From: Calditrichaceae bacterium | Lineage (GTDB): Bacteria > Calditrichota > Calditrichia > Calditrichales > JBFXGD01 | Length of the DNA: 64,000 bases | NCBI GenBank assembly: GCA_050173015.1 | Contig: JBFXLE010000020.1 | Location: forward strand, 16,721 to 80,720 | Direction: 5' to 3' | In this document: one piece after another, positions 1 to 64,000 of the stretch | Numbering within the stretch: position 1 is the stretch's first letter | How the letters are laid out: each line of letters starts with the position of its first letter | Translations under genes and position numbers: made by a program | Notes under the pieces: generated by a model | The model's database searches: none | What the model was told of the DNA's origin: nothing | Seen by the model: only the letters and a program-made list of their open reading frames with translations

Positions 1-152
1 TAAATCATCATTTCCTTAATCATATGGGTCTGGGATGCAAATTTCTAAAGATTTCGGATAACAGTAAAGACCAGATATCAAAATTTATTGAATCCTGTTC
101 AATCGCAAAGAATAAACCAATTATGCTAAACCACGATAGTTTATAAAAAATA

Positions 153-641
153 ATGCAATTAAATCTTCAATCTTTTGAAAAAACGCTTGACCAGACCGGG
201 AAAAAATTACTGGAAATTCCGGTTGAAATCAGTGGTTTGCATCCAGCGGCTGATAAATGGTCAGCAAAAGAGATTCTGGGGCATTTAATTGATTCCGCAT
301 CAAACAATCATCACCGATTTGTGCATGCCCAATTTTCTGATGATCTTATTTTTCCCGGTTATGATCAAAATGCGTGGGTTCGCGCGCAAAATTATCAGAA
401 CGCGTCCTGGGTTTCACTTATATCTCTTTGGAAATCATATAACCTGCATATTATACATCTTGTATCTCAGATACCGGACGAAATTCTACTAAAGAAACGG
501 TACAATCATAATTTGGATAAAATTGCATGGAAGACCGTTCCCAAAAATAATCAGGTCACTCTCCAATATTTTATAAATGATTATTTTGAGCATATGAATC
601 ATCATATTAATCAAATTATTGATTTGGTGAGTACTTTGTAA
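153..641 (+). CDS. DinB/YfiT-family protein
   Basis: KWSAKEILGHLIDSASNNH...YDQNAWV...YFEHMNHH, typical DinB_2 His motifs. Confidence 0.85.
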   Translation: MQLNLQSFEKTLDQTGKKLLEIPVEISGLHPAADKWSAKEILGHLIDSASNNHHRFVHAQFSDDLIFPGYDQNAWVRAQNYQNASWVSLISLWKSYNLHIIHLVSQIPDEILLKKRYNHNLDKIAWKTVPKNNQVTLQYFINDYFEHMNHHINQIIDLVSTL

Positions 642-756
642 CTTTTCATCACGAATCCGTCGGGCAAGAATAAACAACGGATGAACATAATTCTAAAATC
701 ATTTATTAAGATACCTCTCATCTCGATCAAAAAATTTTAAATCCCCCATTTTTTTG

Positions 757-785
757 TTGACAAAGTACATCGATCTTTTTATACT
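757..785 (+). promoter_or_regulatory. sigma70-type promoter upstream of TonB-dependent receptor
   Basis: TTGACA(757-762)-17 bp-TATACT(780-785). Confidence 0.6.
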
Positions 786-1248
786 TTCTGGTAAGTTGTC
801 AATAACCAACTTGTGAATAGCGTTAACTTGTTTACTGATTTACTGATGGTCACAGATCTTTCCTTCAATCTGCCGGATTTAGGGAAAGTTCATATAGAAT
901 CGGCAAAAGAATGTCCTTGAAAAAGTAATTCTGAGTGGGTTTACTATAGCGGAATACATGGCCATAAAAATTGAAATTGATTTTTATAAATAAAAAAATT
1001 ACAGTTATTGTGGATTTTTTTCTGCCCCAACAGGGAAGTCAAATCAAAAAAGGAGTTTTGCCAATAATTACACATTGACAAAATAAGTCCTTCATACGGT
1101 TAATCAGTGAATTTTATTTTTCAAATATCATTCCAAATTTAATTCCTGAGAGCATCTCCGTTTTTCGGACAAGCATGTTCATCAATGTGCTCTTTTAAGA
1201 TGTTTATTCAAAATTACTAAAATAATAACAACTAAGGAGAATTTCCTA

Positions 1249-4200
1249 ATGTCAGTTTCTACCCCAAACCTGACGAGATGGTTCCTTTTTCTCTCTACCA
1301 TGCTGTTTCTGTCAGTAAACCTCTATGCTCAGGGTGTTACCACATCATCAATGAGCGGTATCGTGATGGATGTTCACGGAGAAGCTCTTGCCGGAGCTAC
1401 AGTGATCGCTGTCCATGAGCCAACCGGTACCGAATACGGTGTGTCCACCCGTGTGGATGGACGTTATAACCTGCAGAACGTAAGAGTAGGTGGTCCTTAT
1501 CATATTACTGTCACCTACGTTGGATATAAAGAGCAGGAGCTAACTGATATCCATCTGAGTCTGGGTCAGGAAATGAAAATCGATTTTAATTTACAAGAGC
1601 AGGCATTCGAGGGCGAAGCCATCGTTGTAACAGCTGATAAGGATAACATCCTGAGCAGTGACCGCAACGGAGCATCAACCGTCATTTCAAGCCAGAAAAT
1701 TGATCAGATGCCGACAATATCCAGAAGTACCGGTGACCTGACAAGACTAACGCCACAAAACGACGGCAACAGCTATGGCGGAAGAAATGTACTCTATAAT
1801 AACTTTTCGCTGGACGGTTCGATTTTTAACAACCCATTTGGTTTGGATAGTCCTGTTCCGGGCGGACAAACCAATGCGCAGCCGGTAAGTTTGGATGCGA
1901 TTGATCAGATCCAGGTTTCATTAGCGCCCTTTGACGTTCGGCAGGGTGGTTTTACCGGCGCCGGCGTTAATTCTGTTACAAAAAGCGGTACCAATGAGTT
2001 TACAGGATCCGCATATACTTTTACAAGAAATGAAGGAATGATTGGTGATGAAGTCAGCGGAACGACCGTGACTAATCCTGATTTAAGCTACAATCAATCC
2101 GGTTTCAGAATTGGCGGACCACTCATAAAGAATAAACTCTTCTTCTTTGTAAACGGAGAAATCGAAAGAAGAGAAGATCCGGGTTCAAATTATGTCGCTT
2201 CGCGTCCCGGTTTATCCGGCTCCAATGTTTCCAATGTGTTAGCGTCCGATCTGGATGTGGTCAGTGAAACTCTAAAAGATGTTTATGGATATGAAACCGG
2301 TGCTTATGAAAACTATATCCATGAAACGCAAAATGATAAATTCCTTGCTAAGCTTGATTGGAATATCAATGCGAATCACAGCGCGAGTTTGCGTTATAAT
2401 TACCTTAGTTCATGGAGAGATGTACTTCCTCACCCGGCTATTTCTACAAGCGGAAGAGGTCCGGATAAAAACGCTCTCCCTTTTGAGAATACCAGCTATA
2501 TCATAAATAATGACATTAATTCGGTTGTAGGTGAATTAAACAGCCGGTTCGGAAACAAGTATTCCAATCACCTGCAGTTTGGTTATACCTCTTTTAGAGA
2601 TTATCGTGACAGTAAAAGCGCGCCTTTCCCGTCTGTTGATATCGAAAAAGAAGGCAGAACCTACATTTCTTTCGGTCTGGAAAGATTTTCAACCAATAAC
2701 CTGTTAGATCAGGATGTATTTCAGTTGACCGACAATTTCAATGTGTATCATGGTGATCACCTGCTTACAATCGGTACTCACTATGAGTTGTTCAAATTCA
2801 ATAATTCATTCAACCTGTTCTATTATCCGGGATATACATACTCTTCTGTCGAAGATTTCTTGTCTCATACAGATCCGAACGATCCGGATAATTTTCATGA
2901 TTTTAACGCTGACGTAGAAAATTCCAATCAAAATCCATTTAAAATGGATGAAACCGATGTCGCTCAGCTCGCCTTCTATATTCAGGACGAATGGCAGTTC
3001 TCTAACCGCCTGATGCTGTCAATTGGTATGCGTACCGATATGCCTATTTACTACACGGATGTTCCGAAAAACTCTGTCATTGAATCATATGACTGGGTCG
3101 ATGAAAACGGCAATCCGGCGGAAGTTGACGTAAGTAAATTGCCAGATTCAACACCGCTGCTTTCACCGCGTGTTGGATTTAACTGGGATGCGACCGGCGA
3201 CAGAAGCACTCAGCTCCGTGGTGGTACAGGTGTTTTTACGGGAAGAATTCCATTTGTGTGGGTTGGAAATCAGGTCGCCAACAGTACAATTACGCCTTAC
3301 TATACTTTCCAGGTAAACGCTACTTCCGAGGATTTTAAATTTCCACAGGTCTGGAAAACAGATCTCGCCGTGGATAAAGAATTGCCATGGGGAATGGTTG
3401 GTACAGTTGAAGCGATCTACAGCAAAGACATTAACGCGGTCGTTCACAGAAATTATAATATGCCGCAACCGACAGAACATGCTCAGGGAGCGGACAACAG
3501 AGAAATTTTCGCCGCGCCAACAGCAGAAAATCCCGAACCGTTTAAGGTTAACACTATCGTGGACGGAAGCTATCTTGATGCCGGCGCGATTGTTCTTGAC
3601 AATACCGATGAAGGCTATCAGTTTAGCTTTACGACACAGTTGAGAAAAACGTTTACCAATGGTTTGTTCACAAGTATCGCTTATAATTACGGACTTTCAA
3701 AAGACCTGACAAGCAGCCGTGGTGAAATCGCTGCGGATGCCTTCCAGCAGAACCCGGTTGTCGGAGATCCGAATGATCCTGAATTAAGCTATTCCGATTA
3801 TGGCCTGACTCACCGGTTTGTAGGTGTTTTGTCCTATAAAAAAGAATACAAGAAAAATTTTGCCACCAGTGTCGCTGTGTTCTTCGAAGCTGCTCAGGGT
3901 GACCGTTTCTCCTATACCTACGCGGGTGATATGAACCGTGACGGTATCTCCGGTAACGATTTGATTTATGTTCCAAAAGATCAAAGCGAAATCAATCTTG
4001 TACCGACAGACGCCACAGATACAAGAACGGAAGGTCAGATCTGGGATCAGTTGAACGCGTACATCAATCAGGATGATTATCTGAAAGACCGCCGTGGTGA
4101 CTATGCCGAAAGAAACGGCGCCTTGTCCCCCTGGTACACTCAGATGGATTTGAGAATTTTACAGGATTTCTATGTAAATATTGGCGGAAAGAAAAATACT

Positions 4201-4434
4201 TTCCAGCTGAGTCTGGATATTCTGAATGTGGCTAATCTGATTAATTCCGACTGGGGTGTTCGTGAAATTAAAAGCACAGAAAATCCACTTTCATTTGAAG
4301 GATATAATGAAGCCGGTGAACCGGTTTATAGCTTCCCGCTTTACGGTGGTGAGCCATTGTCCGATTCATTCAATGATGATACCAGTCTTGATTCAAGATG
4401 GAGAGCTCAGATCGGTCTCCGTTATATTTTCTAA
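1249..4434 (+). CDS. TonB-dependent outer-membrane receptor, Oar-like, with N-terminal carboxypeptidase-regulatory-like domain
   Basis: Signal peptide; GATVIAVHEPTGT; plug motifs SLDAIDQIQV..PFDVRQGGFTGAGVNSVTKSGTN; C-terminal GLRYIF; RBS AAGGAG. Confidence 0.9.
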   Translation: MSVSTPNLTRWFLFLSTMLFLSVNLYAQGVTTSSMSGIVMDVHGEALAGATVIAVHEPTGTEYGVSTRVDGRYNLQNVRVGGPYHITVTYVGYKEQELTDIHLSLGQEMKIDFNLQEQAFEGEAIVVTADKDNILSSDRNGASTVISSQKIDQMPTISRSTGDLTRLTPQNDGNSYGGRNVLYNNFSLDGSIFNNPFGLDSPVPGGQTNAQPVSLDAIDQIQVSLAPFDVRQGGFTGAGVNSVTKSGTNEFTGSAYTFTRNEGMIGDEVSGTTVTNPDLSYNQSGFRIGGPLIKNKLFFFVNGEIERREDPGSNYVASRPGLSGSNVSNVLASDLDVVSETLKDVYGYETGAYENYIHETQNDKFLAKLDWNINANHSASLRYNYLSSWRDVLPHPAISTSGRGPDKNALPFENTSYIINNDINSVVGELNSRFGNKYSNHLQFGYTSFRDYRDSKSAPFPSVDIEKEGRTYISFGLERFSTNNLLDQDVFQLTDNFNVYHGDHLLTIGTHYELFKFNNSFNLFYYPGYTYSSVEDFLSHTDPNDPDNFHDFNADVENSNQNPFKMDETDVAQLAFYIQDEWQFSNRLMLSIGMRTDMPIYYTDVPKNSVIESYDWVDENGNPAEVDVSKLPDSTPLLSPRVGFNWDATGDRSTQLRGGTGVFTGRIPFVWVGNQVANSTITPYYTFQVNATSEDFKFPQVWKTDLAVDKELPWGMVGTVEAIYSKDINAVVHRNYNMPQPTEHAQGADNREIFAAPTAENPEPFKVNTIVDGSYLDAGAIVLDNTDEGYQFSFTTQLRKTFTNGLFTSIAYNYGLSKDLTSSRGEIAADAFQQNPVVGDPNDPELSYSDYGLTHRFVGVLSYKKEYKKNFATSVAVFFEAAQGDRFSYTYAGDMNRDGISGNDLIYVPKDQSEINLVPTDATDTRTEGQIWDQLNAYINQDDYLKDRRGDYAERNGALSPWYTQMDLRILQDFYVNIGGKKNTFQLSLDILNVANLINSDWGVREIKSTENPLSFEGYNEAGEPVYSFPLYGGEPLSDSFNDDTSLDSRWRAQIGLRYIF

Positions 4435-4495
4435 ATTTTACGATAGCCGGTGGATAATTTAAACATTTATTCACCGGATTTTATTCTCACACACG

Positions 4496-4540
4496 AAGCG
4501 GAACATGCTTTCAGAAATGAAGGCGTCTTCCGCTTTTTTA
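4496..4540 (+). terminator. Rho-independent terminator
   Basis: AAGCGGAA...TTCCGCTT stem followed by T run; a second hairpin at 4447-4477. Confidence 0.55.
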
Positions 4541-4682
4541 TTTTATTTGCAATCACATGGACGAAGCGAACATTTGAATTTGTTTTTTTTCATTCCGGCC
4601 GATATTTTAATAATCACTTTGAAGTTATTCGCATTTACATTAAATAAAACAAACCTGTGTTTTATAAATAATAAGGAAAAAA

Positions 4683-5648
4683 ATGCTTTTGACATCGAAT
4701 TACAAGCCGCCGTTTTTTTTAAGTAACGGACATCTCCAAAGTATTTACCCGTCGTTATTTAGAAAATTTGATCCGTCATTGTACCGGCGACAGAGAATAA
4801 GCACTCCGGATGATGATTTTCTTGATCTGGATTGGTCGGAAGTAAATAGTGACTGTCTGGCTGTGATTTCGCACGGCATGGAGGGCAGCTCACACAGGGC
4901 CTATGTGATTGGTATGGCGCGCGCGCTCAATCATTATGGCTGGGATGCCCTCGCATGGAATTTTCGTTCATGCGGCGGCGAAATGAACCGGCAGCTCAGA
5001 ATGTATCACAGCGGATCGACGGATGATCTTGATCTTGTCGTAAATCATGCCTTATCTAAAAAAAAATACAAAAAAATAGCGCTTATCGGTTTTAGCATGG
5101 GCGGTAATTTAACTCTGGTTTATCTGGGTCAAAAAGGGAATAATCGCGACCAAAGAATTCGGGCGGCGGTTGTGTTTTCCGTGCCGACAGACTTGCATTC
5201 GAGCTCAATGCGTCTCGGGGAACCGCAAAATATCCTTTATATGAAGCGCTTTTTACGTATGCTCCACAAGAAAGTTCGGGACAAAATGTTGTTGTTCCCC
5301 GACCAAATTAATGACCATGATTTTCACCGCATAAAAAACTTTAAGGATTTTGATGACCGTTACACCGCGCCGATTCACGGGTTCAAAAACGCGGAAGATT
5401 ACTGGTATAAATGCAGCAGTAAACTGTTTCTTAATGATATCAGTATTCCGACTCTCATTGTCAACGCGAAAAATGATCCCTTTCTCCCCCCGGCCTGCTA
5501 TCCCGTGGAAGAGGTCAGGGATCATCCATCTATCTATCTGGAAATTCCGCGATCCGGAGGGCATGTGGGTTTTGTGTCTTTGAACAATGATCATTACTAT
5601 TGGTCAGAAAAGAGGACGATTGAATTCCTGAAGTCCCATGTGACTTAG
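4683..5648 (+). CDS. YheT-family alpha/beta hydrolase
   Basis: NGHLQS, HGMEGSS, GFSMGG nucleophile elbow, NAKNDPF, GGHVGF. Confidence 0.9.
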   Translation: MLLTSNYKPPFFLSNGHLQSIYPSLFRKFDPSLYRRQRISTPDDDFLDLDWSEVNSDCLAVISHGMEGSSHRAYVIGMARALNHYGWDALAWNFRSCGGEMNRQLRMYHSGSTDDLDLVVNHALSKKKYKKIALIGFSMGGNLTLVYLGQKGNNRDQRIRAAVVFSVPTDLHSSSMRLGEPQNILYMKRFLRMLHKKVRDKMLLFPDQINDHDFHRIKNFKDFDDRYTAPIHGFKNAEDYWYKCSSKLFLNDISIPTLIVNAKNDPFLPPACYPVEEVRDHPSIYLEIPRSGGHVGFVSLNNDHYYWSEKRTIEFLKSHVT

Positions 5649-5837
5649 TGATACAATTTCAAAAAGCATCTCTCCCGACGGCTAATATTTTCTAATCATA
5701 ATAAGATTTTGTGAGAAAGCTGATATAAACATTTTGTTTATATTTAATGATTTTCTTGTTAAGTTCTTCTTTATACTGAATACGGGTTCTAAAATGATCA
5801 CTGCCGGTGTTGGAGTATTTAGATAATTAAAGGTGAA

Positions 5838-7190
5838 ATGATGAAAAAGATTCTGATTCTCGGAGCAGGGAAGAGTTCTCCCTATCTTATTTCCTATCTT
5901 CTCGAAAATTCAGCGAAATTTGATTGGTTTGTAACGGTTGGTGATAAGGATATCCGACTCGCGAAAGAAAGGGTTGGCGAGCATCCCCGCGGGAACGCGG
6001 TCTATCTCGATGTGAACGATTCGGGATTGCTGAGCCGGCAGATAAAAAATTCAGATATTGTGTTAAATATACTCGCGCCTGTTTTTCAGCATCTTGTGGC
6101 CTGGACATGCGTCGAACATGGCAAGCATATGATCTCGGTATCCTATACCGACAGCCGGATCAATGATCTTGAAAAAGATGCCCACAGGAAAGGGGTTATT
6201 CTGTTGACAGAAATCGGCCTCGATCCGGGAATAGACCACATGTCCGCCGCATCCATTTTAAATCAGGTGATTCAGAAAGGCGGAATAATCAAGAGTTTTG
6301 AATCGTACGGCGGTGGTTTGCCCGCGCCTGATTCAAAAGCGAACCCGTTTAATTATGTCATCAGCTGGAATCCCAGAAATGTGGTTATGGCCGGTGAAAA
6401 CGGCGCCCAGTATCTGAGAAACGGCAAAATAAAGATTATTCCCTATTACCATCTCTTCAGAAATTCCTGGCCGGTTGAAGTGGAAGGGATCGGAATGCTG
6501 GAGGCGTATCCAAACAGGGATTCACTGGCTTATCTAAATATGCCCGGTTTAAAAAACGTTTCAACATTGATACGCGGAACCTTACGTTATCCGGGTTGGA
6601 GCGAAACATGGCTGCAAATTGTTCGGCTGGGATTACCCAACGAGAAAATGCAAATCCCAAACCTGAAAAACAAGTCGTATGCCGATCTCGTGGAGATATT
6701 TTTACCGTCAACCGTGCCGGGGTCAAATCTGGAAGAACGTGTGGCCAACCTGCTCAATATCAGTCCGACCGGAAAAATTATGGAAAATCTCCGATGGCTG
6801 GGGCTGTTTTCTGATGAAAAAATCGGTGTCGCTGTGGAATCTTCCGCTGAAGTGTTGATCAATTTAATAAGCAGAAAGCTGCATCTTCCTGATGACGCCA
6901 GGGATATGGTCATACTTTTTCACAGAATCAGAGCAAGATATCCCGCGGAAAAAAACCGGCAGGAGGAAATATTATCCACGATGATTCATTACGGCGAAAA
7001 AGGAGGATTCACGGGGATGGCAAAGGCGGTTGGTTTTCCCGCCGCAATCGCCGCTAAACTGATCTTGACCGGGAAATTACCGATAACCGGATGCTATATT
7101 CCGACCCATCCGGCGATCTATGAGCCTGTTCTTGAAGAGCTGTCGCGAAATGGATTTGATTTTCATGAATCCGTCAAGCAAATCAGTTAA
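5838..7190 (+). CDS. saccharopine dehydrogenase (glutamate-forming type)
   Basis: ILILGAG Rossmann fold; EIGLDPGIDHM; SYGGGLP; SWNPRNVV; RGTLRYPG. Confidence 0.9.
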   Translation: MMKKILILGAGKSSPYLISYLLENSAKFDWFVTVGDKDIRLAKERVGEHPRGNAVYLDVNDSGLLSRQIKNSDIVLNILAPVFQHLVAWTCVEHGKHMISVSYTDSRINDLEKDAHRKGVILLTEIGLDPGIDHMSAASILNQVIQKGGIIKSFESYGGGLPAPDSKANPFNYVISWNPRNVVMAGENGAQYLRNGKIKIIPYYHLFRNSWPVEVEGIGMLEAYPNRDSLAYLNMPGLKNVSTLIRGTLRYPGWSETWLQIVRLGLPNEKMQIPNLKNKSYADLVEIFLPSTVPGSNLEERVANLLNISPTGKIMENLRWLGLFSDEKIGVAVESSAEVLINLISRKLHLPDDARDMVILFHRIRARYPAEKNRQEEILSTMIHYGEKGGFTGMAKAVGFPAAIAAKLILTGKLPITGCYIPTHPAIYEPVLEELSRNGFDFHESVKQIS

Positions 7191-7193
7191 GGC

Positions 7194-8510
7194 CTAAATT
7201 TTATCAAGGAAAGCCTGGAGGTACCGGTAATCTGGCGTCAGCTTTCCTTTGTGAGCGATTACCGCCCGTTTAAATTCCGGCGGAATGCTAAGATTTTCAA
7301 ATGGGACATCGAAATCCGCTGAAGCCAGCTCCGGAATAAAGGGGAGTAGTGAATCGCCGAAGCCGGATGTCGCTTCTCCAGGCAGTTCGCTGGGAAGTTT
7401 ATCCACGGCGAGAATTACAGGCCCGTTTCCCTTAAAGCCGTCATTAACGGCCCCTGTCAACGCATCATAAACATATACCGGATTATCAGATGTAGTCGTT
7501 TTGACATTGCATTCGATGGAACCTTCAATATCGCAGGTGATATCGGAAATCACTCTCAGGCCGGGATTTTTGACGCCTTCAAATAACATTTTTAAAGACT
7601 TTTTTGTGACAAGTTTGGGATATTTTTTTTCCCAATAAATACCGTTTACCAGCATGGAGATCGCCGGGATATATTTCTCAAAATCTCCCCTGTATCTCTC
7701 CGGGTTATTAATATATTCATCAAAATCAAATGTATCCTCCGGATTAACAGGTTTAGCGAACGCGTCCACATCAATGATGACCGTTGTGATCCCGTTTCTT
7801 CTCAGGACCGACGGATCCGTTGTGAGTAATTCATGGGCCGAAACCCTTGCCGCCGGAAGCAGATCAAAAATTTCCTGCGCTCCCTGAGACACCTGACCGG
7901 TGCCGGTTACCGCGATAACCACAGGAAGTATCTCTCGCGGAAGTCCTTTTGAGCGAATAGTATCCGCCAACAGGTTTATATCATTTATCGCGTCATCAAG
8001 GCTGTCATATTTTGTCGCCTGTTTAATCATTGAAAAAGGAGTATCCATACCCTCCGCTAAGAGTCGTTGTCCGTAAATCCACAATGTATTAATGGCGCCT
8101 ACGATTCCCGCGTATCTGCCAAAGAAGATAATGCGGCGGCCCATGTCATCAGTCACTTTTTCATAATCGATGAGGGTATTCTTCAGTTCAAGCATGCGTT
8201 TCAGAAGGGGCATATTATAGGACTGCCCTTTGATGGTGTGTGAAAAAAAGCAGTACGCCGTATTCTCGAATAATTCATCAACTGGCACCTCTTTGACCCC
8301 GAGTATGATATTACAGTCAGATAGGTCATCTTTTAGTACAGCTCCCGCATCCTTATATTGGTTATTGGAAAAAATTCGCTGCTTTGACGGAGTCATGATG
8401 ATGTCAAGCCCGGTATTTTCCACTAACTCCTTGATATGATCCGGCGACAATGGCGCTCTTTTTTCTGTCTGATCTATATCTTCCCGCCTGATTCCGATGC
8501 AATTCTTCAT
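7194..8510 (-). CDS. lysine-2-oxoglutarate reductase-like / NAD(P)-dependent saccharopine dehydrogenase (AlaDh_PNT fold)
   Basis: IGIRRED..EKRAPL; GVKEVP; FFSHTIKGQ; IDYEK; DITCDIEGSIE; VDKLPSELP; start taken at MKNCIG after GGAAAGG. Confidence 0.85.
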   Translation of the reverse strand: MKNCIGIRREDIDQTEKRAPLSPDHIKELVENTGLDIIMTPSKQRIFSNNQYKDAGAVLKDDLSDCNIILGVKEVPVDELFENTAYCFFSHTIKGQSYNMPLLKRMLELKNTLIDYEKVTDDMGRRIIFFGRYAGIVGAINTLWIYGQRLLAEGMDTPFSMIKQATKYDSLDDAINDINLLADTIRSKGLPREILPVVIAVTGTGQVSQGAQEIFDLLPAARVSAHELLTTDPSVLRRNGITTVIIDVDAFAKPVNPEDTFDFDEYINNPERYRGDFEKYIPAISMLVNGIYWEKKYPKLVTKKSLKMLFEGVKNPGLRVISDITCDIEGSIECNVKTTTSDNPVYVYDALTGAVNDGFKGNGPVILAVDKLPSELPGEATSGFGDSLLPFIPELASADFDVPFENLSIPPEFKRAVIAHKGKLTPDYRYLQAFLDKI

Positions 8511-8859
8511 AATAAGCCTTTCCTGATTTGTCGGATCAAAGAATATCAAAACTATAAATACACTCTGAGGGATTTATAATACGGTTATAATATAGTTTTT
8601 TAGTATCTCTCAATCAAGAACCACATCTCTATCCGAAAATAGAATTTCTGTACTTCAGGGTTCGGTAAAAAACCTTGATGAATAAGTGATTCGGGGCGCG
8701 ATGTGTCAATTTTATTTTGTTTAACAGAGTCCAGTTATTTATATTTGCATCATGTGATGTTCCTGATCAGGGTGTAATATTTAATCCACCAAATCATGCA
8801 GGAATTTCTGGATGGAATTTTCAATCTGACCCAATTTTACCAGGAAGGTAATTTTTTAT

Positions 8860-10152
8860 ATGGAAACGTACGAGTACAACGTTAAGGGATCACCACGCCA
8901 GGGATTGTTCGGAACAACCCTGGGATTTTTCTTTGGTTTCGCGGCTGTTTCTCTTTATGGGCCAACTGCGGTGAAATTTAAAGAAGCAATGGATTTAAGC
9001 CCGGCATTGCTCGGTTTTCTTGTCGCGATTCCCTCTCTATCCGGCTCGCTCCTGCGTATTCCCTTCGGAGCGTGGGTGGATACCACCGGTGGTAAAAAGC
9101 CGTTTTCCTGGCTTCTCCTTTTGTCTCTGATCGGTCTCGGCGGGGTGACCTTTTTGCTCAAATTTACGTATCCCGGCCAGATGCAGGGATTATATCCGAT
9201 AGTCCTGTTTTTCGGGTTTCTGAGCGGCTGCGGTATCGCCACGTTTTCGGTCGGCATCGGACAGACATCCTACTGGTATCCGCAGAAAAAGCAGGGGGCG
9301 GCGCTAGGGATCTATGCGGGTCTCGGCAATTTAGCTCCGGGGATATTTTCACTGTTGCTCCCGGTATATCTAACCTATTACGGTTTTATTTCCGCCTATT
9401 TTGCATGGTTTATTTTTCTGCTCATCGGAACAATTCTTTATCTGAGATACGGAACCAACGCTTATTATTTTCAATTCCGTCAGTTAAAATTGAGCGTGGC
9501 GGAAAGCAGAGAAAGAGCCCAAAAGCTCGGTCAGGAGATTTTTCCAACCGGCAATATGATGGACAGTCTGATCAATTCCGCCGTAAAGTTGAATACCTGG
9601 GCTTTAGTCGCGCTGTATTTTACAACATTCGGCGGTTTTATCGCGCTTACAGCCTGGTTTCCAATCTATTGGAGTCAGTTTCAGGGATTCTCGCCGGTAA
9701 AGGCCGGATTATTCACAGCTATTTTCTCAATACTCGCATCGCTTCTGAGAGTAGCGGGGGGTTCCATCGCGGATAAATCAGGCGGTGAAAAAGTGAGTCT
9801 TATCTCTTTAGTTCTGGTGCTGGTATCGGCTTTAGCACTGTCATTCACCGAAAGCATCGCCATCGGAATGCCCGCGGTTATTATACTTGCCGCCGGGATG
9901 GGTTTTAACAACGCGGCGGTATTCAAACTCGTCCCGAATTATGTTCCGGAATCAGTCGGCGGAGCAGCCGGATGGGTAGGCGGATTAGGAGCGTTTGGCG
10001 GATTTGCCATTCCGCCGGTGATGGGATTTATTGCCAGTTCTTACGGCAATATAGGTTATGCCCGCGGATTTCTGATTTTTGCCGGTTTAGCGGTTTTAAA
10101 TTTGTTTGTCATTCTGGCGCTGATGAAATCCCGCAAAAAAACGGTCGGCTGA
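8860..10152 (+). CDS. narK: NarK-family nitrate/nitrite MFS transporter
   Basis: LLRIPFG.WVD..GG; SYWYP..KQG.ALG; YFTTFGGF; directly upstream of narG. Confidence 0.85.
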   Translation: METYEYNVKGSPRQGLFGTTLGFFFGFAAVSLYGPTAVKFKEAMDLSPALLGFLVAIPSLSGSLLRIPFGAWVDTTGGKKPFSWLLLLSLIGLGGVTFLLKFTYPGQMQGLYPIVLFFGFLSGCGIATFSVGIGQTSYWYPQKKQGAALGIYAGLGNLAPGIFSLLLPVYLTYYGFISAYFAWFIFLLIGTILYLRYGTNAYYFQFRQLKLSVAESRERAQKLGQEIFPTGNMMDSLINSAVKLNTWALVALYFTTFGGFIALTAWFPIYWSQFQGFSPVKAGLFTAIFSILASLLRVAGGSIADKSGGEKVSLISLVLVLVSALALSFTESIAIGMPAVIILAAGMGFNNAAVFKLVPNYVPESVGGAAGWVGGLGAFGGFAIPPVMGFIASSYGNIGYARGFLIFAGLAVLNLFVILALMKSRKKTVG

Positions 10153-10238
10153 CCGGAACATTATAGTCGAGATACCTGTAAAGAGTGAATTAAACAGTCA
10201 TTATATAAATAAACTGATAATAATTTGAAAGTGCTATC

Positions 10239-13200
10239 ATGGGTTTGTTAAATAAGCTTATTTATTTTAGTAAGACGGTGGAGAAATCTCCAGACAAGCA
10301 TAGCGTCACCGCGAAAGTGAGCAGAGATAACGAGCGGTTTTATCGCGGTCGCTGGCAACATGATAAAATTGTCCGGTCAACACACGGGGTCAACTGCACC
10401 GGTTCATGTTCGTGGAAAATTTTTGTCAAGAACGGACTAGTTACCTGGGAAATACAACAGACGGATTATCCGGAAACACGACCCGACCTGCCAAATCATG
10501 AACCCCGGGGATGTCCCAGAGGGGCAAGCTATTCATGGTATCTGTACAGCGCCAACAGAATAAAATATCCCATGGTACGAGGTACATTGGTGAAAGCTTA
10601 CCGTGAAGCAAAGTCGCGTTTAAGCGATCCTGTCAAGGCCTGGCAGGATGTAATGGAAAGCAAGGATATAACTAAAAAGTATAAGGCCGAAAGAGGTCTT
10701 GGCGGATTTATCCGCGCGGACTGGGAAGAAGCGACAGAAATGATCGCGGCCGCCAATGTATATACCATTAAAAAATACGGTCCGGACCGAATTGTGGGAT
10801 TTTCTCCGATTCCCGCCATGTCGATGGTTTCTTATGCTGCCGGTACACGGTATCTTAGTCTTCTGGGTGGAACGATTCTCAGCTTTTATGATTTTTATTG
10901 CGATCTGCCTCCCGCATCGCCGCAGACATGGGGCGAACAGACCGATGTTCCGGAAAGCGCCGACTGGTTTAACTCTTCTTTCCTGATGTTGTGGGGATCC
11001 AATGTACCGCTTACCCGTACTCCGGATTCGCCGTTTTTTACCCAGGTGCGCTACAAAGGGACCAAGGCGGTGGTGATTGCCCCTGATTTTAATGATGCCG
11101 CCAAATTCGCGGATCTGTGGGTAAAACCAAAACAGGGAACGGATGCCGCGCTGGGTATGGCAATGGGGCATGTCATTCTGAAAGAATTTTATCTTCAGAA
11201 AAAGACCGAATACTTTGAAAAATATGTCAGGCAATATTCAGATCTGCCTTTCCTGGTGAAAATGGAAAAAGACGAAAAGCACGGTTTTGTTTCCGGAAAA
11301 ATACTGAGAGCTTCTGACTTCGAAAACAATCTTGGCGTGAAAACAAATCCCGACTGGAAACCGATTCTCATTGATCAGAATACCGGAGATTTTTCCGTTC
11401 CGAACGGAACCATCGGTTCGCGCTGGGACAAAGAACAAAAGTGGAATCTGGAATTAAAAGACACAAGGACCGGGGCTGAAATAATTCCGCTGCTTTCGGT
11501 AATCGATTCACATCAGGAAGTCATAGAGGTTGCCTTTCCCTATTTTGGAGGGCCGGCGTATAAACATGATCAATTCAATGCCACCGGGCATGATGATATC
11601 ATTTACCGGAAGATACCGGTTCAAAAAATAAATACGCGGGACGGAGAAATCTACTGCTGCACAGTTTTTGATCTGCTCACAGCAAATTATGGACTCGACA
11701 GGGGATTTGATGATCCGAACGCCGCGAAAAGTTATGATGACGATCTGCCGTACACACCGGCATGGCAGGAAAAAATAACCGGTGTGCCAAAAGATCAGAT
11801 TATTACCATCGCCAGGCAATTCGCGGAGAATGCGGAAAAAACTAATGGCAAGTCAATGATCATCATCGGAGCGGGAGTTAATCACTGGTTCCATACCGAT
11901 ATGATTTACCGCGGCGCCATCAATATGCTGATCCTTTGCGGTTGTGTCGGGCAATCAGGCGGCGGATGGTCCCATTATGTGGGGCAGGAGAAACTACGTC
12001 CGCAGACCGGATGGCTTCCGCTGGCGTTCGGACTGGACTGGAACAGACCGCCGCGGCACATGAACACCACATCTTTCTTCTATCTTCATACGGATCAGTG
12101 GCGGTATGAAAAAGTGAAACTGAATGAGCTTATCTCACCATTAGCCGACAAAGAAGCCTGGGATAAAAAGTCAATGATCGACTGCAATGTATCCGCGGAA
12201 CGCATGGGATGGCTGCCGTCGGCGCCGCAATTGGACGAAAATCCCCTAAAACTGGCAAAATAAGCTTCTGAAGCCGGGCAAAAACCGGAGGACTATGTCC
12301 TGCGCAAACTCAAAAGCGGTGATATATCCATCGCTTCCGAGGACCCGGATAATCCCAAAAATTTTCCCAGAAATCTGTTTGTCTGGCGGTCTAACCTGCT
12401 CGGTTCCAGCGCCAAAGGAATGGAATATTTTATGAAACACCTTTTGGGCGCTCAGCACGGAGTCCTGGGAGAAGATTTAAAAGCAGACGGAAATGAACTG
12501 CCTGCTGAAGTCAAATGGCACGATCAGGCTCCGCAAGGAAAGCTTGATCTACTTGTAACGCTGGACTACAGAATGTCCACGACCGCTTTGCATTCCGATA
12601 TTCTCTTGCCGGCGGCCTCATGGTATGAGAAAAATGATTTGAGTACCTCGGATATGCATCCGTTTATTCATCCATTTAACAAAGCGGTGGATCCTGTGTG
12701 GGAGTCACGTTCTGACTGGGATATTTACAAAGGGCTGGCGCGAAAGTTCTCTGAGATTTCAAAGGGTCATTTGGGGAAAGAAACCGATGTGGTTCTGCTG
12801 CCGCTCCAGCACGATTCACCCATGGAAATGTCGGATACCACGGATGCTGTTGACTGGAAGAAAAAAGGTATTGATCCCGTTCCGGGAAAAAATATGTCGA
12901 AACTCATTACCGTTGAGAGAGACTATCCGGCGACCTATAAACGCTTCACATCATTGGGGCCGTTGATGACCAGTATCGGCAATGGCGGAAAAGGCATCAG
13001 CTGGAATACCGAAGAAGAAGTGGAATTTTTGAAAAAGCTGAATCATACCATCACTGAAGAAGGCGAATCAAAAGGATTGCCGGAGATCAAATCAGATATA
13101 CAGGCAGCTGAAGTCATTCTTTCACTTGCCCCTGAAACCAACGGAAATGTCGCATTGAAAGCATGGAGGGCTCTCGAGTCAGTGACGGGCAGAAAGCACG

Positions 13201-13970
13201 AGCATCTTGCCGCCAACCGGTCGGATGAAAAAATCCGTTATCATGATTTGCTGGCCCAGCCGCGCAAGATCATCACTTCTCCAATCTGGAGCGGAATAGA
13301 TTCTGAAGAAGTATCCTACAATGCGGGCTATACCAATGTGCATGAGCTGATCCCGTGGCGGACCATTACCGGAAGGCAGACTCTGTATCAGGATCATCCG
13401 TGGATGCGGGCTTTTGGAGAAAGCCTTGTTTGTTATAAACCGCCGATACAAACCAAATCAGTGGATAAAGTACTTGATAAACTGGATCCGGAAGATGAAT
13501 ATCTGATCATAAATATGATGACGCCGCATAATAAATGGACGATTCACTCCAACTGGTCTGATAATTTGCTGATGCTGACCCTTGGCCGTGGCGGTCCCGT
13601 GGTCTGGATGAGTGAAAAAGACGCCGCGAAAATCCATCTTTCGGACAACGATTGGGTAGAGGTGTTTAACCTGAACGGCGCGTCCGCCGCAAGGCTGGTC
13701 GTATCACAACGTATCCCTGAAGGCGCGCTTGTGATGTATCATAATCAGGAACGAACGGTAAATATGCCGGTAAGTCAGATAACGGGAAACCGCGGGGGAG
13801 TGCATAACTCGGTCGAGAGGATCAGTATTAAACCGACTCATATGATCGGCGGCTATGCTCACTTATCCTATGGATTTAACTACTATGGGACCATCGGCTC
13901 GAATCGTGATGAATTTGTAGTGATTCGAAAGTTAAAAAAAGTTGAGTGGAAAGACGAAGAAATCGGATAA
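10239..13970 (+). pseudogene. narG: respiratory nitrate reductase alpha subunit, interrupted by one in-frame TAA at 12261-12263 (nonsense mutation or sequencing error)
   Basis: HGVNCTGSC FS0 motif and PRGCPRG; ORFs 10239-12263 and 12420-13970 are in one frame; codons after the TAA read ASEAGQKPEDY...NFPRNLFVWRSNLLGSS, which is conserved NarG sequence. Confidence 0.9.
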
Positions 13971-13994
13971 TAAGCCTGAAAAGGACATAAAGAT

Positions 13995-15473
13995 ATGAAA
14001 ATAAAAGCGCAAATCGGCATGGTGCTAAATCTTGATAAATGCATCGGCTGCCATACCTGTTCGGTGACATGCAAAAATGTGTGGACATCCAGACCGGGCG
14101 TGGAATACGCTTGGTTCAACAATGTGGAGACCAAGCCGGGAACCGGATATCCATCCGATTGGGAAAATCAGGATCATTATAAAGGCGGTTGGGAGCTAAA
14201 AAAGGACACTTTAAAGCCCAGGATGGGGAATAAAGCAGGAATCATGAAAGGTATATTCGCCAATCCGCACCTGCCAAAAATTGACGATTATTATGAACCC
14301 TTTACGTTCAACTATTCCATATTGCATAAACAGGCAAAATTTGTCACGCCCCCTTCAGCGCGTCCCTATTCGATGATCACCGGAAAACGAATGGAAAAAA
14401 TAGAGAAAGGACCGAACTGGGAAGACAATCTGGGCGGCGAATTCTCAAAACGCGGCAATGATAAAAATTTTGCAAACATGCAAAAAGAAATGCTCGGCGA
14501 ATTCGAAAACGCGTTTATGCTGTATCTGCCCCGTTTGTGCGAGCATTGTCTGAACCCCACCTGTGTAGCCGCATGTCCGTCCGGCGCGATTTATAAACGT
14601 GATGAAGACGGTATCGTGCTTATTGACCAAGATCGTTGCCGGGGATGGCGTGAATGTGTTACCGCCTGTCCCTATAAAAAGACCTATTTTAACTGGCAGC
14701 AGAAAAAATCGGAAAAATGCACATTTTGTTATACAAAGATCGAAAACGGTGAACCGACCATCTGTTCGGAATCATGCGTCGGCAGGATTCGCTATATCGG
14801 TGTGATACTCTATGATGCCGATAAAATAAAGTCCGCGGCATCCGCCGATAATGAACAGGATTTATATGATTCCCATTTGAATATATTTCTTGATCCGAAT
14901 GATCCGGAAATAATCAAAGAAGCGCGGAAACAAGGTATCTCAGAGAGTTTCCTGAAAGCGGCGGCGAAATCGCCGGTTTATAAAATGGCGATTGACTGGA
15001 AAATAGCTTTTCCTCTTCATCCGGAATACCGTACACTTCCTATGGTATGGTATGTTCCGCCTCTGTCGCCGATACAGTCCGCGGCTGATTCCGGAGCGCT
15101 GGGAGTTAACGGAATTCTGCCGGATGTGGATTCATTAAGAATACCCCTAAAATATCTTGCTAACATGTTTACCGCCGGCGATGAAGCGCCGGTAAGCGAT
15201 GCACTGAAAAAGATGCTTACAATGAGAGCATGGATGCGGAATAAAACAGTGGAAGGCAAAACGGATTTATCGATACTTGAAGAAACGGGATTGACCGTTG
15301 TTCAGGTCGAGGAAATGTACCGTTATTTGGCGCTGGCTGACTATGATGACCGGTTTGTGATTCCCACCTCGCCGAAGGACCTCAATATGGATGCGTTCAC
15401 AGACAAGGCCGAAACCGGTTTTGAAAAAGAGACCATTAGCCGAACCCTGAAAAATTTATTCGGCGGAATATAA
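13995..15473 (+). CDS. narH: nitrate reductase beta subunit
   Basis: MVLNLDKCIGCHTCSVTCKNVW; LPRLCEHCLNP.CVA.CPSG; PLHPEYRTLPMVWY. Confidence 0.97.
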   Translation: MKIKAQIGMVLNLDKCIGCHTCSVTCKNVWTSRPGVEYAWFNNVETKPGTGYPSDWENQDHYKGGWELKKDTLKPRMGNKAGIMKGIFANPHLPKIDDYYEPFTFNYSILHKQAKFVTPPSARPYSMITGKRMEKIEKGPNWEDNLGGEFSKRGNDKNFANMQKEMLGEFENAFMLYLPRLCEHCLNPTCVAACPSGAIYKRDEDGIVLIDQDRCRGWRECVTACPYKKTYFNWQQKKSEKCTFCYTKIENGEPTICSESCVGRIRYIGVILYDADKIKSAASADNEQDLYDSHLNIFLDPNDPEIIKEARKQGISESFLKAAAKSPVYKMAIDWKIAFPLHPEYRTLPMVWYVPPLSPIQSAADSGALGVNGILPDVDSLRIPLKYLANMFTAGDEAPVSDALKKMLTMRAWMRNKTVEGKTDLSILEETGLTVVQVEEMYRYLALADYDDRFVIPTSPKDLNMDAFTDKAETGFEKETISRTLKNLFGGI

Positions 15474-15475
15474 CA

Positions 15476-16102
15476 ATGATCAAAACCTATAAAATACTGT
15501 CATTGCTGCTATCCTATCCTAATCAGGATGTAATGGATTTCATGGTGGAAATTCCTGAAAATTTATCGGAAGAAGGGATTTTAAATACCCGCCAGATTGA
15601 TAATATTCAGAAATTCATTGACGCTTTTAAATCGGATGAAATCGAAACATGGCAGGAACACTATGTTCAGTTATTCGACTATTCACGTGCGGTGTCGCTT
15701 CATCTTTTTGAGCATGTCTATGGCGAGTCGAAAGATCGCGGCCAGGCAATGGTTGATCTGATCAGTTTTTATGCTGAGGACGGTCTGGAAATAAAAACAT
15801 CGGAACTTCCGGATTACCTGCCGGCATTCCTTGAATTTCTGTCCATGACAAAAAACGAATCTGTCGCCTCGGAAGTCCTGTCGGAAATAGCGCATATCAT
15901 CAGCAAGATACATGACAAACTCAAGGGCATGGACAATCCTTATCAGCATCTTCTGGAAGCGGTGCTTTCACTCTCCGCCCGCGAGCCTGATCCCAAACTT
16001 GTTGATTCTCTGAATCAGATGGAGAAACCGGTTGATCTGGATAAAGAATATGAAGAAGAGCCGGTCCGCTTCGGAGAAAATAATAATTGTAACATTTGCT
16101 AA
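15476..16102 (+). CDS. narJ: nitrate reductase molybdenum cofactor assembly chaperone
   Basis: SLHLFEHVYGES.DRGQAMVDL; ELPDYLP.FLEFLS. Confidence 0.95.
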   Translation: MIKTYKILSLLLSYPNQDVMDFMVEIPENLSEEGILNTRQIDNIQKFIDAFKSDEIETWQEHYVQLFDYSRAVSLHLFEHVYGESKDRGQAMVDLISFYAEDGLEIKTSELPDYLPAFLEFLSMTKNESVASEVLSEIAHIISKIHDKLKGMDNPYQHLLEAVLSLSAREPDPKLVDSLNQMEKPVDLDKEYEEEPVRFGENNNCNIC

Positions 16103-16117
16103 CAAAAGAGATCTGCT

Positions 16118-16798
16118 ATGGAACATTATATTAATAATTTATTGTTTACGTATTTTCCGCATATTTCGATGGCGGTTTTTTGGTTCGGGCTTATCACGCG
16201 TTTTGTAAAAACTTCCCGCACTATTCAGGCGCAGTCAAATCAGTTTCTGGCTGAAGACGGGTTAAGATGGGGGAGTAATTTCTTTCATTATGGGATTATT
16301 CTGGTCTTTTTTGGTCATTTCTCGGGATTGCTAACACCGGAAAAATGGTATCATCTGGTTATGACCACCGAAGTTAAACGCATATTAGCTGTCAGCCTCG
16401 GATCGGTTTTTGGCGGAATGACTCTTATAGGCATTATCATTCTGATTGTGCGAAGATTCCGGAATGAACGAATCAGGATAAACAGTTCTCCGCAGGATTA
16501 TTTTATCATATTTCTCCTGCTGTTCGAAGTTGTCCTGGGAATGGGATCTATCAGCAGGACAATTGTTTCACCGGTAGAAAATTATGCCGCTTTGGGTGAA
16601 TGGGCGCAGATGGTGGTTACTTTTCAGCCGAATGCCGGCGCCGTGCTGGCAGATCTCAGTATAGTCTATAAATTGCACATCTTTGTCGGCATGCTGATTT
16701 TTATTATCTTTCCATACACAAAACTGATGCATATTTTAGTCGTACCGTTACAGTACTTTATCCGGACAGGATATCAATTGGTAAGGAAAAGTCAATAG
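16118..16798 (+). CDS. narI: nitrate reductase gamma subunit (cytochrome b)
   Basis: WGSNFFHYGIILVFFGH; LHIFVG...FPYTKLMH; position after narJ. Confidence 0.93.
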   Translation: MEHYINNLLFTYFPHISMAVFWFGLITRFVKTSRTIQAQSNQFLAEDGLRWGSNFFHYGIILVFFGHFSGLLTPEKWYHLVMTTEVKRILAVSLGSVFGGMTLIGIIILIVRRFRNERIRINSSPQDYFIIFLLLFEVVLGMGSISRTIVSPVENYAALGEWAQMVVTFQPNAGAVLADLSIVYKLHIFVGMLIFIIFPYTKLMHILVVPLQYFIRTGYQLVRKSQ

Positions 16799-17099
16799 GC
16801 GAAGAAATTTCCATTTATCAAGTCATGAATAAAGTAAATATGATTATTTTTGCATGAACTTTCCGGAGAATTATCTTAAACCATACTCCGACAGGTAGTT
16901 GTCCCCGCAATTTTTGCGATTACAAAACTGTTTTTGATTAATGCTGAGTATTCATTTTTTTCATGAATACATCCAAATATAAATCCTATGACAGGAATTT
17001 TGGTTAGCATACCCGTAGATGTAACATGATTTTAATCATAATGAATAGCATTTTTAACGAAGCCTTAATATATTTGGTTTAAAAGCGATGAGGAATAAA

Positions 17100-17447
17100 A
17101 TGATTAAACTTTACGGTGTGCCTACCTGTACTCAAATCAGAAAAACTAAAGCCTTATTCGATCAGCACAGCATTCCATTTGAATTTATTAATGTTAAAAA
17201 GGATCCTGTTTCCGAAGAGAAACTGGATAAAATCATTGCCCAGGCGGGCCTCGATCTGGTCCTGAATAAAAAAGGTACCACTTACAGAAAACTCGGGCTG
17301 GGCAAAATGAATTTGAATGAACGGGAATTGATTGAGTGGCTGCTTAAGGAACAAAGTATGATCAAACGGCCGTTGATCGAAAAGGAAGGCCGTTTTATGA
17401 TCGGGTATGATGAACAGGCGATTCTGAGTTTTGTTAAGAATAAATAA
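17100..17447 (+). CDS. ArsC/Spx/YffB-family thioredoxin-fold protein
   Basis: LYGVPTC; LNKKGTTYRKL; MIKRPLIE; only one Cys of the CxxC motif. Confidence 0.85.
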   Translation: MIKLYGVPTCTQIRKTKALFDQHSIPFEFINVKKDPVSEEKLDKIIAQAGLDLVLNKKGTTYRKLGLGKMNLNERELIEWLLKEQSMIKRPLIEKEGRFMIGYDEQAILSFVKNK

Positions 17448-17462
17448 AACGGGGGCAAATAT

Positions 17463-18740
17463 ATGACCAATCTAACAGCCGTTATATTAGGAGGAGGCAG
17501 AGGCACCCGGCTTGATCCTCTAACCGGGGTAAGGGCAAAACCCGCTGTGCCGATTGCCGGGAAATTCCGTTTGATAGATATCCCGATCAGTAATTGCCTG
17601 CACTCGGGTGTGCGTAACATATTTGTATTGACACAATTTAACACAGAATCACTGCATCGTCACATTTATAACGCTTACCGTTTTGATAACTTCAGCCAGG
17701 GTTCTATCCGTATTCTCGCCGCGCAGCAGACCAGCGATACGCAGGATTGGTATCAGGGAACAGCTGACGCTGTCAGAAAAAATCTACGCTATCTTGAAGA
17801 TGCCGCTGATCATATTATCATACTTTCAGGAGATCATCTGTATCGAATGGACTATCGTGAGTTTTTCGAACACCACCTTGAATCGAATGCGGATATTTCG
17901 ATCGCGGTTAAACCGATTGAAGAGAATGAAGCCTCTGAATTCGGAGTTTTAAAGGTGGATAAAGAAGGATATATTACTGATTTTTATGAAAAGCCTAAAA
18001 CGAAGGATGTCCTTGATAAATACCAAATTGAAGAAGATACTTTTAAGATATTTGATATAGATCCCAAAGGCCGCCGGCATGTGGCATCGATGGGGATTTA
18101 TATATTTAAAAAAGAAGTGTTGATCAATCTTTTAAGCAACAACGAAGATGAGGATTTTGGAAAAGAAGTTATTCCGTCGAGCCTAAATGATTACAAGGTT
18201 ATCTCCTATTTTTTTGAAGGATACTGGGAGGACATCGGTACCGTTCAGGCTTTTTTTAACGCGCATATGGACTTAACCCAGCCCATCCCGAAATTCAATT
18301 TTTACGATGAAAGCTATCCATTTTACAGCAGGCCAAGATATTTGCCGGCATCAAAGATCAACAATTGTCATATTAATCAGTCCATTGTTTCAGAAGGGTC
18401 AATTATTCTGGGTTCCATCATTGAACAGGCGGTGATTGGTATTCGCTCTTTTATTGATGAGGGTACACTGATTCAGCGGGCGATCGTCATGGGTAACAGT
18501 TTTTATGAAACAATTCAGGACCGTGAAACGAACTTAAATCAAGTTAAGCCAAATCTAGGTATCGGCCGTAACTGTGTCATTAAGAATGCCATTATTGATA
18601 TGGATTGTTATATCGGAAATAACGTCCAGTTAATAAATAAGGACAGCCAAAATGAAGTTTTTACGGATTCCTATGCGATTCGCGACGGCATTATAATTAT
18701 TCCAAAGGGAACGGTGATCCCCAATAACACCATAATATAA
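17463..18740 (+). CDS. glgC: glucose-1-phosphate adenylyltransferase
   Basis: ILGGGRGTRL.PLT..RAKPAVP; WYQGTADAVR; ILSGDHLYRMDY; YWEDIGT. Confidence 0.96.
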   Translation: MTNLTAVILGGGRGTRLDPLTGVRAKPAVPIAGKFRLIDIPISNCLHSGVRNIFVLTQFNTESLHRHIYNAYRFDNFSQGSIRILAAQQTSDTQDWYQGTADAVRKNLRYLEDAADHIIILSGDHLYRMDYREFFEHHLESNADISIAVKPIEENEASEFGVLKVDKEGYITDFYEKPKTKDVLDKYQIEEDTFKIFDIDPKGRRHVASMGIYIFKKEVLINLLSNNEDEDFGKEVIPSSLNDYKVISYFFEGYWEDIGTVQAFFNAHMDLTQPIPKFNFYDESYPFYSRPRYLPASKINNCHINQSIVSEGSIILGSIIEQAVIGIRSFIDEGTLIQRAIVMGNSFYETIQDRETNLNQVKPNLGIGRNCVIKNAIIDMDCYIGNNVQLINKDSQNEVFTDSYAIRDGIIIIPKGTVIPNNTII

Positions 18741-18782
18741 TCACGATTATTCGGGACAGGAAGTCTAAACAGCTCTGGGCTT

Positions 18783-20618
18783 ATGAGTAAAAAATATGTC
18801 TTCTTCAAATTATTTAACGATCTTGACGACCCGTTCGAAATCGAACAACTCTCATTTTTAGAAATTGAATCCTTATTTGAAAAGCCAAAACCTCTGGCAA
18901 ATGTCTTCGAACTGCTGAATTATCAGGATCTCAGGCATCTGATTTTGCGGGAACCAAATTTACAACAGTACCTGACGGATTCGATCTCTTCATTCGGGCG
19001 GCATGGATATCTGTGGGTTGGGGACCAAATATCCCGTCTTCCCGATGCCATTTTAAGGTTGGGATTAACAAAAGAGATCATATTAATTCAGCATATTGCC
19101 GACCCTGTTCCATTATTTCTCCGCGCGAAGTTTAAAAATTTTCCGTTTAGTGAAACCGGTACAAATGAATGGAGAATTTACCGCTTCCCGACTTTCCAAT
19201 ATCTGCTGGAAAGAGTTGATTATATTTCGGCGATAAGTAAAAATGAATCAGACGTGGATAAATACACTAAGTTTCTGGATGAACACTTTAAGCCCGGTTT
19301 TCCCGCTCCGGGTGTGAAGACTTATCTGGCGAATCATGAAATCCTTAATGCGAATAGCGGCGGATTTTCACTGGTTGGAACGGATATGCGGGCCTATTCC
19401 GACCGCAGTAAAACCGTTTGGATGCGTTCTGTAATTAACTATATGCTACCCGATATTAACAAAGTCCTGTTTAATCCGTTTTGCGGAACCGGCAGAATCC
19501 TCGCGGAGGGGCTTCTTTCTGAACAATCGGTATTCGGCGTAGAACTAAATCCGCTATCCGGCCTTTTTTCAGAAAGCACAATTCACAGTTTTGATTTTGA
19601 GCCGGCTATCTACAAGAAGGCTATTTCAGAAATATTATCGCAAATACACCTGTTGATTTCCAGTAAGCCCGTTGCGCAAACCGATTTGTTTCTGGACAGG
19701 ATTGAATCACGCTTTATGCCTTTCTGGAGAACTGAAAAGGAACGCCTGAAAAATCAAAAAACGCGTATTATTTCTGATGAAATATTAAAATATATTTTAG
19801 CAGCCAGGTTTTTAATTGAATCAAAATATATCACACGGTCTCATTCGATTAATTCGTTTTTGATGACGGCTCTCTCGATTTGCATATCTAATTTTTTGAG
19901 AAAAAAACAGCAAAGGAATTTTATGTCCTTTTATTCATCTCACCTGCGCGAGCTGTTTCTCAAACATTATGCATTCTATCGCCTTAAACAGATTCTCTCA
20001 CCGGAAACCGGTCCGGGTGAAGTGTATAACAGAGATTTGCTCACCATGTCGGTTCTTGAATCAAACAGCGCCGATGCCTCAATTGCCTGGCTCCCGTCCG
20101 GTATAAAGAAGGCCGGTTTTGGCAATGACAATCTTCCCGTACGCTTGCTAAATCTCCATGGCTTATCGGGTGAATTGGAGCAAAAATTATTTGGCAAAAG
20201 CCTGATTGAGGACGCGGAGTTTAAAAACCTGATGAATCAGATCTTTCAAAAAAATGAACTGTTCGCCCTGCATGGAGAATATGGTCAGGCGATCATCGAA
20301 AAATTATTCTATGGCAACAGAAAAGAAGAAGCCGCGGGGCTATTGAAATTATGGGGGAACCATTTAAAAGCCCTCGAACAAATAAGCCGAATCACCAGAA
20401 TTAATGCAAAAATATGTCTGATCATAGAAAATGTATACTTTAAAATCGGCCGCCGCTTTGAGTTAATAAGCAATGAGCAAATACTGGTTGATCTTGTGGC
20501 CCGGCATCAGGAAATCGTCCCGCTCCACCTGGTCAATCATCATAGAAAAACGCTGAAGAAAAAACATTTTGGCCGGCAAATGAGCGCTGGAATCTTTATT
20601 TTTGAAAAACATCTCTGA
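18783..20618 (+). CDS. hypothetical protein with degenerate SAM-dependent (nucleic-acid) methyltransferase fold
   Basis: LFNPFCGTGRILAEG...FGVELNP motif-I-like; no S/D/NPPY catalytic motif seen. Confidence 0.55.
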   Translation: MSKKYVFFKLFNDLDDPFEIEQLSFLEIESLFEKPKPLANVFELLNYQDLRHLILREPNLQQYLTDSISSFGRHGYLWVGDQISRLPDAILRLGLTKEIILIQHIADPVPLFLRAKFKNFPFSETGTNEWRIYRFPTFQYLLERVDYISAISKNESDVDKYTKFLDEHFKPGFPAPGVKTYLANHEILNANSGGFSLVGTDMRAYSDRSKTVWMRSVINYMLPDINKVLFNPFCGTGRILAEGLLSEQSVFGVELNPLSGLFSESTIHSFDFEPAIYKKAISEILSQIHLLISSKPVAQTDLFLDRIESRFMPFWRTEKERLKNQKTRIISDEILKYILAARFLIESKYITRSHSINSFLMTALSICISNFLRKKQQRNFMSFYSSHLRELFLKHYAFYRLKQILSPETGPGEVYNRDLLTMSVLESNSADASIAWLPSGIKKAGFGNDNLPVRLLNLHGLSGELEQKLFGKSLIEDAEFKNLMNQIFQKNELFALHGEYGQAIIEKLFYGNRKEEAAGLLKLWGNHLKALEQISRITRINAKICLIIENVYFKIGRRFELISNEQILVDLVARHQEIVPLHLVNHHRKTLKKKHFGRQMSAGIFIFEKHL

Positions 20619-20696
20619 TGCAGATTGTGAGTTTATCCTTAGACCATTTCAAAGGACATTCCTGTTCGCAAAATTATCATCACCTACCGAAGATGT

Positions 20697-21041
20697 TCAT
20701 ATTTTATTCAATTCTTCCACCGCGGAATCCACTGAATCATGAAAAACAAATACATTAATGAGCTGGGTCATGATAAAGACACTCCTTGTTTTCTCACTCA
20801 GTCCAACAAGCCGCAAATGGCCGTTTGCCTTGTTTAATGTTGTCAGGCATTTCATAATCATTCCCATGCCCATACTGTTGATCCAGTTCAGATGTGTAAG
20901 ATCAAAAACAACCCGAATGACCCCATCCTGTATAAGCAAACATACTTCATTATAAAGCTCTTTTGTCTCCGGCGAACCCATCAGCTTTCCCCTTAACGAC
21001 AAAACAGCAACTTTCTGGTACATACTTTCTTTGATTTTCAT
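20697..21041 (-). CDS. STAS-domain anti-sigma factor antagonist
   Basis: VVFDLTHLNWINSMGMG, phosphorylatable Ser motif. Confidence 0.85.
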   Translation of the reverse strand: MKIKESMYQKVAVLSLRGKLMGSPETKELYNEVCLLIQDGVIRVVFDLTHLNWINSMGMGMIMKCLTTLNKANGHLRLVGLSEKTRSVFIMTQLINVFVFHDSVDSAVEELNKI

Positions 21042-21644
21042 TGTAGATCCATTTTTAAGCGTTCTCATATCGTTTTACATTGAATTGTTCAGAAAACTAA
21101 CAGATTGATCTGTCCGATACAATAAATAGATAATTTTATCCGGAAAATTTATCAAATTTACCAAATAATGTAGTGCAATTTGTCCATTTGTCCGAAAATT
21201 GTAAAGTGATTTAAGGAATAACTCGATAGTTAATATAGGTTGAATGTGCCGATTGCATATAATTTATGTGATCGTAATCACCCGGTTTTTGTATCGTAGG
21301 TCACTGATTTAGTTCAACTTAATCGTTATACTTGGAACAAAAAGAAATATAAAACCGTTCTAACCGGTAATTTGAAAGTAGAACCAGCATAGAGAGGCAA
21401 AAGATGAAATTAAAGCTAAAAATCAAAATTAAGTCTAAGTTATTTATATTTAATACAGAGACCGCGCGGGAATCAGCGCATCAATACGACCGGCATACAA
21501 ACGTTTCCCGTATGCATACTAATGTTTACCGTAACCTGCCATCACATACCGCTATAGATAAAATTTCACTTGCCTCATAATTAAATTTTTATATCCCCCC
21601 GTTTATTGGCTTTGTCCGGTCTGCTCTAAGCAGTGGAGCTAAAA

Positions 21645-22697
21645 TTATTCGCTCTTTTCAAAAGATTTAATCCTGATGATGTCGCGAATCCTGTTGAATG
21701 CGGCCTCAGGGGTTATCCCAAATGATGGATCAAACGGACCCGGAGCTTTGTTCGCGCTTTGAATATGGTAATGATCGCTAAAAACTGAGGCGGGAGACCA
21801 GACATCTGTCTTTGTATATCCGAAAATAGCCAGTGTAGGGGTCTTTAAAGCCACCGATAAATGATTAAGGCCCCCGTCATTACAGATGAGCAGGGCGCTT
21901 TTGGAAATTAAAGCCGCGGCCTGATTAAAGTCGGTTTTTGGAGCGGTAACAGGCCGGTTTTGCATCCGGCGCGTTATTTTGTCCATAACATCCTTTTCCG
22001 AAGGTCCCCAGAGAAGAATCACCTTATAATCCGTATGGCTAATAATAAGATCGGCCAGCCCCGCAAACCCTTCCTCATGCCATCTCTTGCTCCAAACCGG
22101 ACTTCCGGGCGAAATACAGATAAATTCACCTTTAGGGATTTTTTCATTCGCCAGCCATCGATCGATGTATAAATGGGATTCTTCCCTAATATGAAAAAAC
22201 AGATCATAAGGCTGTTCGGAAATACCCAGTGGAGCGAGGATATCAAATTTTCTTGAGCCATTATACCGGACAGGTCCCCTGGAAGCCTTCAGGTTGTATG
22301 TAAATTTCCAGTCGGCGTCTGCCCAGCCCAGCCGGTACTTTGCTTTACTGAAAAGAACCGCCTGTCCTGAACCCGGATTATTTTGTTGGTCAATAATCAG
22401 ATCATATTTCCTGCGTCTGATGTCAAGAAAAAGCTTTATTCTGGAAAGGACTTGTCTGATGCCTTTTTCCGCTTTTTCGGTTATGATATCATTCAGATAC
22501 TTATTGTTAAATAATACCTGATCATATGGTTTGCGCGCCAGAAAATCAATTTTCGCGGCCGGGAATTTTTCACTCAGCGCCTTGAGATATGTGGTAGAAA
22601 GGATGACATCTCCAAAGGGCTGAAACTGGATTATTAATATTTTTTTTATCCCCGCCGGGTTAATCCGCCCGGCTGACACTTTATTTGTAATCAACAT
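21645..22697 (-). CDS. glycosyltransferase family 9 (heptosyltransferase-like)
   Basis: ILIIQFQPFGDVIL; KRW; ICNDGGLNHLSVAL.TPT.AIFG. Confidence 0.88.
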   Translation of the reverse strand: MLITNKVSAGRINPAGIKKILIIQFQPFGDVILSTTYLKALSEKFPAAKIDFLARKPYDQVLFNNKYLNDIITEKAEKGIRQVLSRIKLFLDIRRRKYDLIIDQQNNPGSGQAVLFSKAKYRLGWADADWKFTYNLKASRGPVRYNGSRKFDILAPLGISEQPYDLFFHIREESHLYIDRWLANEKIPKGEFICISPGSPVWSKRWHEEGFAGLADLIISHTDYKVILLWGPSEKDVMDKITRRMQNRPVTAPKTDFNQAAALISKSALLICNDGGLNHLSVALKTPTLAIFGYTKTDVWSPASVFSDHYHIQSANKAPGPFDPSFGITPEAAFNRIRDIIRIKSFEKSE

Positions 22698-23058
22698 ATT
22701 GCTTTTCTTCGGTCAGCTCTGAGTTAAATTTACGGTTAATAGCGTTTTTAATTTTGGCGCGCTCATCATTGGTAAAGTATACCTTTCTGGCAAGCTGTAT
22801 AAATTCTTCGTCAAAATCTTTGTTTCTTTCTTTAATTCTTATCGCATCCTCCACATCCCAGAGAATCAAATTGACGCTTTTGAGATTTTTAAATTCTTCG
22901 GAATCCGGAGTAAGACCGGTCAATTTCATCGCTTTTTCCAGAATCTGGTATTCAGCGGTTATATTATTCAATTTACCGGGATCAATTATTTTTTCTTTTT
23001 TTATGGATAATATCGACAGCTTATCAACAAGCTCGCCGATGGAAATATCGACTTTCAT
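22681..23058 (-). CDS. DUF6165-like conserved protein
   Basis: SIGELVDKLSIL.IK; LWDVED.IR; ARKVYFTNDERA.IK. Confidence 0.75.
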   Translation of the reverse strand: MKVDISIGELVDKLSILSIKKEKIIDPGKLNNITAEYQILEKAMKLTGLTPDSEEFKNLKSVNLILWDVEDAIRIKERNKDFDEEFIQLARKVYFTNDERAKIKNAINRKFNSELTEEKQYVDYK

Positions 23059-23320
23059 TTTCCCCTCAAGGTTTGATTGGTATGATCGTGTTTAAAGAAA
23101 TTATGTTATAAAAAATAAATACAGATTATTATTCACTTATACCCGGAACCGGAAAAAAGTTCCAACAAAAAATATAACGGTTGTAAAATAGTCCACTTTT
23201 TAAAAATAATGCGATGTGTCAATCTATATGCAGGATCAAGCGCCGAAATTAAGAGATTGTAGCAAATAATAAACTATAGATGTCCTAACTTATTAATTTG
23301 ACATGGTTTATTTTTGATAA

Positions 23321-24817
23321 CTAAAATTCTTCCTCATCCAGTTCCGTTTTCTGAAATAAATTAATCAAATACTGCCGGGCATTTAATTGAGATTTATTAT
23401 ACTCTTTATTAATTTGAGCATCCGGTTTCAGTCTCCACTCAGCTGTCAGCTTTTCGAGGGATTCAAAAAATTGCCATTTATAAAGGTAACGCTCATTTTC
23501 CAGTCGTTTGAGCGCATCAAACTGCGCGTCAGAAAATAAATTCCGGTCTAAGCTCTTATCAATGACCACCGGATCAATAAATAATGGTAAAATTTCAGAA
23601 GCGTCAATAACTTCTCTGATTTGTCCGCTGTTCAATTTTGTTTGTCTTTTAAGCGTTGAGGACAATTTCATGGAGTTATGATATATTCTTCCTTCCAGTT
23701 TCAGCAGATTAAGGTCATCAATCCCTTTGGTCTGAAGTGAGGCAATCACTTCACCGGTAATGACATACTCAGTTTTACGGCTTACCTGCTGATCAAAAAC
23801 ATTTTGTAAAAAGAAAAGAGCGATAAAAGTAATAATGCCTGAAATAATCGGTGTGGTAACCCAGCCGGTGGCGATTTCACCGAGAACATTGTACCGAACG
23901 CTTTTTCCGCCTTTCATCAAACCAATACCTATGATAGCACCGACCACAGCCTGAGTGCTTGAAACCGGAACCAGCGGTATGGCCGGTAATCCCTGATGAA
24001 GGAGCCAGGATTCCAATTGTTCGGAGGAAAAAAGAAACAGGACAAGCGCCTGAGAAAGGACGACAACCAGAGCCGAAACCGGTGACAACCTGAATAAATT
24101 TTTCCCCACGGTGGACATAACTCTTCGTGAATAGGTGAATATACCCACCGCGATGGCCAGTCCGCCCAGAAAAAATAATTGTTGCGCGCTTGACAGTGTA
24201 AAGAGTCCATAAACATCCATCGTTTCGAACGGAGTCACCGGGACAAAAACCCCCATCACATTGGCGATATTATTCGCGCCAAGGCTATAAGCTCCAAAGG
24301 CCCCGGCAATGCCCAAGGAAATCCGCAAATAATGATCACTGCTCAACATATGAAAATGCAGATTGTTTAGGATGAGTTTTAAAAGACTGAACAGCAGAAT
24401 TGCAAATATGGCCGCGAGGACGGGGCAGAGAAACCAGGTTAACACGATTTTTGCAAGGGAGTCATAATCTGTAACTGAATGAGTGAAGAAGTTCCATCCC
24501 ACGATTCCGCCCACGATAGCCTGGGATGTTGATACCGGTACTTTAAGCCGGGTCATTAGGAAGACGGTCAACCCGGAAGCAAGCGCTACCATAAATGAAC
24601 CCGCGATCGCGTTAACAGCGCCTAACTTTCCAAGAGTATATGCCGCTCCCGAGCCGCCGATGACCGCCCCAAGGATCACAAAAACACTCGCGATCAGCGC
24701 CGCGGTTTTAAAACGAATCATTTTGGTTCCGACGGCTGTCCCGAAAACATTAGCCGCGTCATTGGCGCCCAGTGACCAGCCAAGGAACAGTCCGCTCGTA
24801 AGAAAAAGAAAGATCAT
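23321..24817 (-). CDS. PiT-family inorganic phosphate transporter with C-terminal soluble extension
   Basis: GANDAANVFGT and GANNIAN signature repeats; PVSTSQ/PVSSTQ. Confidence 0.9.
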   Translation of the reverse strand: MIFLFLTSGLFLGWSLGANDAANVFGTAVGTKMIRFKTAALIASVFVILGAVIGGSGAAYTLGKLGAVNAIAGSFMVALASGLTVFLMTRLKVPVSTSQAIVGGIVGWNFFTHSVTDYDSLAKIVLTWFLCPVLAAIFAILLFSLLKLILNNLHFHMLSSDHYLRISLGIAGAFGAYSLGANNIANVMGVFVPVTPFETMDVYGLFTLSSAQQLFFLGGLAIAVGIFTYSRRVMSTVGKNLFRLSPVSALVVVLSQALVLFLFSSEQLESWLLHQGLPAIPLVPVSSTQAVVGAIIGIGLMKGGKSVRYNVLGEIATGWVTTPIISGIITFIALFFLQNVFDQQVSRKTEYVITGEVIASLQTKGIDDLNLLKLEGRIYHNSMKLSSTLKRQTKLNSGQIREVIDASEILPLFIDPVVIDKSLDRNLFSDAQFDALKRLENERYLYKWQFFESLEKLTAEWRLKPDAQINKEYNKSQLNARQYLINLFQKTELDEEEF

Positions 24818-24832
24818 TCAAATATCCTGAGT

Positions 24833-25489
24833 CTATATCATACGTTTTATGGTGTAGATCGCCAGGCGGTCGGCTACATTTTCCGCGCGGTCCGCGAGAC
24901 TGTCCACATGAAGGGCGAAATAACGCAGATGTATTTTCTGGCTCAGATCAATTTCCTGCATCTGGAATATATGGCGTTTGAGGTGATTTCCGAGTTTATC
25001 GGCCTCCTTTTCATAAAAATAAACCTTATGGAGATGGTCTTTTACAGCCCGAAAATCCATAAAAAAAGATCTTGTGGCCTGGACAACCGATTCGGCTGCC
25101 TGCGTGGCCATCTCTGCAAGGTCGGCGAATTCGACGTTTAAAATGGGTGGGATAAACGGGTTTTCCACGGAGAATTGATTGAGAGTTTCCTTCTCCGTAT
25201 CAATGACGTTATCCATGGTTTCCAGCAGTCCCAATACATCTCCGCGGTGTTCAGGGATTAAAGAGTGGCTGTACAAATCGGTTTCGATATTTCTGCGCAG
25301 GTTGTCCGCCTCGGCCTCCAACCGGTCAATTGTTTCCATCCGTTGGCTAAAACTATCCTGATTATTATCCAAATAGTTTTTCAAGCCTTCCTTAAAAACA
25401 ATTCCACCCTGGCTGACAGCGTCAAGATATTGATCGATTTGGCGTTCGAGAGCTTTTGTAGTTTTAAAAAGTAATGGCATAGGCTTCAC
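24833..25489 (-). CDS. DUF47 (PhoU-like) Pit accessory protein
   Basis: LEAEADNLRR; EKEAD; adjacent to pit. Confidence 0.85.
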   Translation of the reverse strand: MKPMPLLFKTTKALERQIDQYLDAVSQGGIVFKEGLKNYLDNNQDSFSQRMETIDRLEAEADNLRRNIETDLYSHSLIPEHRGDVLGLLETMDNVIDTEKETLNQFSVENPFIPPILNVEFADLAEMATQAAESVVQATRSFFMDFRAVKDHLHKVYFYEKEADKLGNHLKRHIFQMQEIDLSQKIHLRYFALHVDSLADRAENVADRLAIYTIKRMI

Positions 25490-25533
25490 CTGATAGGTTT
25501 ACGGAACTCATTTAAATCTATCATAAAAAAAAG

Positions 25534-26004
25534 TTATTTCCAATTTTTATAAGGATTATGTACCAGATTTGAGTTATAGTAGCGGATATCAGTGGACACC
25601 TCTTCTCCAATCCAGCGGGGGAATTTAATGAACTGATTTTCATCATGTAATTCTATTTCGGCCATAATCAGTCCTTGGTTATTTCCTTCGAATTCATCGA
25701 TGGACCACTCCATGCCATCGTGTTCTACTGAATACCTGGTTTTTTCTAAAATGGAATCTTTGCATAAAGTACGGAGTATCTCCTCGGCATCCGTTTTTGG
25801 GATTTCATATTCAAATTCACCGCGTGTTAAACCAATATTTCGGCCCTTAATGGTGATAAAGGCCTTAACACCGGCAACGCGGACACGAATGGTTTTATCC
25901 GGATCAGTGGACAAATATCCCTGACGGTATTTTTTTCCCGGACGCGTTTCCCGCCTCCATGAATCATTTTTAACCAGAAATTTGCGTTCTATCTCAACAC
26001 CCAT
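25534..26004 (-). CDS. CYTH-domain protein (triphosphate tunnel metalloenzyme)
   Basis: EIERKFLV; RQGYL; EFEYEIP; AEIEL. Confidence 0.92.
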   Translation of the reverse strand: MGVEIERKFLVKNDSWRRETRPGKKYRQGYLSTDPDKTIRVRVAGVKAFITIKGRNIGLTRGEFEYEIPKTDAEEILRTLCKDSILEKTRYSVEHDGMEWSIDEFEGNNQGLIMAEIELHDENQFIKFPRWIGEEVSTDIRYYNSNLVHNPYKNWK

Positions 26005-26497
26005 TCATGGCATCCTTGTATAAAGAAATTTGAAATTATAAAACAAGATGAGATCAATTTACATCGCGCCCTGTGTAATATTCCAATACTATTAAATATA
26101 AATTGTTTAAAAAAATTAAAATGATGGTATAATTATAATTTTTACTTAATTGACAACAGAATCCTTAAGAAAAATATTAAAAATGTTCTATTTTAAACTG
26201 AAATGACCCAATTTTAATATATTATCGGGTAATAAAGATAAAATTTATAAGGCGAATCACAAAAACACAGGTATCCGATGAATATCCGGATAAAATTAAA
26301 ATTTCAATCAATAATTCATAAAATATAATTTGTAGTAGTTGATCACTAACATATTGGTTAAATTAGCCGAAGGTATCAGTATGTTAAGACATTAACAAGA
26401 ATGTTGAAATGGGTTCTTGACCTTTTAAATAGTAAATATTCAATCGAGTGGGTTTAGAAGTACAGTTTAATTTGGAATTCAGTGGAGGGTTGAATTC

Positions 26498-29400
26498 ATG
26501 AAAAAAAGCTATTCAGTAATTGCTAAATTTATTGTTAAGGGACGAACCTTTCAATTGGCAGTCGGCGCGGCTCTCATGTTCTGGCTTTTTGAATCATTAG
26601 TGCATGTCGTAATCTTTCATGACGGAGAATTTTGGCAGCAGGTTTTTTCCCCGGTACCGCACGATATCTGGATGAGATCACTGGTTGTGGTTTTAGGTGT
26701 TACATTTGGCATAAGCAGTCAAATTATGGAAAATTTCAGGAACCGAACCACGCAGATCATAACGGAAAACGAAAAACAATACCGCACACTTTTTGTAAAC
26801 GCCCCGCTAGGATACCAGTCTCTGAATCAGGATGCTTGTATTTTGCAGGTAAATCAAACCTGGCTCGATAATTTAGGATATTCCAGACACGAGGTGCTAT
26901 TAAAACCCTTTACTGATTTTGTACATCCCCTTTCCAGAGAAAAATTCCAAAATCATTTCATGAAATTTATGGATACAGGTGTCGGGCAGGAGCTGGAGCT
27001 CGATTTGATTCGTAAAGACAATTCAATCATCATAGTCTCCATCAGCGGGAAAATAGTGCATGATGAGGACGGACAAATCAAGACCCACTGCATATTTAAA
27101 AATATCACTCGTCAGAAAGAAGCGGAGAATGCACTGAAAAAAAGTGAAGCACAGCACCGACTTCTTGCTGAAAATGTGATGGATGTTATCTGGAAACTCG
27201 ATTTAAAATATAATCTTACCTATATCAGCCCCTCAGTTTATCACCAGCTCGGGTTTACTGATTTGGAGATAACCGGACAAAATATAAGGAATTTTCTTCG
27301 CCCTTCGGATGTACAAGAAATCGAATTAATGGTTAGCGCAGCCACCTCGAAATTAGAAACAGATATTGAAAAAAAGGTTATGGTACGAACTTTAAGTGTG
27401 CCCTTAATCCATAAAGACGGAACAAATGTATGGTCGGAAATAAGCGGCAGGCTGATACTGGACGATGAGGGGAAGCCTACAGAAATTATAGGAATTTCGC
27501 GGGATATTTCGGATCGTGTAAAGGTAGAAGCTGAAGTTAAGAAGTCTGAAGCCAATCTCAGGGCGCTGATCGATCATAGCAAAAATTCATTTATCCTTAT
27601 TAATCGAGATAAAACGATAATTTTATTTAATAAGTCGGCGGAAACCAGAATAAAAAATACATGCAGAAGAACATTAAACTCCGGTGATTCAATTGACGAC
27701 TATTCATGCAAATATTTTGCAGGATTCGAACCTAATTTCAAAGCCGCGCTTAATGGTAAGCCAAAATCGGTTGAAAGTTATTTTGTAAACGACGCCGGCG
27801 AAGAGAATTGGTTCGAAATCACTTATACACCCGTCTTTGATGATGAGAAAAAAATAAGTCGGGTTTTGTTTAGCCTCGCGGATCTGACCTCTATTAAAAA
27901 GACAGAAAAAGATTTAAGGCTTTTCAGGCATCTCATTGATCAGTCCACTGAGGCGGTTTTTGTTATGGATCCTTTAACGGGAAAAGTGCTTGATGTCAAT
28001 AATAAAGCCGTTGAAAATCTGCAATATACGAGGGAAGAATTTCTGAAATTGAGAGTGACGGATTTTTCTGAAAGAAACAATAACTTTGCCAATTATAAAA
28101 AGTTAGTAAAAGAGATCAAAGATAAAGGATCAAGAGTCAGAACCGGCCGCCACAAGCGTAAAGACGGTACGACCTACCCTGTGGAAGTGAGCGGGGCTAT
28201 TATTAAGGTGGGTAAGAAAGAATATCATATAGCGATTGCCCGTGATATAACTGACCGGCTTGAACTTGAAAAGATTCAAAAAGAACTTAGCCGGAGAAAT
28301 CAGTTGATTTTAGAATCAGCGGGTGAAGGTATATTCGGGCTCGATAAGAATGGAATGGTGACATTTGTCAATCCTGCCGCCATCAGCATGACCGGATACT
28401 CCGAAGAGGAATTTCTTGGTCATAGTCATCATAAACTTGTTCACCACCATAAACCAAACGGAGAAGTTTACCACGGTAACACATGTCCCATACAAGCGGC
28501 GTACAAGGACGGAAAAATTCATGAAAATTCTGAGGAATATTTTTGGAAAAAAGACGGAACGGGATTTCCTGTTGAATATGTGAGTACACCGATCTATGAG
28601 GATTCGGTTCTGGTCGGCGCGGTGGTCTCGTTTACGGACATTACTGATCGAAAAAAGCACGAAGAGCAAATCACGCGTCTTGCTTCGGTGTTGGAGCAGT
28701 CCAGTGAATCGGTGATTATCATTTCTCCCGATGGGAAAATCAATCATGTGAACCCGGCGTTTATCATATTATCAGGATTTGAGAATGCTGAAGTGATTGA
28801 TAAACCCTATGATTTTAATATGGCGGGAGAGCAGTCGCCAATTATTTCCAGAGAGCAAAGAGAGGCGATGAAAAAGGGCAAAATCTGGAAGGGGCTTGCC
28901 ACCAGAAGCAAAAAAGACGGATCACAATACTATCTGCAAACTATTTTATTCCCGGTCTATGATTATCAGGGGAACATTATAAATTACGCCTGTACTTCAC
29001 GCGATGTAACAAATGAAAAAAATTTGCAGGAACAATTGTTTCAGGCCCAAAAACTGGAAAGTATCGGTCAGCTGGCGGGCGGCGTAGCTCATGATTTTAA
29101 TAATATTCTGAGCGTGATCAATGGATACGCGAGTCTTGGAATGGACGCCATTGGTCAGGGGAATCCTCTTCATAAAAATTTCGGGCAGATTTTTAAAGCC
29201 GGAAAAAGGGCGCAGGCGTTGACCAGCCAGCTGCTGGCCTTCAGCAGAAAGCAGGTTATCCGGCCGCAGACCTTCTCTTGTAATGAGATCATTCTTGACC
29301 TGGAAAAGATGCTTCATCGTTTGATTGGTGAAGATATCGCCATCGAGATGAATCTTTCTGATACGGCCTCGCCGATAAAAGTGGATAGAGGACAATTTGA

Positions 29401-30190
29401 ACAAATTATTATCAATCTGGTGGTGAATGCCAGAGACGCCATCAATATGAATGAATACAGTTCTAAGGAAAGAAGAATAACGATTGAAACCTCTCTCTCC
29501 AATATCGATTCCGAATACTATAAAAATCATGTGGGAGCAGAGACCGGTTATCACACAATGATTGCGGTCAGCGATACAGGAATAGGAATGGATAAAGAAA
29601 CCCGGAATAAAATTTTCGAACCCTTTTTCACCACAAAGGAAGCGGGAAAAGGAACCGGGCTGGGCTTGGCCACTGTGTATGGAATTATAAAACAGAATGG
29701 CGGCAGTATTTTTGTTTACAGTGAGCCCGGAAATGGAACCAGTTTTAAGGTGTTCTGGCCCTGTTCCGATGAAATGGCCAGGCAGCTTGAAGCAAAGGAA
29801 AAAGCAACGCTTAAAGGCGGCAGCGAAACCATTCTGGTTGTTGAAGACGATGCCGATGTGAGGGAGTTCGTCAATCACGCCTTAACAACCTTTGGTTATA
29901 ATGTTTTAAATGTCGGGAACGGAGTTGAAGCGATTAAACTTCTCAAAGAATCAACCAGTCATGTTGATCTGGTTTTAACGGATGTCGTAATGCCGGTAAT
30001 GGGTGGCAAGGAATTAGGTGAAAAATTAACAGAGCTTCACCCTGATCTAAAATTGCTTTATGCGTCGGGTTACGCTGATAAGCATATCACACAGGACGGG
30101 GTATTGAAAGCCGGAATTAATTTTATCGAAAAACCATACTCCTTAACAGATCTTGGAAACATCGTGCGAAAGATTCTTGATGAAAATTAG
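26498..30190 (+). CDS. multi-PAS hybrid sensor histidine kinase/response regulator
   Basis: About six PAS/PAC repeats; LAGGVAHDFNN H-box; FEPFFTTK, GTGLGL; C-terminal REC domain (LVVEDD, TDVVMP). Confidence 0.93.
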   Translation: MKKSYSVIAKFIVKGRTFQLAVGAALMFWLFESLVHVVIFHDGEFWQQVFSPVPHDIWMRSLVVVLGVTFGISSQIMENFRNRTTQIITENEKQYRTLFVNAPLGYQSLNQDACILQVNQTWLDNLGYSRHEVLLKPFTDFVHPLSREKFQNHFMKFMDTGVGQELELDLIRKDNSIIIVSISGKIVHDEDGQIKTHCIFKNITRQKEAENALKKSEAQHRLLAENVMDVIWKLDLKYNLTYISPSVYHQLGFTDLEITGQNIRNFLRPSDVQEIELMVSAATSKLETDIEKKVMVRTLSVPLIHKDGTNVWSEISGRLILDDEGKPTEIIGISRDISDRVKVEAEVKKSEANLRALIDHSKNSFILINRDKTIILFNKSAETRIKNTCRRTLNSGDSIDDYSCKYFAGFEPNFKAALNGKPKSVESYFVNDAGEENWFEITYTPVFDDEKKISRVLFSLADLTSIKKTEKDLRLFRHLIDQSTEAVFVMDPLTGKVLDVNNKAVENLQYTREEFLKLRVTDFSERNNNFANYKKLVKEIKDKGSRVRTGRHKRKDGTTYPVEVSGAIIKVGKKEYHIAIARDITDRLELEKIQKELSRRNQLILESAGEGIFGLDKNGMVTFVNPAAISMTGYSEEEFLGHSHHKLVHHHKPNGEVYHGNTCPIQAAYKDGKIHENSEEYFWKKDGTGFPVEYVSTPIYEDSVLVGAVVSFTDITDRKKHEEQITRLASVLEQSSESVIIISPDGKINHVNPAFIILSGFENAEVIDKPYDFNMAGEQSPIISREQREAMKKGKIWKGLATRSKKDGSQYYLQTILFPVYDYQGNIINYACTSRDVTNEKNLQEQLFQAQKLESIGQLAGGVAHDFNNILSVINGYASLGMDAIGQGNPLHKNFGQIFKAGKRAQALTSQLLAFSRKQVIRPQTFSCNEIILDLEKMLHRLIGEDIAIEMNLSDTASPIKVDRGQFEQIIINLVVNARDAINMNEYSSKERRITIETSLSNIDSEYYKNHVGAETGYHTMIAVSDTGIGMDKETRNKIFEPFFTTKEAGKGTGLGLATVYGIIKQNGGSIFVYSEPGNGTSFKVFWPCSDEMARQLEAKEKATLKGGSETILVVEDDADVREFVNHALTTFGYNVLNVGNGVEAIKLLKESTSHVDLVLTDVVMPVMGGKELGEKLTELHPDLKLLYASGYADKHITQDGVLKAGINFIEKPYSLTDLGNIVRKILDEN

Positions 30191-30191
30191 T

Positions 30192-31418
30192 TTATTTTGA
30201 AATGCCGGTGACGATACCCGAGATATCCCTGCCGGACGGGTTTTGATAAATTTGAAGATCAAACTGCGGCACTACCGCGAGAATATGATCAAAAATATCG
30301 GCCTGAATCGCTTCATAATTTTGCCAGACAATATCATTGGTGAAGACGTAAATTTCTATAGGCAATCCGGTCGGCCCGGGTGGAAGCTGCCGCACCATGC
30401 TGGTCAGTTCCTGGTTAACCTTAGGGTGCCGTTTTAGATAGGCCTCAATATAGGCTCTGAAGGTACCGATGTTTGTCATCCGCCGGCCATTCACCAGCCG
30501 GTCGTTTTCAATATGATATTTTTTGTTATATTCCGCCAGTTCCTGCTTTTTCCTTCTGATGTAATCTGTAATTAACTGAAATTCTTCAAAACGGCGGATC
30601 ATTTCTTCATCACAAAATTTTATGGTATTAAGATCGATATAAACCGCTCGTTTGATCCTCCGGCCTCCGGCCTGTTTCATCCCGCGCCAGTTTTTAAAAC
30701 TGTCTTCAACCAATTTATGGGTGGGAATAACCGTGATCGTTTTATCCCAATTCTGAATTTTCACCGTGTGCAGAGCGAGATCAATGACATCTCCATCCGC
30801 TCCGTATTTTGGCATCTCGATCCAGTCGCCGATATGGACAAGATCATAACTCGATATTTGCAGACTCGCTACAAATGAAAGAATAGTATCTCTGAAAATC
30901 AATAATATGACGGCGGTCAGAGCGCCTACCCCGCCTAAAATGGTCCATGGTGACTGCCCTGATAATAATCCGATGATAAATATGATGGCGATGATGTAAA
31001 TAAAAATATTGGTGATCTGAATGTATCCCTTTATGGGACGCTCTTTTGCTGTGGGAAGATTTTCATAATAACGGTTAAGGACGCTAAGAAAGGCCGTCAG
31101 GCTTAAAACAAAGACCCAGATTAGCAAAACCTGACTCACGCTTACAAGAACTCCGGATAATTTTGGAAACAAAAATGCCAGGTTGTAAACAACAAGAATC
31201 GGGACAATATATGAAATCTTTTTTAATATATTGCTTTCAAGAAGCACATCATCCAACTGTGTTTTGGTTTTCCGGATAATTTGTTCAGCGAACCGCAGTA
31301 AAATTCTGGCTACGATCACGTATGAGATAAAACTTAATAAACCTACACCGGCGGCAACCATCAGATCTGAAACCACTGGATACGCGGCGTGGAAAATCTT
31401 CAATCTTTCAAAAAACAT
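30192..31418 (-). CDS. mechanosensitive channel MscS family (YbdG-like)
   Basis: GDWIEMPKYGADGDV; VKIQNWDKT; NWRGM...GGRRIKR; MVRQL.P. Confidence 0.92.
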   Translation of the reverse strand: MFFERLKIFHAAYPVVSDLMVAAGVGLLSFISYVIVARILLRFAEQIIRKTKTQLDDVLLESNILKKISYIVPILVVYNLAFLFPKLSGVLVSVSQVLLIWVFVLSLTAFLSVLNRYYENLPTAKERPIKGYIQITNIFIYIIAIIFIIGLLSGQSPWTILGGVGALTAVILLIFRDTILSFVASLQISSYDLVHIGDWIEMPKYGADGDVIDLALHTVKIQNWDKTITVIPTHKLVEDSFKNWRGMKQAGGRRIKRAVYIDLNTIKFCDEEMIRRFEEFQLITDYIRRKKQELAEYNKKYHIENDRLVNGRRMTNIGTFRAYIEAYLKRHPKVNQELTSMVRQLPPGPTGLPIEIYVFTNDIVWQNYEAIQADIFDHILAVVPQFDLQIYQNPSGRDISGIVTGISK

Positions 31419-31577
31419 TTCTTCTCCCGGGTAAACAAACTCTCAGGCAGCTTTGGCTCATTAAATGTGACGCGTTGAATCACCGGCCGCCGAATGTAAT
31501 CAAATTACGTTTAATATAAGACACACAGGATATACAACTCAAATTGAAATTAGACCGCGAAGGAAGACACCATGAAC

Positions 31578-31612
31578 AAAAAAACCGGTGAATGAAAGGT
31601 CACCGGTTTTTT
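31578..31612. terminator. bidirectional Rho-independent terminator
   Basis: AAAAAAACCGGTGA...TCACCGGTTTTTT. Confidence 0.7.
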
Positions 31613-31658
31613 CACATTGTTAAAAAATTAAAAATAGAAGAAAATAGAAAAATACTAT

Positions 31659-32279
31659 CTAAAACTGATAGCTTAATCCTAATTTTGCGGGCTCAGCAAT
31701 AACTCTTACCCTTTCCAGAGCAAAATAGGTATTCACAACTCCGGCAATAAGAAAAGAGTAACCAAGAAACTTTTTTCTGCTTTTTTCGCTTCTAAGCGTT
31801 GAATAATCGGCATTGGGATTCGGCTCACCGGCAATATCCAGTTGGTCTTCTTTTAAGATCTCTATTTTATCATCTATTTCGCCGGCTCTTTTAAAGCAGT
31901 CATAACTTATACCAAACGCTACAAAACTTAGTGAAATGAGTTTAAGGTGCGGGTACTCATATTTACTTTGTTGTGAAATATTTAAATCGGGTACAACCGG
32001 TTGAGTAAGCTCCTTTTTTGTCAATGAAGCGATGGCCTCGCCGTGTTCAAGAATCTTTGATGTCTCATCATAATTTATTTTGCTTTCCACAATTTTATCG
32101 ATTTCTGCCTTTTCAAATGTGTGCAGTGAGAGATCCGCGGCGGCGACTACAATGTTTTCATCATCAGATTCCAGCAAATTTACATTAACCATGACTCTTC
32201 CATCTTTAAAATGGATTTCATCGGCAAGGGAAAATCCGGCCAGCCCCAAAACCAGAATCAGTAAAATCAGCTTTTTCAC
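31659..32279 (-). CDS. hypothetical exported/membrane protein
   Basis: GTG start after GGAGG; signal peptide VKKLILLILVLGLAGFSLA; C-terminal LSYQF. Confidence 0.6.
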   Translation of the reverse strand: MKKLILLILVLGLAGFSLADEIHFKDGRVMVNVNLLESDDENIVVAAADLSLHTFEKAEIDKIVESKINYDETSKILEHGEAIASLTKKELTQPVVPDLNISQQSKYEYPHLKLISLSFVAFGISYDCFKRAGEIDDKIEILKEDQLDIAGEPNPNADYSTLRSEKSRKKFLGYSFLIAGVVNTYFALERVRVIAEPAKLGLSYQF

Positions 32280-32497
32280 AATGATACCTCCACAATTTTG
32301 TAAAAATTTTTGTGTAACAAAACGAATCACTACAGACAGCACTTGCAAATCAATATAAATAATGATTGTAATGAGGATTAAAATTGTGTTGAGATATTTT
32401 ATCAACAAAAAAGTCTGCCTGTGACGCTATAAAAGTATCCATCGAAAAAAATAGAATCAAGAAAAATTAAATTTAGTGGCCGCTAAGGTGCGAAAAT

Positions 32498-33322
32498 TTA
32501 AATATCAGAAGATAATTTTTTGAATTCCCCGGTTATATTCCGGTTACTATACTGAACAGGACAATCGCATCTTTTCTTAATGAGCTCAATCACCTTAACA
32601 TCATCAGGATAGTACGGCTCAATGAATCCACGGTCATTACTCCAGCTGTTACCGTCGGCAAATGTAATTTTATAGATCACATTTTTGGCAACGGTAACGA
32701 GAGACGAATGTTCAATTTCCTGAGCTTCAACCGTACTGATCTGCTCATAACTGTATTTTTCAGATCCTATCTGAAAAAATTTACTCATTTCGACGGAATC
32801 ATGGTTGAACGCCAGATAGGTGTTTTGTACCAAAAAGATATAAATCAAGCTCAGGGTTGTGGCCAGATAAGCCCCATATCTTAAAATTTTAAGATTATCG
32901 CAGCAGAACCGGTCATTTAAATACATTACAAATTCTTCGTACTGATTTTTCATGACAGATTTCAGGAGAAAAAGTGTGAGATAAATTGCCGTAACCATTG
33001 CCATTAATGACGCCGGTATTCTCAACACGGCTTTTGGGGGGTGAACGATAAACTGACTTGTATCAAATTTGAGCAATGATTGAGAAACATATGTTTCCAG
33101 TAAAATCCGCCAGGGATAGAAGCATACCAGGATGAAAAACACCAGAGAAATAAGGGTGATTCTTTCCCAGAATTTGTATCTCTTTTTGAGGTGATATGAA
33201 ATATTGGGTATATAAACACCTTTTTGGGGTTGGTTACGAACAGGATATAGCTGATGATATGAAAAATGAATCAGCGAAAATGATACTACTATTAAGACCA
33301 GACCTAACAGGAAATAGTTCAT
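32498..33322 (-). CDS. hypothetical membrane protein
   Basis: 274-aa ORF with about four hydrophobic segments. Confidence 0.6.
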   Translation of the reverse strand: MNYFLLGLVLIVVSFSLIHFSYHQLYPVRNQPQKGVYIPNISYHLKKRYKFWERITLISLVFFILVCFYPWRILLETYVSQSLLKFDTSQFIVHPPKAVLRIPASLMAMVTAIYLTLFLLKSVMKNQYEEFVMYLNDRFCCDNLKILRYGAYLATTLSLIYIFLVQNTYLAFNHDSVEMSKFFQIGSEKYSYEQISTVEAQEIEHSSLVTVAKNVIYKITFADGNSWSNDRGFIEPYYPDDVKVIELIKKRCDCPVQYSNRNITGEFKKLSSDI

Positions 33323-33439
33323 CTGTTAATCTCTTCACTAGTTTATTTCTTACTATATATCATTATCGACATTCTGTGAAATAACTTATATAAAAAAAAT
33401 ATTATTCTCCGGTTGATGAAATTTCGACAGCGTAAAAAT

Positions 33440-33477
33440 AAAAAAAATCCCTGCCGTTAATAATAAACAGCAGGGAT
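33440..33477 (-). terminator. Rho-independent terminator after lgt
   Basis: Minus strand ATCCCTGCTG...CGGCAGGGAT followed by T run. Confidence 0.6.
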
Positions 33478-33492
33478 ATATGACAATATCAC

Positions 33493-34293
33493 TTACGCGC
33501 CAGGTTTCCTATCCCCCGGCACTAATTTTTTCCCGGCCCGGATAAGAAGATAAATTCCAAGTATAATAAGCGGAATACTCAGCAGCTGTCCCATATTGAG
33601 AAGCATTCCCTGTTCAAATGCCGACTGGTCTTCCTTTAAAAATTCAATAAAAAACCTGAACCCGAATATAAATATCAGAAACCACCCAAGGAGAGAACCC
33701 GATGCTGTTTTTTCCTTTTTTGCCTGATATAGCTTATAAAGAAAAACAAAAATAAGCAGATAAGCCAGCGCTTCATAAATTTGCGCCGGATGCCTCGGGA
33801 TCATATCTACTTTTACAAATATGAATGACCAGGGCAGATCGGTTGGCCTGCCGATGATTTCAGAATTAAATAAATTGCCCGTACGGATAAAGAATCCGGC
33901 CAACGCTACCGTTATGACTACGCGGTCAACGATCCACAGATAGGAATAAGCCGGTTTTTTTTTAATAAATAAAAAAAGCGCGGTTAAAATTCCGATAGCG
34001 GCTCCGTGACTGGCAAGGCCGCCTTTCCAGACTTTTAATATTTCAATTGGATTGCTCAGATAATAACCCGGATCATAAAATAAGCAGTGACCGAGCCTCG
34101 CTCCGATGATGGTACCGAAAAGCATGTACATCAATAATTCATCAAGATCGGCAATCGGTTTTTTCTCCTGATCGAAAATCCTTTTCATGATGTACAGGCC
34201 CACTACAAAGGAAGCCATGAATAATAAACTGTACCAGCGAATGGCGAAAATACCAATCCTGAAAATTTCAGGATCCACATCCCATCTGACCAT
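33493..34293 (-). CDS. lgt: prolipoprotein diacylglyceryl transferase
   Basis: IRWYS; GARLGH; GGLASHG; RTGNLFNSEIIG; RHPAQIYE; MGQLLSIP. Confidence 0.95.
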   Translation of the reverse strand: MVRWDVDPEIFRIGIFAIRWYSLLFMASFVVGLYIMKRIFDQEKKPIADLDELLMYMLFGTIIGARLGHCLFYDPGYYLSNPIEILKVWKGGLASHGAAIGILTALFLFIKKKPAYSYLWIVDRVVITVALAGFFIRTGNLFNSEIIGRPTDLPWSFIFVKVDMIPRHPAQIYEALAYLLIFVFLYKLYQAKKEKTASGSLLGWFLIFIFGFRFFIEFLKEDQSAFEQGMLLNMGQLLSIPLIILGIYLLIRAGKKLVPGDRKPGA

Positions 34294-34325
34294 GATGATC
34301 CTTTCAAACAAAAATAATTAGAAAA

Positions 34326-36494
34326 TTAAATTCCGGTTCCAATCCCCATTTCATCCAGAAGATGTTGAGCCCCGGCAAATTTTTGAGTTATCCACAATAC
34401 ATACCTGATATCCACACCAATGGAACGGCTGTAGGACTCACTCCAGGCGAAGTCATTGATCGTCGCTTCAAAAGTACGGTCAAAGTTGATCCCGACCATT
34501 TCTCCGTTTGTGTTCAGAATCGGGCTGCCTGAATTGCCGCCGGTGGTGTCCATGTTGTATAAAATCGCTACCGGCACATTATTAAGAGCCTTGTGTTTAA
34601 ATTGTCCAAAATCGCGTTTTCTGTGAAGCTCTACAATTTTTTGGGGAATATCAAAAGGTTCTTCTCCCGTGTTTTTTTCAATAACACCCGTCAATGATGT
34701 AATCGGGCTATTGTAAACGGCGTCCGCGGGTGAGTATCCCCGAATTCTTCCATAGGTGAGGCGCAAAGTGCTGTTCGCGTCCGGTATAAATTCCTGATCA
34801 AAATATAATTTTCGCGCTTCTGTCAGTTTCGCGGAAAGCTCTCTTATGGCACCTGCGCGATTTCGGTTTATTTCTTTGAGCTCATCATGTTCCGGCTGAA
34901 GATCCACTACCAATTTAATAAAGGGATCACTCGATTTTTTGAGTTCGCCTTCTGTTTGGGTGAAAAGTTTTTCCAGATATTTTCTGTTATTCAGTTCAGA
35001 TTTTTTGTAAGCCGAATTGATAAACTTATCAATGGATTTCTCCGGGTTTTTTGATCCCGTGATCCTTTTTAGGCCTTTGATTTGCTGGTCTCCCGGCAGA
35101 GCAGCCGCCTTTAGAAGCATTTCTTTTAAGACGGACTTATCGGTGAGTTCATAATAATCGGCGGATGCCTGTAAGATTCTGGCTTTCGTTCGGTCAAAAT
35201 TTCGGTCCATATAAGCTGATTCACGTTCAACATCCGGTTTTTCCCGCTCGACGGCTGACTGATAAACGGTGTTGGCGAAATTCATCATGTTGACGTTTCT
35301 AACCAGATAATAAAGAATCATTTCTCTGTCAGCCGTTTCCCTTTTCTCATTATAAACTTTGCCGATATCCTGTAATACGGTCCCGAATTTTTCTTTACGG
35401 CCGGCATCCGCATTGATAAATTCCTGAAGATGTTTTTCTTCTTCCCGTTTTTTGTCCACAAGGCTGAGCCGATTCATCCCCTGGAGCTTTCCCCGGTAAT
35501 TTTTTTCAGTATTGGCGAGGCCTTTGATACGGGCAAGGTGTTTTAAGGCAACGGCCCGGTCATTTTTGCCGATTTCTTTCATGAGACTTATTTGCCACTG
35601 ATACCAGTCAACCACGAAAGGCATGCGAACTGCCTGTTCATAAGCCAGGAAATGCGAACTGCGGTGCCGGTATGTGCGTCCGGGATATCCGAGAATAAAA
35701 ACAAAATCTTCTTCATCTACGCCATCGGCGGATGCCTGAAGATACTTTTTAGGGGTATAGGGAATGTTGTTTTCCGAATAATCAGCCGGAGAACCATCCG
35801 GCGCCACATACGCTCTCATATATGAAAAATCCGCGTTGTGCCGGGGCCATTCCCAATTGTCGATATCCCCGCCGAACTCTCCTATGGAGCGTGGAGGGAT
35901 GTAAACCATACGCACATCTTTCACATAAGTATAAACGAACAGGATATAGGTTTTGCCGATAAACATTTCAGAAACTTCCGCCCGTTTCCCGGGATATTCA
36001 GCTTCGGTTTCCGCAACAATTTCCTTCATTCTTTTTTCTACGGCTTTTGTTTTTTCGGCCAGTTCCATTTCCCCGGTAACGACACTCAGCACCTCATCAG
36101 AAACATCCTTATACCAATCGGTAATTCGGACCGTATAACCCTTGGCCGGGAGTTCTTTTGATCGATCTTCGGCTAAAAACCCGTTTTTTATATAATCATT
36201 GTCCTTAGTGCTGGCAGCCTGCGCGGCGCGATAAGCGCAATGATGGTTTGTAAGAATCAATCCTTCCGGAGAGACGAATGAACCTGTACAGCCGCTTATA
36301 TTGACAACAGCGTCAATGAGGCTCACTCCATTCTCATTATAAATTTCCAAAGGATCGATGGTCAACCCTTTTTTGTTCAAATCCAGGCTTTGTATCTCGC
36401 TCAACGGCAACATTCCTTCATCGGGAGATGCCGAATATGCAAAATTGACCGTTAAAATGATAGAAATCAAAAAAGGAAAAATCCGATATGTCAT
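34326..36494 (-). CDS. S46-family dipeptidyl peptidase
   Basis: DEGM; GCTGSFVSPEGLILTNHHC; NWEWPRH; TTGGNSGSP. Confidence 0.95.
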   Translation of the reverse strand: MTYRIFPFLISIILTVNFAYSASPDEGMLPLSEIQSLDLNKKGLTIDPLEIYNENGVSLIDAVVNISGCTGSFVSPEGLILTNHHCAYRAAQAASTKDNDYIKNGFLAEDRSKELPAKGYTVRITDWYKDVSDEVLSVVTGEMELAEKTKAVEKRMKEIVAETEAEYPGKRAEVSEMFIGKTYILFVYTYVKDVRMVYIPPRSIGEFGGDIDNWEWPRHNADFSYMRAYVAPDGSPADYSENNIPYTPKKYLQASADGVDEEDFVFILGYPGRTYRHRSSHFLAYEQAVRMPFVVDWYQWQISLMKEIGKNDRAVALKHLARIKGLANTEKNYRGKLQGMNRLSLVDKKREEEKHLQEFINADAGRKEKFGTVLQDIGKVYNEKRETADREMILYYLVRNVNMMNFANTVYQSAVEREKPDVERESAYMDRNFDRTKARILQASADYYELTDKSVLKEMLLKAAALPGDQQIKGLKRITGSKNPEKSIDKFINSAYKKSELNNRKYLEKLFTQTEGELKKSSDPFIKLVVDLQPEHDELKEINRNRAGAIRELSAKLTEARKLYFDQEFIPDANSTLRLTYGRIRGYSPADAVYNSPITSLTGVIEKNTGEEPFDIPQKIVELHRKRDFGQFKHKALNNVPVAILYNMDTTGGNSGSPILNTNGEMVGINFDRTFEATINDFAWSESYSRSIGVDIRYVLWITQKFAGAQHLLDEMGIGTGI

Positions 36495-36707
36495 CTTAAA
36501 TTCCCCTATGTAAATGCTCAAAAATTCTACGGATATATTTCTGTCAATCAAAATCTAAATTAATGCAAAAGCATCGAGCATTCAAATCATTCTGGCTGAT
36601 CTAATTTTATAAATAAATCTTGTTACTCATTTCATCTCTCATTAGTTTACTTATTAATATTGAATAATAGAAAATCAAATTCATATAATTCTAAAAGGGG
36701 GTTGAAA

Positions 36708-37211
36708 ATGTTAAGTAAAAGTATGTTAACGATACTAAATGAACAGATTAAAAATGAATTGTATTCTGAATATTTCTACTTATCCATGTCCACGTATTGT
36801 GAATCGATTGATTTTCCGGGCATGGCAAACTTCATGCAGGTCAAGAGCCAGGAAGAACGCTCTCACGGGATGAAGATTTATGATTATATTCATGACAGAG
36901 ACGGACGCGTGACCTTGTTGGCCATTCCTCAGCCGCCGTCAATATTTAAATCGATTATAGATATGTTCACCCAGGTTTTGAAACACGAAGAGGAAATAAC
37001 CAAATCGATTTATAATATTTATGAGCTGGCGACCAAGGAAAATGATTATGCCACGCAGGTTGAAATGCAGTGGTTTATCAAAGAGCAGGTAGAAGAAGAA
37101 AAACAGGCCAGAGATATCATACAACAGCTTAAACTTATCGGTGATAACGAGTCGGCGCTATATATGTTTGACAAAGAAATGGGCGCGACAAAATTTGTTC
37201 CTGAGGTCTAA
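36708..37211 (+). CDS. ftnA: non-heme ferritin
   Basis: LNEQIKNELYS...EERSH...HEE...WFIKEQVEEE ferroxidase residues. Confidence 0.9.
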   Translation: MLSKSMLTILNEQIKNELYSEYFYLSMSTYCESIDFPGMANFMQVKSQEERSHGMKIYDYIHDRDGRVTLLAIPQPPSIFKSIIDMFTQVLKHEEEITKSIYNIYELATKENDYATQVEMQWFIKEQVEEEKQARDIIQQLKLIGDNESALYMFDKEMGATKFVPEV

Positions 37212-37657
37212 TGAGTTCTAATCCGGAATATAGTGATGGCGACTTCCTGATCAGCGCGGACAAATCGAAACTGAATCTTAAAGTAATTCATGGCTTCCTG
37301 AGCAGGTCGTATTGGGCAGAAGGAATCACGCGGGATCTGGTACAAAAATCAATGGATCATTCATTTTGTTTCGGTGTTTATCATAAAAACGAGCAGATTG
37401 GTTTCGCGAGAATTATAAGTGATTTCACTACGTTTGCCTATCTTGCCGATGTGTTTATTCTGGAAGATTTTCGCGGGAAAGGCCTTTCAAAACAGCTGAT
37501 GGATTTCATACTGAGTCACCCGGATTTACAAAGGCTGAGAAAGTGGCTGCTCGCCACCCGTGACGCCCATGGATTGTATGAAAAGTATGGTTTCCGGGAG
37601 CTGAAAAATCCCGGCTATATGATGGAGCTTCATAATCCGGATTACTTAAAGAAATAA
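37211..37657 (+). CDS. GNAT N-acetyltransferase
   Basis: SYWA; QIGFARIISD; RGKGLSK; ATRDAHGLYEKYGF. Confidence 0.9.
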   Translation: MSSNPEYSDGDFLISADKSKLNLKVIHGFLSRSYWAEGITRDLVQKSMDHSFCFGVYHKNEQIGFARIISDFTTFAYLADVFILEDFRGKGLSKQLMDFILSHPDLQRLRKWLLATRDAHGLYEKYGFRELKNPGYMMELHNPDYLKK

Positions 37658-37697
37658 TTCTAAACGATTTAACAAAACCGGTTAATAATGAAATTTT

Positions 37698-37732
37698 AGG
37701 GATTCCGTTATCAAAAGCGGAGTCCTTTTTTT
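37698..37732 (+). terminator. Rho-independent terminator
   Basis: AGGGATTCCG...CGGAGTCCT followed by T run, between convergent genes. Confidence 0.55.
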
Positions 37733-38471
37733 ATTTATGCTGAACGGGAGCCATCCGTATAATTTTTAACCAATACATTGCTTTGATAAACGGATAGGTC
37801 GGATCAAATTCAAAGAAACGAACGCCAAAATTTAAGCGTGATGGATATTTATGATGGTTGTTCTGAAATAATTCTCCCATGGTCAGAAAATCAAATGGCA
37901 GCGTGTTTTTAGAATGATCCTTAATGTCCTTAAAATTCCTGTATCCGTATTTATGTCCGCACCAGTTGACGATGGCTCCATGAATCGGCCCCATCAGGAA
38001 ATGAACCGGAAGCAGAAAAAAGAGCCACCAGTAGGGGGCAAAAAAAACGTAAATCAGAATATATACCACCGCGAAAGATATTCTTGTCACCATGTGATCC
38101 GCTAATTTCTCGAATTTATGCCATTCGGGAGTGTTCTGTTCAAAACGGTCGCCCGGTTTCATTTTGCTGGTAAGAAGATCATAATAAATTGTCTTTGTCC
38201 GCCACATCATGCCGAATACACTGCGAAAGAAATGCGGCGAATGAGGATCCCGTTCGGTATCGCTGTAAGCATGGTGCATACGATGCATAACCGCGTACGC
38301 TTTCGCGTTTAAATAGGAAGTGCCCTGGGTTATAAACGTCATTATAAAAAAGAACCGTTCCCAGAATTTCGACATGGAGAACATTTGATGAGCCGAATAG
38401 CGGTGCAGAAAAAATGTCTGCATAAACAATGATGAAAACCAGTGGCCGGCAAAAAATACAGCTATAATCAT
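37731..38471 (-). CDS. acyl-CoA (delta-9) desaturase
   Basis: His boxes HRYSAH, HRMHH, NNHH; DPHSP. Confidence 0.9.
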   Translation of the reverse strand: MIIAVFFAGHWFSSLFMQTFFLHRYSAHQMFSMSKFWERFFFIMTFITQGTSYLNAKAYAVMHRMHHAYSDTERDPHSPHFFRSVFGMMWRTKTIYYDLLTSKMKPGDRFEQNTPEWHKFEKLADHMVTRISFAVVYILIYVFFAPYWWLFFLLPVHFLMGPIHGAIVNWCGHKYGYRNFKDIKDHSKNTLPFDFLTMGELFQNNHHKYPSRLNFGVRFFEFDPTYPFIKAMYWLKIIRMAPVQHK

Positions 38472-38592
38472 AAAATTTATTTACAAACCTGTTTTGATAC
38501 AGTGATTGAAGGACGCCTTTCATCGTCCGGGAAAATAATGATTTCCTTGCCTTAATAAAACAGAGTTCCGGAGGAAATTAATTCCGATGATT

Positions 38593-39489
38593 TTAGCCGG
38601 AGATTTTTTCCTGTTCGGGTGGTGGCGCCGGGGTGCTGATATCCAGGACTGTCTTCCACACGCCTAAGCGGTCTCTCCTCCAGATTCTCAGATAATAGCC
38701 GAAAGAATTCTCATCCGAACCACTGGTTTGAAAATGGCCGTAACTATAACCAAGGTCTCCACCGGATGAGGTCTCAATTTTATGATTGGTATAAACTGCC
38801 GGGGTATTTTCATCGCCGAATTTTTCCGGAATGATTTCGCTGCCGATGACCGGGTTGTAACCGTTTCTAAGAAATATAATGTCACTGTCATAAAAAGATT
38901 CCATGGCCATGCAGAGATCGTTGACCGACATATAAGCGGAATATTCATCATCGGCTTTTTTAAGTCTGTTCAGGCTTTTGGCGTCCATACTCACATGAGC
39001 TGTTTTCTCTGTCTCCCCAAGCCGCCAGTCCGCTGCCCTGGATTCCGGCTTTGGATGGTACGTTCCCATATCGAAAATAAATTTCCATGTTCCGTCACCT
39101 TGTTTTTTCCAGATGGTCACATACTGACCGTATGCCGCAGGAACGCTGTCGTCTCTTGAACTGCTGTATTCCCAGGGGCCAGTGGTGTAACCTAAATCCG
39201 CCGACAATGATATGCCCGCGTTCACGGGTCTCCATTTCAGGAGCCCCTTCGACGATCTGTGTTCCTGAATCCATGTTTTTCCGTTTACCGGATGCGGTCG
39301 GAATATGACCGATTCATCCGCGATAAAATCAAGAAACGCTTCATCAGTGCCTATTTCTTCCGAGATGGCGGCAAATTTTTGCTCTGTGGCAACAAGATTT
39401 GATAATTCCGAAGAAAGATCCGGTTTGGGACTGCAGCCTCCGAGAGTGTACAGACCGATGGCGACGAGAAGAAAAGTATATTCTTTCAT
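38593..39489 (-). CDS. lipoprotein with tandem DUF4440/NTF2-like domains
   Basis: Lipobox LGGC; two repeats of DLGY..G...Y..IW. Confidence 0.75.
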   Translation of the reverse strand: MKEYTFLLVAIGLYTLGGCSPKPDLSSELSNLVATEQKFAAISEEIGTDEAFLDFIADESVIFRPHPVNGKTWIQEHRSSKGLLKWRPVNAGISLSADLGYTTGPWEYSSSRDDSVPAAYGQYVTIWKKQGDGTWKFIFDMGTYHPKPESRAADWRLGETEKTAHVSMDAKSLNRLKKADDEYSAYMSVNDLCMAMESFYDSDIIFLRNGYNPVIGSEIIPEKFGDENTPAVYTNHKIETSSGGDLGYSYGHFQTSGSDENSFGYYLRIWRRDRLGVWKTVLDISTPAPPPEQEKISG

Positions 39490-39558
39490 AGTATCCCCCT
39501 GTGATAAATGGATTACCGCGGCGCATGTCACGGTAATGGCAAAAAATTGAAAAGAAAC

Positions 39559-41007
39559 TTATCCGGCCCTGCGCTTATCGTCCAGTTTAATTTTTTGTTT
39601 TACTTCAATGGAGATATCCATCCCGCTTTCCTGGCTCATAAGATCCGTGATTTTAAGATACATTTTGTTGTTTTTGCGCCAGTTCCGGTTGAGATGACGC
39701 GCGTAACGGGCGATTCCGATTTCCAGTAAATCTCCGCGTAAAAATTTTTTTAACGATTCCCACACGGAATAAAATTTCCTGTGACTGATCATCTGGGCTT
39801 TCTGGAGAGCTTTCTGAGTAAATTTGAGCGGCTTAAATACAACATGATGCGTATCATACAAGGACCAGTCAAAAAACTGAATACGTTTTTCAGAATTCAT
39901 TTTATTAAATAATTCGGATCCGGGAAGCGGGGTCAAAATAAGAAACTGCGATGAAGAAAGTTTTGATTTCTTGGCGAATCGTACCGTTTTTTTGACCGTC
40001 CTCCAGTCATCCTGATCAAATCCGTAAACAAACATTCCGTGCACATGAATATTCTGTTTTCTCAGGATTTTTATCGCGCTTTGGGTATCTTCCACGGTCT
40101 GATGTTTTTTCATGGCGTCAAGGCTTTGCTGATTGACGGATTCAAGACCGACAAACAGGGTGTGACACCCGGCTTTTTTCATGAGACGGATGAGTTCCGG
40201 GTCTTTCGCGACATCAACGCGCACCTGAGTGGACCATTTGAATTTAAACTTCTCGTTGATCATCGCTCTCAAAAGTTCTTTTGTTCTCTTGGGATTGGCG
40301 GCGAAATTGTCATCATAAAAAAAGATAAAGTTTTTTGGATCATTGTACTGTCTCAGTTCCGCCATAATGTTATCGGTGGAACGAAACCGGTATTTTTTTC
40401 CGAACATGCCGGTGACCGAACAAAATGAACAATCAAAAGGGCAGCCCCTTGAAGTCTGTACCGGAATAATTCTCTGACCGGCCACACGATGATCATAATC
40501 TTTCATAAGAGATAAATCCGGAAAGGGCAGTTTATCCAGATCATTGATATAAGGCTGCAGCATATTATGAACATATTTCCCGTCGCGCTGATAGGATAAA
40601 TTGGAAACACCGGAGAAATTACCGTCACTTTCAAAGGCTTCGGCAAACTCCATTAACGCGTGTTCACCTTCGCCGCGAATCACATAATCGGCATGGCGCA
40701 GCGCTTCGTCGGTAAGCCAGGTGACATGCGGCCCGCCCATAATTACGGGAATTCCCATCTCACGAACACGGTCGGCGATGGCGTAGGCGCGGGGAGCGGT
40801 GGATGTGATGGTTGAAATGCCTATTAAATCGGCGGTTTTGATGTCTTCATAATCGATGTCCTGCAATTCTTCGACAATAATTTCGACTTGCCATCCCCTT
40901 TTTTTCATTAAAGTACCGAGAATAAAACTTCCAAGACGCGGCAGGGCAAATTTCGAAAAAATATGCAGATTGGCCGATTTTGGTTCAATGAATATCATCT
41001 TATACAT
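39559..41007 (-). CDS. cobalamin-binding radical SAM protein
   Basis: GGPHVT B12-binding motif; TSRGCPFDCSFC; FYDDNF; GLES. Confidence 0.92.
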   Translation of the reverse strand: MYKMIFIEPKSANLHIFSKFALPRLGSFILGTLMKKRGWQVEIIVEELQDIDYEDIKTADLIGISTITSTAPRAYAIADRVREMGIPVIMGGPHVTWLTDEALRHADYVIRGEGEHALMEFAEAFESDGNFSGVSNLSYQRDGKYVHNMLQPYINDLDKLPFPDLSLMKDYDHRVAGQRIIPVQTSRGCPFDCSFCSVTGMFGKKYRFRSTDNIMAELRQYNDPKNFIFFYDDNFAANPKRTKELLRAMINEKFKFKWSTQVRVDVAKDPELIRLMKKAGCHTLFVGLESVNQQSLDAMKKHQTVEDTQSAIKILRKQNIHVHGMFVYGFDQDDWRTVKKTVRFAKKSKLSSSQFLILTPLPGSELFNKMNSEKRIQFFDWSLYDTHHVVFKPLKFTQKALQKAQMISHRKFYSVWESLKKFLRGDLLEIGIARYARHLNRNWRKNNKMYLKITDLMSQESGMDISIEVKQKIKLDDKRRAG

Positions 41008-41010
41008 GAT

Positions 41011-41721
41011 TTACCCCTGCTTGATTTCAAGCTTTTTTTGATTTTGACCGATTAAATGAGAGATCTCTTTCTTTTTCTTTTTCATCAGATCCTCCCAGCG
41101 GCGGATACCCTCTTTCAGCAGATTTATTTTATCATTAAGCGTTTCAATTTCACGCGTCATTGAGTCAAGCCGGCGGTGAGTTTCTTCAGGGGCGTAGAGG
41201 CCGGGATCGTTTCTGATGGCCTGAAAATCCCGGAAATAATCGGAGATGACTTTGATCTCTTCAAGCGTATAACCGAAAAGCTGAAGATCCTTAATCAGAT
41301 TACATAAAAACACATAGGATTCAGAATATAACCGGAATCCTCCCTCGCTCCGCATGTCCGGTTCGACGATTCCCTTATCCTCCCAATGCTTAAGAGTGCG
41401 GGCACTGACTCCGACCCGTTCAGCAAGATTCCCGACCGTCAGATACTGGCTTAATTCAGTCGGATCGTTTTTTCGGTCGTTGCTCTTCGGCAGACCGATT
41501 TTTTTTATAATTTTTTGTATTTCATCGATTTTATATCCTAAGTCCAGCAGTTTTTGTATCTGGTTTACCCTCTCAATGGTGCCCTCCGAGTAAAATGGAA
41601 GCTGGTCATCGGTGTAGCCCGAAGGCTTGATGAGTTTCAGGTTCTCCCATTCCTGAAGCGCCTTTTTGCTGACTTTCAATTTCGAAATAAACTCATCCTG
41701 CACAAATATTTTTTTCTTCAT
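41011..41721 (-). CDS. MerR-family regulator with two HTH domains
   Basis: VSKKALQEWENLKLI and VSARTLKHWEDKGIV..RSEGGFRLY; start MKKKIF. Confidence 0.88.
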   Translation of the reverse strand: MKKKIFVQDEFISKLKVSKKALQEWENLKLIKPSGYTDDQLPFYSEGTIERVNQIQKLLDLGYKIDEIQKIIKKIGLPKSNDRKNDPTELSQYLTVGNLAERVGVSARTLKHWEDKGIVEPDMRSEGGFRLYSESYVFLCNLIKDLQLFGYTLEEIKVISDYFRDFQAIRNDPGLYAPEETHRRLDSMTREIETLNDKINLLKEGIRRWEDLMKKKKKEISHLIGQNQKKLEIKQG

Positions 41722-41747
41722 AGTGTACCTTTGCGTATCCGTGTGAG

Positions 41748-41799
41748 TAACGTGTACGTTAACGTATAGGAAGATATGCATAAAGACAATTGTTGTCAA
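41748..41799 (-). promoter_or_regulatory. promoter with LiuR-like palindromic operator
   Basis: Minus-strand TTGACA-N17-TATCTT (41799-41771) followed by perfect palindrome TACGTTAACGTA (41755-41766) and a third ACGT half-site. Confidence 0.65.
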
Positions 41800-41931
41800 T
41801 GAAAATTATTCAAATATTTATCAGATCAATTGATATAGAGTTTTAAAATGAGTTTGAACGCATCAATCAGGACAATAAGAAGAAGGGTGGAGTAAAAGTG
41901 GCAGAAACGAAAAAAATCCCCCGATTTAATT

Positions 41932-42429
41932 TTATTTCTTTGGCGGAGCCCAGGTTTTCAGAAATTCGTAAACCTTTTCACGGTCGTGGTGATCACCGGA
42001 TTCCAGCGCGCCTGTATCCTGAGAATAAAGAAACGCGCCGTCTGTGTCAAGAACAAAAAAATGCGGATATCCCGGTATGGGAGGATATTTGGAAAGGATT
42101 TCCTCATTCTTGTTCTCTTTACTATAATTTATTTTTAAAACAACATAATTTTCATGCATAAAACGCTTAATATCCGCGTTATCATCAAAAAAACGGTCGA
42201 GCAGATGGCACCAGCTGCACCATTCTCCGCCGACATCAAGCAGAACGCGTCTCCCGGAATTTCGCGCTTCCGCTATAGCCGCCTGAATATCTTTTGCCGC
42301 GTCACGCGCGGGATCAAATTTGGTTACGGAAATATACCCGCTTTGGCCGGTCTCGCCTTTTTTTGCGCAGCTTCCCATCATAAAAACAGATACAGTCAAC
42401 AAGAAAACAATGGCAACCTTGGTCATCAT
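41932..42429 (-). CDS. thioredoxin-family lipoprotein
   Basis: Lipobox MGSC; GGEWCSWC; GYPHF. Confidence 0.88.
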   Translation of the reverse strand: MMTKVAIVFLLTVSVFMMGSCAKKGETGQSGYISVTKFDPARDAAKDIQAAIAEARNSGRRVLLDVGGEWCSWCHLLDRFFDDNADIKRFMHENYVVLKINYSKENKNEEILSKYPPIPGYPHFFVLDTDGAFLYSQDTGALESGDHHDREKVYEFLKTWAPPKK

Positions 42430-42452
42430 TACTCCAAAAAAAACTTTACGAC

Positions 42453-43373
42453 TTACCAGGGAATTGTCAGGTTAAATTGCTTCAATTTTTCTTCTAATTC
42501 TGACCGTTCCCGGTTTCTTTTTAATTTGCCCTCTTCATAGTTTAAAAAACCGAATGATTCCGCGATCGATCTTGCTTTCTCCTGATTCCCCTGAATCAGT
42601 TCCCGTAAAATTTCATGCTCCTGCCGGGTGAATTTGAAACCGCTGAAACGGTAATCCATGAACGCTTCCCAGGCCATCGGGCACCATTTGCTGACGATTT
42701 CATGCCCGATAATCTTTGCGTATTCACGGATTTCATACTGCGCGTGTTCATCCATCCGGAGGGCCAGAAAATGAAACAGATTATGCAGATCGATTTTCCA
42801 ATAGGCTTCGGTATAGGTCGCCAGCGGAAGATCTTTGCGCGCCTGTTCTCTGGCGATGCCTGCCTTAATGCGGTTTTCATATATTTCACGGGTATTTTGA
42901 TGCAGCTCTTTTTCCTGATCCGTGAAGAATTTTCCCTGTCCGGCATCCATAAATCCGTGACTGCCCTGTTTATTCTGAGCCGCCTGAAGACGCCACTGAT
43001 CGGGCAGGGTTTCCTGCGCGGCATCGATAGCGACGGAGTAGCGGGTGGAATATTCATTGACATTAGCCGTGCGGTGCCGGATCCATTGACGCCAGGCGTC
43101 CATGGGAACGCGAACATGTAGTTTGAGTTCACACATTTCAAACGGTGTGGAATGCTGATGACGCATCAGATAGCGGATAAGGCCCCGGTCCTCGCTGACT
43201 TTTTTGGTGCCCTTTCCATACGAAACTCTTGCCGCCTGAACAATCGACTCATCCGATCCCATGTAATCGACCACACGAATAAATCCGTCATCCAGCACGT
43301 TAAATTTTTTCCCGAGAACGGCGTCGAGCGACTCGACAACGGGACGTTTTAAATGGTCTGCTTTTTCCTGCAT
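42453..43373 (-). CDS. thyX: flavin-dependent thymidylate synthase
   Basis: AARVSYG; RHRTANVNEYSTRY (RHRx7SxR); HAQYEIR. Confidence 0.96.
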   Translation of the reverse strand: MQEKADHLKRPVVESLDAVLGKKFNVLDDGFIRVVDYMGSDESIVQAARVSYGKGTKKVSEDRGLIRYLMRHQHSTPFEMCELKLHVRVPMDAWRQWIRHRTANVNEYSTRYSVAIDAAQETLPDQWRLQAAQNKQGSHGFMDAGQGKFFTDQEKELHQNTREIYENRIKAGIAREQARKDLPLATYTEAYWKIDLHNLFHFLALRMDEHAQYEIREYAKIIGHEIVSKWCPMAWEAFMDYRFSGFKFTRQEHEILRELIQGNQEKARSIAESFGFLNYEEGKLKRNRERSELEEKLKQFNLTIPW

Positions 43374-43687
43374 AAGTCCTCGGTTGATTGATGGTTATGA
43401 AGTTTCAAATTTAAGGATTCAATTTATCAAAATAATTTACAGAGTCAAAAAATTATGAAATTTAAGCAGGCGGAAAACCGATAAGCGTATGGTCAGAAAA
43501 AGCCCACACGTACTTTAAGACGCGGTGGATGCGGTAGTGATTGCGGCCAATATGTATTATGGAGAAATCGGCAAAGACTAAAAGACTACCCCGGCAAATA
43601 TCATCGACAAAAAAACACTCGACCGGACAACAAAAATGCACAAGAATCAGATAGTCAGAATGAAGAATGAAATCGCGCCAGACCGCA

Positions 43688-43885
43688 CCGGGGCGGGTAC
43701 CTCCGCCCCGGGGAAGGTCACACTCTCCCGGGAAGCGTTACTTTTCAAGAAGAACGCAATAACTCACCTCCGGGGAAGGCGATTAAGGTCCCGGGAAAGG
43801 GTACCGGTTCACCGGGGAGCCTCATATTCTTTCCGGGAAGGGGGCCTCGCCTTCCGGGGAAGGTCACACTCCCGGCGGGAAGGCG
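43688..43885. repeat. 21-bp-phased GC-rich CCGGG(G)AAG repeats
   Basis: Core recurs at about 43688, 43708, 43728, then 43770, 43791, 43812, 43833, 43854, 43875. Confidence 0.7.
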
Positions 43886-43969
43886 CAAAACGTTGACTGA
43901 GCGTGAAAGGGAACCATCAGGCTTGCAAGTGGCATGTTATGCAATGATATTCGATTCAATGTGACGGCC

Positions 43970-45341
43970 TGACGTCGGAGGCGTCACAGCTTAGTAGAAT
44001 GGAGATCACATGGTTATAGTCCGACCCCTGCGGGGTCGCGGGAGGATGTGGTGTCTGCTAATATTCTATTAACGTGTAATCCCTACGGGATTGGAATTAC
44101 CGGTTGCATTGGAAGCCATCAATTAATGATAAATATTGGTCAGGTGATAAAAAACCCGACGCCGGAGGCGTCACAGCTTAGTAGAATGGAGATCACATGG
44201 TTATAGTCCGACCCCTGCGGGGTCGCAGGAGGATGTGGTGTATGCTAATATTCTATTAACGTGTAATCCCTACGGGATTGGGATTGACGGTTGCAGGAAA
44301 AGTCCTGAATTAATGATGACAGTTGGCCATGTGAGATAGAAACCCTGACGCCGGAGGTGTCATATATTTGTAGAATAAGGGTTAAGCGGTAATTGTGCTG
44401 AAATAAATTCAGAATTGACAAAGGCGATTCTTCGGGGCGAATTTTCTGTCCGAGTGTAATAAATTGAAAAACGGATAAATTTAACACGAGTTAAAATTCG
44501 CCAGGGCTTTTTGCTACTTTTTGGCCATTCAAAAAGTAGGAAGAGAGAAGTAGGAACTTTAAGAGTTAAGTGTAGGTGCGACCGCCTGGTCACGGATATC
44601 CATTCCTGAAGTAGAGACGCATGTTGCCGATCATTCTACAAAAATATCATCCCTACGGGATTGGGATTGACGTTTTAATCTAAATAAAGGATGGATGATA
44701 ATGATCGGATTGATATGACATGAAGGCCTGACGCCGGAGGAGTCACAGCTTAGTAGAATGGAGATCACGTGGTTATAGTCCGACCCCTGCGGGGTCGCGG
44801 GAGGATGTGGTGTCTGCTAATATTCTATTAACGTGTAATCCCTTCGGGATTGGGATTGACGGTTGCAGGAAAAGTCCTGAATTAATGATGACAGTTGGCC
44901 ATGTGAGATAGAAACCCTGACGCCGGAGGTGTCATATATTTGTAGAATAAGGATTAAGCGGTAATTGTACGACCCCTATGGGGCCGTGGAATCGCGTGTT
45001 GCCGATCATTCTACAAAAATATCATCCCTACGGGATTGGGATTGACGGTTGCAGGAAAAGTCTTGAATTAATGATGACAGTTGGCCATGTGAGATAGAAA
45101 CCCTGACGCCGGAGGCGTCACAGCTTAGTAGAATGGAGATCACATGGTTATAGTCCGACCCCTGCGGGGTCGCAGGAGGATGTGGTGTCTGCTAATATTC
45201 TATTAACGTGTAATCCCTACGGGATTGGAATTACCGGTTGCATTGGAAGCCATCAATTAATGATAAATATTGGTCATTTGATAAAAAACCCGACGCCGGA
45301 GGTGTCATATATTTGTAGAATAAGGGTTAAGCGGTAATTGT
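43970..45341. repeat. array of seven ~125-bp three-hairpin REP/REPIN-like units (types A and B) joined by recurrent ~62-bp linkers
   Basis: Units start near 43970(A), 44157(A), 44346(B, interrupted), 44729(A), 44918(B), 45104(A), 45291(B, truncated); hairpins TGACGCCGGAGGCGTCA, CGACCCCTGCGGGGTCG, AATCCCTACGGGATT. Confidence 0.9.
44397..44617. repeat. insert interrupting a B unit; first ~145 bp repeated at 45342-45484
   Basis: Both copies begin after AATTGT and contain hairpin CTACTTTTTG-GCCATT-CAAAAAGTAG. Confidence 0.8.
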
Positions 45342-45480
45342 GCTGAAATAAATTCAGAATTGACCAAGGCGATTCTTCGGGGCGAATTTTCTGTCCGAGT
45401 GTAATAAATTGAAAAACGGATAAATTTAACACGAGTTAAAATTCGCCAGGGCTTTTTGCTACTTTTTGGCCATTCAAAAA

Positions 45481-45557
45481 GTAGGGAGGAAGAAAAGTAG
45501 GAAGAGAGAAGTAGGAAGTAAGAACGTTATGAGTTAAGAGTGTGAGAGTTAAGTGTA
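45481..45557 (+). repeat. purine-rich heptamer-like tract (GAAGTAG/GAGTTAA)
   Basis: gaagtaggaagtaagaacgttatgagttaagagtgtgagagttaagtgtaa; reverse-complement version at 63809-63866. Confidence 0.6.
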
Positions 45558-45873
45558 ACATCAAGGAAACCCATGGCTGAAGTCGGAAGAAAGAACAATC
45601 TTTCCCCTGTTCATTTCCCTTGATGGAAAAGAACCAAAAGATCATGGCTGTCCAAAAAAATTGTGAAATTCCACGGCTCGCTGCACTGAAAATCTTAAAC
45701 TCGCCCGCCTCGGGCGGGCTCAGAACATCATAGTTTTGCTCGTTCCGTTCATCTTCTTTTTAGAAATTATCCCGGGCGCGTAACTTTAATTCTCATCCGA
45801 CTATCCCCAAATTTTTGATTTTTATCTGATCTTTTTTATAAATTCATTAAAATTACCAGCCAATTAAATAGGA

Positions 45874-46509
45874 ATGTTTTTGAAAAAGTCGGTTATCAGC
45901 AAAATTCTGGAAATTCTGGAGACCACATATAATCACACCACCACCGCGCTGGATTTCAGCAGCCCGTTTCAGTTGCTGGTCTCCACCATGCTGGCCGCGC
46001 AAAGCACGGATGTCAGGGTCAATATCGTTACCAAGGATCTGTTCAGCGATTACCCGACGGCCGCAAAAATGGCGGAATTGAGCAGCAGTGAAATGGAAGA
46101 ATACATCAAAACGGTTGGTCTTTACAGAACCAAAGCAAAAAATGTCATCGCCACCGCGAAGATGCTCGCCGAACAATATGACGGCGATATTCCTGCCACC
46201 CGTGAAGAGCTTATAAAATTGCCCGGTGTCGGGCGTAAAACAGCCAATGTGGTGTTAAGTATCGCGAAGGGCGTCCCAGCCATCGCGGTGGACACGCATG
46301 TTTTCCGGGTGAGTAACCGGATCGGGCTGGCGCGCGCCGGCAATGTCCTGGAAACAGAAAAACATCTGATGAAAAACATCCCGCGGGAAAAGTGGTCGGA
46401 CGCGCATCACTGGCTCATCTGGCATGGAAGAAAAATATGCAAAGCCCGTAAACCGCTCTGTGAGCAATGTCCGGTGAAGGATTTCTGCGAATATTACCGT
46501 ACTCTATAA
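45874..46509 (+). CDS. nth: endonuclease III
   Basis: LAAQSTD..VN; LPGVGRKTANV HhH; VDTHVFRV; C-x6-C-x2-C-x5-C. Confidence 0.96.
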   Translation: MFLKKSVISKILEILETTYNHTTTALDFSSPFQLLVSTMLAAQSTDVRVNIVTKDLFSDYPTAAKMAELSSSEMEEYIKTVGLYRTKAKNVIATAKMLAEQYDGDIPATREELIKLPGVGRKTANVVLSIAKGVPAIAVDTHVFRVSNRIGLARAGNVLETEKHLMKNIPREKWSDAHHWLIWHGRKICKARKPLCEQCPVKDFCEYYRTL

Positions 46510-46615
46510 ACCAGTCCTGATTGTCCTGCCGGGTATAGCTCTTTCATTTTAATACCCTTTATTTTATATTCTGCTAAACCTTAGTTCAGAATGACCCTGA
46601 TGGAAAATTATAGCG

Positions 46616-47368
46616 ATGAGAATGAGAAAATATCTGTTTTTGATGTTGATTTTAATTTCGACGCCCGCGCTGGCGGATGATCTGATGGTAGCGGCCTCGG
46701 CCAATGCGCAGTTCGCCATGCGGGAACTAAGGGAGTCATTTCAAAAAGATACCGGAATCTCCGTCACGGTTATCACCGGCTCATCGGGAAAACTGACCGC
46801 TCAGATCAAAAACGGCGCGCCTTTCGATATCTTTCTCTCCGCGGATACGCGCTATCCGCGGGTTTTATACGATGACGGTTTTACTTTGGGAGAACCGGTG
46901 GTTTACGCTTACGGATCACTGGTGTTGTGGACCATAAAAGATCTGGAACTATCCGGTGGGCTGCCGGCCCTGTTAGGCGACGGATTCAAAAAAATCGCGG
47001 TTGCCAATCCTCAGACGGCTCCGTACGGAGTGGAAGCAATCAAAGCGCTGCGGTACTTTGATTTGTACGACCGGCTTGAAATCAGACTTGTGTACGGATC
47101 GAGCATTTCTCAGACAAGTCAGTTCATATCTTCCGGAGCGGCGGATGCCGGGATCACCGCGAAATCGGTAGTGCTGGCGCCGGAAATGAAAACCAGCGGA
47201 TCATGGATCGATGTTCCACCCGAATCCTACGAGCCCATCGCCCAGGGAGTGGTCATTATTAAACGCGGAAAAGAGGCTCCAAAGAAGGACGCTGTATTGT
47301 TTTATGATTTTTTGTTCAGCGAACAGGCAAAAGAAATATTTACGAAATACGGATACCGCTTGCCGTGA
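46616..47368 (+). CDS. modA: molybdate ABC transporter substrate-binding protein
   Basis: GSSGKL.AQI.NGAPFDIFLSAD; ANPQTAPYG. Confidence 0.94.
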   Translation: MRMRKYLFLMLILISTPALADDLMVAASANAQFAMRELRESFQKDTGISVTVITGSSGKLTAQIKNGAPFDIFLSADTRYPRVLYDDGFTLGEPVVYAYGSLVLWTIKDLELSGGLPALLGDGFKKIAVANPQTAPYGVEAIKALRYFDLYDRLEIRLVYGSSISQTSQFISSGAADAGITAKSVVLAPEMKTSGSWIDVPPESYEPIAQGVVIIKRGKEAPKKDAVLFYDFLFSEQAKEIFTKYGYRLP

Positions 47369-47778
47369 ATCAACTTACAGCCACCATTACGGCCATTGAA
47401 TCATCCGGTCATATTTCGCTGGTTGACCTGAAAGCCGGCGGCGCCGTGTTCAGTTGTGTGGTCATCGAAAATCCGGAATCGGCCGACTATCTTAAGACCG
47501 GAACCGAGGTATCCCTGCTTTTTAAAGAAACGGAAGTATCTATCGCCAAAAACTTCAGCGGTGAGATCAGTCTGCGCAACAGGATCGATTCAGAAATTAC
47601 AGGCCTGGAGAAGGGCGCCATCCTTACAAAAATCACGCTTAAATTTAACGGGCTGGAGATTCGGTCGATCATCACCACCCGTTCTGCGGATCGCCTGGAA
47701 CTAAAACCGGGCGACCGGGTCACCGGATTGATCAAGGCCAATGAAATATCCATTATGCAGAGGGAAACCGATGTTTAA
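47365..47778 (+). CDS. di-TOBE molybdate-binding protein
   Basis: FKETEVSIAK..ISLRN; SIIT..SA..L.LK.GD.V.GLIKA. Confidence 0.88.
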   Translation: MNQLTATITAIESSGHISLVDLKAGGAVFSCVVIENPESADYLKTGTEVSLLFKETEVSIAKNFSGEISLRNRIDSEITGLEKGAILTKITLKFNGLEIRSIITTRSADRLELKPGDRVTGLIKANEISIMQRETDV

Positions 47779-48445
47779 TTTTGACTGGCAGCCGCTTTTT
47801 CTGACCTTCCGACTGGCGGGGTTGACCACCGGACTGTTGTTGATAATCGGTATTCCGCTGGCCTACTGGCTCTCCGGATCGGAAAAGAAATTCAAATATA
47901 TCATTCAAACCCTGGTGAGCATGCCGCTGATTCTTCCGCCCACCGTGCTTGGATTTTATCTTCTTGTGGCCTTTAGCCCGGAGAACTTTTTTGGAAAATT
48001 TCTGGATTCCGTTTTTAATCTCCGGCTTGTTTTTTCCTTTGAAGGGCTAGTGGTCGCGTCCGTTATTTACAGTTTGCCGTTTATGGTGAATTCTGTTCAG
48101 TCGGGATTCCAAAGTCTGCCCCGTTCGCTTTATGATGCCTCATACACGCTTGGGAAATCCCGCGCGGCGACTTTTTTCAGGGTTCTTTTGCCGAATATTA
48201 AACCCGCGCTTATCACGGGCACTGTTCTCAGTTTTGCCCATACGGTGGGAGAATTCGGTGTGATCCTGATGATCGGGGGAAGCATTCCGGGAGAAACAAG
48301 GGTGGCGTCGATCGCTATTTATGATGAAGTGGAAGCGCTGAATTATTCAGCGGCGAATTTTTACGCGCTGATCTTATTTGTAATCGCTTTTCTGATTTTA
48401 TTATCTGTTTATGTGTTCAACCGGAAATATTTAAAGGCTTTATAG
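47771..48445 (+). CDS. modB: molybdate ABC transporter permease
   Basis: PLILPPTVLGFYLL; YSLPFMV; FAHTVGEFG. Confidence 0.94.
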   Translation: MFNFDWQPLFLTFRLAGLTTGLLLIIGIPLAYWLSGSEKKFKYIIQTLVSMPLILPPTVLGFYLLVAFSPENFFGKFLDSVFNLRLVFSFEGLVVASVIYSLPFMVNSVQSGFQSLPRSLYDASYTLGKSRAATFFRVLLPNIKPALITGTVLSFAHTVGEFGVILMIGGSIPGETRVASIAIYDEVEALNYSAANFYALILFVIAFLILLSVYVFNRKYLKAL

Positions 48446-49323
48446 TGATTGATTTATCGGTTAAAAAGCAGTTTGCCGGCGCTGACGGGATATTTGATCT
48501 CGATTTGAATATTCAGATCAATGATAAAGAACTGATCACCATCTACGGCGCGTCGGGAGCTGGTAAAACCACCATACTGCGATTGCTTTCCGGACTCGCC
48601 AAACCTGATTCGGGTCATATTAAGGTGAATGGTGAAACCTGGTTTGACGGCCAAAAGAAAATCAATCTGCCTCCGCAAAAAAGAGCGGCCGGATTCGTGT
48701 TTCAGGATTACGCGCTTTTTCCCAATATGACCGTCAGAAAAAATCTGGAGTTTGCCCTTTCGTCTAAAAAGGATATGGAAATTATTGACCGGCTGCTGGA
48801 GATCACCGACCTGGAAAAACTTGCCGGAAGAAAACCCGGGACACTCTCGGGGGGGCAACAGCAGCGAGTGGCTCTGGCCCGCGCCCTGGTAAGAAGACCA
48901 AAAATTTTGCTTCTTGATGAACCGCTTTCCGCGCTCGATCCCGAAATGCGGCAAAAACTGCAGGATGAAATATTGAATATTCACCGGGAATTTAATATCA
49001 CCACTATCCTGGTGAGTCACAATCTGAGCGAGATTTTTCGGTTGTCAAACCGTGTTTTTGTCATCGAAAAAGGAAGCGTCATAAAATCCGGAAGTCTTAC
49101 CGATGTGTTTATGGATAAAAAATTAAGCGGTAAGTTTAAATTCGAAGGTGAAATTATTGAAATCACCAGGGAAGATGTGGTGTTTGTGGTGACGGTCCTG
49201 ATCGGCAATAACCTGGTGAAGGTCATCGCCACGGATGACGAGGCGCGGGAACTGAAGATCGGCGGCAGGGTGATTGTTTCATCCAAAGCGTTTAATCCGA
49301 TCCTGATTCCGGTTCGTCAATGA
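48445..49323 (+). CDS. modC: molybdate ABC transporter ATPase with TOBE domain
   Basis: [29 protein letters not shown]. Confidence 0.92.
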
Positions 49324-49366
49324 TTTCAAAAAGCTCATTCATTAATCGCCTAAATGGGTAACGGTT

Positions 49367-49759
49367 ATGAAAAAGTCCTTTGTTTTGTTAATCGACGCGT
49401 TAATCAACCTGTTGCTTGGCCTGGCTTTGATGATATCTTATCCGGTTACCGCGGAGTTTTTTGGATTGCCCGCCACCGTCCAGCTTTTTTATCCGAATAT
49501 TCTGGGCGCGGTTCTCTTTGGAATCGGTATCGCGCTGGTGATCGAATATTACCGTTCAGAAAATGGGCTTCCGGGTCTTGGTTTAGGGGGCGCGGTGGCA
49601 ATCAATCTGTCCGGCGGATTTGTCCTGGGATTGTGGCTTATGTTCGGAGAACTGCATATTCCGTTGAAAGGGAAGATCATTCTCTGGTCACTTGTTCTTA
49701 TTCTGATCGTGATAAGCGCGGTCGAATTGTGGATGCATTCAGTAAAAAAATCATCATAA
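49367..49759 (+). CDS. hypothetical four-TM membrane protein
   Basis: Hydrophobic 130-aa ORF directly before the peptidase gene. Confidence 0.6.
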   Translation: MKKSFVLLIDALINLLLGLALMISYPVTAEFFGLPATVQLFYPNILGAVLFGIGIALVIEYYRSENGLPGLGLGGAVAINLSGGFVLGLWLMFGELHIPLKGKIILWSLVLILIVISAVELWMHSVKKSS

Positions 49760-49771
49760 ACGGAGCAGCTT

Positions 49772-51103
49772 ATGTGTGATACAGTCGTTGTAACGGGAGA
49801 GGCCACAAAGGACGGGGTCACGCTCTTTGGAAAAAATTCCGACCGCGAACCAAACGAAGCGCATCATATCCTTCAGATTCCCGCCGCGCGGCATCCCGCG
49901 GGTTCAATGGTCAAGTGTACTTATATCGAAATCCCGCAGGTGGAGCATACCCACGCGATTCTGCTCGCCAAACCATTCTGGATTTGGGGCGCGGAGATGG
50001 GCGCCAATGAGCATGGACTGGTCATCGGTAACGAAGCCGTGTTTACAAAAGCGCCATACAATAAAAAACCGTCGCTGATCGGCATGGATTTGCTTCGACT
50101 GGCGCTGGAACGGGCTTCCGGCAGCCGGCAGGCGGTGGATGTGATCACCAATCTTATCGAAGAATTCGGGCAGGGCGGGAATTGCGGTTTTGCTCATAAA
50201 CTGTATTATCACAACAGCTTTCTCATTGCCGATCCCAAAGAGGCGTGGGTGCTCGAAACCGCCGGAAAGCATTGGGCGGCCAAACAGGTTAAGGGTATTT
50301 ATACCATTTCGAACCGTTTGAGCATTGACAATGACTGGGATTTGGCATCGCCTGATCTGATCTCTTACGCGATTGAAAAGGGTTGGTGTAAAAACCGGGA
50401 AGACTTCAGCTTTGCCCGTTGTTATTCGGACTATTTATTTACAAAATTCAGCGACAGCGGACGGCGGGCGAGCTGTTCGGGCGCGTTTTTATCCGCAAGG
50501 TCGAATGACGGTATTGACGTAAAAACCGTCATGTCCGCGCTGCGTGATCATGGCGATTTTCATGATCCGGGAAATGGGATCACCGGCTCATCAGTGTGTA
50601 TGCACGCCGGATTCGGCCCCATCCGCGGCAGTCAAACCACCGGTTCGATGGTCACACACCTGCATCCGGATCGCGCGACGCATTTTGTTACCGGAACCGC
50701 GGCGCCCTGTACAAGCATCTTCAAACCGGTCTGGACCGACACGCCGTTCCCTGAGAGCAATGTAATACCCACCGGTATTTATGATGAATCATCCCAGTTC
50801 TGGAAACATGAAGCCATACACCGTGGGATTTTGCGTGATTTCCGGCACCGGTTAGAACTGATCGCCGGTGACAGGGACCGGTTTGAGAATGATTTTATTG
50901 AAAAATCCCTGAAGTCGGCAAAAGAAAATGCTGAACGCAGAACGGAGCTAACGATCCGCTGTTATGATGAAGCGGTATCCTATGAGGCGACCTGGCTGAG
51001 AAAAGTCATTTCCTCGATTCCGAAAACCCGTCTGAATTTTTTATACCGGACCGCCTGGAAACAATTTAACCGCAAGGCAAAAATGAGCGTGGAAGGGTTT
51101 TAA
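49772..51103 (+). CDS. C69-family dipeptidase / secernin-like Ntn hydrolase
   Basis: N-terminal MCDT nucleophile; GKNSDREPNE; WGAEMGANEHG. Confidence 0.9.
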   Translation: MCDTVVVTGEATKDGVTLFGKNSDREPNEAHHILQIPAARHPAGSMVKCTYIEIPQVEHTHAILLAKPFWIWGAEMGANEHGLVIGNEAVFTKAPYNKKPSLIGMDLLRLALERASGSRQAVDVITNLIEEFGQGGNCGFAHKLYYHNSFLIADPKEAWVLETAGKHWAAKQVKGIYTISNRLSIDNDWDLASPDLISYAIEKGWCKNREDFSFARCYSDYLFTKFSDSGRRASCSGAFLSARSNDGIDVKTVMSALRDHGDFHDPGNGITGSSVCMHAGFGPIRGSQTTGSMVTHLHPDRATHFVTGTAAPCTSIFKPVWTDTPFPESNVIPTGIYDESSQFWKHEAIHRGILRDFRHRLELIAGDRDRFENDFIEKSLKSAKENAERRTELTIRCYDEAVSYEATWLRKVISSIPKTRLNFLYRTAWKQFNRKAKMSVEGF

Positions 51104-51154
51104 TGTTTATTGTCAAATCAATTTTGTCTTAGATTATTGAACAGTATCGGGTAT

Positions 51155-51727
51155 TCATCTCTCCATCGCCAGGGCAATTGTAAGAACGGCTATAACCAGA
51201 CCGCCGATGATAGACTGGTTAACCTGTCGGTTTTTCTCTTCCATCACCTTGTCGTGGTCTTTTATGACATAGTTGACAAATGATGTGTCCGCGTCCGCGC
51301 CATACATGCTGATAAAAGCTGAGTCCGTTTTAATCTTCACGGCGATTCCTTTGAACACTTTAGATGAGTATGTTTCTTTCGTTTCGGGGCTGAAAAAAAT
51401 ACCCTCTTCCCTGTTTCTATATCCGTCCGAAATATTAATGATACCGTTGGCGCAGTTATTCCAGGCCTGGTATCTTAAATGGTTAAACACTTTGGCGTTT
51501 GAAGCGGAAGCGTGACCGTTAGCTTCAACAAGCCCGATCTTTTTATATTCAAAATCCAGTTGTTCGCCTTCAAAGAAGAGATAAATTTTATCCGCCTTTT
51601 TATCACAGGTTTCATTCGTGATACTTGTAAACTGGCCGCCGGTGTAATCGCCGTAGGTAAGTAAACAGCCATTGATGGATGTGGTCAACATGATCAAAAT
51701 TAAAACAGATGATAATTTGCTTTTCAT
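51155..51727 (-). CDS. hypothetical lipoprotein (possibly YbjQ-like fold)
   Basis: Lipobox INGC; KIGLVEA...A...ANGIIN. Confidence 0.55.
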   Translation of the reverse strand: MKSKLSSVLILIMLTTSINGCLLTYGDYTGGQFTSITNETCDKKADKIYLFFEGEQLDFEYKKIGLVEANGHASASNAKVFNHLRYQAWNNCANGIINISDGYRNREEGIFFSPETKETYSSKVFKGIAVKIKTDSAFISMYGADADTSFVNYVIKDHDKVMEEKNRQVNQSIIGGLVIAVLTIALAMER

Positions 51728-52035
51728 GGGAAACCTCCGTGTCAGAGATTCATAAAGTGGAAGAAAAAAGCGCCATAAGAAATATACGGATACTTTTTAT
51801 TAAAGCAAACCCTAAAATCGTTTGGTTCTTATTGATCTTAATCAGCATAAAAAAGTTAGCGCGACGTTCCTTGGATACATCCCACGATTTTTTTGCAAGA
51901 TGTCCGTCATTTAACCAACCCGTCATGATGCTTACTCTGTTAAATACACGTGATATGATGAACTTTCACGATTTCGGAATAATTAAATGTCCAAAAATCG
52001 TTGGCACATAATTAAAAATTGAATAGGGGAATCAG

Positions 52036-52761
52036 ATGAGCAGCAGTGAAAAGATTTCAAAGATGGCGGGAACAGGGTATCTCATTATTTTTATCACAGG
52101 AATATTCTCCAACTTTTTTGTTTTAGAATCGTTGATTTTGACGCGGGACCCGGCCGCGACGATGCAAAATATTATAAGCCATGATATGTTGTTTCGCGCG
52201 GGTATTTTTAGTTTTGTCCTCATGGTGGTTTTTGATGTCTTTCTGGCCTGGGCGCTGTATATTTTACTCCGGCCTGTAAACAGTAATCTGTCGTTACTGG
52301 CTGGTTGGCTCCGGTTAGCGAACAGCGTGATTTTTGGTGTCGCTTTGTATCATCTTTTTGGAATTTTACGTTTGTTAAGCGGGGCCGAATATCTGACAGT
52401 TTTTGATACCGCCCAGCTGGGCGCCATGGTCATATTATCGTATGTCACATTTAATGATATCTGGCTTATTGGACTGGTGTTTTTTGGGTTGCACCTGTTC
52501 GCGCTTGGTTATCTGATCATTAAATCCGGTTATATTCCCAAATTTATTGGTTTCTTTTTGGTCATCGCCGCCGTAGGTTATCTGACAGATAGTTTCGCGA
52601 ATTTTATGTTGCCAAATTATGGCGATTATAAAGATATATTATTAATGATTGTTATAGTTCCGGGAGTTATCGGGGAATTATCCCTGACGTTCTGGCTTTT
52701 GCTTAAGGGAGTGAAAGATCAGTCGTTAGATATGGTTTTTGAAGAATCAAAAATTGCGTGA
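52036..52761 (+). CDS. DUF4386 membrane protein
   Basis: LLRPVN..LSLLA; GLVFFG; SGYIPKFIG; GEL..WLL.KG. Confidence 0.8.
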   Translation: MSSSEKISKMAGTGYLIIFITGIFSNFFVLESLILTRDPAATMQNIISHDMLFRAGIFSFVLMVVFDVFLAWALYILLRPVNSNLSLLAGWLRLANSVIFGVALYHLFGILRLLSGAEYLTVFDTAQLGAMVILSYVTFNDIWLIGLVFFGLHLFALGYLIIKSGYIPKFIGFFLVIAAVGYLTDSFANFMLPNYGDYKDILLMIVIVPGVIGELSLTFWLLLKGVKDQSLDMVFEESKIA

Positions 52762-52782
52762 TATCATAAAATATACGGGGGA

Positions 52783-53763
52783 ATGATGAAAAAAATAGTC
52801 TATACGGAATACGGCCCGCCGGAAGTTCTCAAATTAAGAGAGGTCGAAAAACCGGTTCCTAAGGCGAATGAAGTGCTCGTAAAAATATACGCCACAACCG
52901 TAACGGCGACGGAATGTACTTTCAGACAGGGGAAACCGCTATTCGCCAGATTATTCACCGGGCCATTCAGACCGAGAATCACGACATTGGGAGAGGAGCT
53001 GGCCGGGGAAATTGAAGCGGTAGGTAAGGATGTCAAATTGTTTAAGGAAGGCGACAAGGTTTTTGGAACCGCCGGGCCGGAATTCGGAGCGAATGCCGAA
53101 TATATCTGCATGCCCGAAGACGGTGTACTGACGACTAAACCGTCCAACATGAGTTATGAGGAAGCGGCGTCCGCTATTGATGGTTTTCTGACCGCGCTGC
53201 CATTTCTGCGGGATAAGGGAAACATTCAGAAGGGGCAAAACGTACTTGTGAACGGCGCTTCCGGGAGTGTGGGCTCGTCCGCGGTACAGATCGCCGCGTA
53301 TTACGGCGCGGATGTCACCGGGGTGTGCAGCGGGGCGAATGCAGAACTGGTGAAATCCCTGGGCGCCGGAGAGGCCATCGACTATACAAAGCAGGATTTT
53401 ACCGGGAATGGCCGGACGTACGATATCATCTTTGATACGGTAGGAAAAATATCGTTTACACATTCTAAAAAATCACTTACAGAAAACGGCATCTTTCTTG
53501 AAGCCGGTGTTGGACTGAGGATTATGCCGCCGGTTTTATGGACATCCGTGACCGGCGGTAAAAAGGCAAAGATCGCCGCTACCGGTTTGAGACCGCCAAA
53601 GGAAAGAACCAAAGATCTCATACTCCTGAAAGAACTCATGGAGGCGGGAAAGATAAAACCGGTCATTGACAAACGCTATGATTTCGCGGATATCGTCGAG
53701 GCGCACAGATACGTGGATAAAGGGCATAAAAAGGGCAATGTGGTCATCACCGTGGCGGGATAG
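52783..53763 (+). CDS. NAD(P)-dependent alcohol dehydrogenase (MDR/quinone oxidoreductase-like)
   Basis: YGPPEVL; NGASGSVG; KPVIDK.Y; GHKKGNVV. Confidence 0.9.
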   Translation: MMKKIVYTEYGPPEVLKLREVEKPVPKANEVLVKIYATTVTATECTFRQGKPLFARLFTGPFRPRITTLGEELAGEIEAVGKDVKLFKEGDKVFGTAGPEFGANAEYICMPEDGVLTTKPSNMSYEEAASAIDGFLTALPFLRDKGNIQKGQNVLVNGASGSVGSSAVQIAAYYGADVTGVCSGANAELVKSLGAGEAIDYTKQDFTGNGRTYDIIFDTVGKISFTHSKKSLTENGIFLEAGVGLRIMPPVLWTSVTGGKKAKIAATGLRPPKERTKDLILLKELMEAGKIKPVIDKRYDFADIVEAHRYVDKGHKKGNVVITVAG

Positions 53764-53882
53764 AAGTAAGACCTGGCCGCAATATTGATTTAATTGACGG
53801 AAAATATCGCGTAATCTCGTCTTATTTTATGTATATCACGCTTAATTTTTTTAGCCGCGGGAGTCTGCTAATGACTGAAAAA

Positions 53883-54386
53883 CTATGTTCGCTTTTTCTC
53901 TTTTAAGTTAGATTGCCATTGGCCCAGAGCGAATAAAAAGGGTATAGAGATCAGAATTCCAATAACCACCAGTGGCCCAATCCAAATAAATTCAGGAAAT
54001 TTAACATAGTTCTCTAAAATTGCTTTTCGTAATAAATAAAAAGTGATGGGGAGATTCAGAACCATTGCGGTGACAACACCCGGAACATATTTTTTCATTG
54101 CTACTGTGGCGACAAAATGCGGGAATGGTACATTTAATAGCATTGCAAGAGCATAGCCCGATATCAGGTAAGCGCCAAAGCTTTCTTTACCTCCGGAAAT
54201 AGCCAGATAAGAAGCTATATAAGCAACTATGGTCAGTACAAAAACGGCGAATCGAAACTCACGTGGCTCCACCGGACGATGCCAGCGACCCGCGATTTTT
54301 GACCATGCGGGTAACCAGATGGCTTCTTCAATATTATGAAGAGTGATAGCTATGGCAAATAACCAAACGAGAAGATTGAAATCCAT
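53883..54386 (-). CDS. HXXEE-domain membrane protein
   Basis: LHNIEE; YVPGVVTA; no attC recognised downstream. Confidence 0.8.
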   Translation of the reverse strand: MDFNLLVWLFAIAITLHNIEEAIWLPAWSKIAGRWHRPVEPREFRFAVFVLTIVAYIASYLAISGGKESFGAYLISGYALAMLLNVPFPHFVATVAMKKYVPGVVTAMVLNLPITFYLLRKAILENYVKFPEFIWIGPLVVIGILISIPFLFALGQWQSNLKEKKRT

Positions 54387-54432
54387 TTTTAATACCGTAT
54401 GTTTATATCATAGGGTCTGTTGTCCAGGGCGG

Positions 54433-54504
54433 TCGTATCGATGGAACTCGTTGATTTTCGCGGAATGCAGCGGAGTGAAAATCCAGTGCAGTGCTTGGTT
54501 GGGC
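54433..54504 (-). other. attC site, degenerate R' (G|AT)
   Basis: Minus strand GCCCAAC-caagc-ACTGCACT-ggattttc...gaaaatca-ACGAGTT-ccatc-GATACGA. Confidence 0.65.
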
Positions 54505-54510
54505 AATCGA

Positions 54511-55614
54511 TCACAAGACATTTACCTTGATTGAGTTTCGAATTTGCGGCCCGGCAACTTCAAGTGCCATTTCCATTATATCCTGTATATTTCGACGACT
54601 ATAGTTTGTGCCAAGCCACCATCCTGACACAACTTCAACAGAATGTTGTTCTGCTAAATCTGGACGATCAGGGTAAAGATCACTTTTATCTTTGGCAATA
54701 TATCTCCTTTTCTTGCCGTGTTTGCGTGATGCAAACCTATCAAGGAAACCACTATCTTCTTGAGACAGCAACTGAAAAAGCATTGTCATAACTTCTCTCG
54801 CGGAACGAGCAGGAAAATTTTTTCCTTTAAATATAAGATGAAATTTATCAAAAGTTCGGGTGTGAGTAGTACCGGTCGCTGGCGTGATTGGTTTCGTTGG
54901 TTTTATCGGACGTTTTATATCATCTTTATATTTGTCAAGATGTTGGTTATTCTGAATTTGCATTTCTAGAAATTGACTGCATACATCCAAATCCGGTTTA
55001 TACCCGCAAAGGTCTTCAACCTTATCGGCAAGCAAATCCAACAACAAGGAATCCTGATCCTTAAGCAATCCTTCCCATGCTTTTGGGAGGTTAGTTTCTA
55101 TAATTCGGACGCGTGCAACATTCTGATAATCTGAACGAGCAGCCTTTAGTGCAGCTCCTGAGCAAACATTGCTGTAACTTAAGTATCTGTCAAGTCTGGT
55201 TTTTGCTTCGGAAACATCTCGTTCAAGAAGGTCGAGTTTATAAACTCTGCGTTCATCATAGCGGCCTTGCTCACCAGGGAGGTAAAAACTCCACTCCTGA
55301 CCGTCCGTCAGGATTGCCATCGGTACCCCAAGATGGAAAGCATATTCGAATAATTGTCGATCTGCTCCTTCGGAAAACCCCACCTTTTTGACCTCTATAA
55401 ATACAGATGGTCGGTTTTCCGGATAGCATAGTGCGTAATCAACACGCCGGCCTTCAACAGAAAATTCTGGGATTACGATGGATGTATCAAAAACTGGCCA
55501 TCCGAGCTCATTCAAAGCAGGTAGAAGAATTCCCTGTGATACAGCCGCTTCAGAAGTAAATCTGCCTTCTCGGAGGCCCATCCGAACATTTTCAATGAAA
55601 TTAGCGATTGCCAT
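54511..55614 (-). CDS. cassette gene: HsdR-N-like PD-(D/E)XK nuclease fused to a SeqA-C-like domain
   Basis: PEF...RVDYAL...FIEVKK...ILTDGQEW; C-terminal HGKKRRYIAKD...GWWLGTNYS. Confidence 0.7.
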   Translation of the reverse strand: MAIANFIENVRMGLREGRFTSEAAVSQGILLPALNELGWPVFDTSIVIPEFSVEGRRVDYALCYPENRPSVFIEVKKVGFSEGADRQLFEYAFHLGVPMAILTDGQEWSFYLPGEQGRYDERRVYKLDLLERDVSEAKTRLDRYLSYSNVCSGAALKAARSDYQNVARVRIIETNLPKAWEGLLKDQDSLLLDLLADKVEDLCGYKPDLDVCSQFLEMQIQNNQHLDKYKDDIKRPIKPTKPITPATGTTHTRTFDKFHLIFKGKNFPARSAREVMTMLFQLLSQEDSGFLDRFASRKHGKKRRYIAKDKSDLYPDRPDLAEQHSVEVVSGWWLGTNYSRRNIQDIMEMALEVAGPQIRNSIKVNVL

Positions 55615-55633
55615 TTTTGCTTCTTCCTTTTAT

Positions 55634-55703
55634 GTCTAACAGGGGAGTACACCTGCCCCCGAACATCTACGCGTTTTGGGTCAGGTGCAATGAATTGTTA
55701 TGC
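55634..55703 (-). other. attC site
   Basis: Minus strand GCATAAC (contains the gene's TAA)-aattc-attgcacctgaccc...gggggcaggtgtac-tcccct-GTTAGAC. Confidence 0.88.
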
Positions 55704-56186
55704 CAACTTTTTTTCAATTAAATCCCATCGATCTTTATAGATAGAAATATCCCAGTCTAAAGCCGATCTATATGGTGGCAAGATCACAGTACGAACCTTG
55801 TTGTCTTTATGAGGTTGTCCTTTCTTCCCGGGTGTTGACAGCCATAGATAGTGTCCTTTTTTTATATTTTTAGCCATATCTTTTGATTGGATTATGAAAT
55901 ACTCAAATTCTTTTTTTTGTTCTGGTAATGGGATTCCTCCTAAAATCCAGAAAAAGTTCTCACCAAAATTTACTTCTGATTTCAGACCAACACTGCATGT
56001 TCGATTTCCAGGGACAAATGTTTTCACCTGAATATGAACAAATTTAGTACCTGATAAATTACTGCATAATATATCTGTATTAGGAGTATTGCCAAGAGTT
56101 ACGACTGCTGAATACCCACGCCTACAGAGCTCTCCCGCAATAAAAAATTGACTTGCATTTCCGCGTGTACTTTTTTCTTTTGCCAT
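55698..56186 (-). CDS. cassette gene: small PD-(D/E)XK-like nuclease
   Basis: G...F.AGEL.RRGY...NTDIL...IQVKT; stop codon lies in attC R''. Confidence 0.65.
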   Translation of the reverse strand: MAKEKSTRGNASQFFIAGELCRRGYSAVVTLGNTPNTDILCSNLSGTKFVHIQVKTFVPGNRTCSVGLKSEVNFGENFFWILGGIPLPEQKKEFEYFIIQSKDMAKNIKKGHYLWLSTPGKKGQPHKDNKVRTVILPPYRSALDWDISIYKDRWDLIEKKLA

Positions 56187-56228
56187 TTCCAAAGATTAGT
56201 TTATCAAATCTTGAGCAAGTTAAACTTA

Positions 56229-56324
56229 ATATAACGCCGGCGATAACCCGCAAAACGCCTTAAAATTTTATCCCGACGAAATCAGCGTCCCGGTGTGCAG
56301 GTCGGGTTGATTGCATTGTTATGT
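56229..56324 (-). other. attC site
   Basis: Minus strand ACATAAC-aatgc-aatcaacccg...cgggttatcgccggc-GTTATAT. Confidence 0.85.
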
Positions 56325-56336
56325 GCTGCTGTTTAA

Positions 56337-57569
56337 TTATTGTAAAACGCTTTTAAGTTCATTTTCCCATTTCAAAAAACCGTCAACAAGTTCAGAGTAA
56401 TCATGGTAAACCCGACTAAAAGAATCATCTGAAGAATTTAAATAATCTTTCTTACCTTTGGCTTTTATCACATTTATTATATCTTCAATTCTCTTTACAG
56501 CTTGTTTAAGGACTTGTTTGTTTTTTTCAATATGCCAGATATAAGTTGCTTCTTCAGTGTCAAGAGTTTCCCAAATGATGTGATATTTTTTATTACCTTC
56601 AAACAAGAAGATAAAAGAAAAAGGACTATGTACAAAGCGTAGTTTCATTATTTTATGGGCATGCAATTTAGATAAATATTTTAAGTGATTAAAATGTTTA
56701 GTACCCGAAATTTGAATTAAATCTTCAAGAAACTCTATATCTTTTTTATAAAATATATTTGGGTTAACATTTCTCTCTGGTTGTGAGTCGAGTTGTTCAT
56801 CAAAAGTATAAATAGTTTTAGCGTCTTTACTGAAGCTTTTCTTTTTAATCATTGATTTTACAAATGAAATTTTTACATCATCTATAAAATCTGTATTAAT
56901 TTTTTCTATCTCTGGAGATTGTGCAGTACTAGAAATAACTCTACCATCTTCAATTACTATATTACATGAAACCCTAATTTTTTTTGATTTAAGGACATTG
57001 GCAAAATAGTTTTTAACCGCTTCAAATTCTTTTTTCAAGTCATTGTTGGGAATACAAAGTTCAATAGGGTCAATGTGGTTTTTAAATTTCTTAATAATCT
57101 TTACGCAACCATCTTCGAAGAGAACATTTTTCAGAGAAATCAAAAAATTTTCTTTTATTACTTTTTTGATCGGGAAGTATTTGGGTGGAATTTCATTAAA
57201 ATAGTTAGTTGTAGATCTGCAAACAGATTCATATTTTTCAGGTATAAAAGTTCCTGGCTTTTGTCCTTTCAAGGTTCTTAATAGACCGTCAGTATCGATG
57301 CTTTTAAATGCGATAATTTCAATAGCATTAAGCTCATCAAATAAACTTTTTTGGACATATGAAAATTGAGTTTCACCAACATGATATGATATAACATCAA
57401 CGTAAATTTTTTTTGGGCTATGATTTAGAATTTTAACTTTCCAAAATGCTGGGGACGAAAATGATTTTGCGATTGGTGGTAAACCAAGCTGGTCTAAAAG
57501 CAATGATTTACTGCTTGTTAAATAGGCTTTATTGTCTTTTAAGATTAGTTTTATTTCTTGGCCAATCAT
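56337..57569 (-). CDS. cassette gene: AT-rich hypothetical protein
   Basis: 410-aa ORF bounded by attC sites; C-terminal HIIWETLDTEEATYIW...RVYHDY. Confidence 0.7.
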   Translation of the reverse strand: MIGQEIKLILKDNKAYLTSSKSLLLDQLGLPPIAKSFSSPAFWKVKILNHSPKKIYVDVISYHVGETQFSYVQKSLFDELNAIEIIAFKSIDTDGLLRTLKGQKPGTFIPEKYESVCRSTTNYFNEIPPKYFPIKKVIKENFLISLKNVLFEDGCVKIIKKFKNHIDPIELCIPNNDLKKEFEAVKNYFANVLKSKKIRVSCNIVIEDGRVISSTAQSPEIEKINTDFIDDVKISFVKSMIKKKSFSKDAKTIYTFDEQLDSQPERNVNPNIFYKKDIEFLEDLIQISGTKHFNHLKYLSKLHAHKIMKLRFVHSPFSFIFLFEGNKKYHIIWETLDTEEATYIWHIEKNKQVLKQAVKRIEDIINVIKAKGKKDYLNSSDDSFSRVYHDYSELVDGFLKWENELKSVLQ

Positions 57570-57606
57570 TTAGCAAACCTTTTAATAAATACTAAAACTA
57601 CAAAGC

Positions 57607-57739
57607 ACCTAACGATTAGGCATAACCGGATGAAAACAATGCGGCCAGTAACCTGAAAATTACCACCAAATTTGACCGGAACAATAAATTTAAAAAAACC
57701 GAAACGCGTTTTCATTCCGAGTTGATGCCCGTGTTATGT
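57607..57739 (-). other. attC site (133 bp)
   Basis: Minus strand ACATAAC-acggg-catcaactcggaatgaaaac...gttttcatccggttatgcc-taatc-GTTAGGT. Confidence 0.85.
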
Positions 57740-57761
57740 GCTGATTAATTGCAATTTGGTT

Positions 57762-58472
57762 CTATGAATTTAATCGTTCAATTTCAGCGCGTATTTCTTC
57801 AAGTATATCTTTGTTTCTTATTTGCTTTTTATCATTTATTTTTGAAGAAAATATAATAAACACCCGACCGCCATAAGCTTCTTCGAACTCATCAAAATTT
57901 TGACGCATTCTATCAGATATTGAGTAATTTCCAAAATTAGCGGTGGCAGTTATTGGTTTGATTTGAATTCCAAATGCTTTGTCATTTACATTACCCAAAT
58001 AGTCAATATCACCTGCGTGATCTAATTCTGGGTCAGATTCAGTAAATTTAACATTTGGAAACTCTTTTGCTAATATATCATTTACAACTGATTTTTCAGT
58101 TACAAAGCCGTCATATGTTCTAAAAATTGTTACTTCTCTAATGTAGTCTAAACAATCTTGTTTTGTTATCTGCTTAAATGCCTCAGACCATTCCGGGATG
58201 ACAACTTCTGTAATTTTTTCGTACAGTCTCTCACCTAATTCTGTTAATATTTCCTCGGTAACTTTTATTTCTTTTTTTGTTTTTGTGTAAGCATTTGCCC
58301 AATAATATTCTTGCCATTCATCGAATGATTTTGGTTGGCATTCTCGAATTAGAGCCATAACTTCGCCAACTTTTTTGGGTCTTGTTAGCTGATATGTATT
58401 ACTCGTGTAATTTAGTACCTTTTCTTTTTTCCCGAATGATTTTGCAACTTTTTTGATCTCATCATCTGCCAT
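57762..58472 (-). CDS. type II restriction endonuclease, MjaI-like
   Basis: TRPKKVG; RTYDG...E; ELD...IDY...GIQIKP PD-(D/E)XK; start overlaps MTase stop. Confidence 0.75.
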   Translation of the reverse strand: MADDEIKKVAKSFGKKEKVLNYTSNTYQLTRPKKVGEVMALIRECQPKSFDEWQEYYWANAYTKTKKEIKVTEEILTELGERLYEKITEVVIPEWSEAFKQITKQDCLDYIREVTIFRTYDGFVTEKSVVNDILAKEFPNVKFTESDPELDHAGDIDYLGNVNDKAFGIQIKPITATANFGNYSISDRMRQNFDEFEEAYGGRVFIIFSSKINDKKQIRNKDILEEIRAEIERLNS

Positions 58473-59760
58473 TGTGATTTTCCAATCCGATAAATTTTGA
58501 TTTATATTTATAATTCGTTTCTCTATCTGCAAAAGCATATCCGTTTTTAATTAAGTGGGCATTCATAAATGTTTTATTTTTAAGATATAGATAGCAAAGC
58601 AGATTGTTCTCATTATCGTATTTTACTACATCAAATTTTAAAAATACTTTTTGACTGTCAACTTTTTTCTTAATGAATTCTCGAGCTCTTCCATTTAAGG
58701 TTTCATTCTCTTTAATGCCTAATAAGCGAATCTTAAGACCCGTATTAAGTATTAGTTTCTCTGTGGAAACGATATCTTTAACCTGGTAATATTTTTCATT
58801 ATTTTTTGAGTTATTGTCAATTTTTGAGCCAAACTGAAGCTTTTTAGGATCTATCTTTTTATCTAATAGATGAGAATCTTTAAAGATGTAAGGCAGATTT
58901 TTAATATCTTCTTTAAAGTCATTGTTCATCTTCGTTTGTTGAGTAAATTCATATTTTGTATTTAGCAAGTCTTGTTGGTCAACATTTAGCTTTCTTTTAA
59001 TATAAGGAATGAACTCGGTATTTAATTCGTAGCCTACTGAATTCCTGGATAATTTTTTAGCAGCTAAGCTGGTAGTTCCACTTCCAACAAATGGGTCAAG
59101 TATAGTATCACCAACAAAAGAAAACATTTTTATTAAACGGTGTGGTAACTCTTCCGGAAACATCGCTATATGGCTATCTTGTTTTGCACCGCCAAAATTC
59201 CAATGCCCAGAAAAATATTCTTTCCACTCTTCTTTTGTCATTTTCGATTGTTCTTTTAACTCTTTATTAGGCTTTTTGGGGTTGCCGAGTTTCTTAAATA
59301 GTAGAATAAATTCATAGTCAATAGATAAAATTCCATTTCTCGGATATGGGAAACTACCCATCACGCTGGCGCCACCAGTAGTATTAGTAGTCGTTTTCTT
59401 TTGCCAGATTATTGCCCCCATATAATCAAAACCAACTGTTTCGCAAAATTTAATTATTTCAGTTCGAATTGGAATGACTTTATACCTGCCATAATATACT
59501 GCTCTTGCAAATTGGTCACCTATATTCACACAAAGCCTGCAACCATTGTTTAAAACTCTAAAACTTTCTTTCCAGACTAAATTGAGATTATTTATGTAGT
59601 TTTCGTAGCTATCATTATATCCGATTTGGTCAGCGCTTCCATAATCTTTTAATTGCCAGTATGGTGGTGATGTAATCACTAAATCAATAGAATTGTCTGG
59701 CAATTCGGCCATTCTTCGGCTATCGCCATTTATGATTAAATGTTTTGTTGAGTTTGACAT
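58462..59760 (-). CDS. beta-class N4C/N6A DNA methyltransferase with C-terminal thermonuclease(SNase)-like domain
   Basis: ITSPPY before LDPFVGSGTT; H.AMFPEEL; C-terminal IRLLGI...YD...LLCYLY...N..LIKNGYA. Confidence 0.88.
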   Translation of the reverse strand: MSNSTKHLIINGDSRRMAELPDNSIDLVITSPPYWQLKDYGSADQIGYNDSYENYINNLNLVWKESFRVLNNGCRLCVNIGDQFARAVYYGRYKVIPIRTEIIKFCETVGFDYMGAIIWQKKTTTNTTGGASVMGSFPYPRNGILSIDYEFILLFKKLGNPKKPNKELKEQSKMTKEEWKEYFSGHWNFGGAKQDSHIAMFPEELPHRLIKMFSFVGDTILDPFVGSGTTSLAAKKLSRNSVGYELNTEFIPYIKRKLNVDQQDLLNTKYEFTQQTKMNNDFKEDIKNLPYIFKDSHLLDKKIDPKKLQFGSKIDNNSKNNEKYYQVKDIVSTEKLILNTGLKIRLLGIKENETLNGRAREFIKKKVDSQKVFLKFDVVKYDNENNLLCYLYLKNKTFMNAHLIKNGYAFADRETNYKYKSKFIGLENHNGR

Positions 59761-59855
59761 TAAAAATCCTATGACTAAAGTTTCTATATTATTTTTATCT
59801 TTGCAAAGATAAGAAATAGAGGATTTGTTTACAATTTAGAAAATTTTAACAAAGC

Positions 59856-60266
59856 ACATAACATATTGATCAGACGTCCATCTTCATTATCATTTTATTC
59901 TAATATTGGAAAACATTTTCTAAATGTAGAAAACTTATTCTAATGTTAGAAAAAAAATATTTCCAATATCAGAGAAATTAACCGTCGGAAACAGTTCGCC
60001 CCTCAGATCAATGGAATAGTGGCTTTTTAAGACACACCCCGAACCATTTGTTGTTTATATTCTTTAAACCGGCGTGAGATGATATCCAAATCATAATCGT
60101 CCTTGTCTGAACCATCATCAATTGTCTGAGTTTTCAACGATTGAAGCAAAAAAAGGGTTAAATAAAAACGTTATCATAATAATCAATTGAAATGGAAATT
60201 TCAAGAGGCTAATAATTTTCGGATATTTTAGCAAACGGTATAACCCATCCCCAATCCTGAAGGGAT
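59856..60266 (-). other. putative attI + Pc module, copy 1
   Basis: Near-identical to 63110-63527; identity starts at the GTTA core; four 14-bp palindromes; promoter at 60176-60204. Confidence 0.7.
60176..60204 (-). promoter_or_regulatory. putative Pc-like cassette promoter
   Basis: TTGAAA-N17-TATTAT facing the cassettes. Confidence 0.55.
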
Positions 60267-60346
60267 GAGATCTTTCTAAAAAACCGGCCACTCGTCGGTA
60301 TCATTGTGATGATGTTCCCGGGTAAAGGGATTGCGATGGCTGTTTT

Positions 60347-61699
60347 TCATTGTATCCGGTATTGAGTGAGTTCTTCGCTGAAATTCCAGTAGGACTTCTC
60401 TTTTCTCGCTCCACTTTTGTTCACCTGATAGGTAACAATGAGGCTCTTCACGATCCCCACTCCCGGAGCGAACCAGAATGTGGATTCGCGATCCTCGTTC
60501 TCGACTTCCCCGCGCCATTGGGCTGTCATCGAAACGGGCAGGCAGTTAAACTTTCCGGCTGGAACTGAAACCTCCATCTCCGTTCCGACCGAAAATTTTT
60601 CATGAATTCTTGCCTGGTGGGGGCCTACAGGAGTCTGTACATCCGTGATATAGTCATTGGTCCATTGTGTTCCGGATTTCAAATCGTAAGGAAAGTAAAG
60701 TGGCAAGGGACTATTCTCATAGAAATACTCCGACGATGCGGTTTTACCGTCCTTTTTTAGAAAAGCGAAGTAACTTCCCGTTAACATGATCCCTTTGTCT
60801 CCTTTGGTGTAAAATTCACCTGAACGCTCTTTATTCTTTGCGGCTCCTTCAATCTCGTTTAATTCGCGATAATAGGAAAAAGCAGAACCTTGTTTCATGT
60901 TTTTTCCCGGGCCGGCTCTCCGTGTGACCTGGCGGACCATCTCGCGGGAAGTAAAGATTCCCGGAATATTCCCGCGCAAATCGTATACCCAATAGTTACC
61001 TTCGTTAAGAGACCAGAAGACTTCCTTGAACTTGTCTTTAGCTGCTTTGAAGTTGGGATCAAGATCGGTGGCTTTTTTGAGTTCCGCCAATGATCCCTGG
61101 CTGTCCAAACGGACCTGAAGCAGCGCCCCCTGTCCGAAATGTCTGTAAGCCTCGATTGATTCCGTGGGACGTTCCGCGATCTTGTCCAAATCCTGTTCTT
61201 TAAGTTCAATATTGAGTTTGGCCGCGAGTCCCCTGACTATTTCATCCTGAAGATCAAAGATACTATCCATAGGGCCTGTCGCTTTTGAAGATTGTATGAC
61301 AGCGCCCGTTTTTACATCAACAAATCGGGAAGTGAGGCGGATGGTCTCGGCGCTCTTTTGATACGCTCCCAGGACGATTATATCCGCTCCGATCAACTCA
61401 CCCACAGATAAAGCCGTTTTCTCATCTATAAGACCTGTAAGATGCAGACTTTGCTCTTCGAGTATTCTCATGAGTTGAAGGCGTTCTATAACAACTATGC
61501 CCGGTATCGAAAGGAGATCAGTTGTGATGGTTTCGGGAATGCCCAGGGAGAGCCAATCCAGATCCTGATTCTTTCCTACGTTCTCAAAAGGTATAACAGC
61601 CACATTTTGGCTTTTTGCATGGGCACCCGGTACGAATTCCAGGATGACAAGCAGAATGAATATTTTATACATTTTAATTTTTACATCGGACAACTTCAA
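60347..61699 (-). CDS. exported protein with CsgG/FlgO/TolB-N-like domain, TPR and C-terminal beta domain
   Basis: Signal peptide; VAVIPFEN..WLS.GI; IER..L..IL.EQ; VPAGKF...WFAPGVGIVK; TTG start after CAGGAGG. Confidence 0.75.
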   Translation of the reverse strand: MKLSDVKIKMYKIFILLVILEFVPGAHAKSQNVAVIPFENVGKNQDLDWLSLGIPETITTDLLSIPGIVVIERLQLMRILEEQSLHLTGLIDEKTALSVGELIGADIIVLGAYQKSAETIRLTSRFVDVKTGAVIQSSKATGPMDSIFDLQDEIVRGLAAKLNIELKEQDLDKIAERPTESIEAYRHFGQGALLQVRLDSQGSLAELKKATDLDPNFKAAKDKFKEVFWSLNEGNYWVYDLRGNIPGIFTSREMVRQVTRRAGPGKNMKQGSAFSYYRELNEIEGAAKNKERSGEFYTKGDKGIMLTGSYFAFLKKDGKTASSEYFYENSPLPLYFPYDLKSGTQWTNDYITDVQTPVGPHQARIHEKFSVGTEMEVSVPAGKFNCLPVSMTAQWRGEVENEDRESTFWFAPGVGIVKSLIVTYQVNKSGARKEKSYWNFSEELTQYRIQ

Positions 61700-61737
61700 A
61701 GAACCTCCTGAATCATTTTAACTATTAAATTCATACT

Positions 61738-61809
61738 GTCGAAGGTCACAAATCAGCCACGAATTCGGAGCGCAGCGGAAAATTTGTCGGCTGCGTTTGC
61801 TTGTTATAT
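61738..61809 (-). other. attC site, degenerate R' (CTT)
   Basis: Minus strand ATATAAC-aagca-aacgcagccg...gtggctgatt-tgtgac-CTTCGAC. Confidence 0.65.
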
Positions 61810-61827
61810 GGTGCTCTGATTAGGTGA

Positions 61828-62196
61828 TTAAACGAGCAAACGGAACCCGCCATACACCATCCGTTCAGCATCAAAGATCGGCTTCGATGTATGAGTCAGT
61901 GGATTGATCAAATCCGTCATCCTTGGGTCGGCCGCGACTCTTTTATTTGCAAGATCACGTGCCTCACGAGATTCGAATGCGACCCATCCAAAGATTACGG
62001 CTTCATCCTCTTTTGTGTTCGCGACATCAGTGAAAGATCGAGTACCCTCTAAATTTGAATCGTCAATAACATATTCTGAATAATCGAGCGCGCCATGTTC
62101 CTTCCAAATCTTCGCAACCTTTTCTACAACTTCTCTATATGTCTTTAACTGATCGCGCGGCACCGGGAGTATGAACCCGTCGATGTAGTTCGTCAT
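61828..62196 (-). CDS. cassette gene: DUF1428 (YbaA-like) protein
   Basis: YIDGF..PVP; W.EHGAL.Y.E; FD..RM.YGGF. Confidence 0.85.
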   Translation of the reverse strand: MTNYIDGFILPVPRDQLKTYREVVEKVAKIWKEHGALDYSEYVIDDSNLEGTRSFTDVANTKEDEAVIFGWVAFESREARDLANKRVAADPRMTDLINPLTHTSKPIFDAERMVYGGFRLLV

Positions 62197-62234
62197 GTTA
62201 TCCTCCAATCTTGCTACTAAACTTTGTGTTCAAG

Positions 62235-62339
62235 CCGTAACGGTCAATACTTAGCCGCCCGCCAGAATTGGATATTTACCAATGCATTTTACGAAAATCA
62301 TCGTACGCATGTCGTGTCGGCTACAGTATTTTGTTAGCA
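62235..62339 (-). other. attC site
   Basis: Minus strand TGCTAAC-aaaat-actgtagccg...cggctaagtattgacc-GTTACGG. Confidence 0.82.
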
Positions 62340-62354
62340 ACTTTTTGTTACATA

Positions 62355-63068
62355 TTAATGAACCATTCCTAAGCTCAGGGCTAAAAAGCCAAAAGCTCCA
62401 AATATAAAGTGAACAATAATAGCAATTGTAGTATTTTTTCTAATTTGAACAATTGCAGGTAGAATAAAAAAAATAGGAGTAGACGCAAAAATCAAATCTA
62501 AACCCATTGGCAAATGCCAAAGTGCCCACAAAATGCCATGAACAAACCAAGTCCAATGATTATTGAGAAGTTCCTGTCTTGGCTGAATATAGCCTCTCCA
62601 TAAAAATTCTTCACCAAATATGTTGAAAAAAAAGAAAAAAGGCCAAACATATAAAATCCAAAAAAATTCATCATTTAATGGCATGTTTTGAAAGAAAAAA
62701 GGAGTAGCATCAATACCAAATTTCGGCATAAAAATTTTAGCAATAATAAAAGATGTAACTACTAGAAGGAGAAAGGTTGATATAGTCCATAATAAATCTG
62801 ATGGAGAAAGCTTTTTAATCCTCATTCTAGTAAGTAGATCTCTCAATTTATATGAGCCAACATCTCGACCACATAAATATAAAGCTCCAAAAAACATTGG
62901 CATCAAGACAATAATACCAACACTAAGAAAGTAAGTTATTTCAATTGGTAAAATTTGCTGCCTGTTGATAATTGGTATTACGATTTGGGAAGCGAAATAA
63001 TTTAAAATAGTCGGTATGCCAAATAACAATATCAAATCTGGCCACTTAGTCTTTTTTAATTCTTTCAC
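62355..63068 (-). CDS. cassette gene: CPBP/CAAX intramembrane protease (Abi family)
   Basis: GEEFLWRG; WALWH; AIIVH. Confidence 0.88.
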   Translation of the reverse strand: MKELKKTKWPDLILLFGIPTILNYFASQIVIPIINRQQILPIEITYFLSVGIIVLMPMFFGALYLCGRDVGSYKLRDLLTRMRIKKLSPSDLLWTISTFLLLVVTSFIIAKIFMPKFGIDATPFFFQNMPLNDEFFWILYVWPFFFFFNIFGEEFLWRGYIQPRQELLNNHWTWFVHGILWALWHLPMGLDLIFASTPIFFILPAIVQIRKNTTIAIIVHFIFGAFGFLALSLGMVH

Positions 63069-63109
63069 AATTACATATCTTTCAACTTTATTCTAAAAGT
63101 TACTCTGGT

Positions 63110-63527
63110 TGCTAACATATTGATCAGATGTCCATCTTAATTATCATTTTATTCTGATATTGGAAAACATTTTCTAAATGTAGAAAACTTATTCAAATGT
63201 TAGAAAAGGAAATATTTCCAATATTAGAGAAATTAACCATAGGAAACTATTTGCGCCTCCGATCAATGGAAGGGGGGCATTTTAAGGCACACCCCAAACC
63301 ATACTTTGTTTTTATTCTTTAAACCGGCGTGAGATGATATCCAAATCATAAGCGTCCTTGTCTGAACCATCATCAATTGTCTGCGTTTTCAACGTTTGAA
63401 GCAAAAATAAAAAGGATTAAATAAAAACGCTATCATAGTAAACAAAAGGAATTGAAATTTCAAGAGGCTAATAATTTTCGGATATTTTAGCAAACGATTT
63501 AATCCGTTTCCCCAATCCCGAAGGGAT
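63110..63527 (-). other. putative attI + Pc module, copy 2
   Basis: Near-identical to 59856-60266; core GTTAGCA; promoter TTGAAA-N17-TACTAT at 63435-63463. Confidence 0.7.
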
Positions 63528-63633
63528 TACACGTTAATAAAAAATACAGACCCACATCATCCCGCGACCCCGCAGGGGTCGTAAAATTATGTCCAAATTC
63601 CCGTTCTACAAAGATGTGACGCCGATGGCGTCG
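63511..63633 (-). repeat. inverted copy of the three-hairpin REP unit
   Basis: AATCCCGAAGGGATT-ACACGTTAATA...CGACCCCGCAGGGGTCG...TGACGCCGATGGCGTC, the reverse complement of the 44-45 kb units. Confidence 0.85.
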
Positions 63634-63808
63634 GTCGGCTGATTAAATTGAATTCCCCTCCTGCTAGATTTAGAGAATTCCCGGCGCTGACTGACGCGGA
63701 TTCATCTTTGATTCAATTCATTTATTTTTGTTGTATTTGGTTGAACGGACGGGTGTGTTTTACAGATGATATTTGCATGCCTAGGGCGCCCATATGAGGA
63801 CGCCCCGA

Positions 63809-63866
63809 CTCTTAACTCTTACACTCTTAACTCTTAACGCTCTTAAATTCTTACTTCCTGCTTACG
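63809..63866 (-). repeat. heptamer tract (CTCTTAA)n
   Basis: ctcttaactcttacactcttaactcttaacgctcttaaattcttacttcc. Confidence 0.65.
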
Positions 63867-64000
63867 ACACAAAAACAACCCCCTTAGTCCCCCTTTGGCC
63901 AGGCTGTTGCAAAATCAACTCATGCCAAAGCACTGTTGGGGATTAAAAAGAAATAAAATTTTTCAAGATAACGTATGATTGTTCTTTGACATGAAGTTTT

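Follow-up and report, generated by a model that had tools for sequence, protein, structure and literature searches.

The window, i.e. the whole stretch of 64,000 nt that was analysed (contig JBFXLE010000020.1 of the Calditrichaceae bacterium assembly GCA_050173015.1, here G000, 97.5% complete and in 54 contigs), carries near its right end two direct repeats, each followed on the minus strand by a short array of gene cassettes. The repeats, referred to below as modules, contain or adjoin the following features:

59859 to 60283, minus strand: module copy 1, attI end ...TCTGATCAATATGTTA, G of the G/TT crossover at 59862 (repeat search, blastn, 10-copy alignment)
63113 to 63544, minus strand: module copy 2, attI end ...TCTGATCAATATGTTA, G of the G/TT crossover at 63116 (same evidence)
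59859-59953 and 63113-63207: repeat block 1, 96% identical
59950-60152 and 63205-63407: repeat block 2, 89% identical
60150-60246 and 63409-63505: repeat block 3, 89% identical
60248-60283 and 63509-63544: repeat block 4, 81% identical
60176 to 60204, minus strand: promoter-like site of copy 1, TTGAAA-17-TATTAT, 10/12 in a consensus scan
63435 to 63463, minus strand: promoter-like site of copy 2, TTGAAA-17-TACTAT, 9/12 in a consensus scan
60133 to 60145, minus strand: palindrome TTCAATCGTTGAA, just downstream of the promoter in copy 1 (equivalent in copy 2 near 63387-63400)
59885 to 59975, minus strand: TTCTAAnnTTAGAA-type palindromes of 14 bp, three to four in number, preceding the attI core (copy 2: about 63140-63230)
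63545 to 63900, no strand assigned: cluster of REP-type hairpins, e.g. CGACCCCGCAGGGGTCG and GACGCCGATGGCGTC, upstream of copy 2 and reaching near the contig end (from the sequence)

By blastn the copies are 87.96% identical over 432 columns (90% from the -35 box to GTTA), and a repeat search joined them by the four collinear blocks listed. Read 5' to 3' on the minus strand, each consists of a REP hairpin, a sigma-70-like promoter site, a non-coding leader of about 200 nt, the palindromes and the attI end with the terminus TCTRATCAATATG/TT. Both copies run together up to ...ATATGTTA and diverge right after it, ...TCTGATCAATATGTTA being followed by TGTGC in copy 1 and by GCAAC in copy 2. A preliminary description of this DNA had recognised two highly similar, diverged copies whose similarity stops at the core (GTTA/TGT versus GTTA/GCA), and both points hold, with modules slightly longer than first stated. 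It had also placed a REP hairpin beside the module; a hairpin of this type, AATCCCTTCGGGATT, is present and precedes the promoter when the functional (minus) strand is read. Hairpin types of the cluster at 63545-63900 also build up a 189-nt tandem array at 43971-45338.

As G000 is a metagenome-assembled genome in 54 contigs, and contigs of other runs break inside modules because these are repeats, the duplication might be taken for a chimeric join of two strains' loci. An independent contig from another study (run X2) covers 60125-63169 unbroken, starting within copy 1, crossing the 450-aa gene and two cassettes and ending within copy 2, and contigs of run X3 cover 60067-61079 and 61073-62826. 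Together with the difference between the copies at about 12% of positions and the recurrence of tandem pairs at three other loci, this leaves an assembly artefact with hardly any credibility. The genes and attC sites between and behind the copies are:

62355 to 63068, minus strand: first cassette gene behind copy 2, 237 aa, Rce1-like/CPBP membrane protease family (Pfam PF02517, E 1.6e-11)
62235 to 62341, minus strand: attC of this cassette, R'' GTTGCTAAC, R' GTTACGG (R1 69.6 bits, seed)
61828 to 62208, minus strand: second cassette gene behind copy 2, 126 aa, DUF1428
60347 to 61699, minus strand: gene between the two arrays, 450 aa, CsgG/DUF3108-like, no attC
57762 to 59760, minus strand: first cassette behind copy 1, a two-gene restriction-modification unit
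57607 to 57741, minus strand: attC of the restriction-modification cassette, R'' GCACATAAC, R' GTTAGGT (R1 106.8 bits, seed)
56337 to 57569: 410-aa cassette gene
56229 to 56326, minus strand: attC of the 410-aa cassette (R1 26.1 bits, E 6.5e-4, non-seed; also found by chain walk)
55698 to 56192: 164-aa cassette gene
55634 to 55705, minus strand: attC of the 164-aa cassette (R1 53.4 bits, seed)
54511 to 55614 and 53883 to 54386: further cassette-like genes, HSDR_N and HXXEE (Pfam)

The attC sites were detected with a covariance model (R1) built from nine seeds, so that some of the reported matches are themselves seeds; it gave four minus-strand matches in 52000-64000. Compensatory changes in 8 of the 13 predicted pairs of the nine-seed alignment were observed, and the attC sites are real. 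A degenerate attC-like stretch at 61730-61800, after the DUF1428 gene, was missed by the model. The restriction-modification cassette, delimited on one side by the attI junction and on the other by the attC at 57607-57741, codes for a 432-aa N6/N4 methylase with an SNase domain and a 258-aa MjaI-like endonuclease (Pfam). Synteny with a congener (G001:C163) resumes at about 53762. A T-run hairpin lies between the 450-aa gene and copy 1, and a scan of the module revealed no terminator-like site between the promoter-like site and the attI end. The module promoter may transcribe the first cassettes. The view that the array has two entry and expression points needs qualifying: each copy heads an array of its own, and these are two short arrays split by the attC-less 450-aa gene and not one continuous array.

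At both window junctions the bases after the crossover are the exact reverse complement of R'' of the first cassette's own attC, with GTTATGTGC of copy 1 pairing with GCACATAAC at 57741 and GTTAGCAAC of copy 2 pairing with GTTGCTAAC at 62341, as expected for cassettes joined to an attI at G/TT. Among 12 module ends of the genome, 8 have an exact reverse complement of GTT plus six bases in an attC site within 7 kb downstream (controls: 0/12 upstream, 5/132 cross-locus). Six of these eight R'' belong to attC sites from a fold-checked chain walk and the other two to a seed (C45) and a non-seed (C10) match of R1; the remaining four junctions have no exact R'' match. The module itself gave no significant attC match in either copy with filters off (best 8.2 bits, E 4.5, on the wrong strand), as would a double-stranded attI and not a folded attC hairpin. 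The matching of the junctions to R'', the presence of different cassettes behind the copies and the distinction of the module from an attC hairpin, all put forward from the letters alone, are thereby upheld.

A 435-nt module query led to 24 matches in the own genome, and mapping of the segments by blastn resolved these into a family of about 20 loci, 10 of them with an intact ATGTT end; the cassettes behind the copies differ, and the assumed multiplication of the platform therefore stands, with about 20 loci in place of two. When ten full copies were aligned from the -35 box to ATATGTT(A), similarity ended exactly at GTT(A), and the mean pairwise identity was 0.64-0.75 within the module versus 0.28/0.29 outside (50 nt before, 40 nt after). 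Both promoter-like hexamers, at homologous positions in the two window copies, are conserved in all ten. The arms of the TTCAATCGTTGAA palindrome are conserved in seven (imperfect in C1_19, C45 and C7_75) with a variable 3-nt centre, and neither covariation nor a consensus RNA fold was detected for it in the aligned copies. This palindrome is operator-like and, as TTCAA-N3-TTGAA, might place all modules under one regulator. The 14-bp palindromes were detected as TRF period 20 together with an inverted repeat; their half-site equals TCTAAT of the attI core, and they may serve IntI, or the orf125 protein described below, as accessory binding sites. Short module forms (5 of the 10 copies) have a single palindrome-like site, imperfect in several. 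Tandem module pairs occur at four loci (the window, C4 205k/207k, C7 75.0k/76.1k and C5 152k/153k), and about half of the loci are decayed, with the GTT mutated in C4_205, C4_207, C1_58, C4_32 and C7_76. An attI-only piece occurs alone in G001:C90 and leader-only pieces precede a permease in G001 and a relic of a non-IntI recombinase at C5:153470; as its parts occur alone, the unit is not indivisible. Not every attC cluster is preceded by a module; at least one (C4:7248-10842) lacks it.

IS1111-attC elements and group IIC-attC introns insert at the GTT of attC sites, interrupting the attC, and carry a transposase, an intron ribozyme or terminal repeats. The many dispersed copies, the 3' end sharp at GTT and the module pieces at G001 loci where G000 has none would also fit a non-autonomous mobile element of such a kind, the sharp junction then reflecting target choice and not cassette capture. 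Against it, no attC remainder was found 5' of either window copy (covariance model, filters off, 52000-64000), the 5' boundary is fuzzy with nothing conserved before the -35 box, a module search gave no Rfam ribozyme or intron match, and the alignment contains no conserved ORF, as its indels are not multiples of three. Since the 3' sequence moreover corresponds to a resident site in relatives (see below), we regard this explanation as very improbable and do not count the modules among the attC-targeting elements.

In relatives of the same order, the attI region that follows intI and a small gene, orf125, shares homology with the last 110 nt of the module at its 3' end. In the complete genome G003 the aligned stretch comes immediately after intI and orf125, with five attC matches further downstream. 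Both window copies could be aligned to this site and to a relic platform on contig C3 of the own genome (alignment A3), with 62 invariant columns and divergence right after GTTA; no source of the leader could be recognised in the intI-linked platforms of either G003 or C3. In G003, G031, G018 and G033 orf125 directly follows intI, and related palindromes follow orf125 in all four; those of the TTCTAAnnTTAGAA type sit between orf125 and attI in G003, G031, G033 and the C3 relic. An ATGTTA-type end is present in G003 and G018, the G031 contig stops just before the expected GTT, and G033 is without a clear attI end. In the C3 relic, tRNA-Leu(CAA) is followed by an in-frame fusion of an intI fragment (VKDIDIEYKQIAVRG) with orf125, whose product shares 57% identity with that of G003, then by palindromes, the end ...TCTAATCAATATGTTA/ and cassettes; it is the only such platform kept in this genome, and its intI is deleted. 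The earlier judgement of the module as attI-like thus applies to its 3' part, for which a homologous site does adjoin intI in a relative's integron.

As Loot et al. (10.1101/2022.09.11.507474) describe insertion of cassettes by IntI at genomic GTT sites, the cassettes could also have entered at secondary, attG-type sites within a repeated promoter region, without the module being a true attI. Insertion at the identical nucleotide in the 10 aligned copies, the base-for-base homology of this point to the site behind intI/orf125 in G003 and the C3 relic, and the conservation of the palindromes upstream of it with both platforms all argue against this, and we give it very little weight.

No integron integrase was found beside the window copies, in agreement with the preliminary description, or anywhere else in the own assembly (TIGR02249: 9 matches, none over the cut-off; best 87.6 bits versus 265), nor in the congener G001. 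The modules therefore differ from an attI adjoining its integrase gene, and the locus has the attC part (at least one attC) but not the intI of a complete integron in the sense of IntegronFinder. With four attC and no intI, as judged by the covariance model and TIGR02249, the window holds a CALIN. Because none was found, an integrase acting in trans can only be inferred, and its absence from G000 and G001 counts against a model that needs one.

In two near-identical strains from other assemblies, the module is the same but is followed by other cassettes. The metagenome contig L104, 96-98% identical to G000, runs through module C4_35 to ...AATATGTTA/, behind which it has 1643 nt unrelated to the 2957 nt of G000; each stretch closes with its own, different attC, and the point at which identity returns is precisely G/TTAGTGTCC; the swap is thus bounded exactly by the attI GTTA and the attC G/TT. 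In a contig of run X2, window 59858-59915 is linked to 55701-53500 across 1289 letters of other sequence, where the window has 4156; its left edge is clean at the attI junction and the right edge lies at the start of the shared attC (55701), not at its R'. Between species, the locus C4:196000-215000 of G000 and G001:C177 have the same flanking genes (82-89%) and a module that is 80% identical, the two being sisters on the tree (support 82/73), while the cassettes behind are unrelated. Positional orthologues in G001 are 82% identical versus 68-79% for paralogues, so that the paralogous modules are older than the split from G001.

These data bear on the possibility that the modules are inert fossils, i.e. 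that a complete integron scattered attI fragments at REP clusters, the integrase was lost lineage-wide and strain differences arose by homologous recombination of old segments. The deletion of intI in the sole remaining platform, the missing IntI in G000 and G001, the many copies that are truncated or have a mutated GTT, and the rearranged synteny around REP clusters between the two species are in line with it. Promoter and attI blocks are nevertheless conserved across paralogues that predate the G001 split, cassettes were replaced with both ends at crossover points between strains with 96-98% identical flanks, and all copies have one leader-attI join, which points to the spread of a derived unit and not to random fragmentation. 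We therefore consider fossils unlikely.

It is probable, though not certain, that the modules represent integrase-less attI-plus-promoter platforms that have multiplied and still turn over cassettes, a new variant of the integron. Each repeat would then be an orphan platform of an attI core (TCTRATCAATATG/TT), palindromes, an outward sigma-70-type promoter and a leader, with no integrase gene. Its attI part would descend from the order's co-oriented platform (intI, orf125, palindromes, attI, cassettes), of which the genome keeps one, adjoining tRNA-Leu and with intI deleted, and the promoter-leader-attI unit would have spread to about 20 loci, some in tandem. An IntI of the orf125-linked type, encoded outside the assembly or visiting on a mobile element, may insert attC cassettes at each module's G/TT. 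A bolder extension, which we hold to be less likely than not, is a distributed integron whose attI-promoter module spreads by itself and independently of the integrase, possibly with REP clusters, giving about ten live entry and expression points served by one non-resident integrase; one operator would be common to all modules, which would therefore form a regulon. Its integrase would come from a visiting mobile element or be kept in part of the population only.

In the usual description each array has one integrase, one attI and one promoter, and integrase-less attC clusters are remnants or stray insertions. In this genome the two last-named parts, attI as the landing pad and the promoter, have separated from the integrase and multiplied, and the copies have been conserved since before two species diverged; about ten intact modules with no enzyme indicate that the landing pad of an integron can disperse within a genome unaccompanied by the integrase. 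Should an integrase act in trans, many small arrays, each expressed separately, could operate in a genome that has no resident recombinase, and both the interpretation of CALINs and the way attI sites might be found would change; these sites are unknown for most integrons according to Cury et al. (2016; PMC4889954). Were the distributed reading true, satellite platforms rather than debris could account for many small CALINs of other phyla. The short and long palindrome forms and the GTT mutants provide a natural set of attI variants for testing attI requirements, and the conserved intI-orf125-palindrome-attI platform points to an unstudied accessory protein.

In the class 1 platform a double-stranded attI1 has accessory repeats upstream of G/TT, the direct repeats DR1 and DR2, and the divergent intI carries inside it the promoter Pc, which reads into promoterless cassettes. 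The modules likewise have repeated candidate accessory sites before G/TT and a predicted promoter facing the cassettes, but these sites are 14-bp palindromes, the sequences show no similarity, and a divergent intI with an internal Pc is lacking. A co-oriented ('inverted') integrase is described for chromosomal integrons such as those of the Treponema group (Cury et al., 2016; PMC4889954); in relatives, integrons of this layout have an attI to which the attI part of the module is homologous, with crossover at G/TT and attC with paired R and L boxes, whereas intI and orf125 are replaced by a separate promoter and leader, and the unit occurs at about 20 loci instead of one. CALINs and SALINs are attC clusters and single attC sites without an integron integrase, and CALINs are described as integron remnants, rearranged array pieces or attG insertions (Cury et al., 2016; Loot et al.). 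Loot et al. show that cassettes inserted near resident promoters are expressed and that small CALINs may arise by insertion at genomic GTT sites. Like these, most arrays here are short (one to about five cassettes) and, as at attG sites, lie outside a complete integron beside a resident promoter. Unlike the attG hotspots described there, which are loose GTT-containing sites, the modules repeat a conserved sequence that is homologous to a true attI. CALINs are defined by attC alone, whereas at the head of most arrays in this genome stand a conserved attI and a promoter-like site belonging to that array, which give it an insertion point and a likely expression point.

The window carries two copies of one module, comprising a promoter-like site, a ~200-nt non-coding leader, TTCTAAnnTTAGAA palindromes and an attI end with the core TCTAATCAATATGTTA. 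Because every gene of this region lies on the minus strand, the module was read on that strand. Window 59859-60283 (copy 1) and 63113-63544 (copy 2) were recovered by repeat search as collinear direct repeats in four blocks of 96, 89, 89 and 81% identity, and blastn aligned them at 87.96% identity across 432 columns. Both copies end in ...TCTGATCAATATGTTA, followed by TGTGC in copy 1 and GCAAC in copy 2. For both junctions, the exact reverse complement of the nine bases (GTTATGTGC and GTTAGCAAC) is present at the 5' end of the array's first downstream hairpin site, as GCACATAAC at 57741 and GTTGCTAAC at 62341. The preliminary description of a duplicated module, each end followed by bases that match the R'' of its own first cassette, is therefore correct; its extent of ~410 bp was slightly too short, since a REP-type hairpin also belongs to the repeat.

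Modules, promoter-like sites (consensus scan) and attC sites (covariance model) in the window
63113-63544, minus strand, module copy 2
63463-63435, minus strand, promoter-like site of copy 2, TTGAAA-17-TACTAT
62235-62341, minus strand, attC site
59859-60283, minus strand, module copy 1
60204-60176, minus strand, promoter-like site of copy 1, TTGAAA-17-TATTAT
57607-57741, minus strand, attC site
56229-56326, minus strand, attC site, not among the seed sites of the model
55634-55705, minus strand, attC site

On the minus strand, the first cassette behind module 2 is Rce1-like and has an attC; a DUF1428 gene comes next, with a degenerate site after it, and a CsgG/DUF3108-like gene of 450 aa without attC then leads to module 1. 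Behind module 1 come a two-gene restriction-modification cassette, a 410-aa cassette and a 164-aa cassette, each with an attC, followed by an HSDR_N-domain gene and one of the HXXEE family. At ~53762 the window becomes syntenic again with the congener (G001). The first cassette behind module 1 (57762-59760) encodes both members of a type II restriction-modification pair, the methylase having an SNase-like domain at its C terminus.

Three home-made attC scanners were dropped, as one detected a single site and two were unspecific (the reversed-sequence control outscored the real sequence in hits), and were replaced by a covariance model. The model was built on nine sites lying downstream of modules at various places in the genome, retained from an initial alignment of 14 in which five rows were misaligned. 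RNAalifold of these nine recovered the R''/R' pairing (TAAC/GTTA) and the L''/L' helix, with compensatory changes in 8 of 13 predicted pairs. Run with filters off on window 52000-64000, the model gave the four minus-strand attC sites listed and no significant attC match inside either module. Module-headed arrays are short, with one to about five cassettes; the own-genome attC search scored 150 of 2126 first-look candidates and is not a census. Three model matches form an attC cluster without a module upstream at C4:7248-10842, which contains unannotated small gene pairs resembling toxin-antitoxin pairs.

As to the origin of the attI part, the integron integrase profile TIGR02249 exceeded its cut-off in 21 of the 41 genomes of the order searched, with neither this genome nor its congener among them. 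Similarly, tblastn with the IntI of three relatives found in this genome only XerC/D-like genes of 26-30% identity. In the relative G003, a complete genome, a platform runs in one direction from intI through the 125-aa orf125 and TTCTAAnnnTAGAA palindromes to ...ACTAATATGTTAAACG and tandem cassettes with five attC matches. The final 110 nt of the module align to this stretch with 62 invariant columns (alignment A3) and diverge right after GTTA. The G003 intI (L061 5742-6824) has one in-frame TGA, as has each of the two G007 copies (two loci), and these integrases could be pseudogenes or recoded genes. orf125 also lies directly behind intI in G031, G018 and G033, with related palindromes after it in all three. 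An ATGTTA-type end follows the palindromes in G018, the G031 contig stops just short of the expected GTT, and a clear attI end was not seen after the orf125 palindromes in G033. No Pfam family matched orf125 over cut-off (DUF5710 and DUF6641 matched weakly), and its product is a candidate accessory DNA-binding factor.

Loci of orf125 and its homologues
L061 6842-7219, in the G003 platform
C3:2804-3130, in the genome under study
C583:130-459, in G031
C130:295-651, in G018
C159:1634-1969, in G033

In the genome under study, C3 carries, in order, tRNA-Leu(CAA), an intI fragment-orf125 fusion, palindromes, an end in ...TCTAATCAATATGTTA and cassettes. The intI fragment (VKDIDIEYKQIAVRG) and the orf125 homologue form one fused reading frame, the latter sharing 57% identity with its G003 counterpart; this only recognisable platform of the genome has lost its integrase. 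From the alignment to the G003 platform and the C3 relic, the 3' part of the module is the attI region of the lineage's co-oriented integron. Elsewhere, a scan of species-representative genomes with the attI pattern gave 12 matches in unrelated taxa (about 17 calculated by chance), 17 of 20 matches in a metagenome scan with the leader pattern were chance, and of two viral scans one gave no match and the other two chance matches.

Across the genome, 24 module matches were resolved by blastn into about 20 loci. Nine of these are complete or almost complete and retain the ATGTT end intact (two in the window, C1:72669, C1:19785, C4:36249, C45:545, C7:75002, C10:18733 and C10:92469); the remaining loci comprise the C3 relic platform, at least six with a mutated or degenerate end and at least four promoter-leader pieces. 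Ten copies could be aligned from the -35 box to ATATGTT(A), with a mean pairwise identity of 0.64-0.75 inside the module against 0.28 in the preceding 50 nt and 0.29 in the following 40 nt. Five of the ten are short forms without a 64-nt palindrome block. Tandem module pairs are also found on C4, C7 and C5, and a REP hairpin lies directly upstream of eight of the copies examined (from the ten-copy alignment, C20a and C20b in the window, C1_19, C4_35, C45 and C7_75; in addition, C5_27 and C10_92). Hairpins of this kind form a tandem array at window 43971-45338, with about seven 189-nt units of three REP-type hairpins each (TGACGCCGGAGGCGTCA, CGACCCCTGCGGGGTCG and AATCCCTACGGGATT), and also flank many module copies; a 142-aa IS200-like or REP-associated transposase-like ORF lies at C4:46004-46432. 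At C10:92485-92581 (L016 1573-1669), ARAGORN called a tRNA-like gene of 97 nt whose anticodon has four bases (acca); it begins 16 nt past the attI junction of module C10:92469, the place of a first cassette.

The leader was considered as RNA and as coding sequence, and both were rejected. RNAalifold of the ten copies gave -2.75 kcal/mol without a supported helix. In Rfam, no match anywhere in the window reached the gathering score, and relaxing E to 10 on 59700-60400 yielded just noise. The small frame LKTQTIDDGSDKDDYDLDIISRRFKE... of copy 1 is not kept elsewhere, and indels are not multiples of three. With non-triplet indels, no consensus fold and no Rfam match, the conserved blocks are read as DNA sites. 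Both promoter-like hexamers are kept in the ten aligned copies, and a scan found no terminator-like site between the promoter-like site and attI in either window copy. The palindrome TTCAA-N3-TTGAA, 3' of the promoter-like site and with arms kept in seven of ten copies, is a putative operator; the half-site TTCTAAT echoes TCTAAT of the attI core, and palindromes of this type are putative accessory recombinase sites.

The tree pairs the window copies as sisters with 100/100 support, and their identity is 90%, indicating that their duplication is younger than the split from the congener. Identity is 82% between the positional orthologues C4_207 and G001:C177 and 68-79% for other paralogues, so most of the family predates that split. 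Lone pieces also occur: attI only in G001:C90, leader only before a G001 permease (absent from the orthologue here), and leader only at C5:153470, where the decayed relic of a non-IntI recombinase follows. A second platform type has left relics at C5:153453-153900, C9:105600-106250, 110100-110750 and 118950-119600, and C43:2350-2900, each with the 3' end of a non-IntI tyrosine recombinase, in decayed form, and then a conserved ...ACCGCCAATTTGGGCGGATAAGAAC...ATATATACGnACGTT junction; the C5 relic is preceded by the modules' own promoter-leader. In the empty-site comparison, G001 contigs either stop at arrays or show rearranged synteny around REP clusters. Spread via rearrangement at REP clusters is conceivable, as is spread via integrase-made circles including a module.

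An exact reverse complement of GTT plus the following six bases was found within 7 kb downstream at 8 of 12 module ends, against 0 of 12 upstream (three upstream stretches being short) and 5 of 132 in cross-locus comparisons; one-mismatch matches, at 43 of 132 control comparisons, do not discriminate. At C4:196000-215000 and its orthologue G001:C177, flanking genes are 82-89% identical and the module is in the same place (80%), but the cassettes behind it are unrelated and this genome has a second tandem module. At C4_35, metagenome contig L104 (98.8 kb) matches this genome across the locus at 96-98% identity up to ...AATATGTTA, then has 1643 nt unrelated to the 2957 nt found here, and identity restarts exactly at G|TTAGTGTCC, behind two different attC sites. 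This swap appears to be the signature of integrase-made cassette replacement. A stretch of another contig, L121, has the same module (96% blastn match) and then the same two ORFs as L104. At the window locus, a close-strain contig of run X2 (a different study) joins 59858-59915 (0 differences) to 55701-53500 (11 differences), with 1289 other letters in place of the window's 4156. This swap is clean on the left only, its left boundary being the attI junction and its right the start of the shared attC, not R'. A joint 60152 to 63511 in run X3 was left unused, as it lies between the two repeats and one of its sides comprises just 22 letters. Contigs of both runs show twelve substitutions within 57 nt of copy 1 (60190-60247, REP hairpin to -35 box), which gene conversion among the modules might explain; the gene adjoining copy 1 differs by ~1%.

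The reading of an integrase-less, multiplied attI-plus-promoter platform with different cassettes thus proved essentially right, given the G003 homology, the ~20 loci and the junctions. The modules are best described as an attI and putative promoter uncoupled from intI and amplified to about ten intact copies, which have been maintained since before the species split and at which cassettes still turn over within the population. Multi-copy attI-plus-promoter modules lacking an integrase were not described in the main texts of the papers searched; the supplement of Cury et al. (Figure S2 and Table S3, which cover inverted integrases and attI sites already known) may be relevant. According to Cury et al. 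(2016; PMC4889954), the attI of most integrons is not known, and one group has co-oriented integrases; under their definition, the arrays here are CALINs, attC clusters without an integron integrase. Loot et al. (preprint, 10.1101/2022.09.11.507474) explain small CALINs/SALINs by insertion at loose attG sites. Unlike these, the site described here is a conserved homologue of a true attI, and the modules are best seen as an integron variant new in form, with landing site and putative promoter separated from intI and multiplied.

Follow-up and report, generated by a model that had tools for sequence, protein, structure and literature searches.

A promoter-attI platform joined to a REPIN-like hairpin in a Calditrichaceae genome: a recombinationally active but partial coupling

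The locus analysed here resembles several described systems, each in part. CALINs (Cury et al. 2016, PMC4889954) are, like the arrays considered below, cassettes bounded by attC sites with no intI nearby, and most of them also lack intI pseudogenes. The available part of that study gives four candidate origins for integrase-less arrays, among which the duplication of a Pc-attI platform does not figure. The small arrays described here differ from the CALINs presented there in that each retains a promoter and an attI, and in that the platform itself is multi-copy. The co-directional ("reverse") integrons of Treponema (Wu et al. 2013, PMC3607928), in which intI is transcribed toward attI, resemble the source integrons found in relatives of this bacterium (7 of 13 full-length loci), and loss of intI that leaves the cassettes behind has been described for them. 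In contrast to the Treponema integrons, as far as the accessible text presents them, the relatives' integrons have a small gene encoding a PGTKK motif and palindromes before attI; and where that text has one attI per integron, the genome studied here has 13 matches to an attI profile.

On the repeat side, REPINs or BIMEs and REPtrons (Bertels and Rainey 2011, PMC3116915; Corneloup 2021, PMC8266576) resemble this locus in having an inverted REP pair of ~120 nt, clusters arranged in tandem whose flanks are repeated, and a Y1 HUH gene surrounded by an array. Unlike the REPINs in the available portions of these papers, the repeat here has no 5' GTAG before the hairpin and a TAG-ending motif after it, and has an integron platform as a flank. 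Published TnpA_REP assays report cleavage and strand transfer near REPs (PMC8266576). Integron mobilization units, or MITE-flanked class 1 integrons (Delihas 2011, PMC3184786), likewise combine a non-autonomous repeat with an integrase-defective integron; there, transposase-driven movement of a pair of TIR elements, accompanied by a 5-bp duplication, was shown in vivo, whereas here the repeat is one-sided in 7 of 8 cases, of HUH type, and putatively mobile. A link between a Y1 transposase and the expansion of a family of loci was also proposed for tnpA_REP beside prochlorosin genes (bioRxiv 10.1101/2020.03.09.984088). That case concerns genes, not integron sites, and its authors, according to the text available, later saw no strong case either for causation or against it, and the same caution applies here. 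Among the top-ranked results of a literature search that covered mainly open-access papers, none linked REP or RAYT to attI platforms. The origin of integrase-less cassette arrays is an open question, as is the host role of REP/RAYT systems.

The window is a stretch of 64,000 nt from a Calditrichaceae bacterium (GCA_050173015.1, contig JBFXLE010000020.1, positions 16,721 to 80,720; genome G000). It holds two copies of a module (59859-60270 and 63113-63524), 88% identical over an alignment of 432 nt, which on the minus strand begins with a sigma-70-type promoter and continues through a leader and AT-rich palindromes to a GTTA core. The predicted promoters match the consensus: TTGAAA-17-TATTAT in module 1 (60176-60204, minus strand), pointing into array 1, and TTGAAA-17-TACTAT in module 2 (63435-63463, minus strand). 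The promoter is retained in most copies of the module and is the predicted Pc reading into the cassettes. In module 1, it is followed on the same strand by a noncoding leader (59961-60175), restricted to the genus and devoid of IntI remnants, by repeated AT-rich palindromes (59879-59960) that lie before attI as in the intI-linked integrons of relatives, and by an attI core with a GTTA crossover (59859-59875). The core, palindromes, and leader of module 2 occupy 63113-63434 (minus strand), with the core at 63113-63129. By its GTT crossover core and its homology to the attI of intI-bearing integrons, the module is a true attI platform.

Both modules head small cassette arrays on the minus strand. 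The first cassette of array 1 encodes an N6/N4 methyltransferase and an MjaI-like endonuclease (57762-59760) and is closed by an attC (57620-57741) that folds into a long hairpin and has a core complementary to the crossover. Array 2 has a CAAX/Rce1-like protease gene (62355-63068), the attC of this first cassette (62235-62341), a DUF1428 gene (61828-62208), and a degenerate last attC (61748-61809). The 9 nt that follow the core of module 1 are the exact complement of the attC core of its first cassette. Such exact complementarity between the attI side and the downstream attC core occurs in 7 of 13 attI copies, both window copies included, and two further copies appear near-exact by eye. Because these 9 nt complement the downstream attC core, cassettes were integrated at the modules. 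With attC-like hairpins at 56.2, 57.6, 61.7, and 62.2 kb (identified by eye and folding) and no intI nearby, the window has the two or more attC sites that define a CALIN. No intact intI was found in the genome, where no TIGR02249 match exceeds the cut-off (the assembly is 97.5% complete, in 54 contigs, and could miss the gene), and no attI has an intact intI beside it, as it would in a complete integron. The sister genome (G001) gave no IntI at E<=1e-40, and IntI matches above the TIGR02249 cut-off were present in 21 of the 41 genomes searched.

On the promoter side, both modules end at a hairpin of the REP family that forms an array at 44-45 kb, as the first-pass annotation had claimed, and both ends that it quoted are present in the sequence. 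Its claims that the two REPs are of different subtypes and that the similarity between the modules stops at the hairpin also hold: identity is 95% in the attI and palindromes, 89% in the leader, 84% in the promoter, 92% in the linker, and 93% in the hairpin, then only 57% over the next 40 nt. The linker of module 1 (60205-60252, strand undefined) runs from the -35 box to hairpin 1, is common to six copies in the genome, and makes up most of a patch that differs in two related strains (see below). Hairpin 1 of this copy (60253-60266, plus strand), with one stem mismatch, leads into a truncated B-type body (60267-60291, plus strand) that breaks off ~25 nt past the hairpin. The linker of module 2 (63464-63513, strand undefined) leads into a complete A-type unit (63514-63632, plus strand), a REPIN-like inverted pair with a three-hairpin fold (hairpin 1 at 63514-63527, hairpin 2 at 63565-63581, hairpin 3 at 63618-63632). 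A CsgG/DUF3108-like gene (60347-61699, minus strand) separates array 2 from the REP of copy 1. The REP array of the same family (43960-45300, minus strand) has six copies of hairpin 1 at 44079-45226, on the strand opposite to the module hairpins, four A-type and two B-type, with swapped linkers. Imperfect tandem repeats of ~21 nt adjoin this array (43690-43900); C1 and G001 have comparable tracts next to REP bodies.

Across the 4.34-Mb genome, the family comprises 70 dispersed units at 38 loci. They are multi-copy extragenic palindromes with inverted pairs, as in REPs and REPINs, with CAAT/AAAT-like bases before hairpin 1 in place of the 5' GTAG/GTGG expected at the hairpin foot. Other dispersed repeat modules, made of heptamer tracts and small hairpins, have many copies in G000 and G001 (in the window, 45340-45560 and 63790-63900), and one of them precedes hairpin 1 in 35 of 70 units, more often than any other 5' partner. 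An intact Y1 HUH gene at C5:165018 (154 aa, PF01797 E 3.4e-26; motifs DHVH, WQ, and YILNQEEHH) has hairpin 1, with an almost unchanged 3' motif, on its flanks, as in a REPtron, and 17 REP-profile matches around it. The surrounding locus (C5:163900-166260, L097) has 25 plus 3 hairpin matches and forms an array of ~25 hairpins. The protein's motifs fit TnpA_Y1 subclass 1.2 (Quentin 2018, PMC6006769), which the available part of that classification lists without REPs, whereas the gene here sits in a REP array. At the three further Y1 loci detected in G000, the repeats are different and hairpin 1 has no match, and all four loci detected in G001 lack hairpin 1, though G001 has both the REP family and the linker-REP junction; these counts of loci are lower bounds, since at least one Y1 gene of G000, on C45, escaped the family search. 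That gene (C45:6319-6948) is of a second kind, with a repeated in-frame insert, and lies inside a type I restriction operon.

Profile searches of G000 gave 13 attI ends and 18 promoter ends, or ~20 loci in all. Among the 18 promoter-bearing copies, six have the hairpin at a distance of 46-49 nt from the -35 box and two at 85 nt; the remaining ten have none within 2 kb. The six direct copies have a fixed distance, the same orientation, and a homologous linker (73-87% identity to the nearest copy, shuffled controls giving at most 69%). In the copies without REP, linker remnants did not exceed shuffled controls, with G001 C242 borderline. The linker-REP junction also exists in G001 (C311, 90% over 67 nt). 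A tree with all REP-linked copies as one clade is not rejected (p-AU 0.202, 11 rows), the tree being mostly poorly resolved (2 of its 8 inner branches starred), and these sequences would allow a single origin of the junction, though they do not demonstrate it. At three sites (C4c, C16a, C5d), copies without REP are orthologous between G000 and G001, in a comparison that left out C4a, C7a, C10b, and the window arrays because of contig breaks or absence in G001. Since ten copies lack the hairpin and sites without REP are shared, the platform has spread and persisted without REP too. The idea that the attI module behaves like a REP linker or cargo is right in part. The 46-49 nt linker of the module is one of a few 5' partners of hairpin 1, and exchange takes place there. 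In contrast, only 8 of 18 copies have the REP end that a REP-mobilised cargo element would carry on all or most of its copies, and a lack of that end in other copies is what the first-pass annotation had said would count against its idea.

The expectation that linkers are exchanged at the hairpins of REP arrays was borne out. Among the 239 pairs of REP-family units with linker identity of at least 0.8, the body identity is at most 0.6 in 21; conversely, 147 of the 518 pairs with body identity of at least 0.8 have linkers at most 0.55 identical. On C45, ~11 kb of sequence comprising a module, a cassette, and a type I restriction island is enclosed by two direct repeats of 121 bp (97.5% identity). 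Both repeats end at the foot of hairpin 1; the module linker follows at one and an array linker at the other. This is the only one of the eight REP-linked loci with a repeat-bounded unit on both sides. A gene followed by tandem repeats and a REP body has the module linker in G000 (C1) and an array linker in G001 (C63), the two genes being 71% identical and possibly paralogues. Contigs of two related strains (X2 and X3, from two runs of different studies) bridge into the CsgG-like gene, with 31 differences over 3045 nt in X2 and 23 over 1013 nt in X3. The long contigs of the four runs compared did not extend over array 1. Twelve of the differences among those listed fall in a patch of 58 nt (60190-60247) that ends at the hairpin, and the next among those listed is at 60286. 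Within the patch, 60195-60237 is identical in the window's two modules, which suggests that the patch may reflect conversion between module copies. The pattern in the arrays, at C45, and in the strain patch supports hairpin 1 as an exchange point.

Two further candidates for exchange were rejected. The comparison of G001 C311 with G000 C10:85629 is not a clean swap of 5' partners, as the first G000 hairpin is interrupted by an IS21-like end; this end adjoins the loop of REP hairpin 1 (C10:85380-85450), where it was presumably inserted. A 3.7-kb segment present only in G000 (C5:26030-29770), which holds another REP-linked copy, is bounded by an imperfect direct repeat of ~30 bp, not by the hairpin. 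No short target-site duplication was seen at the module/REP junctions examined. The paired flanks and target-site duplication of an IMU or MITE composite are thus not found, C45 alone being two-sided, with direct repeats.

The coupling of module and REP is real and recombinationally active, but partial. We give a probability of about 0.6 to the reading that it is an inherited junction at which exchange takes place within a system of mosaic repeats. In this scenario, the attI end derives, as its homology shows, from integrons of the phylum with the order intI, small PGTKK gene, palindromes, and attI, and a genus-specific promoter-leader stands in place of intI and the PGTKK gene. Within the genus, the platform multiplied to ~20 copies, which then took up different cassettes, as core complementarity shows, with an IntI presumably active at that time. 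One early copy, or a few, may have acquired a junction with hairpin 1 of the REPIN-like family, located 46-49 nt upstream of the -35 box, and this junction would then have been inherited. Since then, hairpin 1 would have acted as the point where platforms were grafted onto other REP bodies and patches converted between copies, as the observed pattern suggests. The REP would be one route of dispersal and reshuffling, no required end of the element, and would not have deleted intI at its native site. REP-side exchange may be one way in which orphan, integrase-less attI sites spread, the repeat being dispensable, and the genus would offer, beyond the four origins listed in the available part of PMC4889954, a fifth route by duplication of a promoter-attI platform.

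The Y1 protein encoded at C5:165018, whose locus has the matching hairpin, is a candidate exchange enzyme. As a subclass-1.2 HUH protein, it could nick single-stranded DNA at hairpin 1 and transfer strands, grafting Pc-attI platforms, with or without cassettes, as REP cargo onto REP loci chromosome-wide. We regard this as possible but doubtful. Its gene is intact and is the only one of the Y1 loci found in G000 that has this hairpin, the breakpoints fall at the hairpin, and the shared hairpin measures only ~15-20 nt, which is short for RecA. Against it stand the ten copies without hairpin, the absence of the hairpin from all Y1 loci found in G001 despite the REP family and junction there, and the lack of any target duplication or fixed second end at the junctions seen, the 3.7-kb C5 segment having a different repeat at its bounds. 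The same exchange pattern is also explained by conversion or template switching between short palindromes that the copies share. If the protein did graft platforms, a REP/HUH route would seed new integrase-less integrons that IntI could load in trans, and this would be the first case of REPINs with a functional recombination platform as cargo. If the exchange is independent of any such enzyme, the case reduces to the reshuffling of mosaic repeats that happen to carry an integron site. The linker-hairpin junctions, with their mapped exchange points, provide a natural substrate for testing the REP-associated HUH protein.

The platform might instead have been spread by IntI, through excision of attI-ended segments and their reinsertion as attI-type cassettes or at secondary sites, the REP junction being a passive passenger. 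Cassettes delimited by attI, complete or truncated, are substrates of IntI1, according to the available part of PMC12901181, and several modules are paired, the two pointing the same way at 1-4 kb from each other, whether or not a REP is present. However, a transferred cassette should carry common upstream DNA up to a GTT crossover, and none was seen: sister copies share nothing past the hairpin. We judge this route unlikely, less probable than inheritance of the junction or grafting by the Y1 protein.

The origin of the attI end bears on the suggestion of the first-pass annotation that an HUH/REP system may have removed intI. The PGTKK protein was matched in 20 of 86 genomes of the phylum; among its 21 loci outside G000, 18 have an IntI match, 13 of them full-length, with intI co-directional in 7 and divergent in 6. 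In one relative (G003), the order is intI, PGTKK gene, palindromes, and attI, and this stretch aligns with the 3' end of the module (palindromes and core). These alignments make the dispersed module a chimera, with the attI end of an intI/PGTKK-type integron behind ~250 nt of promoter-leader. When 61 genomes were searched with a sequence model (R1), 30 candidates per genome being scored, this promoter-leader had true matches in G000 and G001 alone; three borderline ones (E 6-9e-4) are unlike the modules. The native site in G000 is on C3, beside tRNA-Leu. There, palindromes and attI follow the PGTKK gene without promoter-leader or REP, and intI is a short fragment (assigned by eye) fused to the PGTKK frame. 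The same tRNA-Leu site in G001 has lost still more, also without REP.

An insertion of REP, or a deletion anchored in it, is thus very unlikely to have removed intI and created the platform. It is true that the intI-linked orthologues lack the hairpin, as the annotation had proposed to check (no REP or leader in 22 PGTKK-gene loci and 28 IntI loci searched with the REP profile), and that, upstream of the palindromes, intI and the PGTKK gene have given way to other sequence. However, what adjoins the palindromes is the ~250-nt promoter-leader, not REP, and the fused intI fragment at the native site has neither of them nearby. Because intI was lost there without REP in both genomes of the genus, REP does not appear to be the agent of its removal. 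Two other origins of the module were discarded. Against a 5' remnant of intI, 90 six-frame translations of 15 modules gave no IntI-profile match except in C5b, a co-directional C-terminal integrase fragment. As a region upstream of intI, it had no match in the 600 nt upstream of intI in 23 relatives (best E 0.07), a blank result explained by attI lying downstream of intI in the true orthologues.

Least probable of all is a mere chance adjacency of REP and module, for although the genome is rich in mosaic repeats, the fixed distance, common orientation, and homologous linker of six copies speak against it, and eight independent adjacencies are excluded (P ~2e-13 for at least 8 of 18 within 100 nt, under a noncoding-only null assuming 12% noncoding DNA and treating the copies as independent, which they are not), so that the REP density invoked as a possible refutation does not account for them. 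A single founding adjacency by chance is not rare (P 0.01-0.11) and belongs to the favoured reading.

Further observations concern the platforms and their surroundings. At C5:153467-153880 (L010/L038), the promoter-leader forms a fusion with the final ~45 codons of a co-directional tyrosine recombinase and with a different attachment core, whose first cassette likewise shows core complementarity; the leader thus heads two kinds of platform. The attI-core pattern had no match over genome contigs; a looser one had 24, none with leader or IntI nearby. In metagenomes, the pattern had two matches, one apparently from the same strain (L101) and one due to chance. A tRNA-like gene with an unassignable anticodon lies a few bases after the attI crossover of copy C10b (C10, L096:2486-2582), and Rfam had no match in two loci, including this one. 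In relatives, a GTAC-N4-GTAC-like palindrome just upstream of the divergent type of intI (L051, L055, L058-L060, L070) is what we take to be a candidate LexA box. The PGTKK protein (110-140 aa; C3, L035:1672-2055; in relatives, L185-L205) is encoded between intI, in either orientation, and attI, before the repeated palindromes, and is a candidate accessory factor binding them. It matches no Pfam or NCBIfam family and gave one weak match among viral contigs; an Atlas cluster groups 1235 proteins like it.

Follow-up and report, generated by a model that had tools for sequence, protein, structure and literature searches.

A phased palindrome array at an attI-like core in a Calditrichaceae genome and its association with orfX, a small gene of Calditrichota integrons

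A stretch of 64,000 nucleotides from a Calditrichaceae genome (contig JBFXLE010000020.1 of assembly GCA_050173015.1; the genome is termed G000 and the stretch is called the window) carries four 14-bp palindromes next to a sequence that resembles the core of an integron attI site. A second copy of this arrangement is present in the same window. The genes located between 53.8 and 63 kb are all on the minus strand, separated by sites that have ..TAACAA.. and ..GTTAGRY ends and pair internally, as read by eye. The features are listed in Table 1.

Table 1. Palindromes, module segments and cassette genes in the window. A slash marks the likely crossover point.
Feature	Positions	Strand	Sequence	Remarks
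Palindrome unit 1, nearest the crossover	59898..59911		TTCTAATATTGGAA	1 mismatch to consensus
Palindrome unit 2	59918..59931		TTCTAAATGTAGAA	starts 20 bp past unit 1
Palindrome unit 3	59938..59951		TTCTAATGTTAGAA	read in sequence and by consensus scan
Palindrome unit 4, weak	59961..59974		TTCCAATATCAGAG	mirror-image variant of unit 1
attI-like core and spacer	59859..59897	-	...TAAAATGATAATGAAGATGGACGTCTGATCAATATG/TTA (minus strand)	likely crossover 59859-59862
M leader, conserved non-coding DNA	59975..60175	-		without RNA fold, periodicity, OrfX-profile or integrase match
Promoter-like site, copy 1	60176..60204	-	TTGAAA-17-TATTAT	toward array and cassettes; consensus match only
Second promoter-like site	59866..59893	+	TTGATC-16-TATCAT	overlaps core; consensus match only
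Copy 2	63113..63229	-		core 63113-63151; four units at 63152, 63172, 63192 and 63216
Promoter-like site, copy 2	63435..63463	-	TTGAAA-17-TACTAT	
N4/N6 methylase with C-terminal staphylococcal-nuclease (SNase) domain	58462-59760	-		copy 1 cassette
MjaI-type endonuclease	57762-58538	-		copy 1 cassette
Rce1-like protease	62355-63068	-		copy 2 cassette
DUF1428 protein	61828-62208	-		copy 2 cassette
CsgG-like protein	60347-61699	-		copy 2 cassette

The start-to-start spacing of the units is 20/20/23 in copy 1 and 20/20/24 in copy 2. Units 1–3 of copy 1 have one arm mismatch each, and the weak unit 4 has three. The original prediction had described four such palindromes with the copy 1 spacing and their retention in copy 2, and both read in the sequence as it described them. 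The consensus, TTCTAATATTAGAA, has five matches in the window at two mismatches or fewer where 0.49 are expected; all five are inside copies 1 and 2, and none of 100 shuffles of the window reached this number. Across the 4.34-Mb genome 15 matches at one mismatch or fewer were counted, where a first-order Markov simulation predicts about 2. This is the motif scan that had been proposed, and it places 14 of the 15 sites within copies of the module or array; the remaining one is inside an 827-aa open reading frame. Matches with two mismatches number 41 genome-wide, which is the chance level (~52 expected). A count of three bases on each side of 29 units, in which the inner 14 positions are biased by the way the units were picked, displays T-T before and A-A after the 14-mer. 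Thus the symmetric element is nearer to 16–18 bp. The array is 36–115 nt from a sharp junction, where the plus strand has TAAC at 59859-62, i.e. GTTA on the minus strand.

Both arrays belong to a ~400-nt repeat (59859-60246 and 63113-63505), which is 89%–96% identical by segment between the two copies. This module is found at at least 12 places in the genome; there are 24 own-genome matches at E ≤0.001, and 18 candidate copies were extracted. Read on the minus strand, a full copy consists of a promoter-like site, a leader of ~200 nt (termed M), one to five palindromes, TAAAATGATAAT, and TAACAGAGACGTCTAATCAATATG/TTA. Most copies have a single palindrome unit. The original prediction named absence of the motif from homologous modules as the outcome that would speak against it; the motif is conserved in them. 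The putative promoter (60204→60176) is aligned in 12 of 12 copies, with the module form TTGAAA-17-TAWAAT, and the array is between it and the crossover, as had been proposed. The second promoter-like site, on the plus strand, would start an antisense transcript at unit 1. Pairwise identity in the five four-unit copies is 0.88 for the array, 0.87 for the core and 0.75 for the M leader. Over all 12 aligned copies it is 0.81 for the palindrome segment, 0.77 for the core and 0.72 for the rest including M, a small difference.

The M leader was analyzed for possible functions. A structured cis-regulatory RNA was rejected, as the consensus fold of 12 sequences, with the array excluded, gives an alifold energy of −0.45 kcal/mol in sense and 0.0 in antisense, against −1.01 ± 1.16 for shuffled columns, and Rfam has no match in the window. 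Coding DNA was rejected as well, since M shows neither 3-base periodicity nor a consistent frame. M is not a decayed orfX (the gene described below), as the OrfX profile matches no module copy except at contig C3, and M gave no match to integrase. It should be noted that a hairpin, AATCCCTACGGGATT, is found at the upstream end of several module copies, e.g. at 60247-60268. The same hairpin is present at positions 43400-45900 of the window, 2.4 kb without long open reading frames that are packed with ~187-nt repeats of three GC-rich hairpins (GACGCCGGAGGCGTC, CCGACCCCTGCGGGGTCG and AATCCCTACGGGATT).

The minus strand at 59856-59868 reads CAATATG/TTATGT, in agreement with the crossover core G/TTRRRY. 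The likeness among the 12 aligned module copies ends after GTTA, at ...CAATATG/TTA, before unrelated cassette genes. From one copy to the next these genes vary: a restriction-modification pair, an Rce1-like protease, RadC, transglutaminase-like and beta-lactamase-family proteins, a KAP NTPase, DUF3800, a DEAD-box helicase and several proteins without an assigned family. AttC-like sites, read by eye, are also present between the copy 2 cassettes (60347..63068). Contigs from four other runs display the module and the CsgG-like cassette without the methylase and endonuclease genes, and are unlike the window from 59854-59859 on. The original prediction had placed a putative attI core beside the palindromes; the sharp copy junction at GTTA, the divergence of the other contigs at that point and the finding that homologous arrays head canonical IntI integrons (see below) all bear this out. 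The assignment of the array and core in the window to the attI region of an integron is well supported by these comparisons.

No integron integrase was found in G000, in that there is no TIGR02249 match at E ≤1e-40; there is a deletion remnant at C3 only. This remnant is at a tRNA-Leu(CAA) gene and is an in-frame intI'-'orfX deletion, followed by five TTCTAATATTAGAA-type units, the same core, and cassettes. Another genome of the same genus (G038) has three units at the syntenic place. The C3 array begins ~10 nt past a small open reading frame (P0002), which is a member of the OrfX family. The frame reads ..VKDIDIEYKQIAV/RGQPGTKK.., with the joint at the slash, and is a fusion of an IntI segment (compare ..RVKDIDFEYKQITV in G006) to OrfX at about residue 9. 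This in-frame joint indicates that half of intI was deleted. Translation from the first start codon gives a 74-aa OrfX fragment that lacks the N-terminal domain. As G000 is without IntI and its sole orfX is truncated, the arrays in the window are probably orphan relics: attI copies on a dispersed promoter-plus-attI module, and probably inactive.

Intact platforms are found in other Calditrichota. These consist of a canonical IntI, an orfX gene (~112 aa), 3–5 palindromes of 14–18 bp, the core, and cassettes. The core has the form ..CTAAT, 5–8 nt, WWG/TTA... IntI is present in 45 of 86 Calditrichota genomes and absent from G000 and G038; orfX homologues are found at 22 places in 20 of the 86. 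An IntI gene adjoins orfX in 13 of the 17 loci listed, co-oriented in seven (gaps of −4 to 32 nt) and divergent in six. All nine full-length integrases tested that are beside orfX score 446–488 bits on TIGR02249 (cut-off 265) over the whole model, and one more is split in two. The palindromes vary by lineage (TTCTAATATTAGAA, GTTTCTATATATAGAAAC, GTTTCTGATATAAGAAAC, TTTCCTATATATGGAAA, TTTATGGTATCATAAA) with a core motif that stays alike. Two platforms, each with its own palindrome, are found in G058. Two near-identical platforms (L204 and L207, at G058:C148 and G059:C253) cease to match within the core's left box, after GGCAGTCTAA, which suggests that exchange may also be possible at the left box.

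Read by eye, 12 of 18 OrfX loci have 3–5 related palindromes between orfX and the GTTA core. G075 has a single palindrome, G026 and G064 one or two, G082 and G083 none, and G078 is ambiguous. A strict detector (arms of 6 nt with no more than one mismatch in total, a gap of 0–6, sites sharing an arm) found three or more sites at 7 of 18 OrfX loci, at 0 of 18 OrfX-less IntI loci, both flanks included, and in 0 of 54 shuffles; the genomes are related and the loci not independent, and this contrast overstates their independence. With two or more sites the counts are 13 of 18, 7 of 18, and 9 of 54, respectively. Among 14 OrfX-less IntI loci read by eye none has three or more palindromes, and two have a pair. 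The array is thereby shown as part of the attI region in a platform with canonical IntI, and it tracks orfX.

G000 also contains remnants, on C5, C9 and C43, of a decayed integrase that lacks the IntI-specific insert (I2-less). An intact 278-aa relative in G024 scores 238.7 bits on NF040815 and 214 bits on TIGR02249, where the cut-off is 265. The module is not the decayed 3′ end of this integrase, as a tblastn search with the G024 protein matches C5, C9 and C43 and no module copy. The I2-less integrase's own site in G024 is a different hairpin without these palindromes: at positions 1370-1465 of L038 (G024:C272), an attC-like hairpin with CACGTTAGGG at its end lies within 90 nt past the 278-aa integrase, and a cassette gene comes next. 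A chimera is found at G000:C5:153511-153789 (L013 1525-1803), where the 5′ part of the M leader is joined in frame to the final 45 codons of the I2-less integrase, with the hairpin site of that integrase next.

Pattern scans were also made of other sources. In genome contigs a first pattern gave nothing, and a second gave five loci, of which two are relevant (L068 and L069). Among the matches listed from metagenomes, most are from one assembly and the relevant ones are L090 and L138. The one assembly (L072-L151) has more than 70 contigs with few long open reading frames, in which the same 14-bp palindrome is repeated in tandem up to 18 times with a period of 21 or 28. These resemble eukaryote-type satellite DNA, and their likeness to the integron motif is probably due to chance. 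A viral scan gave three matches, two of these on contigs named giant-virus MAGs. At positions 2953-3030 of L068, a MAG contig, four TTCTAATATTRGAA units spaced 24/20/20 are located directly after a transposase-like remnant and before a membrane-protein gene, with no IntI or orfX within 3 kb of the array. The transposase-like remnant has no relative in G000.

OrfX is a basic protein of 109–125 aa with a pI of 9.4–10.2. It diverges faster than IntI (35%–58% compared with 52%–71% identity). A word-indexed search gave a family of 33 proteins, and a profile search gave 2,929 representatives at E ≤0.001; the atlas clusters are from several phyla and are labelled just “hypothetical protein”. No Pfam family model matches OrfX, with only a sub-threshold hint of DUF5710 (E = 0.093). 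A partial homologue is found on a Trichlorobacter plasmid with no integron integrase adjoining; the only recombinase gene in view is ~3.7 kb away. With so large a multi-phylum family and a homologue apart from integrase, the link between OrfX and integrons may be a local one.

The AlphaFold model of OrfX, built with 44 sequences, has a mean pLDDT of 85 and displays two small alpha/beta domains. Searches against solved structures (PDB) gave no clear fold match (best Foldseek E-value 0.62, best VIA Z 3.7), although OrfX may still have a winged-helix or other known DNA-binding fold. Predicted as a homodimer, OrfX gives a score of 0.49, compared with 0.00 for the best of three controls; the score is the model's own confidence, from an author-made alignment. 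Of proteins solved as pairs 20 of 30 reach this mark, and of those solved as single chains 1 of 23. At least 91% of contacts are shared between the dimer runs, the partner pLDDT is at least 78, and the predicted interface is a symmetric strand, residues 37–53. A symmetric homodimer of OrfX is supported by these predictions.

A two-fold symmetric dimer, as predicted, suits a palindromic site. The reading that we prefer, and consider about equally likely to be right or wrong, is that the palindromes are sites for OrfX dimers that build a phased complex beside attI. OrfX would bind each palindrome as a two-fold symmetric homodimer, and as ~20 bp corresponds to two turns of the helix, successive dimers would all face the same side of the DNA, next to the crossover. 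From this position they may shape attI for IntI, by assisting or restraining it, in a manner akin to Xis-type factors or the DR1/DR2 repeats of attI1. Alternatively, or in addition, the OrfX array may gate or block transcription into the first cassette. A role in recombination is suggested by the tight coupling of intI and orfX at seven loci; where the two are divergent, orfX comes first in the direction of the cassettes, which equally allows for a feedback on read-through. Points that speak against OrfX-dimer sites are that OrfX matches no DNA-binding fold, that three OrfX loci (G075, G082 and G083) are without repeated palindromes and two more (G026 and G064) have one or two, that the family is so large and widespread, and that the arrays persist in G000 although neither OrfX nor IntI is intact there.

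Four other explanations have to be weighed against OrfX-dimer sites. One is that the palindromes are extra IntI sites that hold additional IntI monomers beside the simple site. According to the parts of PMC8946536 available, attI1 has two direct repeats (DR1/DR2), supplementary sites bound by IntI1 that favour attI1 x attC recombination, whereas attIA has none. As in attI1, extra repeats are found here on the integrase-proximal side of the simple site and within ~100 bp of the G/TT crossover (as given for attI1 in the same parts of PMC8946536); the units are within ~115 nt of the crossover, and in this lineage the half-site TCTAAT is shared with the left box of the core, GTCTAAT. The differences are that attI1 has two IntI1-bound direct repeats and the present loci have one to five inverted repeats (three to five in intact platforms) that are lineage-specific, and that class 1 integrons are without orfX, to which the array is tied here. 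Direct repeats that resemble the core, as would be expected of DR1/DR2-type sites, are thus not what is found: the units are inverted, and arrays of three or more are absent from OrfX-less IntI loci, both by the strict detector (0/18) and by reading (0/14). In addition, the palindromes of other lineages are unlike the core and change while the core motif stays, and abutting 7-bp inverted arms would suit a compact dimer better than two recombinase monomers. Extra IntI sites are for these reasons unlikely. The original prediction left a choice between accessory integrase sites and an operator for a dimeric regulator. The first is weakened by the missing arrays at OrfX-less IntI loci and the shift of the palindromes by lineage; sites for a dimeric protein fit better, with the change that the candidate is the platform-encoded OrfX and not a classical regulator.

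It is distinctly unlikely that the palindromes serve as an operator through which a transcription factor of the host or of a cassette (LexA-like or other) would control the module's promoter-like sites and thereby cassette expression. No regulon is apparent, as all but one of the 15 near-perfect genomic sites belong to modules; no regulator gene adjoins the 12 module copies examined; and the two different palindromes in G058 speak against a shared host factor. The array is nevertheless well placed for such a role, with the conserved promoter-like site (60204→60176) on one side and the first cassette on the other, the second promoter-like site would begin transcription at unit 1, and integron promoters are known to contain LexA and CRP boxes (PMC8946536, parts available). 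As to LexA itself, lexA and recA are preceded by other palindromes, and the array palindrome was rejected as an SOS box: there is no TTCTAATATTAGAA-like site with four or fewer mismatches before recA, and before lexA there is one match with four mismatches. The sequence TGTACTTTAGTACA is found ~30 nt upstream of lexA (G000:C12, about 47430-47480, L195) and a GTAC-containing palindrome before recA; this is a likely SOS box of the organism.

The array could also act without a dedicated protein, as a long hairpin or cruciform of DNA or RNA that aids folding in single-stranded recombination or pauses transcription. As single-stranded DNA the four units can form one ~80-nt hairpin, with unit 4 pairing with unit 1 (the two are mirror variants) and unit 3 with unit 2, and stretches of 170 nt containing this hairpin fold at −13 to −21 kcal/mol in three four-unit copies. 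Such pairing is impossible in most copies, which have a single unit, and in relatives with three or five units; moreover, the crossover is outside the hairpin, and the leader, with the array left out, has no consensus RNA structure (−0.45 against −1.0 for shuffled columns). A structural role of this kind is very unlikely. Lastly, the extra units may be neutral slippage duplicates of one ancestral site, without function in this genome, which is judged quite unlikely. The variation in unit number from one to five between copies, the absence of IntI and truncation of orfX in G000, and an array that is just slightly better conserved than the rest over 12 copies all speak for this. They are to be set against the four-unit layout, one longer spacer and then 20/20, which recurs in separate sources (L138 and L068), and against the finding that three to five units are the rule in intact platforms.

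With respect to known accessory factors, lambda Xis and P2 Cox-type factors bind direct repeats and have winged-helix folds. Like Xis/RDF-type proteins, OrfX is small and basic and its gene is beside that of a recombinase (in 7 loci, −4 to 32 nt past intI), with a phased array of presumed sites by the core; the repeats here are inverted, however, and OrfX has no fold match. In Xer recombination at cer/psi, host proteins (ArgR at a single box, and PepA) act beside a tyrosine-recombinase core as a topological filter. The cer/psi sites have in common with the array a palindromic box for a non-recombinase protein (here a presumed binder) next to such a core. They differ in that the proteins are those of the host and the box is single, whereas the candidate binder of the array is encoded by the platform and the boxes are several. 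Integrons are described without an Xis-type factor in the parts of Cury et al. 2016 (PMC4889954) available. The same parts define integrons by intI, attI and promoters, state that attI is not known for most of them, and already describe integrases that are co-oriented with the cassettes. The available parts of PMC12901181 describe attI and attI remnants inside cassette arrays that act as recombination sites. The modules of G000 resemble such Delta-attI cassettes and inverted-integrase integrons in having attI remnants within arrays (PMC12901181, parts available) and co-oriented integrases (PMC4889954, parts available), and differ by the addition of a promoter-like site and a ~200-nt leader and by dispersal at at least 12 sites of one genome.

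Literature searches brought up no paper whose title or abstract deals with such an integron accessory gene or with palindromes arrayed at attI. We tentatively propose, as a possibility on the doubtful side, that some canonical integrons possess, besides IntI and attI, a dedicated third component: OrfX, a sequence-specific homodimer with a new fold, which would coat the array and control cassette capture or release as an integron “intasome” factor, and would be the first accessory protein of integron recombination. In G000, the dispersed modules that head defence-type cassette blocks are copies of the attI region of a dead integron. More generally, the pairing of the array with orfX would offer a sequence handle for locating attI in environmental integrons. 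The integron scheme would gain a component if a conserved small gene, with its own array of sites, is placed between intI and attI, and the OrfX array might account for how the time and place of cassette entry are controlled in some chromosomal integrons.
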